A stretch of DNA of 63,428 nt, filler included. It is 5 parts of 5 records of this genome, joined end to end, with 100 filler letters (N's around TTAATTAATTAA, not from the genome) between each part and the next. Parts side by side here need not be neighbours in the genome. Positions count along the whole stretch, not along the records: positions 12,580 to 19,696 come from DRR723986_4936; 4 more parts are not named here. One strand, 5' to 3'. Numbering within the stretch: the stretch's first letter is position 1; each line of letters opens with the position of its first letter. Shown in pieces: positions 1-63,428 of this stretch. The notes below the pieces were generated by a model that ran no database searches, was not told the origin of the DNA, and worked only from the letters and a program-made list of their open reading frames with translations. The position numbers were made by a program, and so were the translations under genes.

Positions 1-1
1 T

Positions 2-1324
2 CATATCATCGGCGGCGGCATGGCCGGATCAGAGGCCGCCTGGCAGGCAGCCAACGCAGGCGTTCCCGTGGTTTTGCACGAAATGCGGCCCAAAGTGGGT
101 ACATTTGCGCATCAAACCGGGCTTTTGGGGGAAATGGTCTGTTCCAATTCCTTCCGTTCCGACGACAGCGAGCAAAACGCCGTCGGGCTGTTGCATTGGG
201 AAATGCGCGCCGCAAATGGGTTGATCATGGCCAGCGCGGACAAGCACAAACTGCCCGCAGGTGGCGCATTGGCCGTGGACCGTGATCCCTTTGCCCAATC
301 GGTGACAGATGCGCTTTTGGCGCATCCCAATGTCACCGTCGAATATGGCGAGATCACCGAGCTGCCGACAGAAGGACAGTGGATCATTGCCACCGGGCCG
401 CTGACCTCAGGGGCATTGGCAGAGGCGATTGCAACTGAAACAGGTGCCGAGGCTTTGGCGTTTTTTGATGCCATCGCGCCGATTGTCTATGCCGAGAGCA
501 TCGACATGGACAAGGCGTGGATGCAGTCACGTTATGACAAGGGCGAGACTGAGGAAGAGCGCACAGCCTACCTCAATTGCCCGATGGACAAAGACCAGTA
601 CGAGGCGTTCATTGATGCGCTTTTGGCGGCCGACAAGACCGAGTTTCGCGAAGGTGAAACCGCGGGATATTTTGATGGATGTCTGCCCATTGAAGTGATG
701 GCTGAGCGTGGGCGCGAGACCCTGCGCTTTGGCCCGATGAAACCTGTTGGCCTGACCAACCCCCATCAGCCGCATGTCAAAGCCTATGCGGTTGTGCAGC
801 TGCGCCGCGACAACAAACTGGGCACGCTTTACAATATCGTCGGTTTTCAGACCAAGATGAAGTATGGGGCGCAAACCGATGTTTTCAAAATGATTCCCGG
901 ATTGCAGGATGCCAGTTTTGCCCGTTTGGGCGGCATTCACCGCAATTCGTTTATCAATTCCCCAACCCTTCTGGATGATCAGATGCGGCTGCGCACGCGT
1001 CCCAATATCCGCTTTGCCGGTCAGATCACAGGTGTGGAAGGTTACGTTGAAAGCGCCGCGATGGGCCTGCTGGCCGGGCGCCTGGCCAGCGCCGAGATCC
1101 TCGGAAAACCTGCAAGCGCACCGCCTGACACCACGGCCACGGGTGCCTTGATCACCCACATTACGGGCGGCGCCGAGGCCAAGACGTTTCAGCCGATGAA
1201 TGTGAATTTTGGACTGTTCCCGCCGGTTGAAGGGCTGAAATCCGGGCGCCGGGGGCGCAAGGACAGATACAAGGCCTATACCGACCGCGCCAAGGTTGAC
1301 TGGCAAGACTGGCTGGCCGGTTAA
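2..1324 (+). CDS. trmFO: tRNA (uracil-54) methyltransferase TrmFO/Gid, 5'-truncated
   Basis: The frame is open from the window edge ([16 protein letters not shown]-binding motif). It contains [23 protein letters not shown] and FQPMNVNFG. Confidence 0.95.
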
Positions 1325-1326
1325 CG

Positions 1327-1355
1327 TTGACCCGCTGGCACAGGCCACCTACCCT
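1327..1355 (+). promoter_or_regulatory. Putative sigma70-type promoter (TTGACC-17-TACCCT)
   Basis: -35/-10-like hexamers end 6 nt before the ATG at 1362, with no SD sequence. Confidence 0.4.
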
Positions 1356-1361
1356 TGTGGC

Positions 1362-1976
1362 ATGAGTGAAAGTTTTCTGGACAAGGCCTATGGCGCGCGG
1401 GATGCCGCAGAAACCCGCAAATTGTATGACGATTGGGCGGCCAGCTATGAGGCCGAATTGGGCGAGAACGGCTATGCCACGCCAGGCCGATGCGCGGCGG
1501 CTTTGGCCAAATATAACCCCGACACGTCTCGTCCGGTTCTGGACTTTGGCTGTGGCACCGGCCTGTCCGGTCTGGCCCTGCGGCTGGCGGGATTTGAGAC
1601 CATCGATGGCGTTGATGTGTCCGCCGATATGTTGGCACAGGCGAAAGCCAAAACAGTTTACCGGAGCCTGAACCAGATCGAGCCCGGCGGCGATCTGGGC
1701 CATAAGCCGGGTGATTACGCTGCCGTTGCGGCGATCGGAGTGATTGGCGCTGGCGCCGCGCCGATCTCGGTGTTTGACAGCCTGATGCATGGATTGGCAA
1801 AAGGGGGCTTGTTCGTGTTTTCCTTCAATGACCATGCGCTGGAAGATCCGCAATATGAAGCACGTGTGATGGAGTGGACGGATTGCGGCGCAGCGCGGCT
1901 TTTGTTTGCCGAACACGGCGATCATATTCCTGGCATCGGCCTGAAGGCCAAGGTCTATGTACTTGAAAAGAATTGA
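1362..1976 (+). CDS. Class I SAM-dependent methyltransferase
   Basis: VLDFGCGTG motif I, GVDVSADML, and an N-terminal YDDWAASYE. The ATG at 1362 is preferred over the longer ORF start at 1296. Confidence 0.88.
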   Translation: MSESFLDKAYGARDAAETRKLYDDWAASYEAELGENGYATPGRCAAALAKYNPDTSRPVLDFGCGTGLSGLALRLAGFETIDGVDVSADMLAQAKAKTVYRSLNQIEPGGDLGHKPGDYAAVAAIGVIGAGAAPISVFDSLMHGLAKGGLFVFSFNDHALEDPQYEARVMEWTDCGAARLLFAEHGDHIPGIGLKAKVYVLEKN

Positions 1977-2842
1977 TGTTCCGAACCAGATTTGCCCCAT
2001 CGCCGACCGGACCGCTTCATCTGGGACATGCCTTTTCTGCGCTTCTTGCGCATGACATGGCGGCGCAGCAGCAAGGCGAATTCCTGTTGCGGATCGAAGA
2101 TATTGATCAATCCCGCGCCCGGCCCGAATGGGAGGAACAGATCTATGATGATCTGGCTTGGCTGGGTCTCACCTGGCCGGACCCCATAATGAGGCAATCG
2201 GAGCGTTTGCAAATTTACAAAAACACTTTGCAAACCCTATGGGATCGCAAATTGATCTATGCCTGCAGATGCAGCCGCAAGGACATTGCCGCCGCCGCCA
2301 GCGCCCCGCAGGAAGGCGCTGATCCTTTGATCGGGCCAGATGGTGTGGTCTATCCCGGCACGTGCCGCCCCACTGCGATCAAGAACCGCCCAGACGCCCC
2401 ACCAACGGACGCGGCACTGCGCCTTGATATGGCTCGTGCAGTGGCAAGCCATGAGACATTTTGCTTTCAGGAGACCGGCCAAGGGCCGCAAGGCGAACAT
2501 GGGCGGATGACTTTCACCCCAGATCAGATGATTCACGAGATCGGCGATATCGTCCTGGCGCGCCGCGACATGGGCACCTCCTATCACCTTTCCGTCGTGC
2601 TTGATGATGCAGCGCAAAAGATCACCGATGTTGTGCGCGGTCAGGATCTTTTCGAGGCCACCAAGATCCATATCGTGCTGCAAAGCCTGCTGAACTTACC
2701 GCACCCAAGCTATCACCATCATGATCTGATCCGCGACGAGCACGGCAAGCGGCTGGCCAAACGGGATGACGCGCGGGCGATTTCGCTTTATCGTGCCGAA
2801 GGGCGTTCAGCAAAAGAAATTCGCGATATGGTAATACCTTAG
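1976..2842 (+). CDS. gluQ: Glutamyl-Q tRNA(Asp) synthetase
   Basis: RFAPSPTG-LHLGH, LRIEDID, CxC...YPGTC, VVRGQDL and RLAKR, with no anticodon-binding domain (~289 aa). Confidence 0.92.
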   Translation: MFRTRFAPSPTGPLHLGHAFSALLAHDMAAQQQGEFLLRIEDIDQSRARPEWEEQIYDDLAWLGLTWPDPIMRQSERLQIYKNTLQTLWDRKLIYACRCSRKDIAAAASAPQEGADPLIGPDGVVYPGTCRPTAIKNRPDAPPTDAALRLDMARAVASHETFCFQETGQGPQGEHGRMTFTPDQMIHEIGDIVLARRDMGTSYHLSVVLDDAAQKITDVVRGQDLFEATKIHIVLQSLLNLPHPSYHHHDLIRDEHGKRLAKRDDARAISLYRAEGRSAKEIRDMVIP

Positions 2843-2865
2843 AGGGCGATCTTCATGTAGGCAAC

Positions 2866-3228
2866 TCAGGCCTGCATAGGCTTTGACAGCTCAACTTCCG
2901 CCCCATCCCGCACTGCGGTATAGAAGCAGCTCCGCCGTCCGGTGTGACAGGCCGGGCCGGTCTGATGCACCAGAACCAAAATACAATCGCGGTCGCAATC
3001 ATACCGCAGATCGACCAGCTCCTGATGGTGACCACTGGTCGCGCCCTTGACCCAGTATTCCTGCCGCGAACGGCTCCAATACGTGACGTTACCACTGTCC
3101 AGAGTGCGCTGAATGCTTTGGGCGTTCATCCATGCCAGCATCAAAACCTCAAGGCTGTCTGCATCTTGCGCGATAACCGGCAGCAACCCAGCATCGTTGA
3201 ATTTCAAAGTCGTGGGATCAAAGGTCAT
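2866..3228 (-). CDS. hisI: Phosphoribosyl-AMP cyclohydrolase
   Basis: YWSRSRQ, KGATSG, DCDRD and GPACHTGRRSCF. Confidence 0.95.
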   Translation of the reverse strand: MTFDPTTLKFNDAGLLPVIAQDADSLEVLMLAWMNAQSIQRTLDSGNVTYWSRSRQEYWVKGATSGHHQELVDLRYDCDRDCILVLVHQTGPACHTGRRSCFYTAVRDGAEVELSKPMQA

Positions 3229-3302
3229 TTGCGGCCTCTTCAAAAGTTTTGCATCTTTGTCTCAAGAGCTTATGTAGGCAATAAGCGACAAAGGAAACAG
3301 CC

Positions 3303-3764
3303 ATGTCCGGCGAGACCGATCTGATCAAACTATACTCCGCACGCATTCTGGCGCTGGCCGCAGAGATCCCGCATCTGGGCCGGTTGGAGGATGCCGATGC
3401 GACGGTCAAACGCCGCTCCCCTTTGTGCGGATCGACCGTGACGGTGGATGTTGCGGTCAAGGACGGGGTGCTTGCGGCATTGGGCCAGGATGTGAAGGCC
3501 TGTGCCTTGGGTCAGGCGGCGGCAGCCGTGACGGGTGCAGCGGCGCCCGGTCAGACGCTCGACGTGATCGAAAAGGGCCGTGACCAGCTTCATGCGATGC
3601 TCAAAGGCTCTGGCAAGGTGCCGGATGCGCCTTTTGACGGGTTTGAGGTGCTCACCCCTGCCGTGGATTACAAAAATCGCCATGCCTCGATCATGCTGGC
3701 GATCGAAGCCATTGCCCAAGCCATGCGGGAAACCGTTGCTTCTGAAAAAATTAGCAAATTGTAA
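3303..3764 (+). CDS. IscU/NifU N-terminal-like Fe-S scaffold family protein
   Basis: SPLCGS and KACALGQA motifs, with AAGGA SD. The third Cys position reads RHAS. Confidence 0.8.
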   Translation: MSGETDLIKLYSARILALAAEIPHLGRLEDADATVKRRSPLCGSTVTVDVAVKDGVLAALGQDVKACALGQAAAAVTGAAAPGQTLDVIEKGRDQLHAMLKGSGKVPDAPFDGFEVLTPAVDYKNRHASIMLAIEAIAQAMRETVASEKISKL

Positions 3765-3809
3765 GTCAATTCCTGCGAAGCCTTGCCTGATGGAAGATCA
3801 GGAGGGCAT

Positions 3810-5204
3810 ATGACCGCGCAAATCCCCATTGATGCCACCGGGCGGATGGACAAGCTGGCCAAGGCTGCGGCGGCGCTTGGCTTTGAGATTGTCGATATCG
3901 CGGGATTTCTGGATCTTGCGGACAATCATGCCAAACATCAGCGGTCGGCCCTTGATGCCCTGGGCGCCAGCGCCAAAGAAGTGACCAATGTGAATGACGA
4001 AATGGGCGCTTTGGTGGATGCGCTGACGGTCACATCTGATCAGGCATTGAGCGATGTCAAAACGTCGGTTGCCTTGGTGCGCGATGTTGGCGATCGCACG
4101 CGCAATGTGGCCGGCTGGGTCAAATCGGTGCGGGATCGCACCGGATCTGTGGGCGACACATTGAACGCGGTCAAGGCCAACAACAGCGAAATTGCCGTGA
4201 TCGCCGCGCAGGTCAACACATTGGCAATCAACGCAAAAATCGAGGCCGCACGCGCCGGTGACGCCGGGCGCGGCTTTGCCGTGGTGGCCGATGCGATCAA
4301 CGATCTGTCCCAAAAAACCAGCGTCGCCGCCACCCAGATTTCCCAGAACATCGAAAACCTGACCAGCTGGATTTCCGATCTGGGCCGGGAGGCAAAAAAC
4401 GCCGCTGACAATGCCACGGACGTCCTGGGCAAATCCGAAGAAACCGACACCGCGCTCAGCCGGATGGAAGCCACAATCGAAAGCGAACATGCCCAGACCC
4501 AGAAGATCTCATCGCGTACGCAGCGGGTGAAAGATGCGATGCAACGTTTGACCCCTGCCGTCCGCGAGATTGACAGCACCGTGCGCGAGGCGACCACCGG
4601 CATCGCAAAAACAAACACCAGAATGCTGAATGTCATCGAAACATCGGAACAAATTGTACAGCATTCCGCGGCGCTTGGAGGGGCTTCTATTGATGCGCCC
4701 TTCATCACTTTTGTCCAACAAACCGCCCGCGACGTCTCATCGGCGTTTGATCAGGCCCTGAGGGAAGGTAAAATCCGACCAGAACATTTGTTCGACCGGA
4801 GCTATCGCCCCGTTCCAAACACAAACCCACAACAGGTTCTGACACAGGCAACAGAATTTCTCGATCAGCTGTTGCCTAATTTTCAAGAACCTGCATTTCA
4901 GTTTGATCGGCGTGTCGTGTTCTGTGCGGCGGTGGACACCAATGGATATCTGCCCACGCATAACCTGAAATTCTCCCATCCGCAGGGTGATGATCCGGTT
5001 TGGAACACCGCCAATTCCCGAAATCGCCGGATCTTTGATGATCGCGTTGGGCTTAAGGCCGGACGCAATACCGAGAATTTTCTGTTGCAGGTGTATCGCC
5101 GTGACATGGGCGGTGGTGAATTTAAACTTATGAAAGATCTCTCTGCGCCAATCTACGCTGGCGGCCGCCACTGGGGCGGGTTGCGGTTGGCTTATGGCTA
5201 CTGA
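3810..5204 (+). CDS. Soluble methyl-accepting chemotaxis protein
   Basis: MCP hairpin tip IAAQVNTLAINAKIEAARAGDAGRGFAVVA, no TM segment, a C-terminal globular domain (NGYLPTHN...GRHWGG), and GGAGG SD. Confidence 0.88.
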   Translation: MTAQIPIDATGRMDKLAKAAAALGFEIVDIAGFLDLADNHAKHQRSALDALGASAKEVTNVNDEMGALVDALTVTSDQALSDVKTSVALVRDVGDRTRNVAGWVKSVRDRTGSVGDTLNAVKANNSEIAVIAAQVNTLAINAKIEAARAGDAGRGFAVVADAINDLSQKTSVAATQISQNIENLTSWISDLGREAKNAADNATDVLGKSEETDTALSRMEATIESEHAQTQKISSRTQRVKDAMQRLTPAVREIDSTVREATTGIAKTNTRMLNVIETSEQIVQHSAALGGASIDAPFITFVQQTARDVSSAFDQALREGKIRPEHLFDRSYRPVPNTNPQQVLTQATEFLDQLLPNFQEPAFQFDRRVVFCAAVDTNGYLPTHNLKFSHPQGDDPVWNTANSRNRRIFDDRVGLKAGRNTENFLLQVYRRDMGGGEFKLMKDLSAPIYAGGRHWGGLRLAYGY

Positions 5205-5230
5205 GGCCGCCTAAAGCACTAACATTGAAC

Positions 5231-5268
5231 AAAAAAAACGCCGCGCATCCCGGCAGGGGATGGCGGCG
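5231..5268 (-). terminator. Intrinsic terminator
   Basis: On the minus strand, the stem-loop CGCCGC-CATCCC-ctgcc-GGGATG-C-GCGGCG is followed by T8. Confidence 0.8.
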
Positions 5269-5402
5269 CAAGGAAAGCGTTTCTCATGTGGGACCCGCTG
5301 TACTGTTTGGAAAACCAAATCCAACAAGACAGGCAGTGACCGTTGGTGCATCAAATTGGGACGGATGCGACAGCAACAGCGGCAAGAGACCGCAGGCAGA
5401 AA

Positions 5403-5531
5403 TCAAACAAAAGCAGGCAGATGCAGGCCAACCACAAACATGACAATCAAAGCTGCAGCACCGATGGAATCCTGCAACAAGGTTGCATGGGAACGTGATG
5501 CGATGGTTTTGAGTGTCTTGAGCGTAATCAT
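5403..5531 (-). CDS. 42-aa small membrane protein (not in the ORF track)
   Basis: Manual translation gives MITLKTLKTIASRSHATLLQDSIGAAALIVMFVVGLHLPAFV*. AGGAGG lies 5 nt before the ATG, and there is one C-terminal hydrophobic helix. Confidence 0.78.
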   Translation of the reverse strand: MITLKTLKTIASRSHATLLQDSIGAAALIVMFVVGLHLPAFV

Positions 5532-5585
5532 GTGAACCTCCTGTTCCGTTGCCTCTTTGTTCTCATTTTCTTAACGGCCTGTAAA

Positions 5586-5620
5586 GAACTTTATGAGAAC
5601 ATTTGCGAACAAAGTGGAAC
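5586..5620 (-). promoter_or_regulatory. Alphaproteobacterial LexA (SOS) box plus two extra GAAC units
   Basis: GAAC-tttatga-GAAC (5586-5600) is an exact GTTC-N7-GTTC on the minus strand. It is followed by GAAC at 5607 and 5617 with N6 spacing. Confidence 0.75.
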
Positions 5621-5628
5621 GCAGAAGG

Positions 5629-9869
<4,241 letters not shown>

Positions 9870-9925
9870 TTAGATAGGTGGCAGGGCACAGCAGGTCTAG
9901 CAGTTTCCGCCATGGTCTTGGCTGG

Positions 9926-10633
9926 TTATCCGGTGGCCGCAATATCCATCGTTGCCGGCTCCGGGTCGCGCAAGACATAGCCGCGCCCCCAAACCGTTTC
10001 GATGTAATTCTCACCGCCCGTGGCCAAGCTCAGCTTTTTGCGCAGTTTACAGATGAACACATCAATAATCTTCAGCTCTGGCTCATCCATGCCGCCGTAG
10101 AGATGGTTGAGAAACATCTCCTTGGTCAGGGTGGTCCCTTTGCGCAGGGACAACAGTTCGAGCATTTGATATTCTTTACCGGTCAGATGCACCGTGGCGT
10201 CATCCACGCTCACCGTTTTGGCATCCAGATTGACGGCAATCTGCCCGGTTTTGATCACCGATTGGGAATGCCCCTTGGACCGGCGAATAATCGCATGGAT
10301 ACGGGCGACGAGTTCTTCGCGGTGGAAAGGTTTTGTCAGATAATCGTCCGCCCCAAATCCGAAACCTTTGATCTTGCTTTCAGTGTCGTCCGACCCGGAG
10401 AGAATCAGAATGGGTGTCTCAATCCGGCTGAGCCGCAGCTGGCGCAGCACCTCATGGCCGTTCATATCCGGCAAATCGAGATCCAGCAGGATCAGATCAT
10501 AATCATACAGCTTGGCCAGATCGATGCCTTCCTCCCCCAGATCTGTCGCATAGACATTGAGGTTTGCATGGGTCAGCATCAATTCGATGCTTCGCGAGGT
10601 CGTGGGATCATCTTCGACAAGCAGTACGCGCAT
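9926..10633 (-). CDS. ctrA: Cell-cycle master response regulator CtrA
   Basis: MRVLLVEDD...[14 protein letters not shown]...[23 protein letters not shown], in sciP-ctrA-ligA-recG synteny. Confidence 0.96.
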
Positions 10634-10687
10634 TTGGTTCCTCCGCATGGTCATCATGACATTGGACCGGATCGTGAACAAAAAAGG

Positions 10688-10726
10688 TTAACCACCCGTT
10701 ACCCATGTGAATAACAATACGTTAAC
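10688..10726. promoter_or_regulatory. Two near-consensus CtrA boxes upstream of ctrA
   Basis: TTAA-ccacccg-TTAC (10688-10702) and ATAA-caatacg-TTAAC (10711-10726) versus the TTAA-N7-TTAA consensus. Confidence 0.65.
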
Positions 10727-10729
10727 AAC

Positions 10730-11008
10730 TTAAAGTTGTCTATATTTTTGTAAGGTGGTTGCCTTGAGCGCCGCTTCGCCATGGTCTGTAACCGCACGCA
10801 CCCATTCAACAAATTCTTCTTCACTGATCTGATATCGGTTCAGCGCTTCGGCCTGGGTGATCAGGCCGTAAACAACCCCGCGCACAACCGCAGCCTTGCG
10901 CGACGCCACCCAACGCCGGGTGTGCGCCGGCGGAAGGTCTGCCTGACTCATCACCGTGCCATCCGCAAGGGTCACGGATCTGGGCCCATCCACTTTCTTC
11001 AGAAACAT
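10730..11008 (-). CDS. sciP: CtrA inhibitor SciP (DUF1153)
   Basis: DLPPAHTRRWVASRKAAVV...RYQISEEEF, 92 aa, directly upstream of ctrA. Confidence 0.92.
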   Translation of the reverse strand: MFLKKVDGPRSVTLADGTVMSQADLPPAHTRRWVASRKAAVVRGVVYGLITQAEALNRYQISEEEFVEWVRAVTDHGEAALKATTLQKYRQL

Positions 11009-11052
11009 CAGCCACTCCAAATTGCCGCGGCTCAGGGATGCACCCGCCCCCC

Positions 11053-11067
11053 TTAACGGCAGGTGAA
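11053..11067. promoter_or_regulatory. Near-consensus CtrA box upstream of sciP
   Basis: TTAA-cggcagg-TGAA (one mismatch), about 45 nt upstream of the sciP ATG. Confidence 0.55.
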
Positions 11068-11131
11068 GCCCCCCCTTGTGAGTGCATAGGATTTTCCTAT
11101 ATTCCCCCCTAACACCTCCCGGAGACATCTC

Positions 11132-12274
11132 ATGGCCCTTGATCAGACCCCGCCGCTCAATTCGTTGGGCTTTGCCAAAGCGCCCGCCGACACGCGGGTG
11201 GTTGTTGCCATGTCAGGCGGCGTTGACAGCTCTGTCGTGGCGGCGATGCTGGCCGAAGAAGGCTATGATGTGGTTGGCGTGACCCTGCAGCTTTATGACC
11301 ACGGGGCAGCACTGGCCAAAAAGGGGGCCTGTTGCGCCGGGATCGACATTCACGACGCCCGCCGCGTTGCCGAAGACATGGGCTTTCCACACTACGTGCT
11401 GGACTATGAAAACATCTTTCAGGATGCCGTGATCGACGAATTTGCCGACAGCTACCTTGCTGGAGCGACGCCCGTGCCCTGCATCCGCTGCAACGAGCGG
11501 GTCAAGTTCAAAGACCTGCTGGAAACCGCCAAAGACCTCGAAGCCGACTGCATGGCCACCGGCCACTACATCCAGCGCAAGATGGGCCCGGACGGGCCGG
11601 AGCTGCACAGCGCTGCTGATGCCAGCCGCGATCAAAGCTATTTCCTGTTCTCAACCACCCCAGAACAGCTCGATTTCCTGCGCTTTCCGCTGGGCCACCT
11701 GCCGTCCAAGGACGACACCCGCGCCCTGGCCGCCAAATACGGGCTCAGCGTGGCGATGAAACCGGACAGTCAGGACATCTGCTTTGTCCCCAATGGCGAT
11801 TATGCATCGGTGATCCGCAAACTGCGGCCCGAAGCGGCCGATCCGGGCAATATCGTGGACCAGAACGGCAAGGTGCTGGCCCAGCACGAAGGCGTGATCC
11901 ACTACACGATCGGCCAACGCCGCGGTCTTGGCATCGGCGGTCTGGCCGATCCGCTCTACGTGGTCAAGCTGGACGCAGAGCGCAAGGAAGTGGTGGTCGG
12001 CCCTAAATCCATGCTGGCCACCCGCCGGGTCCCGGTGCGCGAGATCAACTGGCTCGGCGATGCACCGCTGACCTCACAAGAGGAATGGCCCATCGCGGTC
12101 AAGGTTCGCTCAACCCGCCCGCCGCGCGATGCGATCCTGCGCCCGATCTCGGACACCACAGCCGAGGTGGAACTGCTCAGCGCCGAAGAGGGCATCTCCC
12201 CCGGTCAGGCCTGCGTCTTTTACGACCCAAACAGCAGCCGCATCTTCGGCGGCGGCTGGATCCACAAAGGCTAG
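11132..12274 (+). CDS. mnmA: tRNA 2-thiouridylase MnmA
   Basis: [40 protein letters not shown] and PGQACV. Confidence 0.96.
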
Positions 12275-12284
12275 CACAAGCCAA

Positions 12285-12377
12285 GCTGCCCCCCTTTTTG
12301 GCCCCAAATATTCCAGGGGGTTTGGGGGACAGCGTCCCCCATCAGTAAAATTGGATAGAATCGCGCCGCAAGGCGCG
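12285..12377. repeat. Small intergenic REP/MITE-like palindromic element
   Basis: A GCTGCCCC..TTGGCC..AAATA.TCC head similar to 63398-63428, then hairpins TGGGGGAC-agc-GTCCCCCA and CGCGCC-gcaa-GGCGCG, between convergent genes. Confidence 0.5.
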
Positions 12378-12394
12378 GCCGTTGGGATCGGGCC

Positions 12395-12478
12395 CTAAGA
12401 AAGCAGGTCCAAAACAGCCTGCGCCGCGCGCAGGCCCGGCGCTGCGCCGCCCTGCCCCAAACGCTGCATCGTCAGCGC
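12395..12478 (-). CDS. lpxB: Probable lipid-A-disaccharide synthase, C-terminal fragment
   Basis: Manual translation ALTMQRLGQGGAAPGLRAAQAVLDLLS* resembles the LpxB C-terminus. Only 27 residues are visible before the contig end. Confidence 0.6.
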   Translation of the reverse strand, partial: ALTMQRLGQGGAAPGLRAAQAVLDLLS

Positions 12479-12479
12479 C

Positions 12480-12579
12480 NNNNNNNNNNNNNNNNNNNNN
12501 NNNNNNNNNNNNNNNNNNNNNNNTTAATTAATTAANNNNNNNNNNNNNNNNNNNNNNNNNNNNNNNNNNNNNNNNNNNN
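12480..12579. other. Artificial contig spacer
   Basis: 44 N + TTAATTAATTAA (stops in all six frames) + 44 N. Confidence 0.99.
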
Positions 12580-12912
12580 GGGGATTATCAAGGGCGAGAC
12601 AGTGCTGGTTATGTCAACGCCATTGGCCACACCACGCTGCTCGATCCCTCCCAGGTGTTGGTGAACCTCAGTGCACGTGCTGGGGAGTTTCCCTCCGAAG
12701 AAGGAATCGTGTCACCGAGCTTATTTGCCACCAAGATTGGCGGTCCGGCCTTAGCTTTGAACCCACACTGGTCCAACGATCTCGTCACTGCTGCTCTGGC
12801 CACTCGAGGGCTAACGCCTGAGTTTGGTGAGTATCACCACCGGGTTGAGTCTTTGGCGCAGCGTGCTCGAGCAAAGATTGTCGCCCGATTAGCCCAGGGC
12901 TCCAGGAAATAA
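12580..12912 (+). CDS. C-terminal part of a degenerate GatD/CobQ-like type 1 glutamine amidotransferase
   Basis: The frame is open from the contig edge. SAGYVNAIGHT...EEGIVSPSLFATKIGGPALALNPHWSNDL aligns by eye to GFENH.G.T...EG....N..GTYLHGPLL.KNP.LAD.L. Confidence 0.6.
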   Translation, partial: GDYQGRDSAGYVNAIGHTTLLDPSQVLVNLSARAGEFPSEEGIVSPSLFATKIGGPALALNPHWSNDLVTAALATRGLTPEFGEYHHRVESLAQRARAKIVARLAQGSRK

Positions 12913-12915
12913 CTC

Positions 12916-13980
12916 CTAGTCGATAAAGCGGCGCTGAATATGGGCGCCGAGAGCAGCGACGACCTCGTCGCCAATGGTGCCTGCCCAGTTAGCCCAGTCT
13001 TCGGCCAGGGGTGAGCCCGCGTCGGGGTCTCCCCACAGGGTGACCATGTCCCCGGTGGTCGGGATGGTGGTGGGGTCAATATCAATCACGAGGTGGTCCA
13101 CGGCCACCTCGCGAATATCGAGGCGTGTTCCCTTCCACGCTACCCAGCCTGTGTTCGGTGGCAGGGGGAGGACTCCATCGCCATATCCGATGCCTACTCG
13201 GGCGGTGTGACGTTTCTCATCCACCGAAATAATGGGCGCGCGCAGGGTCATGACGGGAGCAAAACCGAGGTCCTTGGCTGAGCGGTCATCAAAGGGGCTA
13301 ATCCCATAGGCGATGATGCCGACCCGGACCAAGTCCAGGCGAGCCTGGGGGAGGTCTGAGGCCGCTGCCGAGGCTGCGATGTGGAGAAGCTCCGGTGTGA
13401 GCGAAGCGGAAGTGGCCGCTTCTACCGCGTGGTGGAACTTTTCTAGTGCCACGAGATCTTCTGCTAACGAAGTGTCCGCCAGATGAGACCAGATACCCAC
13501 TACCGAGATATCTCCGGCTGATTGGGCGGTGACGGCTGCAGCGACAAGCTCTGGCCAGTCCTTGGCTAGCGCACCATTTCGGTGCAATCCGGTGTCAATT
13601 TTCAGATGAACCCGAGTGTTGCCGCCCGGGGCTTCGCGACGTAATTTTTCTATCTGCCACAGAGCAGAAATCCCGAGATCAAGGGACGCCTCGGACGCCT
13701 CGCGGAAATCGTTGTGGGGAGAAAGAAGCCAACACAGCACGGGTGTCCCAGGGGCGACCTGCCGAATCGCCACACCGGTGTCGATATCGAGAACGGCCAG
13801 TGCCTCAGCGCCGGAGGTGATGGCTGCGAGAGCAAGTTCTCGGGCGCCATGGCCGTAGGCGTCAGATTTAATCGCAATCATCAGTTTCGCTTCTCCGGCA
13901 AGTTCACGTTTGGCCAGGGATACATTGGCGCCAAAGGCGCCCAGCGAAATATCGGCAAGCGGGGCGAATTCTAGATCCAT
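12916..13980 (-). CDS. Alanine-racemase-family protein with intact PLP barrel but no catalytic Tyr loop
   Basis: IKSDAYGHG (Lys38), HLKIDTGLHRNG, WSH and DLVRVG..YG are present. The C-domain lacks VSYG and GRxxMD. Confidence 0.85.
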   Translation of the reverse strand: MDLEFAPLADISLGAFGANVSLAKRELAGEAKLMIAIKSDAYGHGARELALAAITSGAEALAVLDIDTGVAIRQVAPGTPVLCWLLSPHNDFREASEASLDLGISALWQIEKLRREAPGGNTRVHLKIDTGLHRNGALAKDWPELVAAAVTAQSAGDISVVGIWSHLADTSLAEDLVALEKFHHAVEAATSASLTPELLHIAASAAASDLPQARLDLVRVGIIAYGISPFDDRSAKDLGFAPVMTLRAPIISVDEKRHTARVGIGYGDGVLPLPPNTGWVAWKGTRLDIREVAVDHLVIDIDPTTIPTTGDMVTLWGDPDAGSPLAEDWANWAGTIGDEVVAALGAHIQRRFID

Positions 13981-14594
13981 GTCCGCACCACCCGAGGGGA
14001 GAGATGAGACAAGAGAGCTCCTTCAGGCCGTGCGGACCATAGGGCCCACTGGCTCACGGTGGGGTCATCGCCCCAGATGATGGCAGGCTCACCCACTGCG
14101 CATTCCAGACCCGGGGCATCAATCACACACTGATCCATCGCAATACGACCAGCAATCGGATACGTCGTGTCACCCACTCTGATGCGAGCGCCGGGGGAGC
14201 CCGTGCGCGGCACCCCATCGGCAAAGCCCGCGCTGATGAGAGCCAGCGTAGTGTCCTCGCCGGTGGCATATTCATATCCGTACGACACGGTGGTCCCAGC
14301 TGGCACGTGCTTGAGCGCCACCACCTCGGCCCTAAAGGTGACGATGGTGTGCTGGTCGCTGAGGAACCACTCGCTCACCAGGGGCATGTCGTCTGGCGCC
14401 GGCGCGAGAGCGTTCGAGTGACCACGCCCGGGGGAGTAGCGGGCATAGCGAAAACCGGCATCGCGGGCGATAGGAGCCACCTGGGCTGCCCCCAGGCCGT
14501 ACGCATCTCCACGGAGATCCAGTGCCTGCTCACTACCTGCGAGGGTTGAGAGGTGTGCACCCAGCGCAGCGGTAGAAATTAGCGCCTGGCGCAT
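13971..14594 (-). CDS. Alanine-racemase-family protein with intact C-domain and collapsed barrel
   Basis: GTTVSYG (Tyr105), GFADGVPR and IAGRIAMDQ are present. LRGDAYGLG has Arg at the PLP-Lys position. 207 aa, overlapping the next gene by 10 nt. Confidence 0.82.
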   Translation of the reverse strand: MRQALISTAALGAHLSTLAGSEQALDLRGDAYGLGAAQVAPIARDAGFRYARYSPGRGHSNALAPAPDDMPLVSEWFLSDQHTIVTFRAEVVALKHVPAGTTVSYGYEYATGEDTTLALISAGFADGVPRTGSPGARIRVGDTTYPIAGRIAMDQCVIDAPGLECAVGEPAIIWGDDPTVSQWALWSARPEGALLSHLSPRVVRTWI

Positions 14595-14607
14595 TGGTGT
14601 AGTGCCT

Positions 14608-14841
14608 TTACGCGGTGATATCGTCTCGGAGCCTGTTGGTCTCATCGTGCCACTTCACGATTTTGTCTCCCAAAGACTCGCGGTGCTTCGTTGCGTGGTG
14701 TCCACAGAACAGCAACTCGCCTGAGGCAAGCGTGACCCGAACATACGCTTGGGCGCCACACGAATCGCACACGTCGAGAGCGCCGATAGCGTTGACCTCG
14801 TCGAGTGACGTGTCTAAGGTCTCCGTTGCAGTGTTCGACAT
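14608..14841 (-). CDS. Small actinobacterial Cys/His protein (DUF7455-like, putative Zn-binding)
   Basis: DVCDSCGAQAYVRV...LLFCGHH, AAGGAG SD, 77 aa, divergent from parE. Confidence 0.75.
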   Translation of the reverse strand: MSNTATETLDTSLDEVNAIGALDVCDSCGAQAYVRVTLASGELLFCGHHATKHRESLGDKIVKWHDETNRLRDDITA

Positions 14842-14984
14842 GCGAATCTCCTTGGGGCTAGTGGAACTTGTGTGACTATTCCACCATGCCCCGGTGACAA
14901 ATATGTCATTGACGCTCCCAGTTTCGCCCACCGCGTATCCCCAACCCACCGCTGACTTGGCCGTGTGCGCGCCAGGGCGGGCCT

Positions 14985-17102
14985 ATGCTCAATCTGGAAT
15001 TAGTGTCCAACGAAAGCGTGATTGTGCCTACAACTGATTATTCAGCTCGTCATTTGACCGTGTTGGAAGGTCTCGAAGCTGTTCGGAAACGCCCCGGTAT
15101 GTATATCGGTTCGACCGATTCCCGCGGGCTAATGCACTGCCTGTGGGAACTTATCGATAACTCTGTTGACGAGACCGTTGCCGGGCACGGTCACGACATT
15201 ACGGTCACTCTTCACCCTGATCACAGCGTGGAAGTATCGGACTCGGGACGTGGTGTTCCCATTGATATCGAGCCGCGCACTGGGCTGACCGGTGTGGAAC
15301 TGGTGTTCACCAGATTGCATGCCGGTGGAAAATTCGGAGCAGGCTCCTACGCCACCTCTGGTGGTCTCCATGGCGTGGGGGCATCGGTGGTGAATGCCTT
15401 GTCCGCTCGCGTGGACGTGGAAGTTGATCGCGAAGGCAAGACCTGGGCCATGTCCTTTCATCGGGGGGAGCCTGGCCTCTTTGCTGACACCGAGGGACCC
15501 TCACCTGAGTCAACCTTTGAGCCCTTTGTGAACAAAAGCGAGCTGCGCGCTTTGGGCTCGGTGAAGAAAGGGCTCACCGGAACTCGGGTTAGATTTTGGC
15601 CAGACCCCCAAATCTTTGGCAAAAAAGCCCGCTTTGCCGCCGCGGAACTCACCGAGCGCGCTCGGCAAACGGCGTTCTTAGTTCCAGGGTTGTCCATTCA
15701 CTTGGTCGACCACACCGGGGAAGAGGTGGTGAACACCACTTTTTCTGCCGCAGGAGGACTCAGTGAATTCCTTGAATTCCTCGCTCCCGACCAGCCCGTT
15801 GTGGGGCCTTGGCACTTCAGTGGTGAAGGGCAGTTCGAGGAAACTGTTCCCGTTTTAGATGCCACCGGCAAGTTGGAGTCGCAAGATGTCGTGAGGGACA
15901 CGCATGTCGACGTGGTGGTCCAGTGGGGCACCGGTTATGACACCGTCGTCAAGAGTTTCGTCAACATTATTCAAACCCCCAAGGGTGGAACTCACCAACA
16001 GGGCTTTGACCAGGGCCTGACGAAAACTTTGCGCGCCGAAATTGAGAAGAACGCCCGCAAGCTCAAAGTCGGTAAAGACAAAGTCGACAAAGACGACATT
16101 TTTGCTGGCATGACAGCAATCGTGGCCGTTCGGGTGCCAGAGCCCCAGTTTGAGGGCCAAACCAAAGAAGTACTCGGAACTCCCGGGGTTAAAGCCATCG
16201 TCAATTCGGTGATTTCGCAGGGCCTTGCCGCCAAATTGAGCTCCACCAAGCGCGAGGATAAAGCCGCGAGTGCGTTGCTCCAGGAAAAAATTGTCGCGGA
16301 AATGAAGACCAGGCTCTCAGCCCGCGCTCTGAAGGAAACGCAACGGCGCAAGACTGCGCTGGAGTCCTCCACGTTGCCCACCAAGTTGGTGGATTGCCGC
16401 AGCAAGGAAACCGATGGATCCGAATTATTCATCGTGGAGGGCGATTCGGCACTGGGCACCGCCAAACTCGCCAGGGATAGTGAATATCAAGCCCTTTTGC
16501 CGATCCGAGGGAAAATTCTCAACACCCAAAAGGCTTCCCTCCAAGACATGTTGGATAACGCCGAATGTGCCGCCATCATTCAGGTGATCGGTGCCGGTTC
16601 GGGTCGCACTTTTGATGTGAGCCAGGCGCGATACGGCAAGGTCATCATCATGTCTGATGCCGATGTCGATGGGGCACACATTCGAACCCTCTTACTCACG
16701 CTGTTTTTCCGATACATGCGTCCTCTCGTGGAAGAGGGCAGGGTCTATGCCGCCGTTCCACCCCTGCACCGTGTCGTGGTGAATACCCGAGGTAAGACTC
16801 CGCCCGAGCTGATATACACCTACTCGGAAGAAGAGCTTGTGAAGGTGTTGGCGGAGCTTGCGAAGGCCGGAAAGACCTATCAGGAGCCCATTCAGCGATA
16901 CAAGGGTCTGGGCGAAATGGATGCGGACCAACTCGCAGAAACGACGATGAATCGCCAGCAGCGCATGCTGCGCCGGGTGCGAGTCACGGATGCTCAAGCA
17001 GCCTCCGATGTCTTCGAACTACTGATGGGCTCCGAAGTGGCGCCCCGCCGTGATTTCATCGTCTCGGGCCCTGGTGTTAACCGCGAACGCATCGACGCTT
17101 AG
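14985..17102 (+). CDS. parE: Type IIA topoisomerase B subunit (topo IV ParE-like)
   Basis: [42 protein letters not shown] and RYKGLGEM. The true start may be GTG at 15018 or 15024. Confidence 0.88.
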
Positions 17103-19549
17103 GAAAGCTTTTCCCCCAGGGACGCCACGGTGTCACTCAGCGGGCTCCCTGAGCCATCACGCTTGGAGTGTTCCTTCGGCAACGAGATGATCTGTCCCTT
17201 GGCCCCCAAAGCCTGGGGATGGGCTCCCACGTAGGCGTGGGTGAGCACGTCTTCGCCGCGCAAGAAACTGTGCGAGCGCACTCCCGAAGTCGCTCGGCCC
17301 TTGGGAGGGAACGTCTCGAGCGCGGAGCGCTTGGCGCGTAGCGTGGCTGTTCCTGGCAGTACTTCGCTAGATCCAGAAATCGTGATGACGTCCGCTGTGC
17401 CTCCGAGTACGGCTGTTGCGCAGATTACGGTGGCGGACTCGGGGAGATTGATTCCTGTCATACCGCCGGCACCGAGCCCCTGGGGGCGAATCAGTGACGC
17501 GCTAAAGGTCAATAACTGCGCTTGATTGGTAATGAGAACAACAGAGGCATCATCCGGCGCTAGGGACGAGCCCACCACGGAATCACCGTCTTTGAGACTC
17601 ACAACGCTCTGATGGGGTTTGTCGCCCAAGCCCTCGAGGGCAACTCGCTTGACCACCCCCTGCGCGGTGCCGATCACGATGGTGGGAGCATCTTCAAGAG
17701 TGAATAACCCCAGAACCTTCGCTTCCCGGGAAGTCAAGCCCAGGTACTCTGTGATGGCAATACCCCGGGCGAGTTGTGGTGTGTCGCTCTCGAGGACTGG
17801 CAGGTCCATGGGTTCAAAAGCGTGGAGGACTCCATCGCTCGTGAGGGCGCCAAGACGTGCCTTGAGCCTGGTGGACACCCCAGCCAGCAGTGCCTCGTGG
17901 GAAGCCGGTTTTGTCGACCCAGAGCTCAGTGGTGAGGGATCGGGCATCCGCGAAATCAGTCCGCTGGCGGTGAGCGCCACAAAACAGGGTGCGTCAGCGA
18001 TTTCTAACTTCTCTGCCGCGAGCGGAGCACGAGCGGTGGGGGCGACTTGGTCGAGCAGGATCGTGCGCCGGGGGGTGCCAAAAGATTCTGCTGCGCTGGC
18101 CATCTCGTCGGAGACTGTGTGGCGCAATAATTCCTCGCTACCGAGTAATTCCGTGAGGTGGGAAATTTCAGCCACCAACGCATCGCGCTCTGACTCGAGC
18201 TCAATGCGAGAAATTTTGGTCAGGCGACGTAGACGCAACTCCAGAATGTAGTCAGTTTGTTCACTAGAGAGGCTAAACACTTCTTGGAGGCGAGTTTTGG
18301 CGACACCGGCGTCATCCGAAGAGCGGATCAGTGCGATCACTTCGTCGATATCCACGATCGCCATCAATAATCCCTCGACGAGATGCAGGCGTTCGCGGCG
18401 TTTGGTGAGGCGATATTGCGAGCGCCTGGTCACCACCAAGAGGCGGTGAGCCACATACACACGCAGAAGATCCACCAGGCCGAGAGTCTGAGGTTGGCCT
18501 TCCACCAGAGCGACGGAATTAATCGAAAAGCTTTCTTCTAACGGGGTTAGTCGATAGAGCTCACCGAGGACTGCTTCGGGGTTAAAGCCGCTCTTGATCG
18601 CGATGACAAGCCGTAAACCGTGATGGCGGTCAGTGAGATCCGTGACATCGCTGATGCCGAGCAGCTTCTTAGCGTTGACCGCGTCTTTGATCTTGTCGAT
18701 CACTCGCTCCGGTCCGACCAGGTAGGGCAGTTCAGTGACCACAAGTCCGGTTTTTCGGGGGCCGATGGATTCCACACTGACGCTCGCGCGCATTTTGAAG
18801 CTTCCGCGACCAGTGGCGTAGGCCTCGGTGATTCCCTCAAGCCCGACGATGGCACCGCCGGTGGGCAGGTCGGGCCCGGGCACAAACCTCATGAGGTCTT
18901 CAAGCGTTGCCTCAGGGTGCTCAATCAGGTGACGGGCCGCAGCCACTACCTCATGGACGTTATGCGGGGCCATGTTGGTGGCCATTCCCACAGCAATCCC
19001 GCTGGCGCCATTGATCAGCAAGTGTGGCAGTGCTGCCGGTAAGACACTGGGTTGCGTGAGCTGATTATCGTAATTGGGGATGAAGTCGACTACGTCCTCA
19101 TCCAGGTTTTCCACCATGGCAATGGCCGCCGGCATGAGCCGCGCCTCGGTGTATCGCGCCGCTGCCGGTCCATCATCCAGAGAGCCAAAGTTCCCATGCC
19201 CGTCGATCATGGGCACACGCATGCTAAACGACTGAGAGAGTCGAACTAGGGCATCGTAGATCGCGCTGTCTCCGTGGGGGTGCAGCTTTCCCATCACGTC
19301 CCCGACTACTCGGGCTGACTTGACGTGGCCCCTTTCCGGAGTGAGACCCATCTGGGACATTTGGTAAATGATCCGGCGCTGCACTGGCTTGAGGCCGTCT
19401 CTGGCATCCGGGAGCGCCCGGGAATAGATCACGGAATAGGCATACTCAAGGAACGACCCCTGCATTTCATCTGTGAGCTCAACATCAACGATGCGTTCGC
19501 TTCCAGAATCGGGCGAGGCGTCCACGGGGGGCGCGGGAGTGGCAGTCAT
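17099..19549 (-). CDS. parC: Type IIA topoisomerase A subunit (topo IV ParC-like)
   Basis: [27 protein letters not shown] (catalytic Tyr) and GIAVGMATN. No GyrA box is visible in the degenerate CTD. Confidence 0.88.
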
Positions 19550-19552
19550 AGG

Positions 19553-19696
19553 ATGGCGCCTATGGTACTCGTCCCGCTGGCAACCACGCTCAGGCTTGCC
19601 GATATCCTCTCGAGTTCGCTCAGCGCACTCCACGGACAGAGCAATCCCTTGGACTTGGGGCCGGTCAAAAGAGCAGCCGTGTTAGTCGTCGATGGA
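19553..19696 (+). CDS. N-terminal fragment of an alkaline-phosphatase/nucleotide-pyrophosphatase-family protein
   Basis: MAPMV...LADILSS...[18 protein letters not shown] ends at the contig edge in the family's first metal-binding VVDG motif. Confidence 0.55.
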
Positions 19697-19796
19697 NNNN
19701 NNNNNNNNNNNNNNNNNNNNNNNNNNNNNNNNNNNNNNNNTTAATTAATTAANNNNNNNNNNNNNNNNNNNNNNNNNNNNNNNNNNNNNNNNNNNN
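19697..19796. other. Artificial contig spacer
   Basis: 44 N + TTAATTAATTAA + 44 N. Confidence 0.99.
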
Positions 19797-20090
19797 GTAT
19801 TGCTTGAGTTTCTTGCGCAGGGTGCCCCGGTTGAGGCCCAGCATGATGGAGGCCCGGGTCTGGTTGTTGCGGGTGTGGGCCATGATTTCCTCCAGCAGCG
19901 GCGCCTCGACCTGGGCCAGCACGAGGTCATAGAAATCGGTGGTCATTTGTCCGTCCAGTTCGCGCAGGTAGTGGCGTACCGACGCGGTGACGGCGTCGCG
20001 CAGGTGATTCGGGGGGACCTCCTGCCGGGTGTATTCGGCGGGTTCATCGTTGGCGGCGGCCTGGGTGGCTAGTGGTTCAGCCTTGGTCAT
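19797..20090 (-). CDS. fis: Nucleoid protein Fis, 3'-truncated
   Basis: VEAPLL...NQTRASIMLGLNRGTLRKKLKQY, downstream of dusB. Confidence 0.95.
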
Positions 20091-21073
20091 GCTGCTAGAT
20101 CCTTATTGTTGATTGAGTTGAACAGTCGGTCGTTGAAGGCACGCTGCTCTGCCGGCGTGGCCAGGGCATTGAAGGCTTTGCGCCAGTGCGCTTCGACCGG
20201 CAGGTATTGCAGGTACCACCCCATGTGCTTGCGCGCGATGCGCAGGCCGAGGAACTCGCCGTAGAAGTCGTGCAGTTCCCGCAGGTGGCGGTCGATCAGC
20301 GCATGGCGCTGGTCGAGGGTCGGGTCCGGCAGGGCCTGCCCGTTGGCGAGGAAGCCGGCAATCTGGCCACACAGCCAGGGTCTGCCCTGGGCTGCCCGGC
20401 CGATCATGATGCCTGCGGCCCCGGTGCGGGCCCGCACTCTGGCGGCCTTCTGCGGCGAGTCGATGTCGCCATTGGCGAACACCGGAAAGTCGGTGGCCGC
20501 GACAATGGCGGCGATGGTGTCGTATTCCGCCTCACCACGAAAGGCACAGGCGCGGGTGCGGCCGTGGACTGCCAGTGCGGCGATCCCCGCGTCCTCGGCG
20601 ATGCGGGCAATGGTTACGCCGTTGCGGGCATCCGGGTCCGTGCCGGTCCGGATCTTCAGGGTCACCGGTACATCCACGGCGCTGACGACCTCGCCGAGGA
20701 TGGTCGCGACCAGTGCTTCATCCGCCAGCAGCGCCGAACCGGCTGCCTTGCGGCAGACCTTCTTGGCCGGGCAGCCCATATTGATGTCGACGATCTGGGC
20801 ACCCTGGCTGACGTTGTAGCGCGCGGCCTCGGCCATGGTCGCCGGATCGTTGCCGACGATCTGTACCGAGCGCGGTTCGGACTCGCCATCGTGCCGGCTG
20901 CGCAGCAAGGTCTTGCGAGACTGGCGCAGGCTGGCGTCGCTGTTGATCATCTCCGATACCACAAGACCGGCACCCTGTTCGGCGCACAGCCGACGGAAGG
21001 GCAGGTCGGTGACGCCGGCCATGGGAGCCAGCGCCACGGGATTGGGTAGCGTGTAGTGACCGATCCGTAACAT
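20087..21073 (-). CDS. dusB: tRNA-dihydrouridine synthase B
   Basis: LAPMAGVTD, DINMGCPAKKV, VHGRTR and ANGDI, in a dusB-fis operon. Confidence 0.95.
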   Translation of the reverse strand: MLRIGHYTLPNPVALAPMAGVTDLPFRRLCAEQGAGLVVSEMINSDASLRQSRKTLLRSRHDGESEPRSVQIVGNDPATMAEAARYNVSQGAQIVDINMGCPAKKVCRKAAGSALLADEALVATILGEVVSAVDVPVTLKIRTGTDPDARNGVTIARIAEDAGIAALAVHGRTRACAFRGEAEYDTIAAIVAATDFPVFANGDIDSPQKAARVRARTGAAGIMIGRAAQGRPWLCGQIAGFLANGQALPDPTLDQRHALIDRHLRELHDFYGEFLGLRIARKHMGWYLQYLPVEAHWRKAFNALATPAEQRAFNDRLFNSINNKDLAA

Positions 21074-21182
21074 CGCAGAAAGGGGGTTCGAAAAAGAGGC
21101 GGTATGATACTCGACCGGTTCTCGGTGGTGAAGCAAAACTGGGCAAAAAACCGCCAGTTTTGCCTCGGCAGCGCGCCGCTGG

Positions 21183-22082
21183 CTAGTGGCCGCTGTCCTG
21201 GCTTGTCCCGGTCAGGCAGGCCCAGCCTTCGTGTTCACCGGTTACCGCAAGGTTCAGCCGGGGTGCGTAGTGGGCAATCACCTCGTCGGCCTGGGTAAGC
21301 AGGAGACCGGACAGCATCAGGGTGCCTCCGGGAGCCAGCAGGTCGAGCAAGGTGTCTGACAGCGCCAGCAGTGGCCCGGCCAGGATGTTGGCGATGACCA
21401 GCTGCGACCGACCCTGCCAGGCAACACTGTCATAGTGACCGGGGAGGGCAATGTGCAGCAGCGGGTCGGCGATGGCATTGCGCCGGGCATTGTCCCGGGT
21501 CGCCACCAGCGCCTGCGGGTCGTTGTCCACACACAAGGCTTCCCGGGCGCCGAGCTTCAGGGCCGCGGCGGCGAGGATGCCGGAGCCGCAGCCGTAGTCC
21601 ACGACCGTCAGTCCTGCCGGCTGCAGCCGGTCAATCGCCTCCAGGCACAGGGCCGTGGTGGGATGGGTGCCGGTACCGAAGGCCAGCCCCGGGTCCAGCA
21701 GCAGGTTGATTGCGTCGGGTTCTGGCGGCTCCAGCCAGCTTGGGCAGATCCACAGGCGCTCGCCGAAGCGCATCGGCTGGTAGTGCTGCATCCACTCCCG
21801 CTCCCAGTCCTTGTCTTCCAGGATTTCTATGCGGTGATTGGCGGCGGCAAGCAGGGGCTGCGGCAACTGAGCCAGCACCGCATCCATATCCGCGTCTGCT
21901 GGAAACAGGGCGGTGAGACAGGTTTCCCGCCACAGGGGGGTCTCCCCCACGGCGGGTTCGAGGACTGGCTGGTCGGCATTGTCCTGCAGAGTGACCGCCA
22001 CCGCGCCGCTGGCCAGCAGGCGGTCCTCAAGCTCGGCCACGTGCGGGGGTTGGGTGTCCAGCCGAAGCTGCAGCCAGGTCAC
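21183..22082 (-). CDS. prmA: Ribosomal protein L11 methyltransferase
   Basis: LDPGLAFGTGTHPTT, DYGCGSGIL and ANILAGPL. Confidence 0.96.
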   Translation of the reverse strand: MTWLQLRLDTQPPHVAELEDRLLASGAVAVTLQDNADQPVLEPAVGETPLWRETCLTALFPADADMDAVLAQLPQPLLAAANHRIEILEDKDWEREWMQHYQPMRFGERLWICPSWLEPPEPDAINLLLDPGLAFGTGTHPTTALCLEAIDRLQPAGLTVVDYGCGSGILAAAALKLGAREALCVDNDPQALVATRDNARRNAIADPLLHIALPGHYDSVAWQGRSQLVIANILAGPLLALSDTLLDLLAPGGTLMLSGLLLTQADEVIAHYAPRLNLAVTGEHEGWACLTGTSQDSGH

Positions 22083-22095
22083 GGGGCAGCCGCCG

Positions 22096-23442
22096 CTAGT
22101 CTTCCAGCTTGCTTTCCAGGTAGTGAATGCTGACGCCGCCGGCCTTGAAGGCGCGGTCGATCACCAGTTCCCGGTGCAGGGGCGTGTTGGTGCGGATGCC
22201 TTCCACGATCAGTTCATCCAGTGCCTGGCGCATACGGGCCAGGGCGCTGGCGCGGGTTTCCCCGTGGCTGATCACCTTGGCGACCAGGCTGTCGTAGAAG
22301 GGTGGCACCGTGTAGCCATCGTACAGGTGGGAATCCACCCGGATGCCCGGCCCGCCGGGGGCGTGGAAGGTGGTGACCTTGCCCGGTGAGGGCAGGAAGG
22401 TCTTGGGATCCTCGGCATTGATCCGGCACTCGAAGGCGTGACCGGTAAACACCACGTCCTCCTGGCGGAAGGACAGGGGCATGCCGCTGGCGATGCGCAG
22501 CTGTTCCTTGACGATATCGATGCCGGTGATCTGCTCGGTGACCGGGTGTTCAACCTGGACCCGGGTATTCATCTCGATGAAGTAGAACCCACCGTCCTCG
22601 TACAGGAATTCGAAGGTGCCGGCGCCCCGGTAGCCCATCTCGATACAGGCGCTGACGCAGGCTTCCGCCACCTGCTGGCGCAGGTGATCGTCGATGCCCG
22701 GTGCCGGGGCCTCTTCCAGAACTTTCTGGTGGCGGCGCTGCAGGGAGCAGTCCCGGTCGCCGAGGTGAATCGCGTTGCCCTGGCCGTCGGCGAGCACCTG
22801 GATCTCGACATGCCGGGGCTTCTGCAGGAATTTCTCCAGGTAGACCACGTCCGAGCCGAAGGCTGCAGCGGCTTCCGTCTGGGTGACCTGTACCGAGTTC
22901 AGCAGCGCCGCCTCGTTGTGGACTACCCGCATCCCGCGGCCGCCGCCGCCGGCCGCGGCCTTGACGATAACCGGGAAGCCGATCCGGCGCGCGATTTCCA
23001 GGGTGCGGTCCTCATCGTCGGTCAGCGGACCGTCGGAGCCGGGCACCGTTGGTACCCCGGACTTCTTCATGGCCGCGATCGCGGATACCTTGTCTCCCAT
23101 CAGGCGAATGGTATCGGCGGTGGGACCAATGAACACGAAACCGCTTTTCTCTACCTGCTCGGCGAAATCCGCGTTTTCCGCCAGGAAGCCGTAGCCGGGG
23201 TGAATGCCGCCGGCATTGGTGATTTCCGCTGCGCTGATGATCGCCGGCACGTTGAGGTAGCTCTCGGTGGAGGCCGGGGGGCCGATACAGACTGCTTCAT
23301 CAGCCATCTTCACGTGCATCAGTTCGCGGTCCGCGCGGGAATGGACGGCGACGGTGGCGATGCCCATTTCCTTGCAGGCTCGCAGTATCCGTAGCGCGAT
23401 CTCGCCGCGGTTGGCAATCAGCACCTTTTCCAGCATGGCCAT
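22096..23442 (-). CDS. accC: Acetyl-CoA carboxylase, biotin carboxylase subunit
   Basis: [26 protein letters not shown] and [10 protein letters not shown]. Confidence 0.97.
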
Positions 23443-23474
23443 GTCCGTTTCCTCGGGTGGTGGTGCGATGCGGC

Positions 23475-23942
23475 TTAAACGATGGCGACCAGCGGCTGGT
23501 CGAATTCGACGGGCTCGCCGTTCTCGACCAGGATGGCTTCAACCGTACCGGCTTTGTCGGCCTCGATCTGGTTCATCATCTTCATGGCCTCGACGATACA
23601 CAGCACGTCGCCGACCTTGACCGTCTGGCCAACCTCGACAAAGGCCGGGGCGCTGGGCGACGGCGAACGGTAGAAGGTGCCCACCATGGGCGAAACCACC
23701 AGATGACCGTTGCTCACCGGGGCTGCCGCCGGGGCTTCGGCTGCCGCAGCCGGCGCAGCTGGCGCCGCAACCGGGGCGGGTGCTTCCGGTGCCGCTACCG
23801 GCGCTGGCGCGTAGACCGGGGCCGCGGCCCTGGCGCCGTTGCGGCTGATCCGCACCGCTTCTTCGCCTTCTTTTATCTCGATCTCATCGATGTTGGATTC
23901 CTCCAACAGTTCAATCAGCTTCTTAACCTTGCGAATATCCAT
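23475..23942 (-). CDS. accB: Biotin carboxyl carrier protein
   Basis: [12 protein letters not shown], an Ala/Pro linker, SPMVGTFY and the EAMKM biotin site. Confidence 0.97.
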
Positions 23943-23968
23943 AGTCGGGTCTCTTCAACGCGGGTTGA

Positions 23969-24409
23969 TCACTGCTCAAGGTGCTGCAGGGCGGCCTGCA
24001 GGCCGAATTCGTAGCCCTGTGCGCCGAGGCCGCAGATCACGCCCACGGCCAGGTCGGAAAAATAGGAGTGCTGCCGGAACGCTTCCCGTGCGTGCACGTT
24101 GGACAGGTGAATCTCGATAAAAGGGATGACCACTGCCGCCAGGGCGTCGCGCAGGGCGACACTGGTATGGGTGAAGGCGGCCGGGTTGATCAGGATGAAG
24201 TTGACGCCTTCGTGGCGGGCGTCCTGGACGCGCTCGACCAGCTCGTATTCGGCGTTACTCTGCATGGCAAGCAAGTGGTGGCCGCGCTCCCGGGCCTGCA
24301 GTTCCAGCCCGGTATTGATGTCGTTGAGCGTGGTGCTGCCATAGATCTCAGGCTCCCGTTCACCGAGCAGGTTCAGGTTGGGACCGTGCAGAACAAGGAT
24401 GGTGGCCAT
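23969..24409 (-). CDS. aroQ: Type II 3-dehydroquinate dehydratase
   Basis: [27 protein letters not shown] and EIHLSN. Confidence 0.96.
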
Positions 24410-24625
24410 GCTGTAGGAACTCCCGGTCAGGAGGCGCGATGGGGCGAAGTGTGGACCAAAATTGCCGGACTGTCTACTTAGGCGGGAGGTTTTGCAGGAA
24501 TTAGCGGCATTTGTCTGCCGATTTAACGAAGATAGCCCGCTTTTGCCGGCTATCCCTCGTGCCGGGCCGGGACCGGGCTGACTCCCGGCAGCGATGGGAA
24601 AGTGTCGGTTTTGAGGGCGATATGC

Positions 24626-26368
24626 CTAAAACGTGGCGGCAACGTCGCTGTTCTTGACGGATACGGCCTGTAGGGCCTCAAGCACCGTCGCCCGGGACAG
24701 GATTTGCGGCAGGATTAGCGGTGCCGCCCCGGAATCCGCCGGATACATCAGGTACAGGGGGATACCGGTGCGGCCATGGCCCTCGATGAAGCGGGCGATG
24801 GCGGGATCGTAATTGGTCCAGTCGGCGATCATGTAGACCACCCCGTGCTCAGCGAACGCGGCGCGCATCTCGTCGGTGAACAGCACCGCCTGTTCGTTGG
24901 CGATGCAGGTGATGCACCAGTCCGCGGTAACGTCGACGAATACCGGCTGCCCGGCGCGGCGCAGGTCCTCAATGGCCTGCTCGGACCAGGCCACCGTGCC
25001 CTCAACGGACTGGTCGACAGCGCCGTTACCCGGTGCGCGCCAGGCGCCCATGCCTATCGCCAGGGCGATGCAGCCCAGGGCCAGGGCCCGGCGCCAGCCG
25101 CCACGGTTCCACAGCCACAGGCCCAGGGCCAGCATGAGGGCCCCAGCAAGCGCTACCGCCATGGTATCTACCCCGGCCTGGCGGCCGGCGACCCAGAGCA
25201 GCCAGATCGCGGTGGCATAAAGGGGGAAGGCGAGAACTTCCTTGATGGTTTCCATCCAGGCCCCCGGACGCGGCATGATACGCCTGGCCAGGTCACTGTA
25301 GGCCAGTAGAACCAGGGGCGCGGCCATGCCGGCGCCGAGTGCGGCAAACACCAGCAGTCCAATGGCCGGGGTTTGGGTAATGGCAAAGCCGAGGGCGGTG
25401 CCCATGAACGGGGCAGTGCAGGGGCTGGCGACGACTACCGCCAGCACGCCGGTGAAAAAGCTGCCGGCATTGCCTTCCCGGGCGGCCAGGCCGCCACCGA
25501 GGTTCATCAGCCCGCCGCCCAGTTGCACCACACCGGACAGCGCCAGGCCCATGGCAACGAACAGGTAGGCCAGGGCAATGACAAAGCCCGGGGATTGCAG
25601 CTGGAAGCCCCAGCCGATGGCGTTGCCGGCCTGCTGCAGCAGGATCAGCACGCCGGCGACGAGGACGAAGCTGGCGACCACGCCCAGCGCGTAATACCAG
25701 GCGTGGGTGCGGTGGTCGTGTTCCGGGCCGCGGGTGAAACTGAGTACCTTGAGGGACAGGATGGGAAACACGCAGGGCATCAGGTTGAGAATGGCGCCGC
25801 CGATAAACGCCAGTACCAGCATGTAGGCGAGGGTGCCGATATTCAGCGGGTCATTGGCCGGCTGCCCAGCATTTGCAGATATTACAGAGTTAGTTAGCGC
25901 TTGCTCACTAACCGCGCCGCTGGCGAAGTCGACACGAAATAACTGGGTGCGGGGCGGGTAGCACAGGCCGGCGTCCGCGCAGCCCTGGGAGCTCACGCTG
26001 AGCTGCGCCACCTCGGGTTTGCGGCCCGGGACCAGGGTGAGATCCACATCGGTGTAGTAGACCCGCACATCGCCGAAGTACTCGTCGGTGTGTTCCAGCG
26101 CCGGCGGTAACTGCACGTCCAGCGGGATATCGCCGGAGCCGTCGCGGAGACTGAAGGCGAAGCGATGCTGGTACAGGTAGTAGGCGTCGGCAATCTGCCA
26201 GTACAGGCGCAGGCTGTTATCGGCCTGCACCTCAATGTCCAGTCGGTAGGCCTCCTCCACGGGCAGGAAGTCGGGCCCGCTTGCCTGGAAACCGAAGGGG
26301 TCCGCACCACCCGCCGCGGGGGCAAGGCTGCTGGCAAAAATAAGCAGGGCAGCGAACAGGGCGCGCAT
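24626..26368 (-). CDS. dsbD: DsbD-family thiol:disulfide interchange protein
   Basis: Signal peptide, QGCADAGLCY, TM Cys motifs LMPCV and ASPCTAP, and thioredoxin ADWCITC. Confidence 0.88.
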   Translation of the reverse strand: MRALFAALLIFASSLAPAAGGADPFGFQASGPDFLPVEEAYRLDIEVQADNSLRLYWQIADAYYLYQHRFAFSLRDGSGDIPLDVQLPPALEHTDEYFGDVRVYYTDVDLTLVPGRKPEVAQLSVSSQGCADAGLCYPPRTQLFRVDFASGAVSEQALTNSVISANAGQPANDPLNIGTLAYMLVLAFIGGAILNLMPCVFPILSLKVLSFTRGPEHDHRTHAWYYALGVVASFVLVAGVLILLQQAGNAIGWGFQLQSPGFVIALAYLFVAMGLALSGVVQLGGGLMNLGGGLAAREGNAGSFFTGVLAVVVASPCTAPFMGTALGFAITQTPAIGLLVFAALGAGMAAPLVLLAYSDLARRIMPRPGAWMETIKEVLAFPLYATAIWLLWVAGRQAGVDTMAVALAGALMLALGLWLWNRGGWRRALALGCIALAIGMGAWRAPGNGAVDQSVEGTVAWSEQAIEDLRRAGQPVFVDVTADWCITCIANEQAVLFTDEMRAAFAEHGVVYMIADWTNYDPAIARFIEGHGRTGIPLYLMYPADSGAAPLILPQILSRATVLEALQAVSVKNSDVAATF

Positions 26369-26538
26369 GAAGTCTCCAGTGTCGTTGAGGCGCCCACGCT
26401 GGGGCGGCGTTATTGTAGCAGCGTCCCCGGATCCTCCCAATGGCATTGGCGGAACCTGCCAGCCAGCAGGTGGAGCATCTGGTCTATAGTGGTAGAGTCC
26501 CGACGGGCACTGAAAGTTTCATAGGAAATAGAGGCACT

Positions 26539-27000
26539 ATGCGTACGAAAATCAGCCTGACCGGCCTGCTGGCCCTGATGACTCTGCCTTCTCTGGCAGC
26601 AGCTGAATTGCAGCTCTCCGACGCCTGGGTGCGGGCGCTGCCGCCGGTACAGAAGGTTACTGCAGGCTACCTGACGATCAGTAACCCGGGATCCACTGCG
26701 GTGGTGATCACCGGGGGGAGTAGCGAGCTGGCCGAGCGGGTGGAACTGCACACCAGTCGCGAGGTAGACGGGATGATGCGGATGGAGCCTTTGCCGGCCC
26801 TGACGGTGGGGCCGGGCGAGCGCGTGGCGCTGGCTCCCGGCGGCCATCACCTGATGTTACTGGGCCTGGAACGCATGCCGCAGCCGGGAGAAACGGTTAA
26901 GCTGTGCCTCACGGTCAGCGGCGAGGAAGCCGCCTGTACCACGGCGGATGTACGCCAGGGCCCCCCGGATGGCGGGCATCATCATCACCAACACCACTGA
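26539..27000 (+). CDS. Periplasmic copper chaperone PCuAC
   Basis: Signal peptide, AWVRA, the ELH-x10-M-x21-HLM copper motif and a His-rich C-tail. Confidence 0.9.
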   Translation: MRTKISLTGLLALMTLPSLAAAELQLSDAWVRALPPVQKVTAGYLTISNPGSTAVVITGGSSELAERVELHTSREVDGMMRMEPLPALTVGPGERVALAPGGHHLMLLGLERMPQPGETVKLCLTVSGEEAACTTADVRQGPPDGGHHHHQHH

Positions 27001-27018
27001 TTAGAGGGAGCAAGCGGT

Positions 27019-28068
27019 ATGAGCAATGGCGGCGGGTCGGGACTCTGGCAACGGGCGCGCGATTTCGGGGACGATTACCTGGCGGGGGGTGGCCTGCGCT
27101 GGTTGGGTGGCGTCCTCGCACTCTATCTGTTGCTCGCCATGCTGGTAGGGATCTACTGGAGCATGACGCCGGAGCGCTTCGACGTGCGGGAGAAGGCAGC
27201 CGCCTACGCCGCCGCCAGTGGCGGCACGGTGGTCACCGGCTCGGTTACGACGGCATCGCTTATGGGCGTTATGGAAACCCTGCTCGACAAGCCGGGCGGT
27301 TACCTGCACAACGACATCTTCCCGCCGGGCATCTGGCTGGACAACATTCCCAACTGGGAATACGGGGTCCTGATCCAGTCCCGTGACCTCGCCCGCGCCC
27401 TGCGCGAGGTGCTGAGCCGCTCCCAGTCCCAGTCCAAAGAGGATGCTGACCTGGCGATGGCGGAGCCGCGCTTCAACTTCCAGTCCGACAGCTGGATCCT
27501 GCCGGCGACGGAATCCGAGTATCGGACCGGCCTGAAATACACCCACAATTACTTCAAGCGGCTGTCCGATGTGAACGCGCCAAACGCCCAGTTCTACGCC
27601 CGGGCGGATAACCTGCGCTACTGGTTGACCATTGTCGACACGCGCCTGGGCAGCCTGTCCCAGCGCCTGACCGCCAGCGTCGGCCAGCGGCGCCTGAACA
27701 TCGATCTCGCCGGCGACGACGTCGCGACCCAGTCGACCAGCGCACCGGATGACATGATGGTGCAAACACCGTGGACCGAGATTGACGACGTATTCTTCGA
27801 GGCGCGGGGCGCCGCCTGGGCCCTGATTCACTTCCTCAAGGCGGCGGAGGTGGATTTCGCCGATGTGCTGGCGAAGAAGAATGCCACGGTGAGCCTGCAG
27901 CAGATCATTCGTGAACTGGAGGCGACCCAGGAAACTGTGTGGAGCCCGATGATTCTCAATGGCACCGGTTTCGGCCTGCTGGCCAATCACTCGCTGGTGA
28001 TGGCGTCCTATATCAGCCGGGCCAATGCCGCCATTATCGATCTTCGGGATTTGCTGGCCCAGGGCTGA
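27019..28068 (+). CDS. Membrane-anchored conserved protein (DUF2333-like)
   Basis: One N-terminal TM, KPGGYLHND...LDNIPNWEYGV and DDVFFEARG. The family call is from recall. Confidence 0.7.
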   Translation: MSNGGGSGLWQRARDFGDDYLAGGGLRWLGGVLALYLLLAMLVGIYWSMTPERFDVREKAAAYAAASGGTVVTGSVTTASLMGVMETLLDKPGGYLHNDIFPPGIWLDNIPNWEYGVLIQSRDLARALREVLSRSQSQSKEDADLAMAEPRFNFQSDSWILPATESEYRTGLKYTHNYFKRLSDVNAPNAQFYARADNLRYWLTIVDTRLGSLSQRLTASVGQRRLNIDLAGDDVATQSTSAPDDMMVQTPWTEIDDVFFEARGAAWALIHFLKAAEVDFADVLAKKNATVSLQQIIRELEATQETVWSPMILNGTGFGLLANHSLVMASYISRANAAIIDLRDLLAQG

Positions 28069-28081
28069 ACCGGGTTCTGCG

Positions 28082-28432
28082 TCAGTCCCGGCGCCGGTCG
28101 TAACGCAGGCGGGTGCCGGTATCCAGGGACAGGCGGATTTCCGTTGCGCTGATCTCCTCCGGGAAGTAGGTTCCGGAGAGCTTGGCGTCCAGCAGACTGG
28201 CCCCTTCCAGATTGGTGTTGCGGAAGTCGATTCCACTCAGGTCGGAGTTGCGGAAGTAGGAATTGCTGAAATCCAGGCCGTCGGCATTCATGTTGCGCAG
28301 GTCGCGGCCACGGTAGTCACCGCTCTTCAGTTCACCGGTATCGAGCTTGTCACGCTGCTCATTAAAGCCCTTGATGTCCTCGTTGCGCAGCAGCTGGTAT
28401 AAGGGATCTTGCTTGATGACGGGCTTGCTCAT
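28082..28432 (-). CDS. Pentapeptide repeat protein
   Basis: GDYRG/RDLRN/LDFSN/SYFRN/SDLSG/IDFRN/TNLEG/ASLLD/AKLSG repeats, GAAGG SD. Confidence 0.88.
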   Translation of the reverse strand: MSKPVIKQDPLYQLLRNEDIKGFNEQRDKLDTGELKSGDYRGRDLRNMNADGLDFSNSYFRNSDLSGIDFRNTNLEGASLLDAKLSGTYFPEEISATEIRLSLDTGTRLRYDRRRD

Positions 28433-28532
28433 GGAATGACCTTCTGGCGTTGTCGGGGCTGGTAGCGAGGGTTCAGCGAGCTCAAGCTTAAGCCAGAGCG
28501 GCGTTGATGGGTAGGGTGAAGGAGACAAAAGC

Positions 28533-30887
28533 TTGGCCCCGAGCACCTTTCATGGATTCCTGCTGACCCGTCAGTGGCGCGACACCGCTGACGGGGTTGA
28601 GCTGGAATTCTGGTTCGCCACCGATCAGGGACCCCTGCGGGCCATGGTGCGCGGTGAACGCAGCGTGTTTTTTCTCCGTCAGCAGGAACTCGACAAGGCC
28701 CGGCCGGCGCTCGCTGCCGAGCGCGGCCATGAGCTGCGCCCGGTTGCCCTGCGGGCCTTCGACACCGAGCCGGTCGCAGCGCTCTACTTTCCCTCCCATA
28801 AGCAGGCCCGCCAGTGTGCTGACCACCTGCGCGCACGCGGCCTCGACCCGCTGGAGGCGGATATCAACCCGGCGGAGCGTTACCTGATGGAGCGCTTCAT
28901 CACCGGCAGTGCGGAACTGCAGGGTGAACCGCGCCGGGACGGCACCAGCCTGCTGCTGGAGCAACCGCAGCTGCGCGCCGCCGACTACCGGCCCACCCTG
29001 CGGGTGGCCTCGGTGGATATCGAAACCGCGATGGAAGGGGTTCAGCTGTACTCGATCGGCATCCATGCCAGGAGTGCCGAAGGGGAGCTGCGCAAGGTAT
29101 TCATGGTCGGGGAGGGGGCCGCCCAGGACTGGGTGGAGAGCTGTTCTTCCCAGCGGGATGTCCTGGAGCGCTTCTTTGGCTGGCTGCGGGACTGGGACCC
29201 CGACGTGCTGATCGGCTGGAACGTGATCAATTTTGATATGTGGTACCTGCAGCGGGTCGCCGAGGAGCTGGGGGTGAAGCTGGCCATGGGGCGCGGCGGT
29301 CGGCCGGCTCACTGGCGCAGCCTGGATGACGAGGGCGAGCGGCGCACGGTGCAGCTGCCGGGACGCCTGGTACTGGACGGTATCGAGCTGCTGCGCGCCG
29401 CCTTCTACCGGTTCGAGAGCTTCTCCCTGGAGCATGTGTCGCGGGAACTGCTGGGGGAGGGCAAGTTGCTCCATGGCAGCGGGCGCGGTGAAGAAATTAC
29501 CCAGCTCTTTCTCGCGGACAAGACCCGCCTGGCCGACTACAACCTGAAGGACTGCGAGCTGGTGTCCGACATCTTCGACACCACCCACCTGATGGACTTT
29601 GCCGTTGCCCGCAGCGCGATGACCGGGCTTAACATCGACCGCCTCGGGGGTTCGGTGGCTTCTTTCGACAACCTGTATCTGCCGCGCCTGCATCGCCGCG
29701 GCCACGTGGCCCCGAATGCACCCCGGGAGCCGGCGGACAGCCCCGGCGGCTTCGTGCTCGACTCGCAGCCGGGCATTTACGACCACGTGCTGGTGCTCGA
29801 TTTCAAGAGCCTGTACCCCAGCATCATCCGCACCTTCTGTATCGATCCGCTGGGGCTGGCCCTGGGCGTCTCCGGTGAACTGGCAGAGGCACAGACAGTC
29901 ACCGGCTTCCGGGGTGCGCGCTTTGCCCGCGAGGGCCATATCCTGCCCGACCTGATCGCCAGCCTGTGGCAGCAGCGCGATGCCGCCAAGGCCAGTGACG
30001 ACCAGCCCCTGTCCCAGGCGATCAAGATCATCATGAACTCCTTCTATGGAGTGCTCGGCTCTCCGGGTTGCCGCTTCTTCGACCCGCGGCTGGCCAGCTC
30101 CATTACCTTGCGCGGTCACCAGATCCTGCAGGAAACCCGCGACTACATCGAACAGGCCGGGCACCGGGTAATCTACGGGGATACCGACTCGGTGTTTGTC
30201 TGGATCCACGAGGCGCAGGACGATGCGGCGGCCGTTGCCGCCGGCAGGATACTGGAGCGGGACCTCAACGCCTGGTGGCGCGAGCGTATCCGTGGCGAGT
30301 TTGGGCTGGAGAGCGTGTTGGAGCTGGAGTTCGAAACCCATTACCAGCGCTTTCTCATGCCCACGGTGCGCGGCTCGGACAAGGGCAGCAAGAAGCGCTA
30401 CGCCGGAGTGATTGCAGGGGCGGAGGGACCCCGCTTGGTGTTCAAGGGCCTGGAGAATGTGCGAACCGACTGGACCCGGCTGGCGCGCAGTTTCCAGGAG
30501 GAGCTTTACCGGCGGGTGTTCCTCGGCGAACCCTTCGAGGATTACGTCAAGCAGCTGGTGGCGGCGGTGCTGGATGGCGAGCGCGATGCAGAACTGGTGT
30601 ACCGCAAGCGCCTGCGCCGGCGACTGGATGAATACGAGAAGAATGTGCCGCCGCACGTGCAGGCCGCGCGCCTGGGTGAATCACGGGGCCTGGAGACTCC
30701 GCGGCGCGGCGCCTGGGTGGAGTATGTGATCACCACCAGCGGTGCCGAGCCGGCGCAGCAGCCGCTGGCGCCGCTGGACTACCAGCATTACATCGATCGG
30801 CAGTTACAGCCGGTGGCTGACGGGATTCTCGGCTTTGCCGGCACCTCGTTCGCGACCCTGGTCGACCAGCAGTTCGCGCTGTTCTGA
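28533..30887 (+). CDS. polB: DNA polymerase II (family B)
   Basis: DIET exonuclease motif, DFKSLYPS, KIIMNSFYG and YGDTDS. TTG start with AAGGAG SD. Confidence 0.95.
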   Translation: MAPSTFHGFLLTRQWRDTADGVELEFWFATDQGPLRAMVRGERSVFFLRQQELDKARPALAAERGHELRPVALRAFDTEPVAALYFPSHKQARQCADHLRARGLDPLEADINPAERYLMERFITGSAELQGEPRRDGTSLLLEQPQLRAADYRPTLRVASVDIETAMEGVQLYSIGIHARSAEGELRKVFMVGEGAAQDWVESCSSQRDVLERFFGWLRDWDPDVLIGWNVINFDMWYLQRVAEELGVKLAMGRGGRPAHWRSLDDEGERRTVQLPGRLVLDGIELLRAAFYRFESFSLEHVSRELLGEGKLLHGSGRGEEITQLFLADKTRLADYNLKDCELVSDIFDTTHLMDFAVARSAMTGLNIDRLGGSVASFDNLYLPRLHRRGHVAPNAPREPADSPGGFVLDSQPGIYDHVLVLDFKSLYPSIIRTFCIDPLGLALGVSGELAEAQTVTGFRGARFAREGHILPDLIASLWQQRDAAKASDDQPLSQAIKIIMNSFYGVLGSPGCRFFDPRLASSITLRGHQILQETRDYIEQAGHRVIYGDTDSVFVWIHEAQDDAAAVAAGRILERDLNAWWRERIRGEFGLESVLELEFETHYQRFLMPTVRGSDKGSKKRYAGVIAGAEGPRLVFKGLENVRTDWTRLARSFQEELYRRVFLGEPFEDYVKQLVAAVLDGERDAELVYRKRLRRRLDEYEKNVPPHVQAARLGESRGLETPRRGAWVEYVITTSGAEPAQQPLAPLDYQHYIDRQLQPVADGILGFAGTSFATLVDQQFALF

Positions 30888-30912
30888 CCGTGTCCCCGCG
30901 CCCGGCGCTGGC

Positions 30913-31914
30913 TCAGCTGCCGAAGAACTCCGCGCGCAGCGCGGGGTAGTCCACCGCCGGCAGTCGCGGGCCGTAATTGGCAACAATCTTGCCGGCGGCC
31001 AGGCTGGCGAAGCGCCCCGCCGTGGGAAAATCCTCGCCGTTGGTGATCGCGTACAGGAAGGCCCCGGCAAACATGTCGCCGGCGCCGTTGCTGTCTACCG
31101 CGTGTACCCGGTGCGGTGGAATGTCGTGCAGGGTGTCGCCGTCGTAGGCCAGGGCCCCCTGGGAGCCACGGGTAATGACGAAGCTGCGGGCGATGCCCTT
31201 GAGCGCGGCAATGGCGGCATCGAGGTCCTTGGTCTGGCCCCAGCCCAGCGCTTCCTCTTCGTTGCAGAACACCAGGTCCACGCCGTTGCCCAGCATCTCG
31301 CTGAGCCCGTCACGGAAGAATTCCACCATGCCCGGGTCGGAAAGGCTCAGGGAGGTCTTCACCCCGGCGGCCTCTGCCAGTTCGCGCGCCTTGACTGCGG
31401 CGGCCCGGCCGGTGGGTGAGGTCACAAGGTAGCCCTCGACATACAGGTATTCCGAATCGGCGATGGCTGTGTGGTCCAGCTCGGCCACCGACAGGGTTTC
31501 GGAAATACCGAGGAAGGTGTTCATGCTGCGCTCGGCGTCGGGGGAGATCAGTACCAGGCATTTGCCGGTGGTTCCATCGGCGCGACCGTTGCGCAGGCAG
31601 TGGTCGACGCCGGCGGCCTCCAGGTCGGCGATGTAGATATCGCCATCGGTGTCGTTGGCCACCTTGCAGCTCATGAAAGTCGGGCCGCCGAACTGGGCAG
31701 TGGCGATCATCGAGTTACCGGCGCTGCCGCCGCTGGCATGGCTGGCCTTGACCAGGTGGCCCTCGAGGTGCCCCAGCAGTTCCGCCTGGCGAGCCTCGTC
31801 GACCAGGGTCATCATGCCCTTGTCGACGTTCATCTGGGCCAGTTCCCGGTCCTCGACCTTGATCTCGGTATCCACCAGCGCGGCGCCCATGCCGTAAACC
31901 TTGTACTTCTTCAT
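30913..31914 (-). CDS. PfkB-family sugar/adenosine kinase
   Basis: GGSAGN, FCNEEEA and the DSNGAGDMF signature. Confidence 0.88.
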   Translation of the reverse strand: MKKYKVYGMGAALVDTEIKVEDRELAQMNVDKGMMTLVDEARQAELLGHLEGHLVKASHASGGSAGNSMIATAQFGGPTFMSCKVANDTDGDIYIADLEAAGVDHCLRNGRADGTTGKCLVLISPDAERSMNTFLGISETLSVAELDHTAIADSEYLYVEGYLVTSPTGRAAAVKARELAEAAGVKTSLSLSDPGMVEFFRDGLSEMLGNGVDLVFCNEEEALGWGQTKDLDAAIAALKGIARSFVITRGSQGALAYDGDTLHDIPPHRVHAVDSNGAGDMFAGAFLYAITNGEDFPTAGRFASLAAGKIVANYGPRLPAVDYPALRAEFFGS

Positions 31915-32028
31915 GCCTGACCAACCTTGTTTGAATCAGTCGGCCATTATCCTGATCTCGACCTGATTTGAAAGCTGTTGCAGGTAAAGCCGCAAACCCG
32001 GACCGAAGTTGCGGTAAACTCGCGCCCA

Positions 32029-34284
32029 ATGACCCGCACCCGCCGCCCCCTGCTGAAACTGTTCATCGCCCTGTTCGTGCTTGGCGTGATGGGGCTTGTT
32101 TATCTGGACGCGCGGATCACCAATACCTTTATCGACAAGATGTGGGAATTGCCCGCCAAGGTGTATGCCCGGCCGCTGGAGCTGTTCGCCGGCTCCCGGC
32201 TGGCGGCCGATGACCTGGCCTATGAACTTCAGGTGCTGGGCTATCGCAAGGTTGCCCGCGCGACCCAGCCCGGGCAGGTGGCACGCAGCGGCGGCCGCTT
32301 CGACCTGTATACCCGTGGCTTCAGTTTCCCCGGCGAGCGCGAGTCTGCCCGGCGGGTGGCGCTGGCCATTGTGGATGGTCGGGTAAGCACACTGGAGGCC
32401 GGCGGTCGCGAACTGGACCTGATGCGCCTGGATCCGGTGCAGATCGGCGGCATCTACCCCTCCCACGGTGAAGACCGGATCCTGGTGCGGGTGCAGGAGG
32501 TGCCGCAGACCCTGATCGCCGCGCTGCTGGCGGTAGAGGATCGCAGCTTCTACGACCACTGGGGCTTCTCGCTCACCGGCATCGCGCGGGCGGCATTCAG
32601 CAATCTGCGCTCCGGGCAGGTCGTGGCCGGGGGCAGTACCCTGACCCAGCAGCTGGTGAAGAACTATTACCTGACGCCCGAGCGCACCATCGTCCGCAAG
32701 CTGACCGAACTGGTGATGGCGGTGCTGCTGGAGGTGCATTACAGCAAGGACCAGATTCTCGAGAGTTACCTCAACGAGGTCTATCTTGGCCAGGAAGGGC
32801 CGCGGGCGATCCATGGTTTTGCCCTGGCTGCACGCCACTACTTTGATACCCCGCTGGATCAGCTCGGCCTGCACCAGCAGGCGCTGCTGGTGGGTATGAT
32901 CAAGGGGCCATCCCTGTACAACCCGCTGCGCAACCCGAAGCGGGCTACCGAGCGCCGCAACCTGGTGCTGGACCTGATGGTGGAGCAGGGGGTGATCAGC
33001 ACCGAGCACGCCACCGTCGCCCGGGCCATGCCCCTGGGCCTGAACGGGCAGGGGCGGGTGCGTAACACCTTCCCGGCCTTCCTCGATCTGGTGCGGCGCC
33101 AGCTGCGGCAGGAGTACCGGGAGGAAGACCTGACGACCCTCGGCCTGAGCATCTTCACCAGTTTCGACCCTATCCTGCAGCACAAGCTGGAGCGCAGCAC
33201 CACCCGGGTGATGGAGCAGCTTGATCCGGGCGGGGAGCTGGAGTCGGCTACCGTGGTTACCCGTTTCGATACCGGCGAGGTGGCGGCAGTGGTCGGCGGC
33301 CGCCAGGTACGCTATGCCGGATTCAACCGGGCGCTGGATGCCCGCCGTCCCGCCGGCTCGCTGCTCAAGCCCGCGGTCTATCTGGCCGCACTGGAACAGC
33401 CAAAACGTTTCACCCTGGCAACGCCCTTGTCCGACCGCGCGGTGTCGGTCACCGGGGCCGATGGCCAGGTATGGGAGCCGCGCAATTTTGATCGCCAGCC
33501 CCACGGTGAGGTGCTGCTGCACCGGGCGCTGTCCAATTCCTACAACCTGGCCACCGCGCGGCTGGGGATGACCATCGGCCTGGAGTCGGTGGTGGATATG
33601 CTCAGGCGACTGGGTATCGACGGCCCGATACCGGAAGTACCGGCGCTCACGCTTGGCGCGGGTGAGTACTCGCCGATGGCAATGGCGGCGATGTACCAGG
33701 CGATTGCCGCCGGCGGTTTCCGCATGCCACTGCGCAGCATCCGCGATATCGTCGACGCCAACGGCGAGCCGCTACGCCGCTACCCGCTGGCCTACGATCG
33801 CACGGTCAGCCTGCAGTCGGTTCACCTGCTGCACTATGCCCTGCGGGCGGTGGTGCGCGAGGGCACCGGCCGCGGAGTCTATCGCTACCTGCCGGAAAAC
33901 TTTGCCGTGGCGGGCAAAACCGGTACCACCAACGATGGCCGCGACTCCTGGTTTGCCGGCTTTTCCGGCGACCTGCTGGCGGTGAGCTGGATCGGCCGCG
34001 ATGACAACGGCGGCACCGGACTTACCGGTGGCAGCGGGGCCCTGAAAGTCTGGGGCGACTTTATGGGTAGCGCTGCCCAGCGCTCCCTGGCCTACCGCAT
34101 GCCCGACGGGGTGGAAACCCATCATGTCGACGATACCAGCGGCTACCTCACTGGCCGGGGCTGCCCGAATTCCCGTATGCTGCCGTTCATCAGCGGATCC
34201 CAGCCCCGGCAGCAGACCAACTGCAAGCCGCGCGGTTCGGGGATCAGCGACTGGTTCCAGAAACTGTTCGGGAGTGACGGCTAA
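32029..34284 (+). CDS. mrcB: Penicillin-binding protein 1B
   Basis: TM anchor, UB2H-like region, EDRSF, GGSTLTQQLVKN, SLLK (SxxK), SYN and KTG. Confidence 0.93.
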   Translation: MTRTRRPLLKLFIALFVLGVMGLVYLDARITNTFIDKMWELPAKVYARPLELFAGSRLAADDLAYELQVLGYRKVARATQPGQVARSGGRFDLYTRGFSFPGERESARRVALAIVDGRVSTLEAGGRELDLMRLDPVQIGGIYPSHGEDRILVRVQEVPQTLIAALLAVEDRSFYDHWGFSLTGIARAAFSNLRSGQVVAGGSTLTQQLVKNYYLTPERTIVRKLTELVMAVLLEVHYSKDQILESYLNEVYLGQEGPRAIHGFALAARHYFDTPLDQLGLHQQALLVGMIKGPSLYNPLRNPKRATERRNLVLDLMVEQGVISTEHATVARAMPLGLNGQGRVRNTFPAFLDLVRRQLRQEYREEDLTTLGLSIFTSFDPILQHKLERSTTRVMEQLDPGGELESATVVTRFDTGEVAAVVGGRQVRYAGFNRALDARRPAGSLLKPAVYLAALEQPKRFTLATPLSDRAVSVTGADGQVWEPRNFDRQPHGEVLLHRALSNSYNLATARLGMTIGLESVVDMLRRLGIDGPIPEVPALTLGAGEYSPMAMAAMYQAIAAGGFRMPLRSIRDIVDANGEPLRRYPLAYDRTVSLQSVHLLHYALRAVVREGTGRGVYRYLPENFAVAGKTGTTNDGRDSWFAGFSGDLLAVSWIGRDDNGGTGLTGGSGALKVWGDFMGSAAQRSLAYRMPDGVETHHVDDTSGYLTGRGCPNSRMLPFISGSQPRQQTNCKPRGSGISDWFQKLFGSDG

Positions 34285-34715
34285 TGCGCGCTGCACCACG
34301 CTGCCATGGGCGATTTTTACTGGTCGCCCTGGTGATTGTCCTGCAGGCCGGCTGTTCCATTTACAGCCTGCCCGGCGATCAGCCCGATTCGCCGCCGGCG
34401 AAACCCGCCACCCAGCCGCCCGCGCCGATTCCAGACGCGCCGAAAGCGCCGCCCAGGGATCCTAATGCGAGCAATGCCTACGGCGGCCTGGTCGCGAAAG
34501 CGCAGGAGGCCAGGGCGCGCGGGGACTACGAGCAGGCGCTCGCCTTGCTCGAGCGAGCCCAGCGCATCGATCCGGATTCCGGGGAGATCTACCTGGAGCT
34601 GGCCCGGACGTATGCAGACAAGGGTGATACGGCCCTGGCCCGGTCCACGGCCGAGCGCGGCATGTTGTACTGCCGCGGGACGGAGTGCGAGGCCCTGCGG
34701 GCCTATACCCGCTAG
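34284..34715 (+). CDS. TPR lipoprotein, LpoP-like PBP1b activator
   Basis: LQAGC lipobox, Pro-rich linker and TPR helices (LERAQRIDP), translationally coupled to mrcB (TAATG). Confidence 0.75.
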   Translation: MRAAPRCHGRFLLVALVIVLQAGCSIYSLPGDQPDSPPAKPATQPPAPIPDAPKAPPRDPNASNAYGGLVAKAQEARARGDYEQALALLERAQRIDPDSGEIYLELARTYADKGDTALARSTAERGMLYCRGTECEALRAYTR

Positions 34716-34716
34716 C

Positions 34717-36201
34717 TCAGGCGCGGTTCTCGCACACGAGCTCGAAACCGCTGTCCCGGGGTTCGAAGCGCAAGTGCTGGTTGATGCAGGCCGGTGTTTC
34801 CCCGGCGGAATGACTGACGAAAATCACCTGGGTGTCGCTGTGCGCGGCAACGTGATCGATGGCGCGCAGGATCAGCCGGCGGTGGTGACCGTCCAGGCCC
34901 AGGGTGGGTTCGTCCAGCAGCAGAATGGCGGGAGATTTCACCATGGCCCGGGCCAGCAGCACCATCCGCTGCAGGCCGAATGACAGGGCGTCGAAGCTCT
35001 CGCGGGCCTTGTCCGCCAGCCCCAGCGCGGCCAGCCAGGCCAGGGCGCCGTCGCGCTGGGTGTCACCCCAGTCATCGTACAGGCCAACGGTATCGAAGTA
35101 CCCCGACACCACCACTTCCACCGCCTTCATGCCGCGGGCGAAGTTGAGGTGTAGCTGGGTATCCACCTGGCCGAACTTCTGCTTGATGTCCCACACGCTT
35201 TCGCCGCTGCCGCGGCGCACGCCGAACAGGGTGATGTCCTGGCCGTAGGCCTTGTGATTGTCACCGGTGATCAGGCTCAGCAAGGTAGTCTTGCCGCAGC
35301 CGTTGGGCCCGGACACGCAACAGTGCTGGCCGCGCTCCAGCACCCAGTCCACGCCCTGCAATACCTGCTGGTCGCCGTAGCGCACGGAGACATTGTGCAG
35401 CGCCAGCATCGGCCCGCTATCGGGCAGGCTGTAACTGCGTTGCGCGGGTTGGGGAAGTGCGCCCAGTGCCTCCAGCGGTGGCATCATCAATGTCTGCACA
35501 TCTTCCCGGGCGAGTACCTCCGCGCGCGGACCCGCGGTGAGCACAGCGCCGTCATCCAGTACCAGTAGGTGGCTGGCCGCCGGCGGAATGTCTTCCAGCT
35601 GGCGACACAGCATCAGTACCTGCAGCGGGCCGCCAAGCAGTTCGTCGAGAATGTCCGTCATGGCGGCCTGGCTGGCCCGGTCGAGGCCGTCCAGCGGATT
35701 GTCGAGGATCAGCAGGCCCGGATCGCTGAGGATCGCGCTGACCAGCAGGGTTTTGCGCATTTCACCGGTACTGATATAGCGCAGGCCGCGATCGAGGATA
35801 TGGCTCATGCCGAGCCGCGCTACCCAGCTGTCGAATGCCGGGTCAGGCGCCCGGTCCTGCAGGATGAGGTCCCTGACCCGGGTGCCGGTGTCGGCGGCAT
35901 CGGCGCGAAACTCCGAGTCGTCCAGTTTGCGATCGCGATCGCACAGGGCTTTCGCCCGCTCGAAGCAGACGTAGGCGACTCCGCGGTCCTGCAGCCTGGC
36001 ACCGCGGACGATCTCTCCGGCGACATGCGGGGCGCGGCCGCTGATCACGTCCGCCAGGCTGGTTTTGCCGGAACCGTTGGGTCCAAGGCAAACCCACTGT
36101 TCCCCCTCGTGCAGCGTCCAGCTCAGGTCGCGCAGCGCGGGAAGCGCGCGGTAGGTCAGGTTGATCTTGTCCAGGCTGAGCACTGGATTACCCGCCGGCA
36201 T
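34717..36201 (-). CDS. modF: ModF-like double-ABC ATPase
   Basis: GPNGSGKT, ISTGEMRK, GPNGCGKT, RRGSGESVWDIK and LSFGLQR. Confidence 0.85.
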   Translation of the reverse strand: MPAGNPVLSLDKINLTYRALPALRDLSWTLHEGEQWVCLGPNGSGKTSLADVISGRAPHVAGEIVRGARLQDRGVAYVCFERAKALCDRDRKLDDSEFRADAADTGTRVRDLILQDRAPDPAFDSWVARLGMSHILDRGLRYISTGEMRKTLLVSAILSDPGLLILDNPLDGLDRASQAAMTDILDELLGGPLQVLMLCRQLEDIPPAASHLLVLDDGAVLTAGPRAEVLAREDVQTLMMPPLEALGALPQPAQRSYSLPDSGPMLALHNVSVRYGDQQVLQGVDWVLERGQHCCVSGPNGCGKTTLLSLITGDNHKAYGQDITLFGVRRGSGESVWDIKQKFGQVDTQLHLNFARGMKAVEVVVSGYFDTVGLYDDWGDTQRDGALAWLAALGLADKARESFDALSFGLQRMVLLARAMVKSPAILLLDEPTLGLDGHHRRLILRAIDHVAAHSDTQVIFVSHSAGETPACINQHLRFEPRDSGFELVCENRA

Positions 36202-36325
36202 GGCGTTGTCCTCAAGGTGGGTGGCAAGTCGCCAGTGTAATTGCGCCGGGGGGTCATTGCCACGCGGCTTGCGTCGCGCTGCGGCGGCTGGCTTAATCCG
36301 GGGCACAGTGTTTCCGGTCCGTGCC

Positions 36326-36946
36326 GTGTCTGTTCCCCTGCTGCAACTGATAGAAACCCGCCTCGCGGGACATCGCCCCAGTCGTAAACTGCTGCGTCCG
36401 CTGATGAAGCGCTCGGCGGTGGCCATGGTGCTGAAGGTGCTGGACGGGGAGCTCAACATCCTGATGATCAAGCGCGCCGAGCGCAAGGGCGATCCGTGGT
36501 CGGGGCATATGGCCTTCCCGGGTGGCCGTATGGATCCGGGTGATCGCAACGGCTTCGCCGCCGCGGTGCGCGAGACCGAGGAGGAAGTGGGTCTGGTGCT
36601 CGGCCCGCAGGAACCCTGTATCGGCCGCCTCTCGGATATCAACGCCCGCCCGCACAAGGGTGCTTTCGGCATGGCCGTCAGTCCCTTTGTGTTCCGCCTG
36701 GCCCGCGAGGTGAGCTTCACGCCGAATTACGAGGTGGCCGAGGTGGTTTGGATTCCGCTGGAATTCCTGCTCGATACGGACAACCGTGAGGACATGGTCT
36801 GGGAGCGGGCCGGGGTGAGAATACCGATGCCCTGCTATTTCTACGGCGGTCGGCGAATCTGGGGCCTGTCGCTGGTCATGCTGGACGAGCTGCTGGACCT
36901 GATCGAGGGCAGGAACCCGAAGCGCCCGGTCTGGCGGCGGCGCTGA
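36326..36946 (+). CDS. Nudix hydrolase, CoA pyrophosphatase type
   Basis: WSGHMAFPGG, AAVRETEEEVG and IWGLS. The start codon is uncertain. Confidence 0.85.
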   Translation: MSVPLLQLIETRLAGHRPSRKLLRPLMKRSAVAMVLKVLDGELNILMIKRAERKGDPWSGHMAFPGGRMDPGDRNGFAAAVRETEEEVGLVLGPQEPCIGRLSDINARPHKGAFGMAVSPFVFRLAREVSFTPNYEVAEVVWIPLEFLLDTDNREDMVWERAGVRIPMPCYFYGGRRIWGLSLVMLDELLDLIEGRNPKRPVWRRR

Positions 36947-36951
36947 CGCAG

Positions 36952-37575
36952 CTAGTCGATAGGCTCATCGCCGCGCAGGAACGCCCTGGTGTCCAGCATC
37001 AGTTCCCGCAGGGCGGGATCCTCCCGGCTCGCCTCAAGGACCGCTGCGGTGTCGATCTCGCCACGCACATGTTTTGCCACCAGGTCGACCAGTACCGGGG
37101 TCATTTTGGGCTCCCGGTCCCAGCGTGGCGCGGCGACCAGGTTGCCGGTCACCACCGGACCGGTCTGGCTGAGCCAGTAGCCACCGCAGCTGGACAGGCT
37201 GTAGTCACCGATCCGGCCGTAGCTGATATTGGGAGTGTTGGGGTTGAAGCCGCCGGGTACATCGTCATCGATGCGGTCCAGTGCCATCACCCACTGGCTG
37301 CCCACCGGGAACAGCCCCGGCTCGGGGCGGCAGTAGTCGCCGGTTTTCAGCCAGACACGAATCTCCTCCGGCGATTCACCGCCGCGCAGCTTGCGCGCGA
37401 TGGCCAGATCGATGGAATTACCCCGCGCGTCGACGACGGTGCCACTGACCACCAGGTCGGTTTGCGGGTGCACATCGACGAAGGACCCCCGCCACAGGCA
37501 CTCGCAATCCGACCAGCCTGGGGCGGCTGAAAACAGCAGGGCAAGCAGGGCGCAGCGTGCTGTAGTGCGTAACAT
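36952..37575 (-). CDS. Secreted Cys-containing protein, TIMP/NTR-like pattern
   Basis: A signal peptide is followed by DCEC...DLVVSGTV...GDYC...LSSC. It lies 4 nt downstream of hemB. Confidence 0.65.
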   Translation of the reverse strand: MLRTTARCALLALLFSAAPGWSDCECLWRGSFVDVHPQTDLVVSGTVVDARGNSIDLAIARKLRGGESPEEIRVWLKTGDYCRPEPGLFPVGSQWVMALDRIDDDVPGGFNPNTPNISYGRIGDYSLSSCGGYWLSQTGPVVTGNLVAAPRWDREPKMTPVLVDLVAKHVRGEIDTAAVLEASREDPALRELMLDTRAFLRGDEPID

Positions 37576-37579
37576 GGCG

Positions 37580-38599
<1,020 letters not shown>

Positions 38600-39880
38600 C
38601 TAGAGGGCCGCAAAGGCCGTTGCCGCCGCTGCCACGGTTTCCTCGATATCAGCCGCGCTGTGTGCTGCCGACATGAAGCCCGCTTCGTAGCTGGCGGGCG
38701 CGAGGTAAACGCCCTGCTCGAGCATGTGGTGGAAGAAGCGGTTGAAGGCTGCCGTATCGCAGTTCATAACCTGAGTGTAATTGCTAATCGTGCGCTCGTC
38801 AGTGAAGAAGCCGCCGAACATGGTGCCCGCGTGATTGGTGGTGAAGGGCACACCCGCGGCGGCTGCAGCTTGCTCCATGCCGGCGCAGAGCGCGGTGGTG
38901 CTGGCAAACAGCGGCTCGTAGAACCCGGGTTCGGAAATGATCTCCAGGGTCGCCAGGCCCGCCGCCATCGCAATCGGGTTGCCGGACAGGGTGCCGGCCT
39001 GGTAGACCGGACCGAGCGGCGCGATCTGCTCCATGATCTCGCGCTTGCCGCCGAAAGCGCCAACCGGCATGCCCCCGCCGACTACTTTCCCCAGGGTCGT
39101 GAGGTCGGCCTCAATGCCGTAAAAGCCCTGGGCGCCCTGCAGGCCGAAGCGGAAGCCGGTCATTACCTCGTCCAGAATCAATACCGCTCCGTGCTGATCG
39201 CACACCTCGCGCAGGGTTTCGAGGAAGCCTGGCTGCGGCGGTATGCAATTCATGTTGCCGGCGACTGGCTCAACGATAATGCAGGCGATCTTGTCCCCGT
39301 GTTGCGCAAAGGCAGCGCGCACGCCCTCGCTATCGTTATAGGTCAGGGTCATGGTGTGGTCGGCAAGTGAGGCGGGCACACCCGGGGAACTGGGTACGCC
39401 CAGGGTGAGTGCGCCGGAGCCCGCCTTGACCAGCAGGGAGTCCGAGTGGCCGTGATAGCAGCCCTCGAATTTGACGATGGTGTCGCGGCCGGTAGCGCCG
39501 CGTGCGAGGCGGATCGCACTCATGGTCGCCTCGGTGCCGGAGTTCACCATGCGCACCATGTCCATGTTGGGCATGATGTCGCAGATACGATCCGCGAGTT
39601 GGATTTCCAGCTCGGTGGGCGCGCCAAAGCTCAGGCCCTTCTCGCTCTGGCGCACCACCGCGTCCCGAACCCGGGGATGATTGTGTCCCATGATCATCGG
39701 GCCCCAGGACAGCACATAGTCGATGTAGCGCTTGCCCTCGCAGTCGAACACGTAGGGACCCTCGCTGCGTTCGATGAATACCGGCGTGCCCCCGACCGCT
39801 TTGAATGCCCGCACCGGCGAGTTCACGCCGCCGGGTATGTGTCGCTGGGCTTTTTCAAACAGTTGTTGCGATGTACTCAT
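38600..39880 (-). CDS. hemL: Glutamate-1-semialdehyde 2,1-aminomutase
   Basis: [33 protein letters not shown] and [10 protein letters not shown]. Confidence 0.97.
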
Positions 39881-39991
39881 AATGCTCTCTTGGTCAGGCT
39901 GGGCGCTTGCGGCAGCTGGGCCGTGCGCCCGTGACGGGGTCGCAAATTATGGTGGGATGTGCCCGGAATATCCACTCCTGCCCAGCTCGCG

Positions 39992-40411
39992 TCAGAATGG
40001 CTTGAGCACCACCAGCAGCACGATGGCGAACAGGAACAGGACAGGCACCTCGTTGAAGAACCGGTAAAAGACGTGGCTGTGATCGTCAGAATGCTCGTTG
40101 ATCGCCCGCACGTAGCGTCCGCACTGGACGTGATAGACGATGAGAAAGGCTACCCCGGCGAGCTTCAGCCAGAGCCAGGTCGCGGCCAGGTAGTAATCGG
40201 GATTCATGGCGATCATCCCCACCCCGAAACCGATGGCAAGCCACATGAACGGAGTGACAAAGCGGTACAGCTTGCGCGCCATGATCGCCAGCTGCTGACG
40301 TGTTTCCGCGTGTTCGCTGGCAGCGTAGTAGACGAAGATCCGCGGCAGGTAGAACAGGCCTGCGAACCAGCAGACCACGAATATGATATGAAAGGCGCGA
40401 AGCCACAGCAT
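39992..40411 (-). CDS. hemJ: Protoporphyrinogen oxidase HemJ
   Basis: AFHII...WFAGLFYLPR...FNEVP...KPF, with four TM helices. Confidence 0.9.
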   Translation of the reverse strand: MLWLRAFHIIFVVCWFAGLFYLPRIFVYYAASEHAETRQQLAIMARKLYRFVTPFMWLAIGFGVGMIAMNPDYYLAATWLWLKLAGVAFLIVYHVQCGRYVRAINEHSDDHSHVFYRFFNEVPVLFLFAIVLLVVLKPF

Positions 40412-40434
40412 GCCTGGTTACCTCGTTGTTATCG

Positions 40435-42165
40435 CTAGAGTCGAGATAGTGAAAAGCGCTCAATACTGTCCCGGGTCACGATACCCTGTAGCACCTTGTT
40501 GCCGCCAGTACCGCGTCCGTAGACGCAGACCGCTTCGGCGGTGCGCGCACGCAGGGTGTCCATGGCCTGGCGCAAGGTCGCCTGCTCCGGCACCGGGGCT
40601 ATGGTCCAGCGTCGTATGTCCGCCTGGGTGAGGTCTACGGTCTCCCCGTCGCTCGGGTTGTCCTGCAGCCAGCTTGCCAGTTCTGCGCCGCGGACCAGGT
40701 AAAGATCCTCGGCGTCGCGGACCAGCAGGCACCAGGTCGGGGTTGCGTTGATCAGCGGGGCGGTGTTGTCGGTCTCGAGGGTCACCGGGACTTTTACCAC
40801 GCTCACCTCCATGTTGGAGGTGACATCGGTGCGATGCAGCATCTGGGTCAGGGGATCGCTCGGCACAACCCGCTGCAGCTGGCGTAACACCGTCTGGTGG
40901 GCGGAGCGCTGGCGGAACACACCGGTATTGGTGAGGTTGGCGGCGACGATTGCCAGCAGGGCGGGCATGATAACGCCGACATTCTGGGTGAGCTCAATCA
41001 CCGCCAAGATAGCCGCCAGCGGTGCGCTGAGCACCGCGCCCATGGCGGCGGCCATGCCGATGACAACATAGAGGGTCGTGTCCGAGGCCAGTTCTGGCAG
41101 CAACATGGAGCCGCCAATTCCCAAAGCGCCGCCGACACAGGCGCCCAGCAACAGGCTGGGGCCGATCACCCCGATCGGCATGCCCACGCCGGCGCTGAAT
41201 GCGGTGGCGACCAGCTTGCAGACGGCGATCAACAGCAGAGCGGTCAATGCGACCTCACCCGCCAGCACCAGGGTCAGGGTGTCGTAGCCGATCCCGAGTA
41301 TTTCCGGCACCAGATAGGCCAGGGTTCCGGTGAGCAGACCGGCCAGGCTGAACCGGATCGCCACCGGCCAGTGCGCCAGCCGTGCGGCGAGTCCGCTGAT
41401 CCGGATAAAGGCCACGATGGTGATACCGCAGCACACGCCGAGCAGGATGATCCAGGGGATTTCCCACAGGGAATTGAGCTGCACCGGCGGCATGGCGAAC
41501 ACCGCGGCGCTGCCGCCACCCAGGTAGCGGCTGATCGCGGAAGCCGAGACCGACGCCAGTATCACGGGAATGAACCCGGCGACCGTGTATTCGGCGATGA
41601 TCACTTCCATCGCAAAAATCACCCCGGCAAGTGGCGTGTTGAAGGCCGCGGCAATCCCGCCGGCGGTGCCGCAGGCGATCAGCACGCGGAGGCTGTTGTT
41701 GGGCAGGCCCAGGCGCTGGCCGATCAGGCTGTTTACTGCGCCGCCAAGGTGCACTCCCGGCCCCTCACGACCACCCGATTGCCCGGTTGCCAGGGCGAAG
41801 GCGCCGCCGATGAACTGCACCACGGCATTGCGCCACGGCAGCACGCCGTAGTGCGAGTGCATGCGACTGAGTACGTGGACGATGCCGGTCTCCCGGTCCT
41901 CCTTCGGCAGTGCCCAGAACGCCAGGCCGAGTACACTGCCGCCCGCCGCGGGCAGGGCAAACAGCATCCACCGGGGCAGGTCCTCGAAGCGGTCACCGTG
42001 GCCGCCGACACCCCAGAGCAATGCCAGTTCGCTGATGCTGTACTCGAAGGCGATAACCACCAGGCCTGACCCCAGGCCACCGATCACGCCCAGCAGGGCG
42101 TAGGCCAGTGCTGACTCGTAGTTGGTCAGGGATCGCCGGTATTTGCCCAGCAGGCGGGTCAGCAT
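40435..42165 (-). CDS. ClC-family chloride channel/transporter with degenerate CBS region
   Basis: GREGP, GIAAAFNTPLAG and APLAAI, with multiple TMs. Confidence 0.88.
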   Translation of the reverse strand: MLTRLLGKYRRSLTNYESALAYALLGVIGGLGSGLVVIAFEYSISELALLWGVGGHGDRFEDLPRWMLFALPAAGGSVLGLAFWALPKEDRETGIVHVLSRMHSHYGVLPWRNAVVQFIGGAFALATGQSGGREGPGVHLGGAVNSLIGQRLGLPNNSLRVLIACGTAGGIAAAFNTPLAGVIFAMEVIIAEYTVAGFIPVILASVSASAISRYLGGGSAAVFAMPPVQLNSLWEIPWIILLGVCCGITIVAFIRISGLAARLAHWPVAIRFSLAGLLTGTLAYLVPEILGIGYDTLTLVLAGEVALTALLLIAVCKLVATAFSAGVGMPIGVIGPSLLLGACVGGALGIGGSMLLPELASDTTLYVVIGMAAAMGAVLSAPLAAILAVIELTQNVGVIMPALLAIVAANLTNTGVFRQRSAHQTVLRQLQRVVPSDPLTQMLHRTDVTSNMEVSVVKVPVTLETDNTAPLINATPTWCLLVRDAEDLYLVRGAELASWLQDNPSDGETVDLTQADIRRWTIAPVPEQATLRQAMDTLRARTAEAVCVYGRGTGGNKVLQGIVTRDSIERFSLSRL

Positions 42166-42304
42166 CGGTCGCGGTTGCTCCGGATCAAAAGTCGAATATT
42201 ACCAGTTAACAGGCGCGGCAATGCTTTTATACTAGCCGGCCCCGGTGCAGCAGCTGGCGACGGGGATGGTTAGGCGGCTTGTGTTCAGTTAACGGGGTAA
42301 GGTT

Positions 42305-43336
42305 ATGGCGAATGTTGGAATCGTGGGCGGCACCGGGTATACCGGGGTGGAGCTGCTGCGTTTGCTGGCCCAACACCCCGAAGTCGAGGTCGTCGCGATT
42401 ACCTCGCGGGCGGAGGAGGGGCGTCGGGCCGATGACCTGTTTCCCAACCTGCGCGGTCATTACGATCTTGCATTCACCGCACCGTCGGTCGAGGAACTCG
42501 CCAGCTGTGACGTGGTGTTTTTTGCCACCCCGCATAACGTGGCGATGAATATGGTGCCGGAGCTGCTGGCTGCCGGGACCCGGGTAATCGACCTGTCTGC
42601 AGATTACCGTCTGCGCGATGCGGGGGTATGGTCGCACTGGTACGGAGAGCCCCATGCGAGCCCGGAATTGCTCGCGGACGTGGTCTATGGTCTGCCTGAG
42701 GTGAACCGTGCGGCGATCGCCGAGGCCCGGCTCGTGGCTTGCCCGGGCTGCTATCCGACGTCGGTCCAGCTGGGTTTCCTGCCGCTACTGGAAGCAGGGC
42801 TGGTCGATACCGGGCACCTGATCGCCAGCGCGGCATCCGGGGTCAGCGGTGCGGGGCGCCAGGCCAAGGTCGACAACCTGCTCAGCGAGGTGGCGGACAG
42901 CTTCAAGGCCTACGCGGTGAGCGGGCACCGGCATCTGCCGGAAATCGAGCAAGGGCTGGGCGATATCGCCGGCGACCCGGTCAGGCTGACTTTCGTTCCT
43001 CACCTGCTGCCCATGGTGCGTGGTATTCACTCGACCCTCTACGCGAGGCTGACCGCGGAGGCCGGCGACCTGCAGGCCCTGTTCGAGGCGCGGTATGCCG
43101 ATGAGCCCTTTGTCGATGTCTTGCCCCGGGGCCAGTACCCGCAGACCCGCACAGTGAAGGGGTCGAACCGCTGCCAGATCGCGGTGGAGATTCCCGGCGG
43201 GCGCGACACGGTGGTAGTGATGGTGACCGAGGATAACCTGGTCAAGGGCGCGTCCGGGCAGGCCATCCAGAATATGAACATCATGCTGGGCTTCCCCGAG
43301 GCAACCGGGCTGGGCCAGATCGGCCTGTTGCCCTGA
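42305..43336 (+). CDS. argC: N-acetyl-gamma-glutamyl-phosphate reductase
   Basis: [34 protein letters not shown] and [11 protein letters not shown]. Confidence 0.97.
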
Positions 43337-43341
43337 TTATT

Positions 43342-44067
43342 GTGGCCTCGCAACACTATCGTACGGTGGTTCGCCGCCAGCACCCCAGGCACCGGGAGAT
43401 CATGATCCTGGTGGGCACGCTTGCGGCGCTTGTCCTGCTGGGGGCCGGTTATCTGCTGGGCAGGCAGCAAGAGGTGGCCCCCGCTGGCGTCGTATTTGAA
43501 GGTGAGCCCCTTCCCGCCGGACAGGTGCAGGATCTTGAAGCAGAGCTGACCATGCTGCGCACTCGCTACGAGGTGGATCGGGCAGCGCTGGAGATGGTGC
43601 GCGGCGAGATCGCCAGCCAGAAACTGCAGATTGCAGAACTCGAGGAGGGCCTCCAGTTCTACCGCAGCCTGATGGCGCCGGAGGATATCGACCGGGGCCT
43701 GAGCCTGGGCGGCCTGGAACTGGTGAAGACGGACGGGGAGCGGCGCTATGCGTTCCGCCTGGTCGCCCAGCAGGAGGCGCGGATGCACACCACGCTGGAG
43801 GGCGAGCTGTACGCCGAGGTGCTGGGGATGCTGGACGGCAAACGCATCAGCTACCCTCTGGCCCAGCTCAGCGATGATGTACAGAGCAGTGTTATCCGGC
43901 TGCGCTTCAAGTACTTCCAGTCCATCGAAGGTGTGCTGGAACTGCCCGCCGGATTCGAAGCCAGTACCGTGACTGTGATAGCGTCGGCCACCAGGCCGGA
44001 GGAAATGGAGGCCAGCGCGCAGTACCCTTGGCAGCCACAAGAGAGGTTTACCCATGTTGGGCGGTAA
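43342..44067 (+). CDS. Membrane-anchored coiled-coil protein (DUF6776-like)
   Basis: A TM helix, a coiled coil ending LQFYRSLM, and FKYFQSIEG. It overlaps the bactofilin start by 14 nt. Confidence 0.7.
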   Translation: MASQHYRTVVRRQHPRHREIMILVGTLAALVLLGAGYLLGRQQEVAPAGVVFEGEPLPAGQVQDLEAELTMLRTRYEVDRAALEMVRGEIASQKLQIAELEEGLQFYRSLMAPEDIDRGLSLGGLELVKTDGERRYAFRLVAQQEARMHTTLEGELYAEVLGMLDGKRISYPLAQLSDDVQSSVIRLRFKYFQSIEGVLELPAGFEASTVTVIASATRPEEMEASAQYPWQPQERFTHVGR

Positions 44068-44488
44068 AAAGCCAAGAGCATCGGTCGCCGGCACGACCAC
44101 CCTGATCTCTGCGGACACCACCCTCGTTGGTGATGTGCATTTTTCCGGCAACCTGGATATCGAGGGCCTGGTGCAGGGCAATATCTGCGCCAAGCCGGGT
44201 ACTGAAGCGCTGGTGAGGGTGGTCGGCAGCGGCCGGGTCGAAGGCGAGATCCGGGCGCCGGTGGTGGTGATCAATGCCCGGGTGAAAGGCGATGTCTACA
44301 GCTCGCAGCATCTCGAGCTGGCAGCGGGTGCCCGGGTGGATGGAAACGTTTACTACACGCTGTTGGAAATGGCGGTGGGCTCCGAGGTCAACGGCAATCT
44401 CACCCATGTCGACCCACCGGCGAAGGGCAAGAAAGCGCCCCCAAGGAACGACGCTGCGCAAGCTCGCGAGCCCGCGGGGAAAACTTGA
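44054..44488 (+). CDS. Bactofilin (polymer-forming cytoskeletal protein)
   Basis: TLISADT.LVGDV.FSGNL.IEG.V.GNI...G.VEGEI beta-helix repeats. Confidence 0.9.
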   Translation: MLGGKKPRASVAGTTTLISADTTLVGDVHFSGNLDIEGLVQGNICAKPGTEALVRVVGSGRVEGEIRAPVVVINARVKGDVYSSQHLELAAGARVDGNVYYTLLEMAVGSEVNGNLTHVDPPAKGKKAPPRNDAAQAREPAGKT

Positions 44489-44513
44489 CCAAAATACTCG
44501 GATTTAGCATACT
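44481..44513 (+). promoter_or_regulatory. erpA promoter with overlapping IscR type-1-like site
   Basis: AAACTTGACCAAAATACTCGGATTT matches ATASYYGACTRWWWYAGTCRRSTAT at 20/25 by hand count. TTGACC-17-CATACT overlaps it. Confidence 0.65.
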
Positions 44514-44560
44514 GCTGGTCGGTTGTTATCATTGGGTCCTGCGGGGTCCGGTCCAGAATC

Positions 44561-44914
44561 ATGTCGATTGCTGAAACTTTCAATCCGTCCGGGATCAACC
44601 TCACTGCACGCGCGATCGCCAAGGTGCGTGCGCTGGTGGCCGAGGAAGAGAACGACGAACTCAAGCTCCGGGTGTTCATCACCGGCGGGGGCTGCTCCGG
44701 GTTCCAGTACGGGTTCACCTTTGACGAGGTAGCGGCGGAAGACGATACGGCGATCGAGGAAGGCGGCGTGACCGTGCTCATCGACCCGCTGAGCTTCCAG
44801 TACCTGGTAGGCTCCGAGGTGGATTACACCGAGGGTCTGGAAGGGTCCCGTTTCGTGATCAACAACCCCAACGCGACCACCACCTGTGGTTGCGGGGCGT
44901 CCTTCTCCATCTAG
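44561..44914 (+). CDS. erpA: A-type Fe-S carrier ErpA
   Basis: [17 protein letters not shown] and [14 protein letters not shown]. Confidence 0.95.
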
Positions 44915-44917
44915 CCT

Positions 44918-46036
44918 CTATCCTCCCGGATAGATTCCCCCGAGTATCCTGGGTCCCTCGGCCCCGGTGACCTGTGGCGCATTGCCTGGCAGGCCGGCCA
45001 GGGTCCGGTAAGCGAGCCAGGCGAACGCCACCGCTTCCACCCATTCCGGGTCGATGCCCAGCGCACCGGTATCGCCCAGCCGGGCAGGTGCCAACAGCCG
45101 ATACAGGCGGCGCATCAGATCAGTGTTGCGGGCGCCACCGCCGCAGATGTAAATCTCCTGCGAGCCGGGCTGGGAACGGTTGATGGCATCGGCGATGCTG
45201 CGCGCGGTGAGCTCCGCCAGGGTTGCCTGCACGGCAGCCGGGTCGAGCCCTTTGAACCCGGCCAGCCGCTGGTCCAGCCAGGCGGGGTTGAACGCTTCCT
45301 TGCCCGTGCTGCGCGGGCCATCCAGGGCGAAGTAGGGATCATCGAGCAGGGTCGCCAGCAATGGTTCACACACCTCGCCTTCGGCGGACCAGGCGCCATC
45401 CTGGTCGTAGCGCCGGCCTTCGTGGCGCAGTATCCAGTAGTCCAGCAGCGTATTGCCGGGACCGCAATCGAAACCGGTCACCAGTTGCTCCCCATCGAGC
45501 AAGGTAATGTTGGCGATGCCGCCAATATTGACGATAGCCCGCTGCTGCCCCGCAGCTGCGAAAGCCGCGGCATGAAACGCCGGGGCCAGCGGTGCGCCTT
45601 CGCCGCCGGCCGCCAGGTCGCGGCGGCGGAAGTCGGCGACGGTAGTGATGCCGGTGATTTCGGCGATGCTGTTTGGGTCGCCGATCTGTAGGGTGAATGC
45701 GGGGTCATGGCCGGCGGAGGGCGGCCGGTGACGGATGGTCTGGCCGTGGCTGCCGATTGCGGCGATGGTATCGGCGGGCGTTTCGGCGGCGCGCAACAGC
45801 GCGTTTACCGCCTCGGCAAAAGCTGCGCCCAGCTGTCGATCCAGCTGGCCCATGCGCTCGATCTCCGCGGGCCCGCTGTGGCTGATCGTTGCGATTTCGG
45901 CGCGTAAGCTGTCATCGAGCGGGTGCTCATGGCTGGCGAGCAGCTCGATGCAACCGGCGCTGCAGCGCACCAGGGCCGCGTCGATACCATCGGCGCTGGT
46001 ACCTGACATCAGGCCAACGTACAGGTCGCTGGTCAC
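44918..46036 (-). CDS. anmK: Anhydro-N-acetylmuramic acid kinase
   Basis: GLMSGTSADG, GSHGQT, DFRRRD.AAGGEGAPL and EAVAFAWLA. Confidence 0.96.
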   Translation of the reverse strand: MTSDLYVGLMSGTSADGIDAALVRCSAGCIELLASHEHPLDDSLRAEIATISHSGPAEIERMGQLDRQLGAAFAEAVNALLRAAETPADTIAAIGSHGQTIRHRPPSAGHDPAFTLQIGDPNSIAEITGITTVADFRRRDLAAGGEGAPLAPAFHAAAFAAAGQQRAIVNIGGIANITLLDGEQLVTGFDCGPGNTLLDYWILRHEGRRYDQDGAWSAEGEVCEPLLATLLDDPYFALDGPRSTGKEAFNPAWLDQRLAGFKGLDPAAVQATLAELTARSIADAINRSQPGSQEIYICGGGARNTDLMRRLYRLLAPARLGDTGALGIDPEWVEAVAFAWLAYRTLAGLPGNAPQVTGAEGPRILGGIYPGG

Positions 46037-46044
46037 GGGATAGT

Positions 46045-47451
46045 TCAGTTGGCCTGGTCGACGGCTGCTGCGGCATCATTCAATGCCAGCCGGTTATCCG
46101 ATTGCAGGGTTGCCAGTTGCTCAGAGGGGCCGGTGATCGCAAGCCGGAAGCGAGGCAGTTCGTCGTCGGGCAGCGCCTTGGCCTTGGGCAGTTGCTTGTG
46201 GATGGTGCGCGGATTCCGATGCACCCCATTGACCAGGAACTCGTAGTGCAGGTGCGGGCCAGTAGCGGCCCCCGTCGAACCCACGGTCCCGATGACCTGG
46301 CTCTGGGACACCCGCTGTCCCTTGCGAACATTGCGCTTGTTCAGGTGCAGGTACTTGGTGATGTACTGCTCGCCGTGCTGGATGAAGACGTAGTTGCCGT
46401 TGGCCCGGCTGTACCCCGCCTCGCTGACCCGGCCATCACCGGATGCATAGACCGGGGTGCCCCGCGGCGCGGCATAGTCGGTGCCGCGATGCGGCCGGGT
46501 AGTCTTGTAAATCGGGTGCAGGCGGCGCAGGTTGAAGTTGGAGCTGATCCGGGTGAAATCGACCGGTGCCATCAGGAAGGCCTTGCGCATGCTCACGCCC
46601 TCTTCATTGTAGAAGCCGATGTCGCCGTGCGCGTCTTCGTAACGGTAAGCGGAAAAGGTTTCGCCCTGGTTGGTGAATGACGCAGCGATAACAGTCCCGT
46701 CCTTGTATTTTTCACCGTCCAGATAAAGCTCATCGTAGACCAGGTGGAAAGTGTCGCCCTTGCGCGGGTCGAGAACGAAATCAATCACACCGCCGAAAAT
46801 GTTTGCCAGTTCCATGATCATGGCTTGCGACAGCCCGGCTTCCTGCCCCGCCATGTACAGGGAAGAGCTGATTTCGCCGCTGGCCCAGGCCTCGCGCAGT
46901 TCCGGCGTGCGCACCGTGCGCTCGCTGGTGAACCCGTCGTCGTTGCGCTCGTAGGTGACGTTTTCCAGGGGGGAGATGACGTGCCGAACCCCGCTTAGGT
47001 CGCCATCATCGGTAGTTTTGAAGGCAATCGTTTGGCCCGGGTAGAGCTTGCCCAGGCCCTTGCCGTCGGGTGCGGTGTTAACCACGCGGTACATATCGCG
47101 GTCGCTGAACCCGGCGCGCTTGAAGATGAGGGAGAGGTTGTCGCCGCTGCGCACGGTCTGCTCGACCCAGGCAGGAGGTGGGGGAGCTGCGGCCTGGTCC
47201 AGGTCGGGGGCTTGCGCCGCAGCCTGTTCCGCGCTTTCCACAGCACGCTCCAGGTCTGTGACCTGCGCAGCCGCCAGCCCCGGGTCCGCGGGCACGGTCC
47301 TGGTGGCTTCGACATCCTTGCTGGGAGCGAGCATGGTCACGGCTGCGATCAGGAGCATGATTGCGCCAGCCACCACCAAATGCTGGCGCTGGATGCTCCG
47401 TCGCTCGCTGCGAATTGCGGTGGCCCCCCGCGGTTTCTTCGCTGGCAACAT
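46045..47451 (-). CDS. M23 peptidoglycan endopeptidase (OapA/LysM-like region + M23)
   Basis: TM anchor, VRSGDNLS, and the HRGTD and HLHYEF zinc motifs. The start may be 47451 or 47478. Confidence 0.9.
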   Translation of the reverse strand: MLPAKKPRGATAIRSERRSIQRQHLVVAGAIMLLIAAVTMLAPSKDVEATRTVPADPGLAAAQVTDLERAVESAEQAAAQAPDLDQAAAPPPPAWVEQTVRSGDNLSLIFKRAGFSDRDMYRVVNTAPDGKGLGKLYPGQTIAFKTTDDGDLSGVRHVISPLENVTYERNDDGFTSERTVRTPELREAWASGEISSSLYMAGQEAGLSQAMIMELANIFGGVIDFVLDPRKGDTFHLVYDELYLDGEKYKDGTVIAASFTNQGETFSAYRYEDAHGDIGFYNEEGVSMRKAFLMAPVDFTRISSNFNLRRLHPIYKTTRPHRGTDYAAPRGTPVYASGDGRVSEAGYSRANGNYVFIQHGEQYITKYLHLNKRNVRKGQRVSQSQVIGTVGSTGAATGPHLHYEFLVNGVHRNPRTIHKQLPKAKALPDDELPRFRLAITGPSEQLATLQSDNRLALNDAAAAVDQAN

Positions 47452-47595
47452 GTCCCCGAGATACTTCCCTTTTGACAAAGGTCAGTATATTAAATTTTCC
47501 CTTGCGCTGACAGGCGCCGTCGCGCTTGCATTTGGAAGGGCATACGGTATGGTTGTCGCCCGTTTTTCCACCCGCAACCAGGCAAGAGCAGCATC

Positions 47596-48891
47596 ATGAG
47601 CAGCGCGCTACTGGCGGACCTCCAGGCCCGCGGATTAATCTTCCAGATCGCCGGTGAGGCTGAGCTCTCCGGCTGGCTTGACGGTGGTTCGCGCACGCTC
47701 TATTGCGGCTTCGACCCGACCGCTGACAGCCTGCATATCGGTTCCCTGGTACCCCTGCTGATGCTGCGCCGCTTTCAGCTTGCCGGCCATAAACCTATTG
47801 CCCTGGTGGGCGGGGCCACCGGTCTGGTCGGGGACCCCAGTTTCAAAGCCCAGGAGCGGCAGCTCAATACGCCCGACGTGGTGGCCGGCTGGGTCGAGAA
47901 GATTCACGCCCAGGTCTGCCAGTTCATTGATTTTGATTCCGGGGCGACGGCTGCCCAGGTGGTCAACAACCTGGACTGGACTGCCGAGCTTGACGTGCTG
48001 ACCTTCCTGCGGGATATCGGCAAGCACTTCTCAATCAATGCGATGATCCAGAAGGAATCGGTCAAGCAGCGTCTGGAGCGCGACGGCACCGGGATCAGCT
48101 TTACCGAATTTACCTACATGATCCTGCAGTCCTTCGACTTTGCCGAGTTGAACAAGCGCTACGATTGCTCGCTGCAAATTGGCGGCTCCGATCAGTGGGG
48201 CAATATCACCGGCGGTATCGACCTGACCCGTCGCCTTCATGGGAACCAGGTGTTCGGTCTGACTATGCCGTTGATCACCAAGTCGGACGGCAGCAAATTC
48301 GGCAAGACCGAGGCGGGCACCATCTGGCTCGACCCTGCACGGACCTCGCCCTATGCCTTCTACCAGTTCTGGCTTGGGGCCGCCGATGCGGACGTCTACA
48401 AGTTCCTGCGCTACTTCACGTTCCTGGATGTCGCGCAGATCGAGGCAATAGAGCGCGCGGACGCGGACCGCCAGGGGCGACCCGAGGCGCAGGGGGTGCT
48501 TGCCGAGGAGGTTACCCGGCTGGTTCACGGGGAGCAGGGCCTGGCGGCTGCCCGGCGGATCACCGATGCCCTGTTCAGCGGCGCAACTGACGCCCTCTCC
48601 GAAGAGGATTTCCAGCAGCTTCGACAGGATGGCCTGCCGGCGTCTACCCTGGCGCGCGCCAGCCTGCCTGAGACCCTCACCCAGTTGCTGACGGAAGCGG
48701 GCATGGCGCCCTCCGGCAAACAGGTTAAGGATGCCCTGGGGCGCGGCGCGGTCAGTTTCAATGGCAGGGCGTTGAGCTGGGATGACAATAGTGCGGTTGC
48801 CGCCAGCCTGGCGCCGGAGCACGCGGCCTTTGGCCGCTTCTATCTCGCCCGGCTGGGAAAGAAGAAATACCACCTGTTCGAGCTCTCCTGA
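47596..48891 (+). CDS. tyrS: Tyrosine--tRNA ligase
   Basis: [29 protein letters not shown] and a C-terminal S4-like domain. Confidence 0.97.
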
Positions 48892-48946
48892 GTCGCCGCC
48901 GCGGCGGCCGTCCGCAGGATATTTTTACCTGGGCCTGATAAAGCGC

Positions 48947-48984
48947 TTGCGCTCGCCCTGACGCGCGCGTATAGTTCGCGTCCC
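48947..48984 (+). promoter_or_regulatory. rrn-type promoter P1
   Basis: TTGCGC-17-TATAGT followed by a GC-rich discriminator, TCGCGTCCC. Confidence 0.7.
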
Positions 48985-49094
48985 TCTGCTGGAGCAAGTG
49001 CGTATCCGCCTCCGGGGAGTCCTCCAAAAACCTAGCGCTTTCAACAGCTTAGGGAGTCCAGGGGAAAGATCACGAAAACCCGTATAGCGGCAGG

Positions 49095-49148
49095 ATTTAT
49101 GAAAATTTTGTTGCAAGGGACACGCTGGTCGGTATAATACGCGTCCGC
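49095..49148 (+). promoter_or_regulatory. rrn-type promoter P2 with UP element
   Basis: An AT-rich UP tract, TTGCAA-16-TATAAT and a GC-rich discriminator. The contig ends about 60 nt later. Confidence 0.78.
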
Positions 49149-49204
49149 GCTTGGGGGAGACCCTGACGCGACAACCCGCATCCTGGCGATACGGGCGATG
49201 TTTA

Positions 49205-49304
49205 NNNNNNNNNNNNNNNNNNNNNNNNNNNNNNNNNNNNNNNNNNNNTTAATTAATTAANNNNNNNNNNNNNNNNNNNNNNNNNNNNNNNNNNNNNNNN
49301 NNNN
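49205..49304. other. Artificial contig spacer
   Basis: 44 N + TTAATTAATTAA + 44 N. Confidence 0.99.
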
Positions 49305-49305
49305 C

Positions 49306-50295
49306 ACCATGGCGCCCGAGATCGAGCGGATCACGAACACGTTCCTGTCCAACCCGGAGCGGATCGAAGTGGCTCGCCAGTCCACCACGTCGGACACGAT
49401 CACCCAGAAACTGGTGGAGTTCAAACCCACCCGCCGCGACCAGACCGCCAAGCAGAAACGCGAAATGCTGCGCGCCATCATTAACGGCGAAGGCGATGCC
49501 TGCACCAACGCGATTATCTTCTGCAACCGCAAAGTGGACGTGGATATCGTTGCCAAATCCCTGAAAAAGCATGGCTATAACGCCGAGCCGATTCACGGCG
49601 ACCTCGACCAATCGCACCGGACGCGCACGCTTGATGGCTTCCGCGATGGCTCGATCAAGTTCCTTGTGGCATCTGACGTTGCCGCGCGCGGGCTGGATAT
49701 CCCCAACGTGAGCCATGTTCTGAACTACGACGTGCCGGGCCATGCAGAAGATTATGTCCACCGCATTGGCCGCACCGGTCGTGCCGGGCGCAAGGGTACG
49801 ACGATCATGATGGCGGTTCCGTCTGACGACAAGCTGCTGAACGCGATCGAGACCCTTATCGGTCAGCCGGTTCCACGGACAGACGCCCCCTGGCAACCCA
49901 CTGAAGGCGCGTCCGGCAGACGTAAGTCGGATGAAGACGACAAACAGCCAGCGGAAAAGCCCACGCGCAGTCGCAGCCGGTCACGCAGCCGCAAATCCGA
50001 CGAACAGCCCCCACAACAGGCTGTCCCGGCGGTCGAAGTGGAAGCAGAGGCAGCCCCGGCCCCAAGCCCCCGGCCCGAACGGTCCGAACGGCCTGAACCG
50101 CGGCAGAGGTCCGACAACCGCCAACGGTCCGGTGGAGCTGGACGTCGCGGCGGCAATCAGATCGTGGGCATGGGCGACCACATGCCTGATTTCATCGCGC
50201 TGAGCTTTGCAGAACGCCGCGGAGACGCCCCCGCACAGGCTTCTCAGGACTCCGACGATGATGGAAACGGCGACGAAAGCGAATCCGCCGCCTGA
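49306..50295 (+). CDS. DEAD-box RNA helicase, 5'-truncated
   Basis: Begins in motif III ((SA)TM). It has IIFCN, HGDLDQ, DVAARGLDI, HRIGRTGRAG and a disordered R/S-rich tail. Confidence 0.93.
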   Translation, partial: TMAPEIERITNTFLSNPERIEVARQSTTSDTITQKLVEFKPTRRDQTAKQKREMLRAIINGEGDACTNAIIFCNRKVDVDIVAKSLKKHGYNAEPIHGDLDQSHRTRTLDGFRDGSIKFLVASDVAARGLDIPNVSHVLNYDVPGHAEDYVHRIGRTGRAGRKGTTIMMAVPSDDKLLNAIETLIGQPVPRTDAPWQPTEGASGRRKSDEDDKQPAEKPTRSRSRSRSRKSDEQPPQQAVPAVEVEAEAAPAPSPRPERSERPEPRQRSDNRQRSGGAGRRGGNQIVGMGDHMPDFIALSFAERRGDAPAQASQDSDDDGNGDESESAA

Positions 50296-50302
50296 GACCG
50301 GT

Positions 50303-51142
50303 TCAGTCGATCAGCGCATCCCCGCGTTTGCCTGCCCGTTCGTGATGAATGGGCAGCGTTCGGCCATATAGCTGACGGGTGCGTTCCGGCGCGCCCACCA
50401 TGTCGGGCTGATCCACATAGGAAAAGATCGCGACATAGCGCGGGCGGTTGCCCTTCAGCGGCGCGACGCGGTGCAGCGAATAGCGCCCCTTGAACAATTG
50501 CAGGTCGCCGGGTTCGAGGTTCAAAACGGTGACGCGGTCTGATGTGCCGTTCAGCACGCGGGAGACCTCGTCAAAATTCTCGGTCTTTTCACGGATCATC
50601 GGGGCGTATTCAAAAGCCCCGCCGGCCTCGGCATTCTGAATGGCCAGCGTCACGGTGTAGTTGTTCGTGTCAAAGTGCCAGGGGAAGCCATTGCCCTCGC
50701 CCGCCGCATTCACGATCACATCGGCCAGCGGGTCGGCATATCGGAAGAACCGGGTTTCCCCAAGGCAATCGCGGATAAACGCGTCGAACCCGTCGCTGTC
50801 ATGGATGGTGCGCAACGGCCCCGAGGTGGCGAAATTGTCCGCCGGGATGAAGGCATTGGACCGGTCAAAGAACTGCCTGCGCGGGTCATCCTCCGGCAGG
50901 CTCGGATCATCGGCGGTGAAATAGGCATTGGTGCGGTTGTAGCTGCGATGTCCTTGATCGGCGACGCTCTCGGCCTCTTCCGCCAAGGCTGCCACGCCCG
51001 CAGGTGTCAGGAACCCCTTGATGACCGCGCAGCCATCCTGCGCCAGATCGGCCCTGACCTTGGAAAGCAACGCATCGCGCGCCGGTCCGTCCTGGTGGAT
51101 CGGATAACGCCCCCGGTCGATCAAGTCATCTGCACGCCACAT
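50303..51142 (-). CDS. Fe(II)/2-oxoglutarate oxygenase, BesD/HalD-like fold, HxD type
   Basis: FPWHFD, GGAFEY, PGDLQLFKGRYSLHRV..R, with AGAGGA SD. Confidence 0.75.
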   Translation of the reverse strand: MWRADDLIDRGRYPIHQDGPARDALLSKVRADLAQDGCAVIKGFLTPAGVAALAEEAESVADQGHRSYNRTNAYFTADDPSLPEDDPRRQFFDRSNAFIPADNFATSGPLRTIHDSDGFDAFIRDCLGETRFFRYADPLADVIVNAAGEGNGFPWHFDTNNYTVTLAIQNAEAGGAFEYAPMIREKTENFDEVSRVLNGTSDRVTVLNLEPGDLQLFKGRYSLHRVAPLKGNRPRYVAIFSYVDQPDMVGAPERTRQLYGRTLPIHHERAGKRGDALID

Positions 51143-51226
51143 GGTCCTCTCCCTTGCTGTTTGAAACAGCAAAGGTCAGAGACCGCGCATCAGTCTAGCC
51201 GGAAATCGACACGCAATGCGTCGCCA

Positions 51227-52903
51227 TCAGCCCGCCATCAGCCGCGAGATAATGGTCGTGACCTCGGGCTTGCGGCCAATCTCGGACACGCAGACCTGGC
51301 GAACGACGCGCTTGACCTCGTCTTCCAGCTTGTCGTCATGCATCACCATCTTGTGGGTCAGGCGCGGCAGCAACTCGGCCAGTTGATCCTCGATCATCTC
51401 CGACAGGCTTTCGTTGCCGACCATTTCCGGCAAGCCGCGCAATTCGACCCAGCAATCTTCCAGCGGCTGGTCATCCTCGTCGATGATCAGGGCAACGATC
51501 ACCAGACCGTTCAGCGCCAGTTTCATCCGGTCGCGCACCACGCCGTCCAGCGCCCCGATAATCCGCGAGCCATCCAGATAGGCGCGCGTCACGTCAACGT
51601 GTTCCACGACACCCGGACGATTGCCCGACAACTCCACCATCGCGCCGTTAGGCGCCAGAACCGGTGTCAGGCCGCCCTCTGCGCCAACCCGGCAATGTTC
51701 GCGCAGGTGACGATGTTCACCGTGGTTGGGCACAAGGATCTGCGGTTTGATCAGGTCATGCATGCGTTGCAGGTCAGGCCGGTTGGCGTGGCCGGAAACG
51801 TGGTAGAACCCGCTCTGTTCATCCACGATCTCCACCCCGATCTCCGACAGAGCATTCTGGATGCGGCCGACAGAGACTTCGTTGCCGGGGATCGTCTTGG
51901 ACGAGAACAGGAACGTATCGCCCTCTTTCAGCTCATGCCCCAGATACTTGCCCCGGCTAAGTGCCGCCGAGGCCGCGCGCCGTTCGCCCTGACTGCCGGT
52001 CACGATCAGCATCAGGTTTTCACGCGGAACCTGTGTGGCTTCCTCGGGGCTGATCGTGGCGGGGAAATCCGTCAGAACGCCTGCCTCGACCGCGACCGAG
52101 ACCATGCGCTTCATCGCCCGGCCCATCAGACAGACCGATCGGCCAGCGGCCTTGCCCGCCTCGGCCAGCGTCTTCACCCGTGCGATGTTCGATGCGAAGG
52201 TCGTCGCCACCACCATGCCGCGCGCCTCGGCCACCAGCTTGGTGATCGGCTCTGGCAGGTCGCTTTCACTACGGCCCGCGTGGCGCGAAAACACATTGGT
52301 GGAATCGCAGATCAGGGCACGCACGCCCGCCTTGCCGATCTCTGCCCACATCTCGGGGTCGAAGGGTTCCCCCACCCGTGGGTTGGGGTCGATCTTGAAG
52401 TCGCCCGAATGAACAACGCGGCCTTCGGGCGTGTCGATGACCAGTGCAGACGCCTCCGGGATGGAGTGCGACGTGGGCGCAAACCCCACGGTAAAGGGAC
52501 CCGCCTGTACGGTTTCCGGCCAGACCGGAGCAACCTGTACCATGGCAGGATCCTGCCCGGCCTCTTCCATCTTGCGGGTGGCAATGGCGGCGGTGAAGGG
52601 CCGCGCATGGACCGGCACCTTGCGGAAATGGCGATAGAGATGGCCAAGCGCGCCCACATGGTCTTCGTGCGCATGGGTGATGAAAATGCCGTCCAGCCGG
52701 TCCACGCGTTCCGCGATCCAGGCGATGTCGGGCAGGATCAGGTCCACGCCTGGGGTGCCATCCATATCGGGAAAGCTGACGCCCACATCGACGAGGATGA
52801 AACGCTCGTCCCCTTGCGGCCCATAGCCATAGAGGTAGCAGTTCATCCCGATCTCCCCCGCGCCACCGAGGGGAAGATAGATCAGTCGAGAAGCGGAGGT
52901 CAT
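51227..52903 (-). CDS. rnj: Ribonuclease J
   Basis: PLGGAGEIGMN, THAHEDH, HSIPE, GDFK, TGSQGE and HVSGH. Confidence 0.95.
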   Translation of the reverse strand: MTSASRLIYLPLGGAGEIGMNCYLYGYGPQGDERFILVDVGVSFPDMDGTPGVDLILPDIAWIAERVDRLDGIFITHAHEDHVGALGHLYRHFRKVPVHARPFTAAIATRKMEEAGQDPAMVQVAPVWPETVQAGPFTVGFAPTSHSIPEASALVIDTPEGRVVHSGDFKIDPNPRVGEPFDPEMWAEIGKAGVRALICDSTNVFSRHAGRSESDLPEPITKLVAEARGMVVATTFASNIARVKTLAEAGKAAGRSVCLMGRAMKRMVSVAVEAGVLTDFPATISPEEATQVPRENLMLIVTGSQGERRAASAALSRGKYLGHELKEGDTFLFSSKTIPGNEVSVGRIQNALSEIGVEIVDEQSGFYHVSGHANRPDLQRMHDLIKPQILVPNHGEHRHLREHCRVGAEGGLTPVLAPNGAMVELSGNRPGVVEHVDVTRAYLDGSRIIGALDGVVRDRMKLALNGLVIVALIIDEDDQPLEDCWVELRGLPEMVGNESLSEMIEDQLAELLPRLTHKMVMHDDKLEDEVKRVVRQVCVSEIGRKPEVTTIISRLMAG

Positions 52904-53679
52904 ATTTGCCCGTTATCCTTGTTGTATTTGTGGATCACGGTCAGCCCGTGGATCGTCAGGTCGTCTTCGATCAGGTCAAATAGCACATCCCCCTGAGAGA
53001 ACAATGGCGCAAGCCCGCCAGTGCCGATGATCCGCATCGGTTTGTCATACTCCGCGCAGATCCGGTCGCAGATCCCGCGCACGAGGCCGACATAGCCCCA
53101 GAAGATGCCAGATTGCATGCAGGCCACGGTGTTGGTGCCGATGACGTTTGGCGGCTTGGTCACGTCCACATGGGGCAGCGCGGCAGCGGCGTGATGCAGG
53201 GCCTCCAGGCTCAGGTTCACGCCCGGCGCGATGACGCCGCCCACATAGGCACCATCGTCGGCTACCACGTCAAAGGTGGTGGCTGTGCCGAAATCCACCA
53301 CGATCAGGTTGCCCCCGTGCCGGTCAAAGGCGGCGGCTGTGTTGACCAGCCGGTCAGGCCCCACCTGTGTGCCCGCATCGACGCGCGGCGCGATCGGCAG
53401 CAGGCAATCGGGCTTGCCCACAACCAGCGGGCGGCAGTCGAAATAGCGATCGCACAGAACCCGCAGGTTGAACACCACACGCGGCACGGTGGACGAGATG
53501 ATGCAATCTGTGATCGTCACGTCCAGCTTCTTGTGCGCCATCAGCGTCGACAGCCAGACGAAATACTGGTCGGCGGTCCGTTGGTGTTCCGTTGTGGTTC
53601 GGAAGGTGGCGAGGATCTGCCGCCCGTCCCAGATTGAAAAGACGGTGTTGGTATTGCCGGTGTCGATTGCCAAAAGCAT
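52900..53679 (-). CDS. coaX: Type III pantothenate kinase
   Basis: LAIDTGNT, GPDR, VDFGTATT, GGVIAPG and TGG. Confidence 0.95.
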   Translation of the reverse strand: MLLAIDTGNTNTVFSIWDGRQILATFRTTTEHQRTADQYFVWLSTLMAHKKLDVTITDCIISSTVPRVVFNLRVLCDRYFDCRPLVVGKPDCLLPIAPRVDAGTQVGPDRLVNTAAAFDRHGGNLIVVDFGTATTFDVVADDGAYVGGVIAPGVNLSLEALHHAAAALPHVDVTKPPNVIGTNTVACMQSGIFWGYVGLVRGICDRICAEYDKPMRIIGTGGLAPLFSQGDVLFDLIEDDLTIHGLTVIHKYNKDNGQI

Positions 53680-53697
53680 GGGCCACGCCCCCATTTG

Positions 53698-54447
53698 TCA
53701 GAAAAATATATCGGCAGCCGGGACAGCCCGCCGCCCCTTGGCCGTGATCAGGATCAGATTACCGGCTTCGTCGATGGTCTCAAAGCGCCCTGTCATCGTC
53801 TCGACGGTGGTGCGGGCGGTGATCGTTTCCCCCAACCGCGCCGCATCGCGCAACCAGGCGGTCCGGATCGGGGCAAAGCCATAAGTGGTGAACTGGGCTT
53901 CAAGCCGGGCATAAGCGGCTGCCAGAAGATCTAGGAATTCTTCTGGCGTGATGCGGATACCGGTTTCCGACAACAGGCTCACCGGCGGCACCGCGCCTTG
54001 TTCCACCTGGTCCGCACCGGGGGCTGCCACAAGGTTTACGCCGATCCCGATGATGAGATGCGTGACCCCCTGCCCCGCGCCCACACTTTCCAGCAGGATC
54101 CCCGCGACCTTGCCGCCGTTCAGCAACACGTCATTGGGCCATTTCAGCTTGAACGCCTCGGCCCGGCCCGTCGCCGCGACAAAGGCATCGCGCAGAGCGA
54201 GGGCCGCAACGAAGCTGCGCAGGGCAGAAGCGGAGGGCGGCCCTTCGGGACGCATCACCAGAGATGCGAAGAAATTTCCATTCGGAGAAGACCAAGCCCG
54301 GCCCCTGCGGCCATGGCCAGCGGTCTGCTCCAATGCCAGAACCCATTCCGGCCCGGTCAGAGAGGGCGCAATGCGCGCGCCCTCGGCCATTGTGCTGTCC
54401 ACGGAGTGCAGAACCCTGCGGCCGACGCCCACGGGCCAGCCAGACAT
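53698..54447 (-). CDS. birA: Biotin--protein ligase without HTH
   Basis: QTAGHGRRGRAW, KWPND, KVAGIL and GIGVN. Confidence 0.93.
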   Translation of the reverse strand: MSGWPVGVGRRVLHSVDSTMAEGARIAPSLTGPEWVLALEQTAGHGRRGRAWSSPNGNFFASLVMRPEGPPSASALRSFVAALALRDAFVAATGRAEAFKLKWPNDVLLNGGKVAGILLESVGAGQGVTHLIIGIGVNLVAAPGADQVEQGAVPPVSLLSETGIRITPEEFLDLLAAAYARLEAQFTTYGFAPIRTAWLRDAARLGETITARTTVETMTGRFETIDEAGNLILITAKGRRAVPAADIFF

Positions 54448-54450
54448 GGC

Positions 54451-55887
54451 TTAGCGGACCAGCGTCGCGGCGGCAGCCTCGGCCAGACCATCCACACCGA
54501 AGAGGTTGAAGACCCCAAGCAGCATGATTGCGGCAGCGGCCATAAGGCCGGCATAGGCGATCGGCCCCATCTTGCCGTCGATGCCTTCGCGTTCCTCGCC
54601 GAAATACATGAAATAGACGATGCGCAGGTAGTAGAAGGCGCCGATGACCGATGCCACCACACCAAGGATCGCAACAAGGTTCAGGCCCGCATCCACGGCG
54701 GCCAGCAGCACCGCGTATTTCCCGAAGAAGCCCACCATCGGTGGCACGCCCGCAAGGCTGAACATCAGAACGAGGATGGCCAGGGCCTTGGTCGGCTCCT
54801 TGGATGCGAACCCGTTAAGACGAGAAATATTGGTCACATGACGACCGTCTTTCTGCATCGAAAGAATGAAGGCGAAGGTGCCCACATTCATGGTTACATA
54901 GATGGCCATGTAGATCAGCATCGCGCTGACGCCCTGTTCGGTGCCCGCCGACAGCCCCATCAGGGCAAAACCCATGTGAGAGATCGAGGAATAGGCCATC
55001 AGGCGCTTGATATCGGTCTGACCGATCGCAGCGATTGCGCCCAGGAACATGGACAGAACCGCGAGCAGCGCGATGATCTGCTGCCAGTCGCCCACCACAC
55101 TGCCAAACGCATCATGGGCAAGCCGTGCAAGCAGGCCCATGGCCGCCATCTTGGGGGCGGTGGCAAAGAAGGCGGTGACCGGGGTTGGCGAGCCTTCGTA
55201 GACATCGGGCGTCCACATGTGGAACGGCGCGGCAGAAACCTTGAAGGCCAGTCCGGCGACCATGAAGGCGAGGCCGAAGATCAGGCCAAGCGAGGCTCCG
55301 CCTTCCGCTGCGGCCACGATGCCCGCGAAATTGGTGGTGCCCGCAAAGCCATAGGTCAGCGATGCGCCATAGAGCAGGATTCCCGAGGACAGCGCGCCAA
55401 GAACGAAGTATTTCAGGCCCGCTTCGGTCGACCGCACGCTGTCGCGACGCATGGCGGCAACGACATACAGCGACAGCGATTGCAGCTCCAACCCCATATA
55501 GAGCGTCATGAGATCGCCCGCCGACACCATGACCATCATGCCCACCGAGGCCAGCACGATCAGCATCGGATATTCGAACCGCAGCAGGTCGTCACGGATC
55601 ATGAAATCCTTGCCGATCAGCAGAATTGCCGCAGCCGACAGTAGGATGACCACCTTGGCGAAGCGGGAGAACCCGTCGCTGATGAACATTCCGTCAAAGG
55701 CCACCTGACTGCCTTCGCCGGTCAGGCCGATATAGAGGCCCATCAGCGCCAGCAGCGCGGCGGTCAGCCAGACAAGAACCGGGGCCATCCCATCCTTGGA
55801 GGTGTAGACCGCAGCGATCAGTCCCAGCATCGCGAAGACGGACAGGACGATCTCGGGCAGGAGAATGGCGATATCGGACGCAAACAT
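54451..55887 (-). CDS. nuoN: NADH-quinone oxidoreductase subunit N
   Basis: [31 protein letters not shown] and SLAGVPP. Confidence 0.96.
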
Positions 55888-55896
55888 CTCGGGACC

Positions 55897-56331
55897 TCAG
55901 TGGCTGGCGGCGACGGCCGTGTCGGACAAGGTTTGTCCGACGGCCACGTCGTAATTGTGGACAAGGTTCTCGACCGCAGGGCCGATCACGTCGAGGGCGA
56001 GGCTCGGATAAACCCCAAGAAGAAGGGTCATCACGATGAGCGGCGCAAAGATCAGACGTTCGCGCGGGGTCATGTCGGTGATGGACTTCAAGCTTTCCTT
56101 GATCAGATCGCCAAAGACCACGCGACGGTAGAGCCACAGCGCATAGGCGGCCGACAGGATCACACCGGTTGCGGCGAAGACCGCGATCCAGGTGTTGACC
56201 TGGAAGACCCCCATCAGCGTCAGGAATTCCCCGACAAAGCCCGAAGTGCCCGGCAGTCCGACATTGGCCATGGTGAACAGCATGAAGACCAGTGCATAGG
56301 CAGGCATCCGGTTCACGAGGCCGCCATAGGC
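55897..56331 (-). CDS. nuoM: NADH-quinone oxidoreductase subunit M, C-terminal part
   Basis: [15 protein letters not shown] and [10 protein letters not shown], upstream of nuoN and cut by the contig end. Confidence 0.93.
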
Positions 56332-56332
56332 G

Positions 56333-56432
56333 NNNNNNNNNNNNNNNNNNNNNNNNNNNNNNNNNNNNNNNNNNNNTTAATTAATTAANNNNNNNNNNNN
56401 NNNNNNNNNNNNNNNNNNNNNNNNNNNNNNNN
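56333..56432. other. Artificial contig spacer
   Basis: 44 N + TTAATTAATTAA + 44 N. Confidence 0.99.
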
Positions 56433-56788
56433 TCCTTCGAGAACATGTGCATCGAGCCGCCCTTGCCCTTGGAATACCCGCCCTCGCGGCCCGTAAGCTC
56501 GGCCATCACGCCCTTGGGGTCCATGCCACAGGCCAGCATGTGGCCGTGATCGCGGTAGGAGGTGATGCGCTTGTCGCCTTCCTTGGTGGCGGCCTCAAGC
56601 CCCACAACTACCGCTTCCTGACCGATATACAGGTGGCAGAAGCCCCCGATCAGGCCCATGCCGTAAAGCTGTCCGGCCTTTTCCTCGAATCTGCGGATCA
56701 GCAGCATCTCGCGGTAATATTCCAGCAGTTCTTCAGGCGAAACGTTTGGTTTTGCGGCAGATTTTGCTGTGCTCTTGCGCGCGGCCAT
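56433..56788 (-). CDS. pdhA: Pyruvate dehydrogenase E1 alpha, N-terminal part
   Basis: IRRFEEKAGQLYGMG, GFCHLYIGQEA, YRDHGH and GKGGSMH, with GGAGG SD. Confidence 0.95.
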
Positions 56789-56814
56789 GCCAGCCCCTCC
56801 TCTCGGTCAACAGA

Positions 56815-56834
56815 ATAGTTTAACGTTGAACTAT
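56815..56834. promoter_or_regulatory. Near-perfect 20-bp palindrome upstream of pdhA (candidate operator)
   Basis: ATAGTTTAACGTTGAACTAT has 9 of 10 symmetric pairs and lies 26 nt upstream of the ATG. Confidence 0.55.
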
Positions 56835-57021
56835 CTTCTAACAGAGGTCGCCAGAAAAATCACGTACAGAATTGCCACAGGGGGGAAGTTCAGAAATCCC
56901 CAAGAATTGGCGCCTTCCGCCGTCCCTGTCGGCCCTGCGGATTTGATTGAACGCTGGCCGCATGCCGAACGACAGACTGACATATTGGTTTGCCATCTTA
57001 CCCCCCAAGGAGTTCCGTCAA

Positions 57022-57717
57022 ATGCGCAGTTCGAAAAGCATTGTCGAAAGCAAGGTCATTTCCTGGATCGACGGTATCGAGGATCGCCCCGACGGTCTCT
57101 TTTCCGTCGGTCCCTACGAACGCCCCGGCAGTTTCAAGAACCCCGGTCCCAACGACAACCCCGGCGGAATTCCGTCGCCGACCGAGGTCTATGGCAGCAA
57201 CGGCGACGATGACATTGACCACGAAGGGGTGAATGTCGGCCAGGAAATCTACAGCTTCGCAGGCGACGACACGGTGCGCGCCGGATCGGGCGACGACACG
57301 ATCTTCAGCGGTCTGGGCGATGACACGATTATGGCATGGGCCGGTGACGATCTGGCCGTTGGTGGCGAAGGCAATGATTTCATTGATGGAAATGCCGGAA
57401 ACGACACGATCCATGCGGGCGAAGGCGAAGACCAGATCTTTGGCGGCGCGGATGACGACCTGATTTTTCTGGTCGATGACGGCGACGAGGACATCATCTA
57501 TTTTAACCAAAGCCACGGCAACGACGTGATCGACAATTTCGAACACGGGATCGACAAGGTCGGTCTCGGCGGCTTCGGCTTCACGTCCTTCGATGACATT
57601 GACGACATGCTTGTCTACATCGGCGATCAGGCAATGCTGGATTTGGGCGGTGGCGACAGCATCATCTTCACCCAGCTGGAAGGGCCGCTGACGGCGGATG
57701 ATTTCATCTTCGGATAA
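57022..57717 (+). CDS. Small acidic RTX/hemolysin-type Ca-binding repeat protein
   Basis: Nonapeptides AGSGDDTIF, SGLGDDTIM, GGEGNDFID, GNAGNDTIH, AGEGEDQIF and GGADDDLIF, with the C-terminus LTADDFIF and AAGGAG SD. Confidence 0.85.
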   Translation: MRSSKSIVESKVISWIDGIEDRPDGLFSVGPYERPGSFKNPGPNDNPGGIPSPTEVYGSNGDDDIDHEGVNVGQEIYSFAGDDTVRAGSGDDTIFSGLGDDTIMAWAGDDLAVGGEGNDFIDGNAGNDTIHAGEGEDQIFGGADDDLIFLVDDGDEDIIYFNQSHGNDVIDNFEHGIDKVGLGGFGFTSFDDIDDMLVYIGDQAMLDLGGGDSIIFTQLEGPLTADDFIFG

Positions 57718-57720
57718 CGG

Positions 57721-58014
57721 TTACGGCAGAACGATCTCATCGGGGCGCATATATCCCAGACGCTGTCGGGCCTGTTGATCGAGCAGGTCGAGGTCGAGAT
57801 ATTCGTCCGATATACGCCGGGTCAGCAGGGTCATCTCGGCGGTTTCGATGCGCAATGCGTCCAGTTCGGCCCGATAGACATCCCGTTCCGATTCAATCTG
57901 GATGCGACGGAACAGCCCGTAATCCCCCTGCACGGCGGCAAAGGTGAAATAGGCCCCGATAAACAGGAGCCCAATGGGCAGGATAAGCCCTGAGAACGAG
58001 CGTCTTTTCTGCAT
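57721..58014 (-). CDS. ftsB: Septum formation initiator (FtsB/DivIC family)
   Basis: TM helix, QGDYGL, a coiled coil and DLDLLDQQARQRLGY..PDE. Confidence 0.82.
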   Translation of the reverse strand: MQKRRSFSGLILPIGLLFIGAYFTFAAVQGDYGLFRRIQIESERDVYRAELDALRIETAEMTLLTRRISDEYLDLDLLDQQARQRLGYMRPDEIVLP

Positions 58015-58162
58015 CAATTCTGCCGTGCCTCTGGTTCCACCCGTCATGACGCGGGTGGTTGCCGGGCAGAATCGCATATCGCGGCGCAAAAGGGAATCCC
58101 CTGATTCGTCCGTTCCAATGCTGCGGCATCTCGGCAAGGTGGTTGAACATGACAACTATCTT

Positions 58163-58179
58163 CTTAGATGCATTCTAAA
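58163..58179. promoter_or_regulatory. ICE (Irr) box upstream of bacterioferritin
   Basis: CTTAGAT-GCA-TTCTAAA versus TTTAGAA-N3-TTCTAAA (two mismatches), 28 nt before the ATG. Confidence 0.68.
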
Positions 58180-58207
58180 TCAGCATAGAGATTGAAAGGA
58201 CAGTTCC

Positions 58208-58696
58208 ATGCCCCGCAACACTTCCAGCCTTCCCGCCCTGCAAAAAGCCCTGTCGATGGAGTTGGCAGCGTCCCAGCAATACCTGCTGCATGCCCATGTT
58301 CTGGAAGACTGGGGCCTCGGCAAGCTGGCCGCCACCATGCGCGAGGAGATGCAGGAAGAGCTTGGCCATGCGGGCCAGTTCATCGACCGGATCCTGTTTC
58401 TGGGCGGCAATCCCGAAATGGTGCCCGCCAAGACGCCGGTTCGTGCCCATTCGCTGAAAGAGATGTTCGAGATCGACCGTGCGGACGAGGCCGACGCGAT
58501 CGAGGTCTATTCCGCCGCTGCCGCCGAGGCGGGCGCAGCCAATGATATCGGCAGCCGGGTGCTGTTCGAGACCATTGCCTTGGATGAAGAGGGCCATTGG
58601 GGCTGGCTGGATCAGCAACTGGCCTTGCTGGAACGTCTTGGCGAAGCGGTCTTCATGCAGACTTATCTGGGCGCGGCTCCGGCATCCGAGGTCTGA
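58208..58696 (+). CDS. bfr: Bacterioferritin-family protein lacking the heme-ligand Met52
   Basis: ELAASQQYLLH, DWG, EELGHA, RILFLGG.P and DEEGH, with GAAAGGA SD. Confidence 0.85.
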   Translation: MPRNTSSLPALQKALSMELAASQQYLLHAHVLEDWGLGKLAATMREEMQEELGHAGQFIDRILFLGGNPEMVPAKTPVRAHSLKEMFEIDRADEADAIEVYSAAAAEAGAANDIGSRVLFETIALDEEGHWGWLDQQLALLERLGEAVFMQTYLGAAPASEV

Positions 58697-58701
58697 ATGG
58701 A

Positions 58702-58737
58702 AAAGCCCTCCCCGGATTGCAGGCCGGAGAGGGCTTT
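58702..58737. terminator. Bidirectional terminator between convergent bfr and fda
   Basis: AAAGCCCTC-C-CCGG...CCGG-A-GAGGGCTTT. Confidence 0.7.
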
Positions 58738-58752
58738 CTCATCTCGGAAAAA

Positions 58753-59646
58753 TCAACCCGCGACCGATGCATCCCGGATCGACTGGATCGAGGCATCCAA
58801 AACCGCGTTGAACTGTTCGTCCGTCTGGCGCGCAGACAAGCCCTCGGTCAGGGCGCGGCTGAAGCTGGCAATCATGCCGGTCTGACGCGACAGGCGGTCA
58901 TTGGCCTCTTCGCGGTTGTACCCGCCCGACAGCGCCACGACCTTCAGAACGCGGGGGTGATTGACCAGGGGCTTAAAGAGGTTATCAACCTCGGGCAGGG
59001 TCAGTTTCAGCATCACCATCTGATCGTCTGCCAGCGCGTCCAGATGCGCGAGGATCACGTCGCGCAAAATCTCTTCGGCTTCTGCCTTGTCAGCGATGGT
59101 GATCGTGACCTCGGGTTCGATGATCGGCACCAGCCCATGGGACAGGATCTGCTTGCCCACCTCAAACTGCTGTTCGACAACGGCCTTGATGCCTGCCGGG
59201 TTCGCTGCTGAAATGACGGACCGCATCTTGGTGCCATAGACGCCCTGTGCGACGGCGCGTTCCAGCAGCGCGTCGAGATCGGGCATCGGCTTCATCACCT
59301 GACAGCCGTTTTCCTCTGCCGCCAAGCCCTTGTCGACCTTGAGAAACGGCACCACGCCGCAATCGTCCCACAGGAAGCGGGCAGAGGGCTTGCCGCCGAT
59401 CTGCCGGTCCATGGTCATCTCGAACAGGATCGCGCCCACCACACGGTCACCGTTGAACGCGGGCGATTGCACGATCCGCGCGCGCATGGCGTGAACCAGA
59501 TCGAACATTTCCGCGTCCGAGCCATAGGCGTCCTCATCCACCCCATAAAGACGCAATGCCTTGGGCGTGGACCCGCCCGACTGGTCGAGCGCGGCAATAA
59601 AGCCCTGTCCGTTGCGGATAAGGTCGGTCTGGTCCTGGTTCGGCAT
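58753..59646 (-). CDS. fda: Class I fructose-bisphosphate aldolase
   Basis: GFIAALDQSGGSTPKAL, FLKVDKG, GTKMRS, IIEPE, MLKL, ALSGGY and ASFSRAL. Confidence 0.93.
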   Translation of the reverse strand: MPNQDQTDLIRNGQGFIAALDQSGGSTPKALRLYGVDEDAYGSDAEMFDLVHAMRARIVQSPAFNGDRVVGAILFEMTMDRQIGGKPSARFLWDDCGVVPFLKVDKGLAAEENGCQVMKPMPDLDALLERAVAQGVYGTKMRSVISAANPAGIKAVVEQQFEVGKQILSHGLVPIIEPEVTITIADKAEAEEILRDVILAHLDALADDQMVMLKLTLPEVDNLFKPLVNHPRVLKVVALSGGYNREEANDRLSRQTGMIASFSRALTEGLSARQTDEQFNAVLDASIQSIRDASVAG

Positions 59647-59772
59647 GGGGTATTCCTTGGCGATCTGTCATGGCCCGGGGCCGGGCGCTGTCATGCCGGT
59701 GATAGGACAGGCCCCGGGCGGCTTCAATTCTGGTTACGCTAACAGGGGGCGATGAACGCCCCCCGACAGCGA

Positions 59773-61407
59773 TTATTCCGCGTCCGAGGTGGCGAACCAG
59801 ACCGCGTTGGCCCGGTCATGGACTCCGGCAAGCGTGTCGGCCCAGAAAACAGCGTCCTCCTCGGACAGCCTGCTGCCCATGGCTTCCAGTTCATCGACGA
59901 TCAACGCTGCGCCGGCATCGCCAGCGGCCAATGCGAGAAGCGCATAGAAATAGGCGTCGGAATAGCGCCGTGCCGACCCGAGACCGGACAGCGCATCCTG
60001 AGCAAGGCGTCTCAGGTCGCGCCCGGTTTCATCACCGGCAAGCGTCAACGCTCCGCCGTCTTCTGCCTGCAGCTCCAACACGTCGAGAATGGGCAACGCG
60101 GCTTCCAGCCGGTCCAGATGGGCGAAGGCCAGCCGGTCGCCCTGAGCGGCGGCATTGCGGGCGATCTGATAGGCAAAGCCGGGATCGAGAGCGTCTAGCG
60201 TGCCAAGCGCCATGTCCAGCGCTTGCGGGTTGCCGGTTTCCAGAAGCGGAGTCAGCAAGTCCATCGCCACATCCGCGTCGCGTGGGGCACCGACACCTGT
60301 CAGAAAGGCATGGGCATAGCGCAACAGGTCTGCCTCGCCCAATTCCACATCGCCGCCGTCCATCCAGGATTGCAGTAATGCCGCTTCATCCGGCGTGATG
60401 CGGGTGTCGGGCCGGTCCGCATCGGTGAACAGCATGGGTGACAGCGCCGCCACGAACGGGCCGAAATCCTCGAACAGATCGTCGTCCAGCCGTAACGGGG
60501 CGTCTGGCGCAATTTCCAGCCGCAGGGTGCCGGGGTTGGCGGTAAAGCGGGCGAAGGTCTGTGCGCTGGCCTCGATAAAGGCATAGGCGGCCTCATCCTC
60601 GGGGCTGTTTTGTGGGGCGGGCGGCGGCACCTGTGCCGCGTCCCCTTCATCGTCCTTACCATCGGAGGGGGTCTCCGGTTCCGGTTCCGGGGCCGGTTGT
60701 GGGGCTTGGTGCTGATACCCCGGCAGCAAGTCCTGCACCAACATCGGAACAACCACCTCTGGCAGCAGCATGGCTGGCGGGATGTCTGCCGATACGACCT
60801 GCCAGCTGCCCCGATCGGTCACTTCGATCTCGGCATAGGCCAGGTCGATCACTGGTTCCTCGCGGTCGAAATTCAACGCGACATAGCTGAACTCGACATG
60901 ACCGCTGATATCGGCCTGACCATAAGATTGCGCCAGAAAATCAACCGTCAGACCGGCGGTGGCATAGTCATATTCCAGCCGGATCTGACCCCGGTCGAGC
61001 ACGGTCTCGGTGATCCCGACCTGCGCAAGATCGGCCTGGGCGCTGCGAATGAAGCAGCCATCCCCGACCTCGAACCCCAGCACGTCGATATCAAGCGCCC
61101 CATAGGTGATCTGATCCAGTGGCGCGGTGGTGATCACGGCGCGATCCAGCGTGACCAGGCAATCGGGGTCGTCATAGGGCGACAATTCCAGCCCGGTCAG
61201 GATCATGCGGCCATCCAGCGGGCGGATGTCCATATGGGCATAGGTCACCTCGGCCACGCCGCGCAGGGCATTCATCACGATCTGCCCGCCCATATTGGCC
61301 AGCCGGTCGAGTGTCAGAAGGTCCAGCAGGGTGACGGGTTCGGCGCGGGCAGGGAGGGCCAGCAGCGGGACAAGGGCGGTAGCGGACAGCAGGGAACGAC
61401 GAGTCAT
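59773..61407 (-). CDS. Tat-exported acidic protein with degenerate Sel1-like repeats
   Basis: Twin-arginine signal MTRRSLL...PARA, a Pro/Glu linker, GVGAPRD..AM and GLGSARR..AYFY. Confidence 0.65.
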   Translation of the reverse strand: MTRRSLLSATALVPLLALPARAEPVTLLDLLTLDRLANMGGQIVMNALRGVAEVTYAHMDIRPLDGRMILTGLELSPYDDPDCLVTLDRAVITTAPLDQITYGALDIDVLGFEVGDGCFIRSAQADLAQVGITETVLDRGQIRLEYDYATAGLTVDFLAQSYGQADISGHVEFSYVALNFDREEPVIDLAYAEIEVTDRGSWQVVSADIPPAMLLPEVVVPMLVQDLLPGYQHQAPQPAPEPEPETPSDGKDDEGDAAQVPPPAPQNSPEDEAAYAFIEASAQTFARFTANPGTLRLEIAPDAPLRLDDDLFEDFGPFVAALSPMLFTDADRPDTRITPDEAALLQSWMDGGDVELGEADLLRYAHAFLTGVGAPRDADVAMDLLTPLLETGNPQALDMALGTLDALDPGFAYQIARNAAAQGDRLAFAHLDRLEAALPILDVLELQAEDGGALTLAGDETGRDLRRLAQDALSGLGSARRYSDAYFYALLALAAGDAGAALIVDELEAMGSRLSEEDAVFWADTLAGVHDRANAVWFATSDAE

Positions 61408-61636
61408 GGCAATTGCTCCATGGTCAGATATGAAATTGTGCAGATGCGGTCAGCAAACCCCATCTGCCCCATGTCTGGCAACTGGTTTGATCTTCCTCGC
61501 CCCAAACTGTCGGAACCCCGCCAATTCGGCTGCAAACGGGGGGGCGGGCACGCGTGTTGAGCCGCCATTGCGGATGGCGTACCACTTGGCTGTCGCCCAT
61601 TTCAGGCGGCCGGAAATCAGGAAAAATCCAAGACAG

Positions 61637-62053
61637 ATGATTGCCTATGTCACAGTCGGTGCCGATGATCTGCAACGCGCAAAACGCTTCTATACCGCGT
61701 TTCTGCCCGCCTTGGGCTACCAGCCGTCAGAGGGGCCGGAAGGGCTGAGCTTTGCGCTGCCGGTCGCGCCCGGTCAGTCCATCATCTTGCCGGATTTCTA
61801 CGTCAAACCAACCTTCGATGGCCGCGCCGCATCGGCTGGCAACGGGTCCATGGTGGCGTTCGAGGCGCGCGCGCAGCAACAGGTTCGCGACCTTCACGCA
61901 GCCGCCTTGGCCGCTGGCGGCACAGACGAGGGCCAACCGGGATTTCGCGCAGCCTACGGGCCGCAATTCTATGTTGGCTATCTTCGCGATCCTCAAGGCA
62001 ACAAGATCGCGCTGTTTTCCAGCAACTCCGAAGAGCCGGGACGCGACGGGTAG
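61637..62053 (+). CDS. VOC/glyoxalase family protein
   Basis: YVTVGADDL.RAKRFY, GNGSMVAF, GGTDEGQPG.R and YLRDPQGNK. Confidence 0.9.
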   Translation: MIAYVTVGADDLQRAKRFYTAFLPALGYQPSEGPEGLSFALPVAPGQSIILPDFYVKPTFDGRAASAGNGSMVAFEARAQQQVRDLHAAALAAGGTDEGQPGFRAAYGPQFYVGYLRDPQGNKIALFSSNSEEPGRDG

Positions 62054-62089
62054 CGTAACTGGATCTGTCGCGTCCACGCCGATTTCGAT

Positions 62090-62121
62090 CCTGCCGATCC
62101 ATCCAGGCGGGGATCGGCAGG
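62090..62121. terminator. 11-bp stem-loop between convergent VOC gene and pgk
   Basis: CCTGCCGATCC-N10-GGATCGGCAGG, with no clear U tract. Confidence 0.5.
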
Positions 62122-62149
62122 GCCGGTCTGCATGTCGTCTGACGGGCGG

Positions 62150-63328
62150 TCAGCCCTCCAGCGCGGCGACGCCGGGCAGGGTCTTGCCCTCCATCCATTC
62201 AAGGAACGCACCGCCCGCGGTCGAGATATAGGTGAACCGATCCGCCGCGCCCGCCTTGTTCAGCGCCGCGACCGTATCGCCGCCCCCGGCCACGCTGATC
62301 AGCTTGCCTTCTGCGGTCAGGCGCGCGGCCTCGGCGGCGGCGGCATTGGTGGCCATGTCAAACGGCTCGATCTCGAAGGCGCCAAGCGGGCCGTTCCAAA
62401 TGAGCGTCTTGCACTGGGCAAACACCTCTTTCAGCGCCGCAACCGTCGCGGGGCCTGCATCGAGGATCATCGTATCATCGGGGCACTGATCGGCAGGCAG
62501 CGTTTCATTGGCGGCATTGGCGGCAAATTCACGGGCCACGACGATATCCACCGGCAAGTGAACGGCACAACCCGCGGCCTTGGCCTTCTCAAGAATGGCG
62601 CGCGCGGTGTCGGCCATTTCATGCTCGGCCAACGACTTGCCCACGGGGATGCCTTGCGCCGCAAGAAAGGTGTTGGCCATGCCGCCACCGATCACAAGGT
62701 GATCGACCTTGGCGACAAGATTGCCCAGAAGATCCAGCTTGGTGGACACTTTCGCACCCCCCACAACTGCGGCCACAGGTCGGGCGGGGCTGCCAAGCGC
62801 CTTGTCCAGTGCCGACAGTTCCTCGGCCATCAAACGCCCGGCGCAGGAGGGCAGCAATCGCGCCACACCCTCGGTTGAGGCATGGGCGCGATGCGCAGCA
62901 GAAAACGCGTCGTTGCAATAGATGTCCCCCAGAGAGGCCAGGAATTGGGCCATCGCGGGATCGTTCTTTTCTTCCATCGGCGTGAAGCGGGTGTTCTCCA
63001 CCAGCACTACGGTGCCAGACGGCATTGCCTCCAGTGCGGCGCGATCCGGGCGTTCCACGAACACCACTTTCTGCCCCAGCTTTTCCTCCAGCATCGGCAG
63101 GGTGATCCGCAGGCTCATCTCCGCCACCGGCTGCCCCTTGGGCCGCCCGAAATGGGCCAGCAGCACAGGCGTGCCGCCATGGGCCAGGATATCCTTCACC
63201 GTCGGAATGATCCGCTCGATCCGCGTCGCGTCGGTCACCTTGCCCGCCTCCACCGGCACGTTGATATCGACACGGGTCAGTACGATCTTGCCTGCAAGAT
63301 CCATGTCATCGAGTGTTTTCCAGCCCAT
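62150..63328 (-). CDS. pgk: Phosphoglycerate kinase
   Basis: [41 protein letters not shown] and STAGGA, with AGGAGG SD. Confidence 0.97.
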
Positions 63329-63397
63329 GCAATCCTCCTGTCAAATGTTGCGACGCTCTTAGCATCAAGAACCCGAAAGGGCAGCCGCCAACATGCC

Positions 63398-63428
63398 GCT
63401 GCCCCTTCTTCTTGGCCAAAATACTCCC
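63398..63428. repeat. Head of a small intergenic repeat at the contig end
   Basis: GCTGCCCCTTCTTCTTGGCCAAAATACTCCC resembles 12285-12314. Confidence 0.45.

Follow-up and report, generated by a model that had tools for sequence, protein, structure and literature searches.

Two overlapping, reciprocally reduced genes of Microbacteriaceae encode a putative heterodimeric racemase of the alanine racemase fold

Alanine racemase and its relatives

Alanine racemase (Alr), long studied as a drug target, is a textbook example of a homodimeric enzyme, and its two-base mechanism has usually been probed with engineered mutants. The active site lies at the subunit interface and pairs Lys39 of one chain with Tyr265' of the other, and alanine specificity is set by the Tyr265'/Tyr354 pair, as described in excerpts of two papers (PMC3485190; PMC13726279). 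A classification from 2026 divides bacterial Alr into three architectures, namely canonical, VanT, and MurF'-Alr, and its excerpted text mentions no heterodimer (PMC13726279). Canonical Alr/DadX enzymes (PF01168 plus PF00842; PDB 1vfh, 1xfc, and 1sft) resemble the gene pair described herein in their N-terminal PLP barrel, their C-terminal beta domain, and their PLP-binding residues; nevertheless, they are homodimers with two equivalent sites, whereas the Lys and Tyr sides of the pair are located on separate gene products. The short partner further differs from Alr in the loss of about 150 barrel residues, and only one site could be completed in the pair.

Heteromers of paralogues in which one site is degenerate are familiar from ODC/antizyme inhibitor and from the pseudo-heterodimers of class III adenylyl cyclases. 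The trypanosomatid prozyme systems (AdoMetDC and DHS) are like the pair in that a homodimer with interface active sites was duplicated and the copies became complementary or one of them died (excerpts of PMC5201418 and PMC3663545). Such heteromers nonetheless involve other folds and chemistries (ODC excepted) and are mostly eukaryotic; moreover, the dead prozyme partner is an allosteric activator, whereas the small partner of the present pair is predicted to donate a catalytic base. Among the matches listed in searches of open-access PMC and bioRxiv, neither a description of a heteromeric or split alanine racemase nor an alanine racemase within the pseudoenzyme or prozyme literature was found.

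The broad-spectrum and lysine racemases (Bsr, Bar, and Lyr) share the Alr fold, carry Thr or Ala at the Tyr354 equivalent, and accept larger or basic substrates; they have Arg-Asn in place of the carbamylated Lys and are homodimers with Tyr265' in the same chain (PMC3485190, in excerpt). The long subunit of the pair resembles these enzymes (PDB 4dza, 4dyj, and 7agz) in lacking the alpha-10 Tyr that corresponds to Tyr354, but it keeps HLKIDTG (K127), its residue at that position is Asp and neither Thr nor Ala, and it is nearer to actinobacterial Alr by sequence. Membership of the Bsr/Lyr group was rejected on the retained K127, the Asp at the Tyr354 position, and the absent Tyr265' loop.

The gene pair and its conservation

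The window, i.e., the whole stretch of DNA that was analysed (63,428 nucleotides), consists of five contigs with N spacers between them, and the gene pair lies on a contig of 7.1 kb (12580-19696). Of the named records, a Pontimonas sp. MAG is nearest (99% identity to the short protein), in agreement with the Microbacteriaceae origin proposed in a sequence-only reading of the window. The features are as follows.

12580..12912, plus strand: 3'-terminal part of a convergent gene, truncated at the contig edge (by-eye match to the C-terminus of a 243-aa ORF of locus L002)
12916..13980, minus strand: long subunit gene, 354 aa (ORF, Pfam, and family alignment)
12967-12969, minus strand: Asp338 of the long protein, at the Alr Tyr354 position (alignment)
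13093-13113, minus strand: REVAVDH, residues 290-296 of the long protein, an eroded GRxxMD (motif)
13195-13236, minus strand: junction at which the tyrosine loop is missing from the long protein, within PIISVDEKRHTARV, residues 249-262 (motif)
13867-13869, minus strand: codon of the PLP lysine K38 of the long protein, in IKSDAYGHG (motif)
13971..13980, minus strand: 10-nt overlap of the last codons and stop of the short gene with the start of the long gene, ATGGATCTAG (sequence)
13971..14594, minus strand: short subunit gene, 207 aa (ORF, Pfam, and family alignment)
14130-14150, minus strand: GRIAMDQ, residues 149-155 of the short protein (motif)
14280-14282, minus strand: codon of Y105 of the short protein, in GTTVSYG, the catalytic-tyrosine loop
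14511-14513, minus strand: R28 of the short protein, in LRGDAYGLG, at the PLP-lysine position (motif)
14608..14949, minus strand: small DUF7455 gene, co-oriented and upstream of the short gene (Pfam PF24254, 2.4e-22)

This pair is best read, at a probability of roughly 0.78, as encoding a putative obligate heterodimeric, PLP-dependent racemase of the Alr fold with one composite active site. The proposal draws on the residue pattern and its conservation, the strict pairing of the genes, purifying selection on both, and the existence of single-chain fusions with the same pattern. The sequence-only reading had described two complementary paralogues, one with the PLP lysine and a full barrel but no VSYG loop and an eroded GRxxMD, the other with the tyrosine loop and GRIAMDQ but Arg at the lysine position and little barrel; motif checks and Pfam bear out each of these descriptions. 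A single frameshifted gene was rejected as the source of the pair, because both products have a C-domain and are paralogues over it, not consecutive parts of one protein.

The long protein covers the whole of Ala_racemase_N (PF01168, 1-220 of 220, E 5.3e-46), and its barrel also has HLKIDTGLHRNG, WSHLAD, and VRVGIIAYG; Ala_racemase_C (PF00842) is matched only from profile position 28. Its nearest solved Alr is 1vfh (E 4.3e-56), in alignment with which a 17-residue gap falls exactly opposite 'vktvpaghgvsyghhyvte'. Scored by itself against the NCBIfam alr equivalog TIGR00492, the protein reaches 184.2 bits (cut-off 168) and is thus not flagged as defective by sequence models. The pattern holds throughout the family: in an alignment of 55 full-length long partners with eight full-length Alr references, Lys38 is retained in 55/55, and the Tyr-loop segment of 17-23 residues is absent from all 55 and present in all eight references. 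GRxxMD is not conserved across the long family, the invariant barrel residues of which are K38, Y42, H125-L126-K127, D129-G131, R134, H166, S204, R219, and G221. D338 and E339 are invariant as well, and the 1vfh residue opposite D338 is the Tyr of 'tiayeiv'.

For the short gene, the ATG at 14594 (207 aa) was favoured over the start of a 224-aa ORF, because the longer ORF runs into the upstream gene and homologues begin to align at the Met of this ATG. The encoded protein matches nearly all of Ala_racemase_C (PF00842, 2-126 of 127, E 5.1e-28), has no Ala_racemase_N (PF01168) match in the Pfam search, and scores 82.4 bits against TIGR00492, under the 168-bit equivalog cut-off. The short-family alignment comprises 107 sequences, i.e., the window protein and 106 of the 120 matches listed, 14 fragments of 136-150 aa having been left out. 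Tyr105, VSYG, and AGRIAMDQ are invariant in it (107/107), and the Lys position is occupied by Arg in 106 sequences and by Gln in one. An AF2 model of the short protein (pLDDT 92.8, pTM 0.88) superposes 205 of its 207 residues on the Alr chain 4qhr_A over a chain span of 3-356 (Z 21.4, rmsd 1.9); as modelled, the short protein is an Alr minus most of the barrel, with a complete C-terminal beta domain retained. Database labels for the short gene include 'alanine racemase', 'hypothetical', and 'C-terminal domain-containing protein'.

The 10-nt overlap had been read correctly from the window, and stop/start overlap of this kind is the arrangement expected for translational coupling. Pairing was surveyed over distinct loci that were retrieved through the short protein, had a classifiable short gene, and extended more than 165 nt beyond it. 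At 61/61 such loci, the long gene lies directly downstream of the short gene on the same strand, and an in-frame long-gene start overlies the short-gene stop, most often by 4 nt (40 loci) or 10 nt (18) and otherwise by 13 nt (two) or 8 nt (one); co-occurrence had been proposed as a check on the pair, and no independent short genes were found. One genome, G311 (locus L138), has its long gene distributed over two frames, reflecting a genuine loss or an error in sequencing. Across more than 60 loci, which come from different assemblies, conservation of the pair can be followed to identities as low as 35-45%, and recurrence in dozens of diverged loci places the reciprocal pattern beyond chance. 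The genomes examined for co-occurrence were those behind L001 and L002 together with a 401-genome sample of their family, and the pair-bearing genomes among them also hold a canonical 382-aa alr.

Purifying selection acts on both genes. Among six locus pairs with unsaturated dS (0.05-0.5), the long gene has a dN/dS, taken from multiple alignments, of 0.10-0.28 and the short gene one of 0.15-0.30, well below 1 and at odds with the neutral evolution that had been named as a possible refutation. Among the diverged high-GC pairs listed, crude dN/dS is higher, the long gene having 0.3-0.7 and the short gene up to ~0.9, at distances where dS is unreliable. The earlier proposal of subfunctionalisation rather than decay stands insofar as the reciprocal losses are conserved, the frames intact, and dN/dS low, with the nuance that the same architecture probably arose twice (see below).

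Transcript data give a weak hint in the same region. Contigs from metatranscriptome libraries span the short/long junction in three of four runs from two studies, cross the 14594-14610 gap in X14, X15, and X17, and cover most of both genes; DNA carry-over could account for such contigs, and gaps in the cover carry no meaning. The DUF7455 gene beyond that gap recurs beside the pair in locus L066, pointing to a conserved context; it may share a transcript with the pair and lies outside the enzyme proper. On the other flank, a Pfam search of the convergent fragment gave no match, and the 243-aa ORF of L002 that it resembles encodes a CobB/CobQ-type glutamine amidotransferase (GatD-like), next to which a MurT-like Mur ligase is found in related loci. 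GATase_3 and Mur_ligase_M/MurT_C genes likewise neighbour the pair in L058, L069, and L080, and the window pair sits between the DUF7455 gene and GatD/MurT-like genes.

Single-chain fusions and origins

The same reciprocal set of kept and lost catalytic parts occurs within one chain in Gulosibacter and Pseudoclavibacter, where fusion proteins of 608-640 aa (about 20 protein clusters, P0123-P0143, and locus L167; L168 likewise) consist of a barrel half followed by a reduced half. In the barrel half, the Lys is invariant, the Tyr loop deleted, and GRxxMD lost; in the reduced half, Ser occupies the Lys position, and the VSYG Tyr and GRIAMDQ are invariant. Unlike the long subunit, the barrel half groups with Alr1 types and keeps TINYE (Tyr354), and unlike the short subunit, the reduced half has Ser instead of Arg at the dead Lys position and a larger barrel remnant. 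The database name carried by the fusions is 'alanine racemase'.

The fusion genes occupy the canonical alr locus (acpS-[alr]-tsaE-tsaB-rimI/tsaD). Each of the two genomes checked has a single strong Ala_racemase_N match, the fusion (183 and 191 bits, the next best being 56 and 66), and the fusion alone matches the C-domain-containing profile, from which it follows that a single-site enzyme is probably the housekeeping racemase of these genomes; by this count of homologues, the fusion would probably be the alanine racemase proper of both. An AF2 model of the fusion adopts one compact arrangement (pLDDT 89.0, pTM 0.90) in which only the linker, residues 375-383, is disordered, although this confidence may partly echo solved Alr homodimers learned by the network. 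In VIA-align, the matches listed for the model all fall on residues 1-370.

A quick tree places the long subunit in the Microbacteriaceae Alr2 clade (Alr2 plus long, SH-aLRT 100) and the fusion barrel half with Alr1, and the architecture therefore probably arose twice; in other words, these groupings suggest that the Tyr loop was lost twice independently. A quick tree of the C-domain only (131 columns) has 24 of 26 short subunits beside Alr1-type C-domains, two elsewhere, and the fusion reduced half beside Alr2-type C-domains, at supports of only 82-94 and with an outgroup that is not monophyletic. The W..W motif of the short family looks like that of Alr2 by eye.

Tandem alr1-alr2 genes of larger Microbacteriaceae genomes (L171-L176) offer a full-length counterpart. 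They are arranged like the window pair, with an upstream paralogue followed by an Alr2-like gene, and 'TIGDE', with Asp at the Tyr354 position, is common to the long subunit and the Alr2 of L171 and L176. Unlike the pair, both tandem genes are full length, each with the Lys and the Tyr loop, and they adjoin tsaE; in L176, where this was observed, the second ORF continues into TsaE-like sequence.

The proposed enzyme, its alternatives, and its meaning

The Lys side is provided by the long chain and the Tyr/GRxxMD side by the short chain, so that each feature is present on one chain only and no homodimer would have a complete two-base site; we infer from the missing residues that neither homodimer would be able to racemise. 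In the proposed heterodimer, the long subunit would contribute the barrel side alone, with Lys38 and all PLP-binding residues, and the short subunit the C-domain side alone, with Tyr105 and GRIAMDQ. A 1:1 complex would then contain exactly one complete two-base active site, the second, symmetry-related site being dismantled on both chains, and the stop/start overlap, by coupling translation of the two genes, would help toward equal amounts of the two proteins. Mutual binding, the reach of Tyr105 to the Lys38-bound PLP, and racemisation itself are likewise predicted.

It is unlikely that the long protein is instead a stand-alone PLP enzyme without a second base (a one-base or water-assisted racemase, for example, or an enzyme with elimination or aldolase chemistry of the sort found among other fold-type III members), with the short protein serving as an accessory, structural or regulatory, or acting elsewhere. 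Fold-type III enzymes that work without a Tyr265' equivalent do exist, and the long protein keeps all barrel and PLP residues and passes the alr equivalog cut-off alone. Such a division of roles nevertheless leaves unexplained why the Tyr, VSYG, and GRIAMDQ of the short protein, which would reach into the partner site, are invariant (107/107), why exactly those residues are lost from 55/55 long proteins, and why the split recurs, fused, in two genomes that have no other strong Alr homologue.

A role for the short protein as a regulatory pseudoenzyme akin to antizyme inhibitor or a prozyme, which would bind and tune or block either the canonical Alr or the long protein, is less probable still. 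The presence of the 382-aa alr in the same genomes would supply a target, and dead paralogues regulate active ones in the trypanosomatid AdoMetDC and DHS systems (PMC5201418 and PMC3663545, in excerpt); a mere binder, however, would need no invariant catalytic Tyr and GRIAMDQ, and the stop/start overlap at 61/61 loci designates as partner the long protein, which itself has no Tyr. Lastly, it is scarcely credible that the pair is a tandem duplicate in decay, with both genes pseudogenes, or that it was created by misassembly or miscalled genes. The lesions in both genes would inactivate a homodimer and the window is made of short metagenomic contigs, but both frames are intact and remain conserved, at identities down to 35-45%, across more than 60 loci that come from different assemblies; dN/dS lies well under 1, AF2 folds the short protein with confidence, and the genes are paralogous rather than halves of one frameshifted gene.

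With regard to the substrate of the proposed heterodimeric racemase, the alanine-specificity pair is not reproduced in the long subunit, where Asp338 replaces Tyr354. The canonical alr in the same genomes and the invariance of this Asp shift the odds somewhat from alanine itself toward a different or broader substrate. In Rhodoluna, the diamino acid of the B-type peptidoglycan is D-2,4-diaminobutyrate (PMC4156110), and a search of open-access PMC and bioRxiv found no paper on a racemase for the D-ornithine of B-type peptidoglycan in Microbacterium. These points admit a tentative scheme that, taken as a whole, is more doubtful than probable. In Microbacteriaceae, tandem alr1-alr2 genes would have given rise to single-site asymmetric racemases at least twice and with opposite polarity: Gulosibacter and Pseudoclavibacter would have kept the Alr1-type barrel, fused, as their only alanine racemase, and the Pontimonas/aquatic lineage the Alr2-type barrel together with a separate reduced subunit and an invariant Asp at the Tyr354 gate. 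The latter enzyme, encoded beside MurT/GatD-like cell-wall genes, would be a PLP-dependent racemase making the D-diamino acid of B-type peptidoglycan, i.e., D-2,4-diaminobutyrate in Rhodoluna and, elsewhere, perhaps D-ornithine or D-lysine.

In summary, the reciprocal two-gene Alr arrangement extends well past the window to a large family and, by the open-access literature searched, is apparently undescribed. Complementation of Lys by Tyr appears to have been fixed by nature, one lineage having translationally coupled genes and another a fusion, and current annotation names hide the prediction that both products probably work only together. If true, the pair would represent a clean bacterial case of an interface active site divided between duplicates, one of which has shrunk to about half, and the window pair and its full-length Alr2 relatives would be candidates for making the D-diamino acids of B-type peptidoglycan.

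Gene order and division of the catalytic residues

The contigs of the window, five in all, are separated by N44-TTAATTAATTAA-N44 spacers (12480-12579, 19697-19796, 49205-49304 and 56333-56432), and the genes related to alanine racemase (Alr) lie on the second contig (12580-19696), in the following arrangement:

14608-14949, minus strand: DUF7455 gene, upstream of the short gene
13971-14594, minus strand: short gene (207 aa), between the DUF7455 gene and the long gene
12916-13980, minus strand: long gene (354 aa), downstream of the short gene
12580-12912: 3' end only of a convergent gene past the long gene, in the position that is GatD-like in related loci

The short and long genes overlap by 10 nt (ATGGATCTAG), and genes for topoisomerase IV-like ParE and ParC lie past the DUF7455 gene, whose product carries two Cys/His pairs (CDSC...CGHH) and is conserved beside the pair and ParE. 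The nearest named record for the short protein is from a Pontimonas sp. MAG (99% identity), followed by one from a marine Microbacteriaceae MAG (55%). Two ORFs of the first contig (1-12479), recognised by eye from their translations, are taken here to encode a CtrA-like response regulator (9926-10681, minus strand) and an MnmA-like protein (11132-12274); since these presumably mark that contig as alphaproteobacterial whereas the second is actinobacterial, the joined record may mix organisms.

The sequence-only reading predicted that two reciprocally broken racemase paralogues form an obligate heterodimer with one rebuilt active site, and every motif that it quoted from the two genes was found at the residue numbers it reported. 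When compared with Pfam, the long protein contains a complete Ala_racemase_N domain and Ala_racemase_C from profile position 28 only, while the short protein contains a complete Ala_racemase_C and no N-domain. Streptomyces lavendulae Alr is the closest enzyme of solved structure (1vfh; E 4.3e-56), and the long protein aligned with it shows a 17-residue gap exactly at the catalytic-tyrosine loop; under the NCBIfam alr equivalog model (cut-off 168 bits), the long protein scores above the threshold (184.2) and the short one far below it (82.4). The AlphaFold2 (AF2) model of the short protein alone (pLDDT 92.8, pTM 0.88) superposes 205 of its 207 residues on Alr chains, across chain residues 3-356 (Z 21.4, rmsd 1.9), a fit by which the protein is predicted to be an Alr with most of the barrel excised and the first beta-alpha-beta unit and the C-domain-adjacent elements kept.

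In canonical Alr, each site pairs Lys39 of one chain with Tyr265' of the other. From the conserved residues, the gene linkage and the fusions described below, we infer that the long and short subunits would associate head to tail, as in Alr, in a 1:1 complex wherein the long-chain barrel (Lys38-PLP) faces the short-chain C-domain (Tyr105, Met153-Asp154) to complete a single two-base site. The symmetry-related second site would be missing, since on that side the short chain lacks a barrel and the long-chain C-domain lacks the loop. Coupled translation would be favoured by the overlapping stop and start codons.

Conservation, linkage and expression of the pair

A search with the short protein returned 368 proteins at E <= 0.001 from 912 candidates of similar length, and over 100 clusters with lengths of 189-269 aa share 41-59% identity with it across nearly the whole query. 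Among 107 aligned sequences (the window protein and the first 106 of 120 listed matches, the 14 omitted being fragments of 136-150 aa), the PLP-lysine position is occupied by Arg in 106 and Gln in one, and none departs from Tyr105, the VSYG motif or AGRIAMDQ. Loci gathered from public genomes and metagenomes yielded 70 short-type ORFs after duplicate removal, 61 of which are followed directly, on the same strand, by a long-type gene; the remaining nine either have no more than 165 nt of DNA beyond the gene (five) or are cut by a contig start (four, which may be the ends of ordinary alr genes). An in-frame long start codon overlaps the short stop codon in all 61 loci, by 4 nt (40 loci), 10 nt (18), 13 nt (two) or 8 nt (one). 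Fifty-five of these long partners are full length and five are cut by contig ends; in the last, L138 (G311:C107), the gene is broken across two reading frames (ORFs 1862-2741 and 2508-3174, locus minus strand) beside an intact short gene, which points either to an erroneous frameshift or to a genuine loss. Each of the 55 full-length partners keeps the lysine and lacks 17-23 residues that include the tyrosine loop, a segment kept in all eight full-length Alr sequences aligned with them. The PLP-binding residues of the barrel are invariant in the long family and the GRxxMD segment, which in Alr also extends into the site of the partner chain, is not conserved.

Nei-Gojobori dN/dS in the six locus pairs with dS of 0.05-0.5 lay at 0.10-0.28 in the long gene and 0.15-0.30 in the short one; among the values listed for more distant pairs, where dS is unreliable, the long gene rose to 0.3-0.7 and the short gene, in some high-GC pairs, to as much as about 0.9. 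Co-occurrence and dN/dS, both named as checks in the sequence-only reading, bear out its view that the pair is not decaying, as does the invariance of Tyr105 in more than 100 short-family proteins. In 401 genomes of the same family, at least 40 near-end-to-end matches to the short-family profile were counted (38 separate genes and two fusions), a lower bound beyond which lie 735 weaker matches. A diverged group from Rhodoluna and other freshwater MAGs (L013, L015, L016, L018, L032, L036 and L039) encodes a short protein of about 197 aa, from whose N-terminal remnant the lysine motif has vanished altogether (consensus LRRELRFS...GLLGLYGSELL); the gene downstream is again a long one without the loop, with GFLHGY in place of the GYGDG of other long partners.

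Seawater, estuary and sediment metagenomes from several studies contain sequences 95-99% identical to this stretch, and so do metatranscriptome libraries. Contigs from RNA libraries of two studies (X15, X16 and X17) span the short/long junction and are compatible with one transcript, carried-over DNA being possible.

Single-chain fusions and evolutionary origin

Two of the 401 genomes carry one long ORF (666-669 codons between stops), and a search with one of these returned 20 full-coverage clusters of 608-640 aa, named 'alanine racemase', from Gulosibacter and Pseudoclavibacter species. In the resulting 21-sequence alignment, the first half keeps the lysine in every sequence but lacks both the tyrosine loop and GRxxMD, and the second half has a reduced barrel remnant with Ser where the lysine would be (at least 90%), followed by invariant VSYG tyrosine and GRIAMDQ. 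The reciprocal pattern of the window pair is thus found within one chain, but with the halves in the opposite order. AF2 modelling of a fusion from this alignment, without templates, gave a mean pLDDT of 89.0 and pTM of 0.90, with disorder confined to the linker (375-383) and the last residues; residues 1 to 366-370 superpose on actinobacterial Alr chains (Z 28-29.5, rmsd 2.0-2.3). The fusion gene sits where actinobacteria usually have alr (SIS-domain gene, acpS, fusion, tsaE, tsaB, rimI/tsaD), and neither genome has a second strong Ala_racemase_N match (183 and 191 bits for the fusion, 56 and 66 for the runner-up) or any other match to the C-domain-containing profile. The fusion is thus likely, albeit not certainly, the sole Alr of these two drafts of unknown completeness, in which case the single-site design would have to be catalytically competent.

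Larger Microbacteriaceae genomes contain two full-length alr paralogues in tandem, Alr1 and Alr2 (L171-L176; G085, G231, G041, G166, G204 and G185), both of which retain Lys and Tyr; at one such locus, the second alr ORF continues into tsaE-like sequence. Both inspected sequences of Alr2, the downstream paralogue, share 'TIGDE' with the long subunit, in contrast to 'TI(N/A)YE' in canonical Alr, and both have Asp at the Tyr354 position. Quick maximum-likelihood analysis of 67 sequences over 355 columns gave a tree in which the long family forms one clade (SH-aLRT 99) within an Alr2 and long clade (100), whereas the fusion barrel halves form their own clade (100), placed with Alr1-type and canonical Microbacteriaceae Alr (91). 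Given these separate placements, the tyrosine loop was most likely lost twice. Pair-carrying genomes also retain a canonical alr (382 aa), in which neither catalytic residue is lost.

Substrate, gene neighbourhood and novelty

Convergent to the racemase pair in several loci lie genes for a GatD-like glutamine amidotransferase and a MurT-like Mur ligase, then a sigma-70 gene (L002:7685-9684; L058:5675-7746; L069:5615-7611; L080:5778-7786), and several diverged loci share the order ParC, ParE, DUF7455, short, long, GatD, MurT, sigma-70. In one metagenomic locus (L115:6428-8035), the pair instead adjoins a 'sugar-transfer associated ATP-grasp' gene, with neither ParE nor GatD/MurT as neighbours. 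B-type peptidoglycan bears its cross-bridge on the alpha-carboxyl of D-Glu, and a MurT-like ligase beside the pair is of interest for this reason.

According to two papers, the Tyr265'/Tyr354 pair sets alanine specificity, with Thr or Ala at the Tyr354 position in lysine-preferring and broad-spectrum racemases and Asn in the VanT serine racemase (PMC3485190; PMC13726279). The long subunit differs from all of these in having an invariant Asp. Because of this residue and the canonical alr in the same genomes, we lean towards a substrate other, or broader, than alanine. A D-diamino acid of B-type peptidoglycan is an attractive candidate, if a rather unlikely one, in whose favour the convergent GatD-like and MurT-like genes flanking the pair in the window's relatives were counted. 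The related Rhodoluna lacicola is described as having type B2-beta peptidoglycan with a D-Ala-D-Dab peptide (PMC4156110), and a 2021 paper mentions as Dab racemases only PddB, a PLP-independent enzyme from secondary metabolism, and an arginine racemase of broad specificity (PMC8225329).

Searches of the open-access literature found no paper describing an alanine racemase as heteromeric, split or internally duplicated, and a 2026 survey of Alr architectures distinguishes three types only (PMC13726279). Fold and chemistry follow Alr and are already known; what appears to be new, as far as could be found in that literature, is an active site predicted to be divided between two paralogous gene products, together with its probable repeated origin and its fused form.
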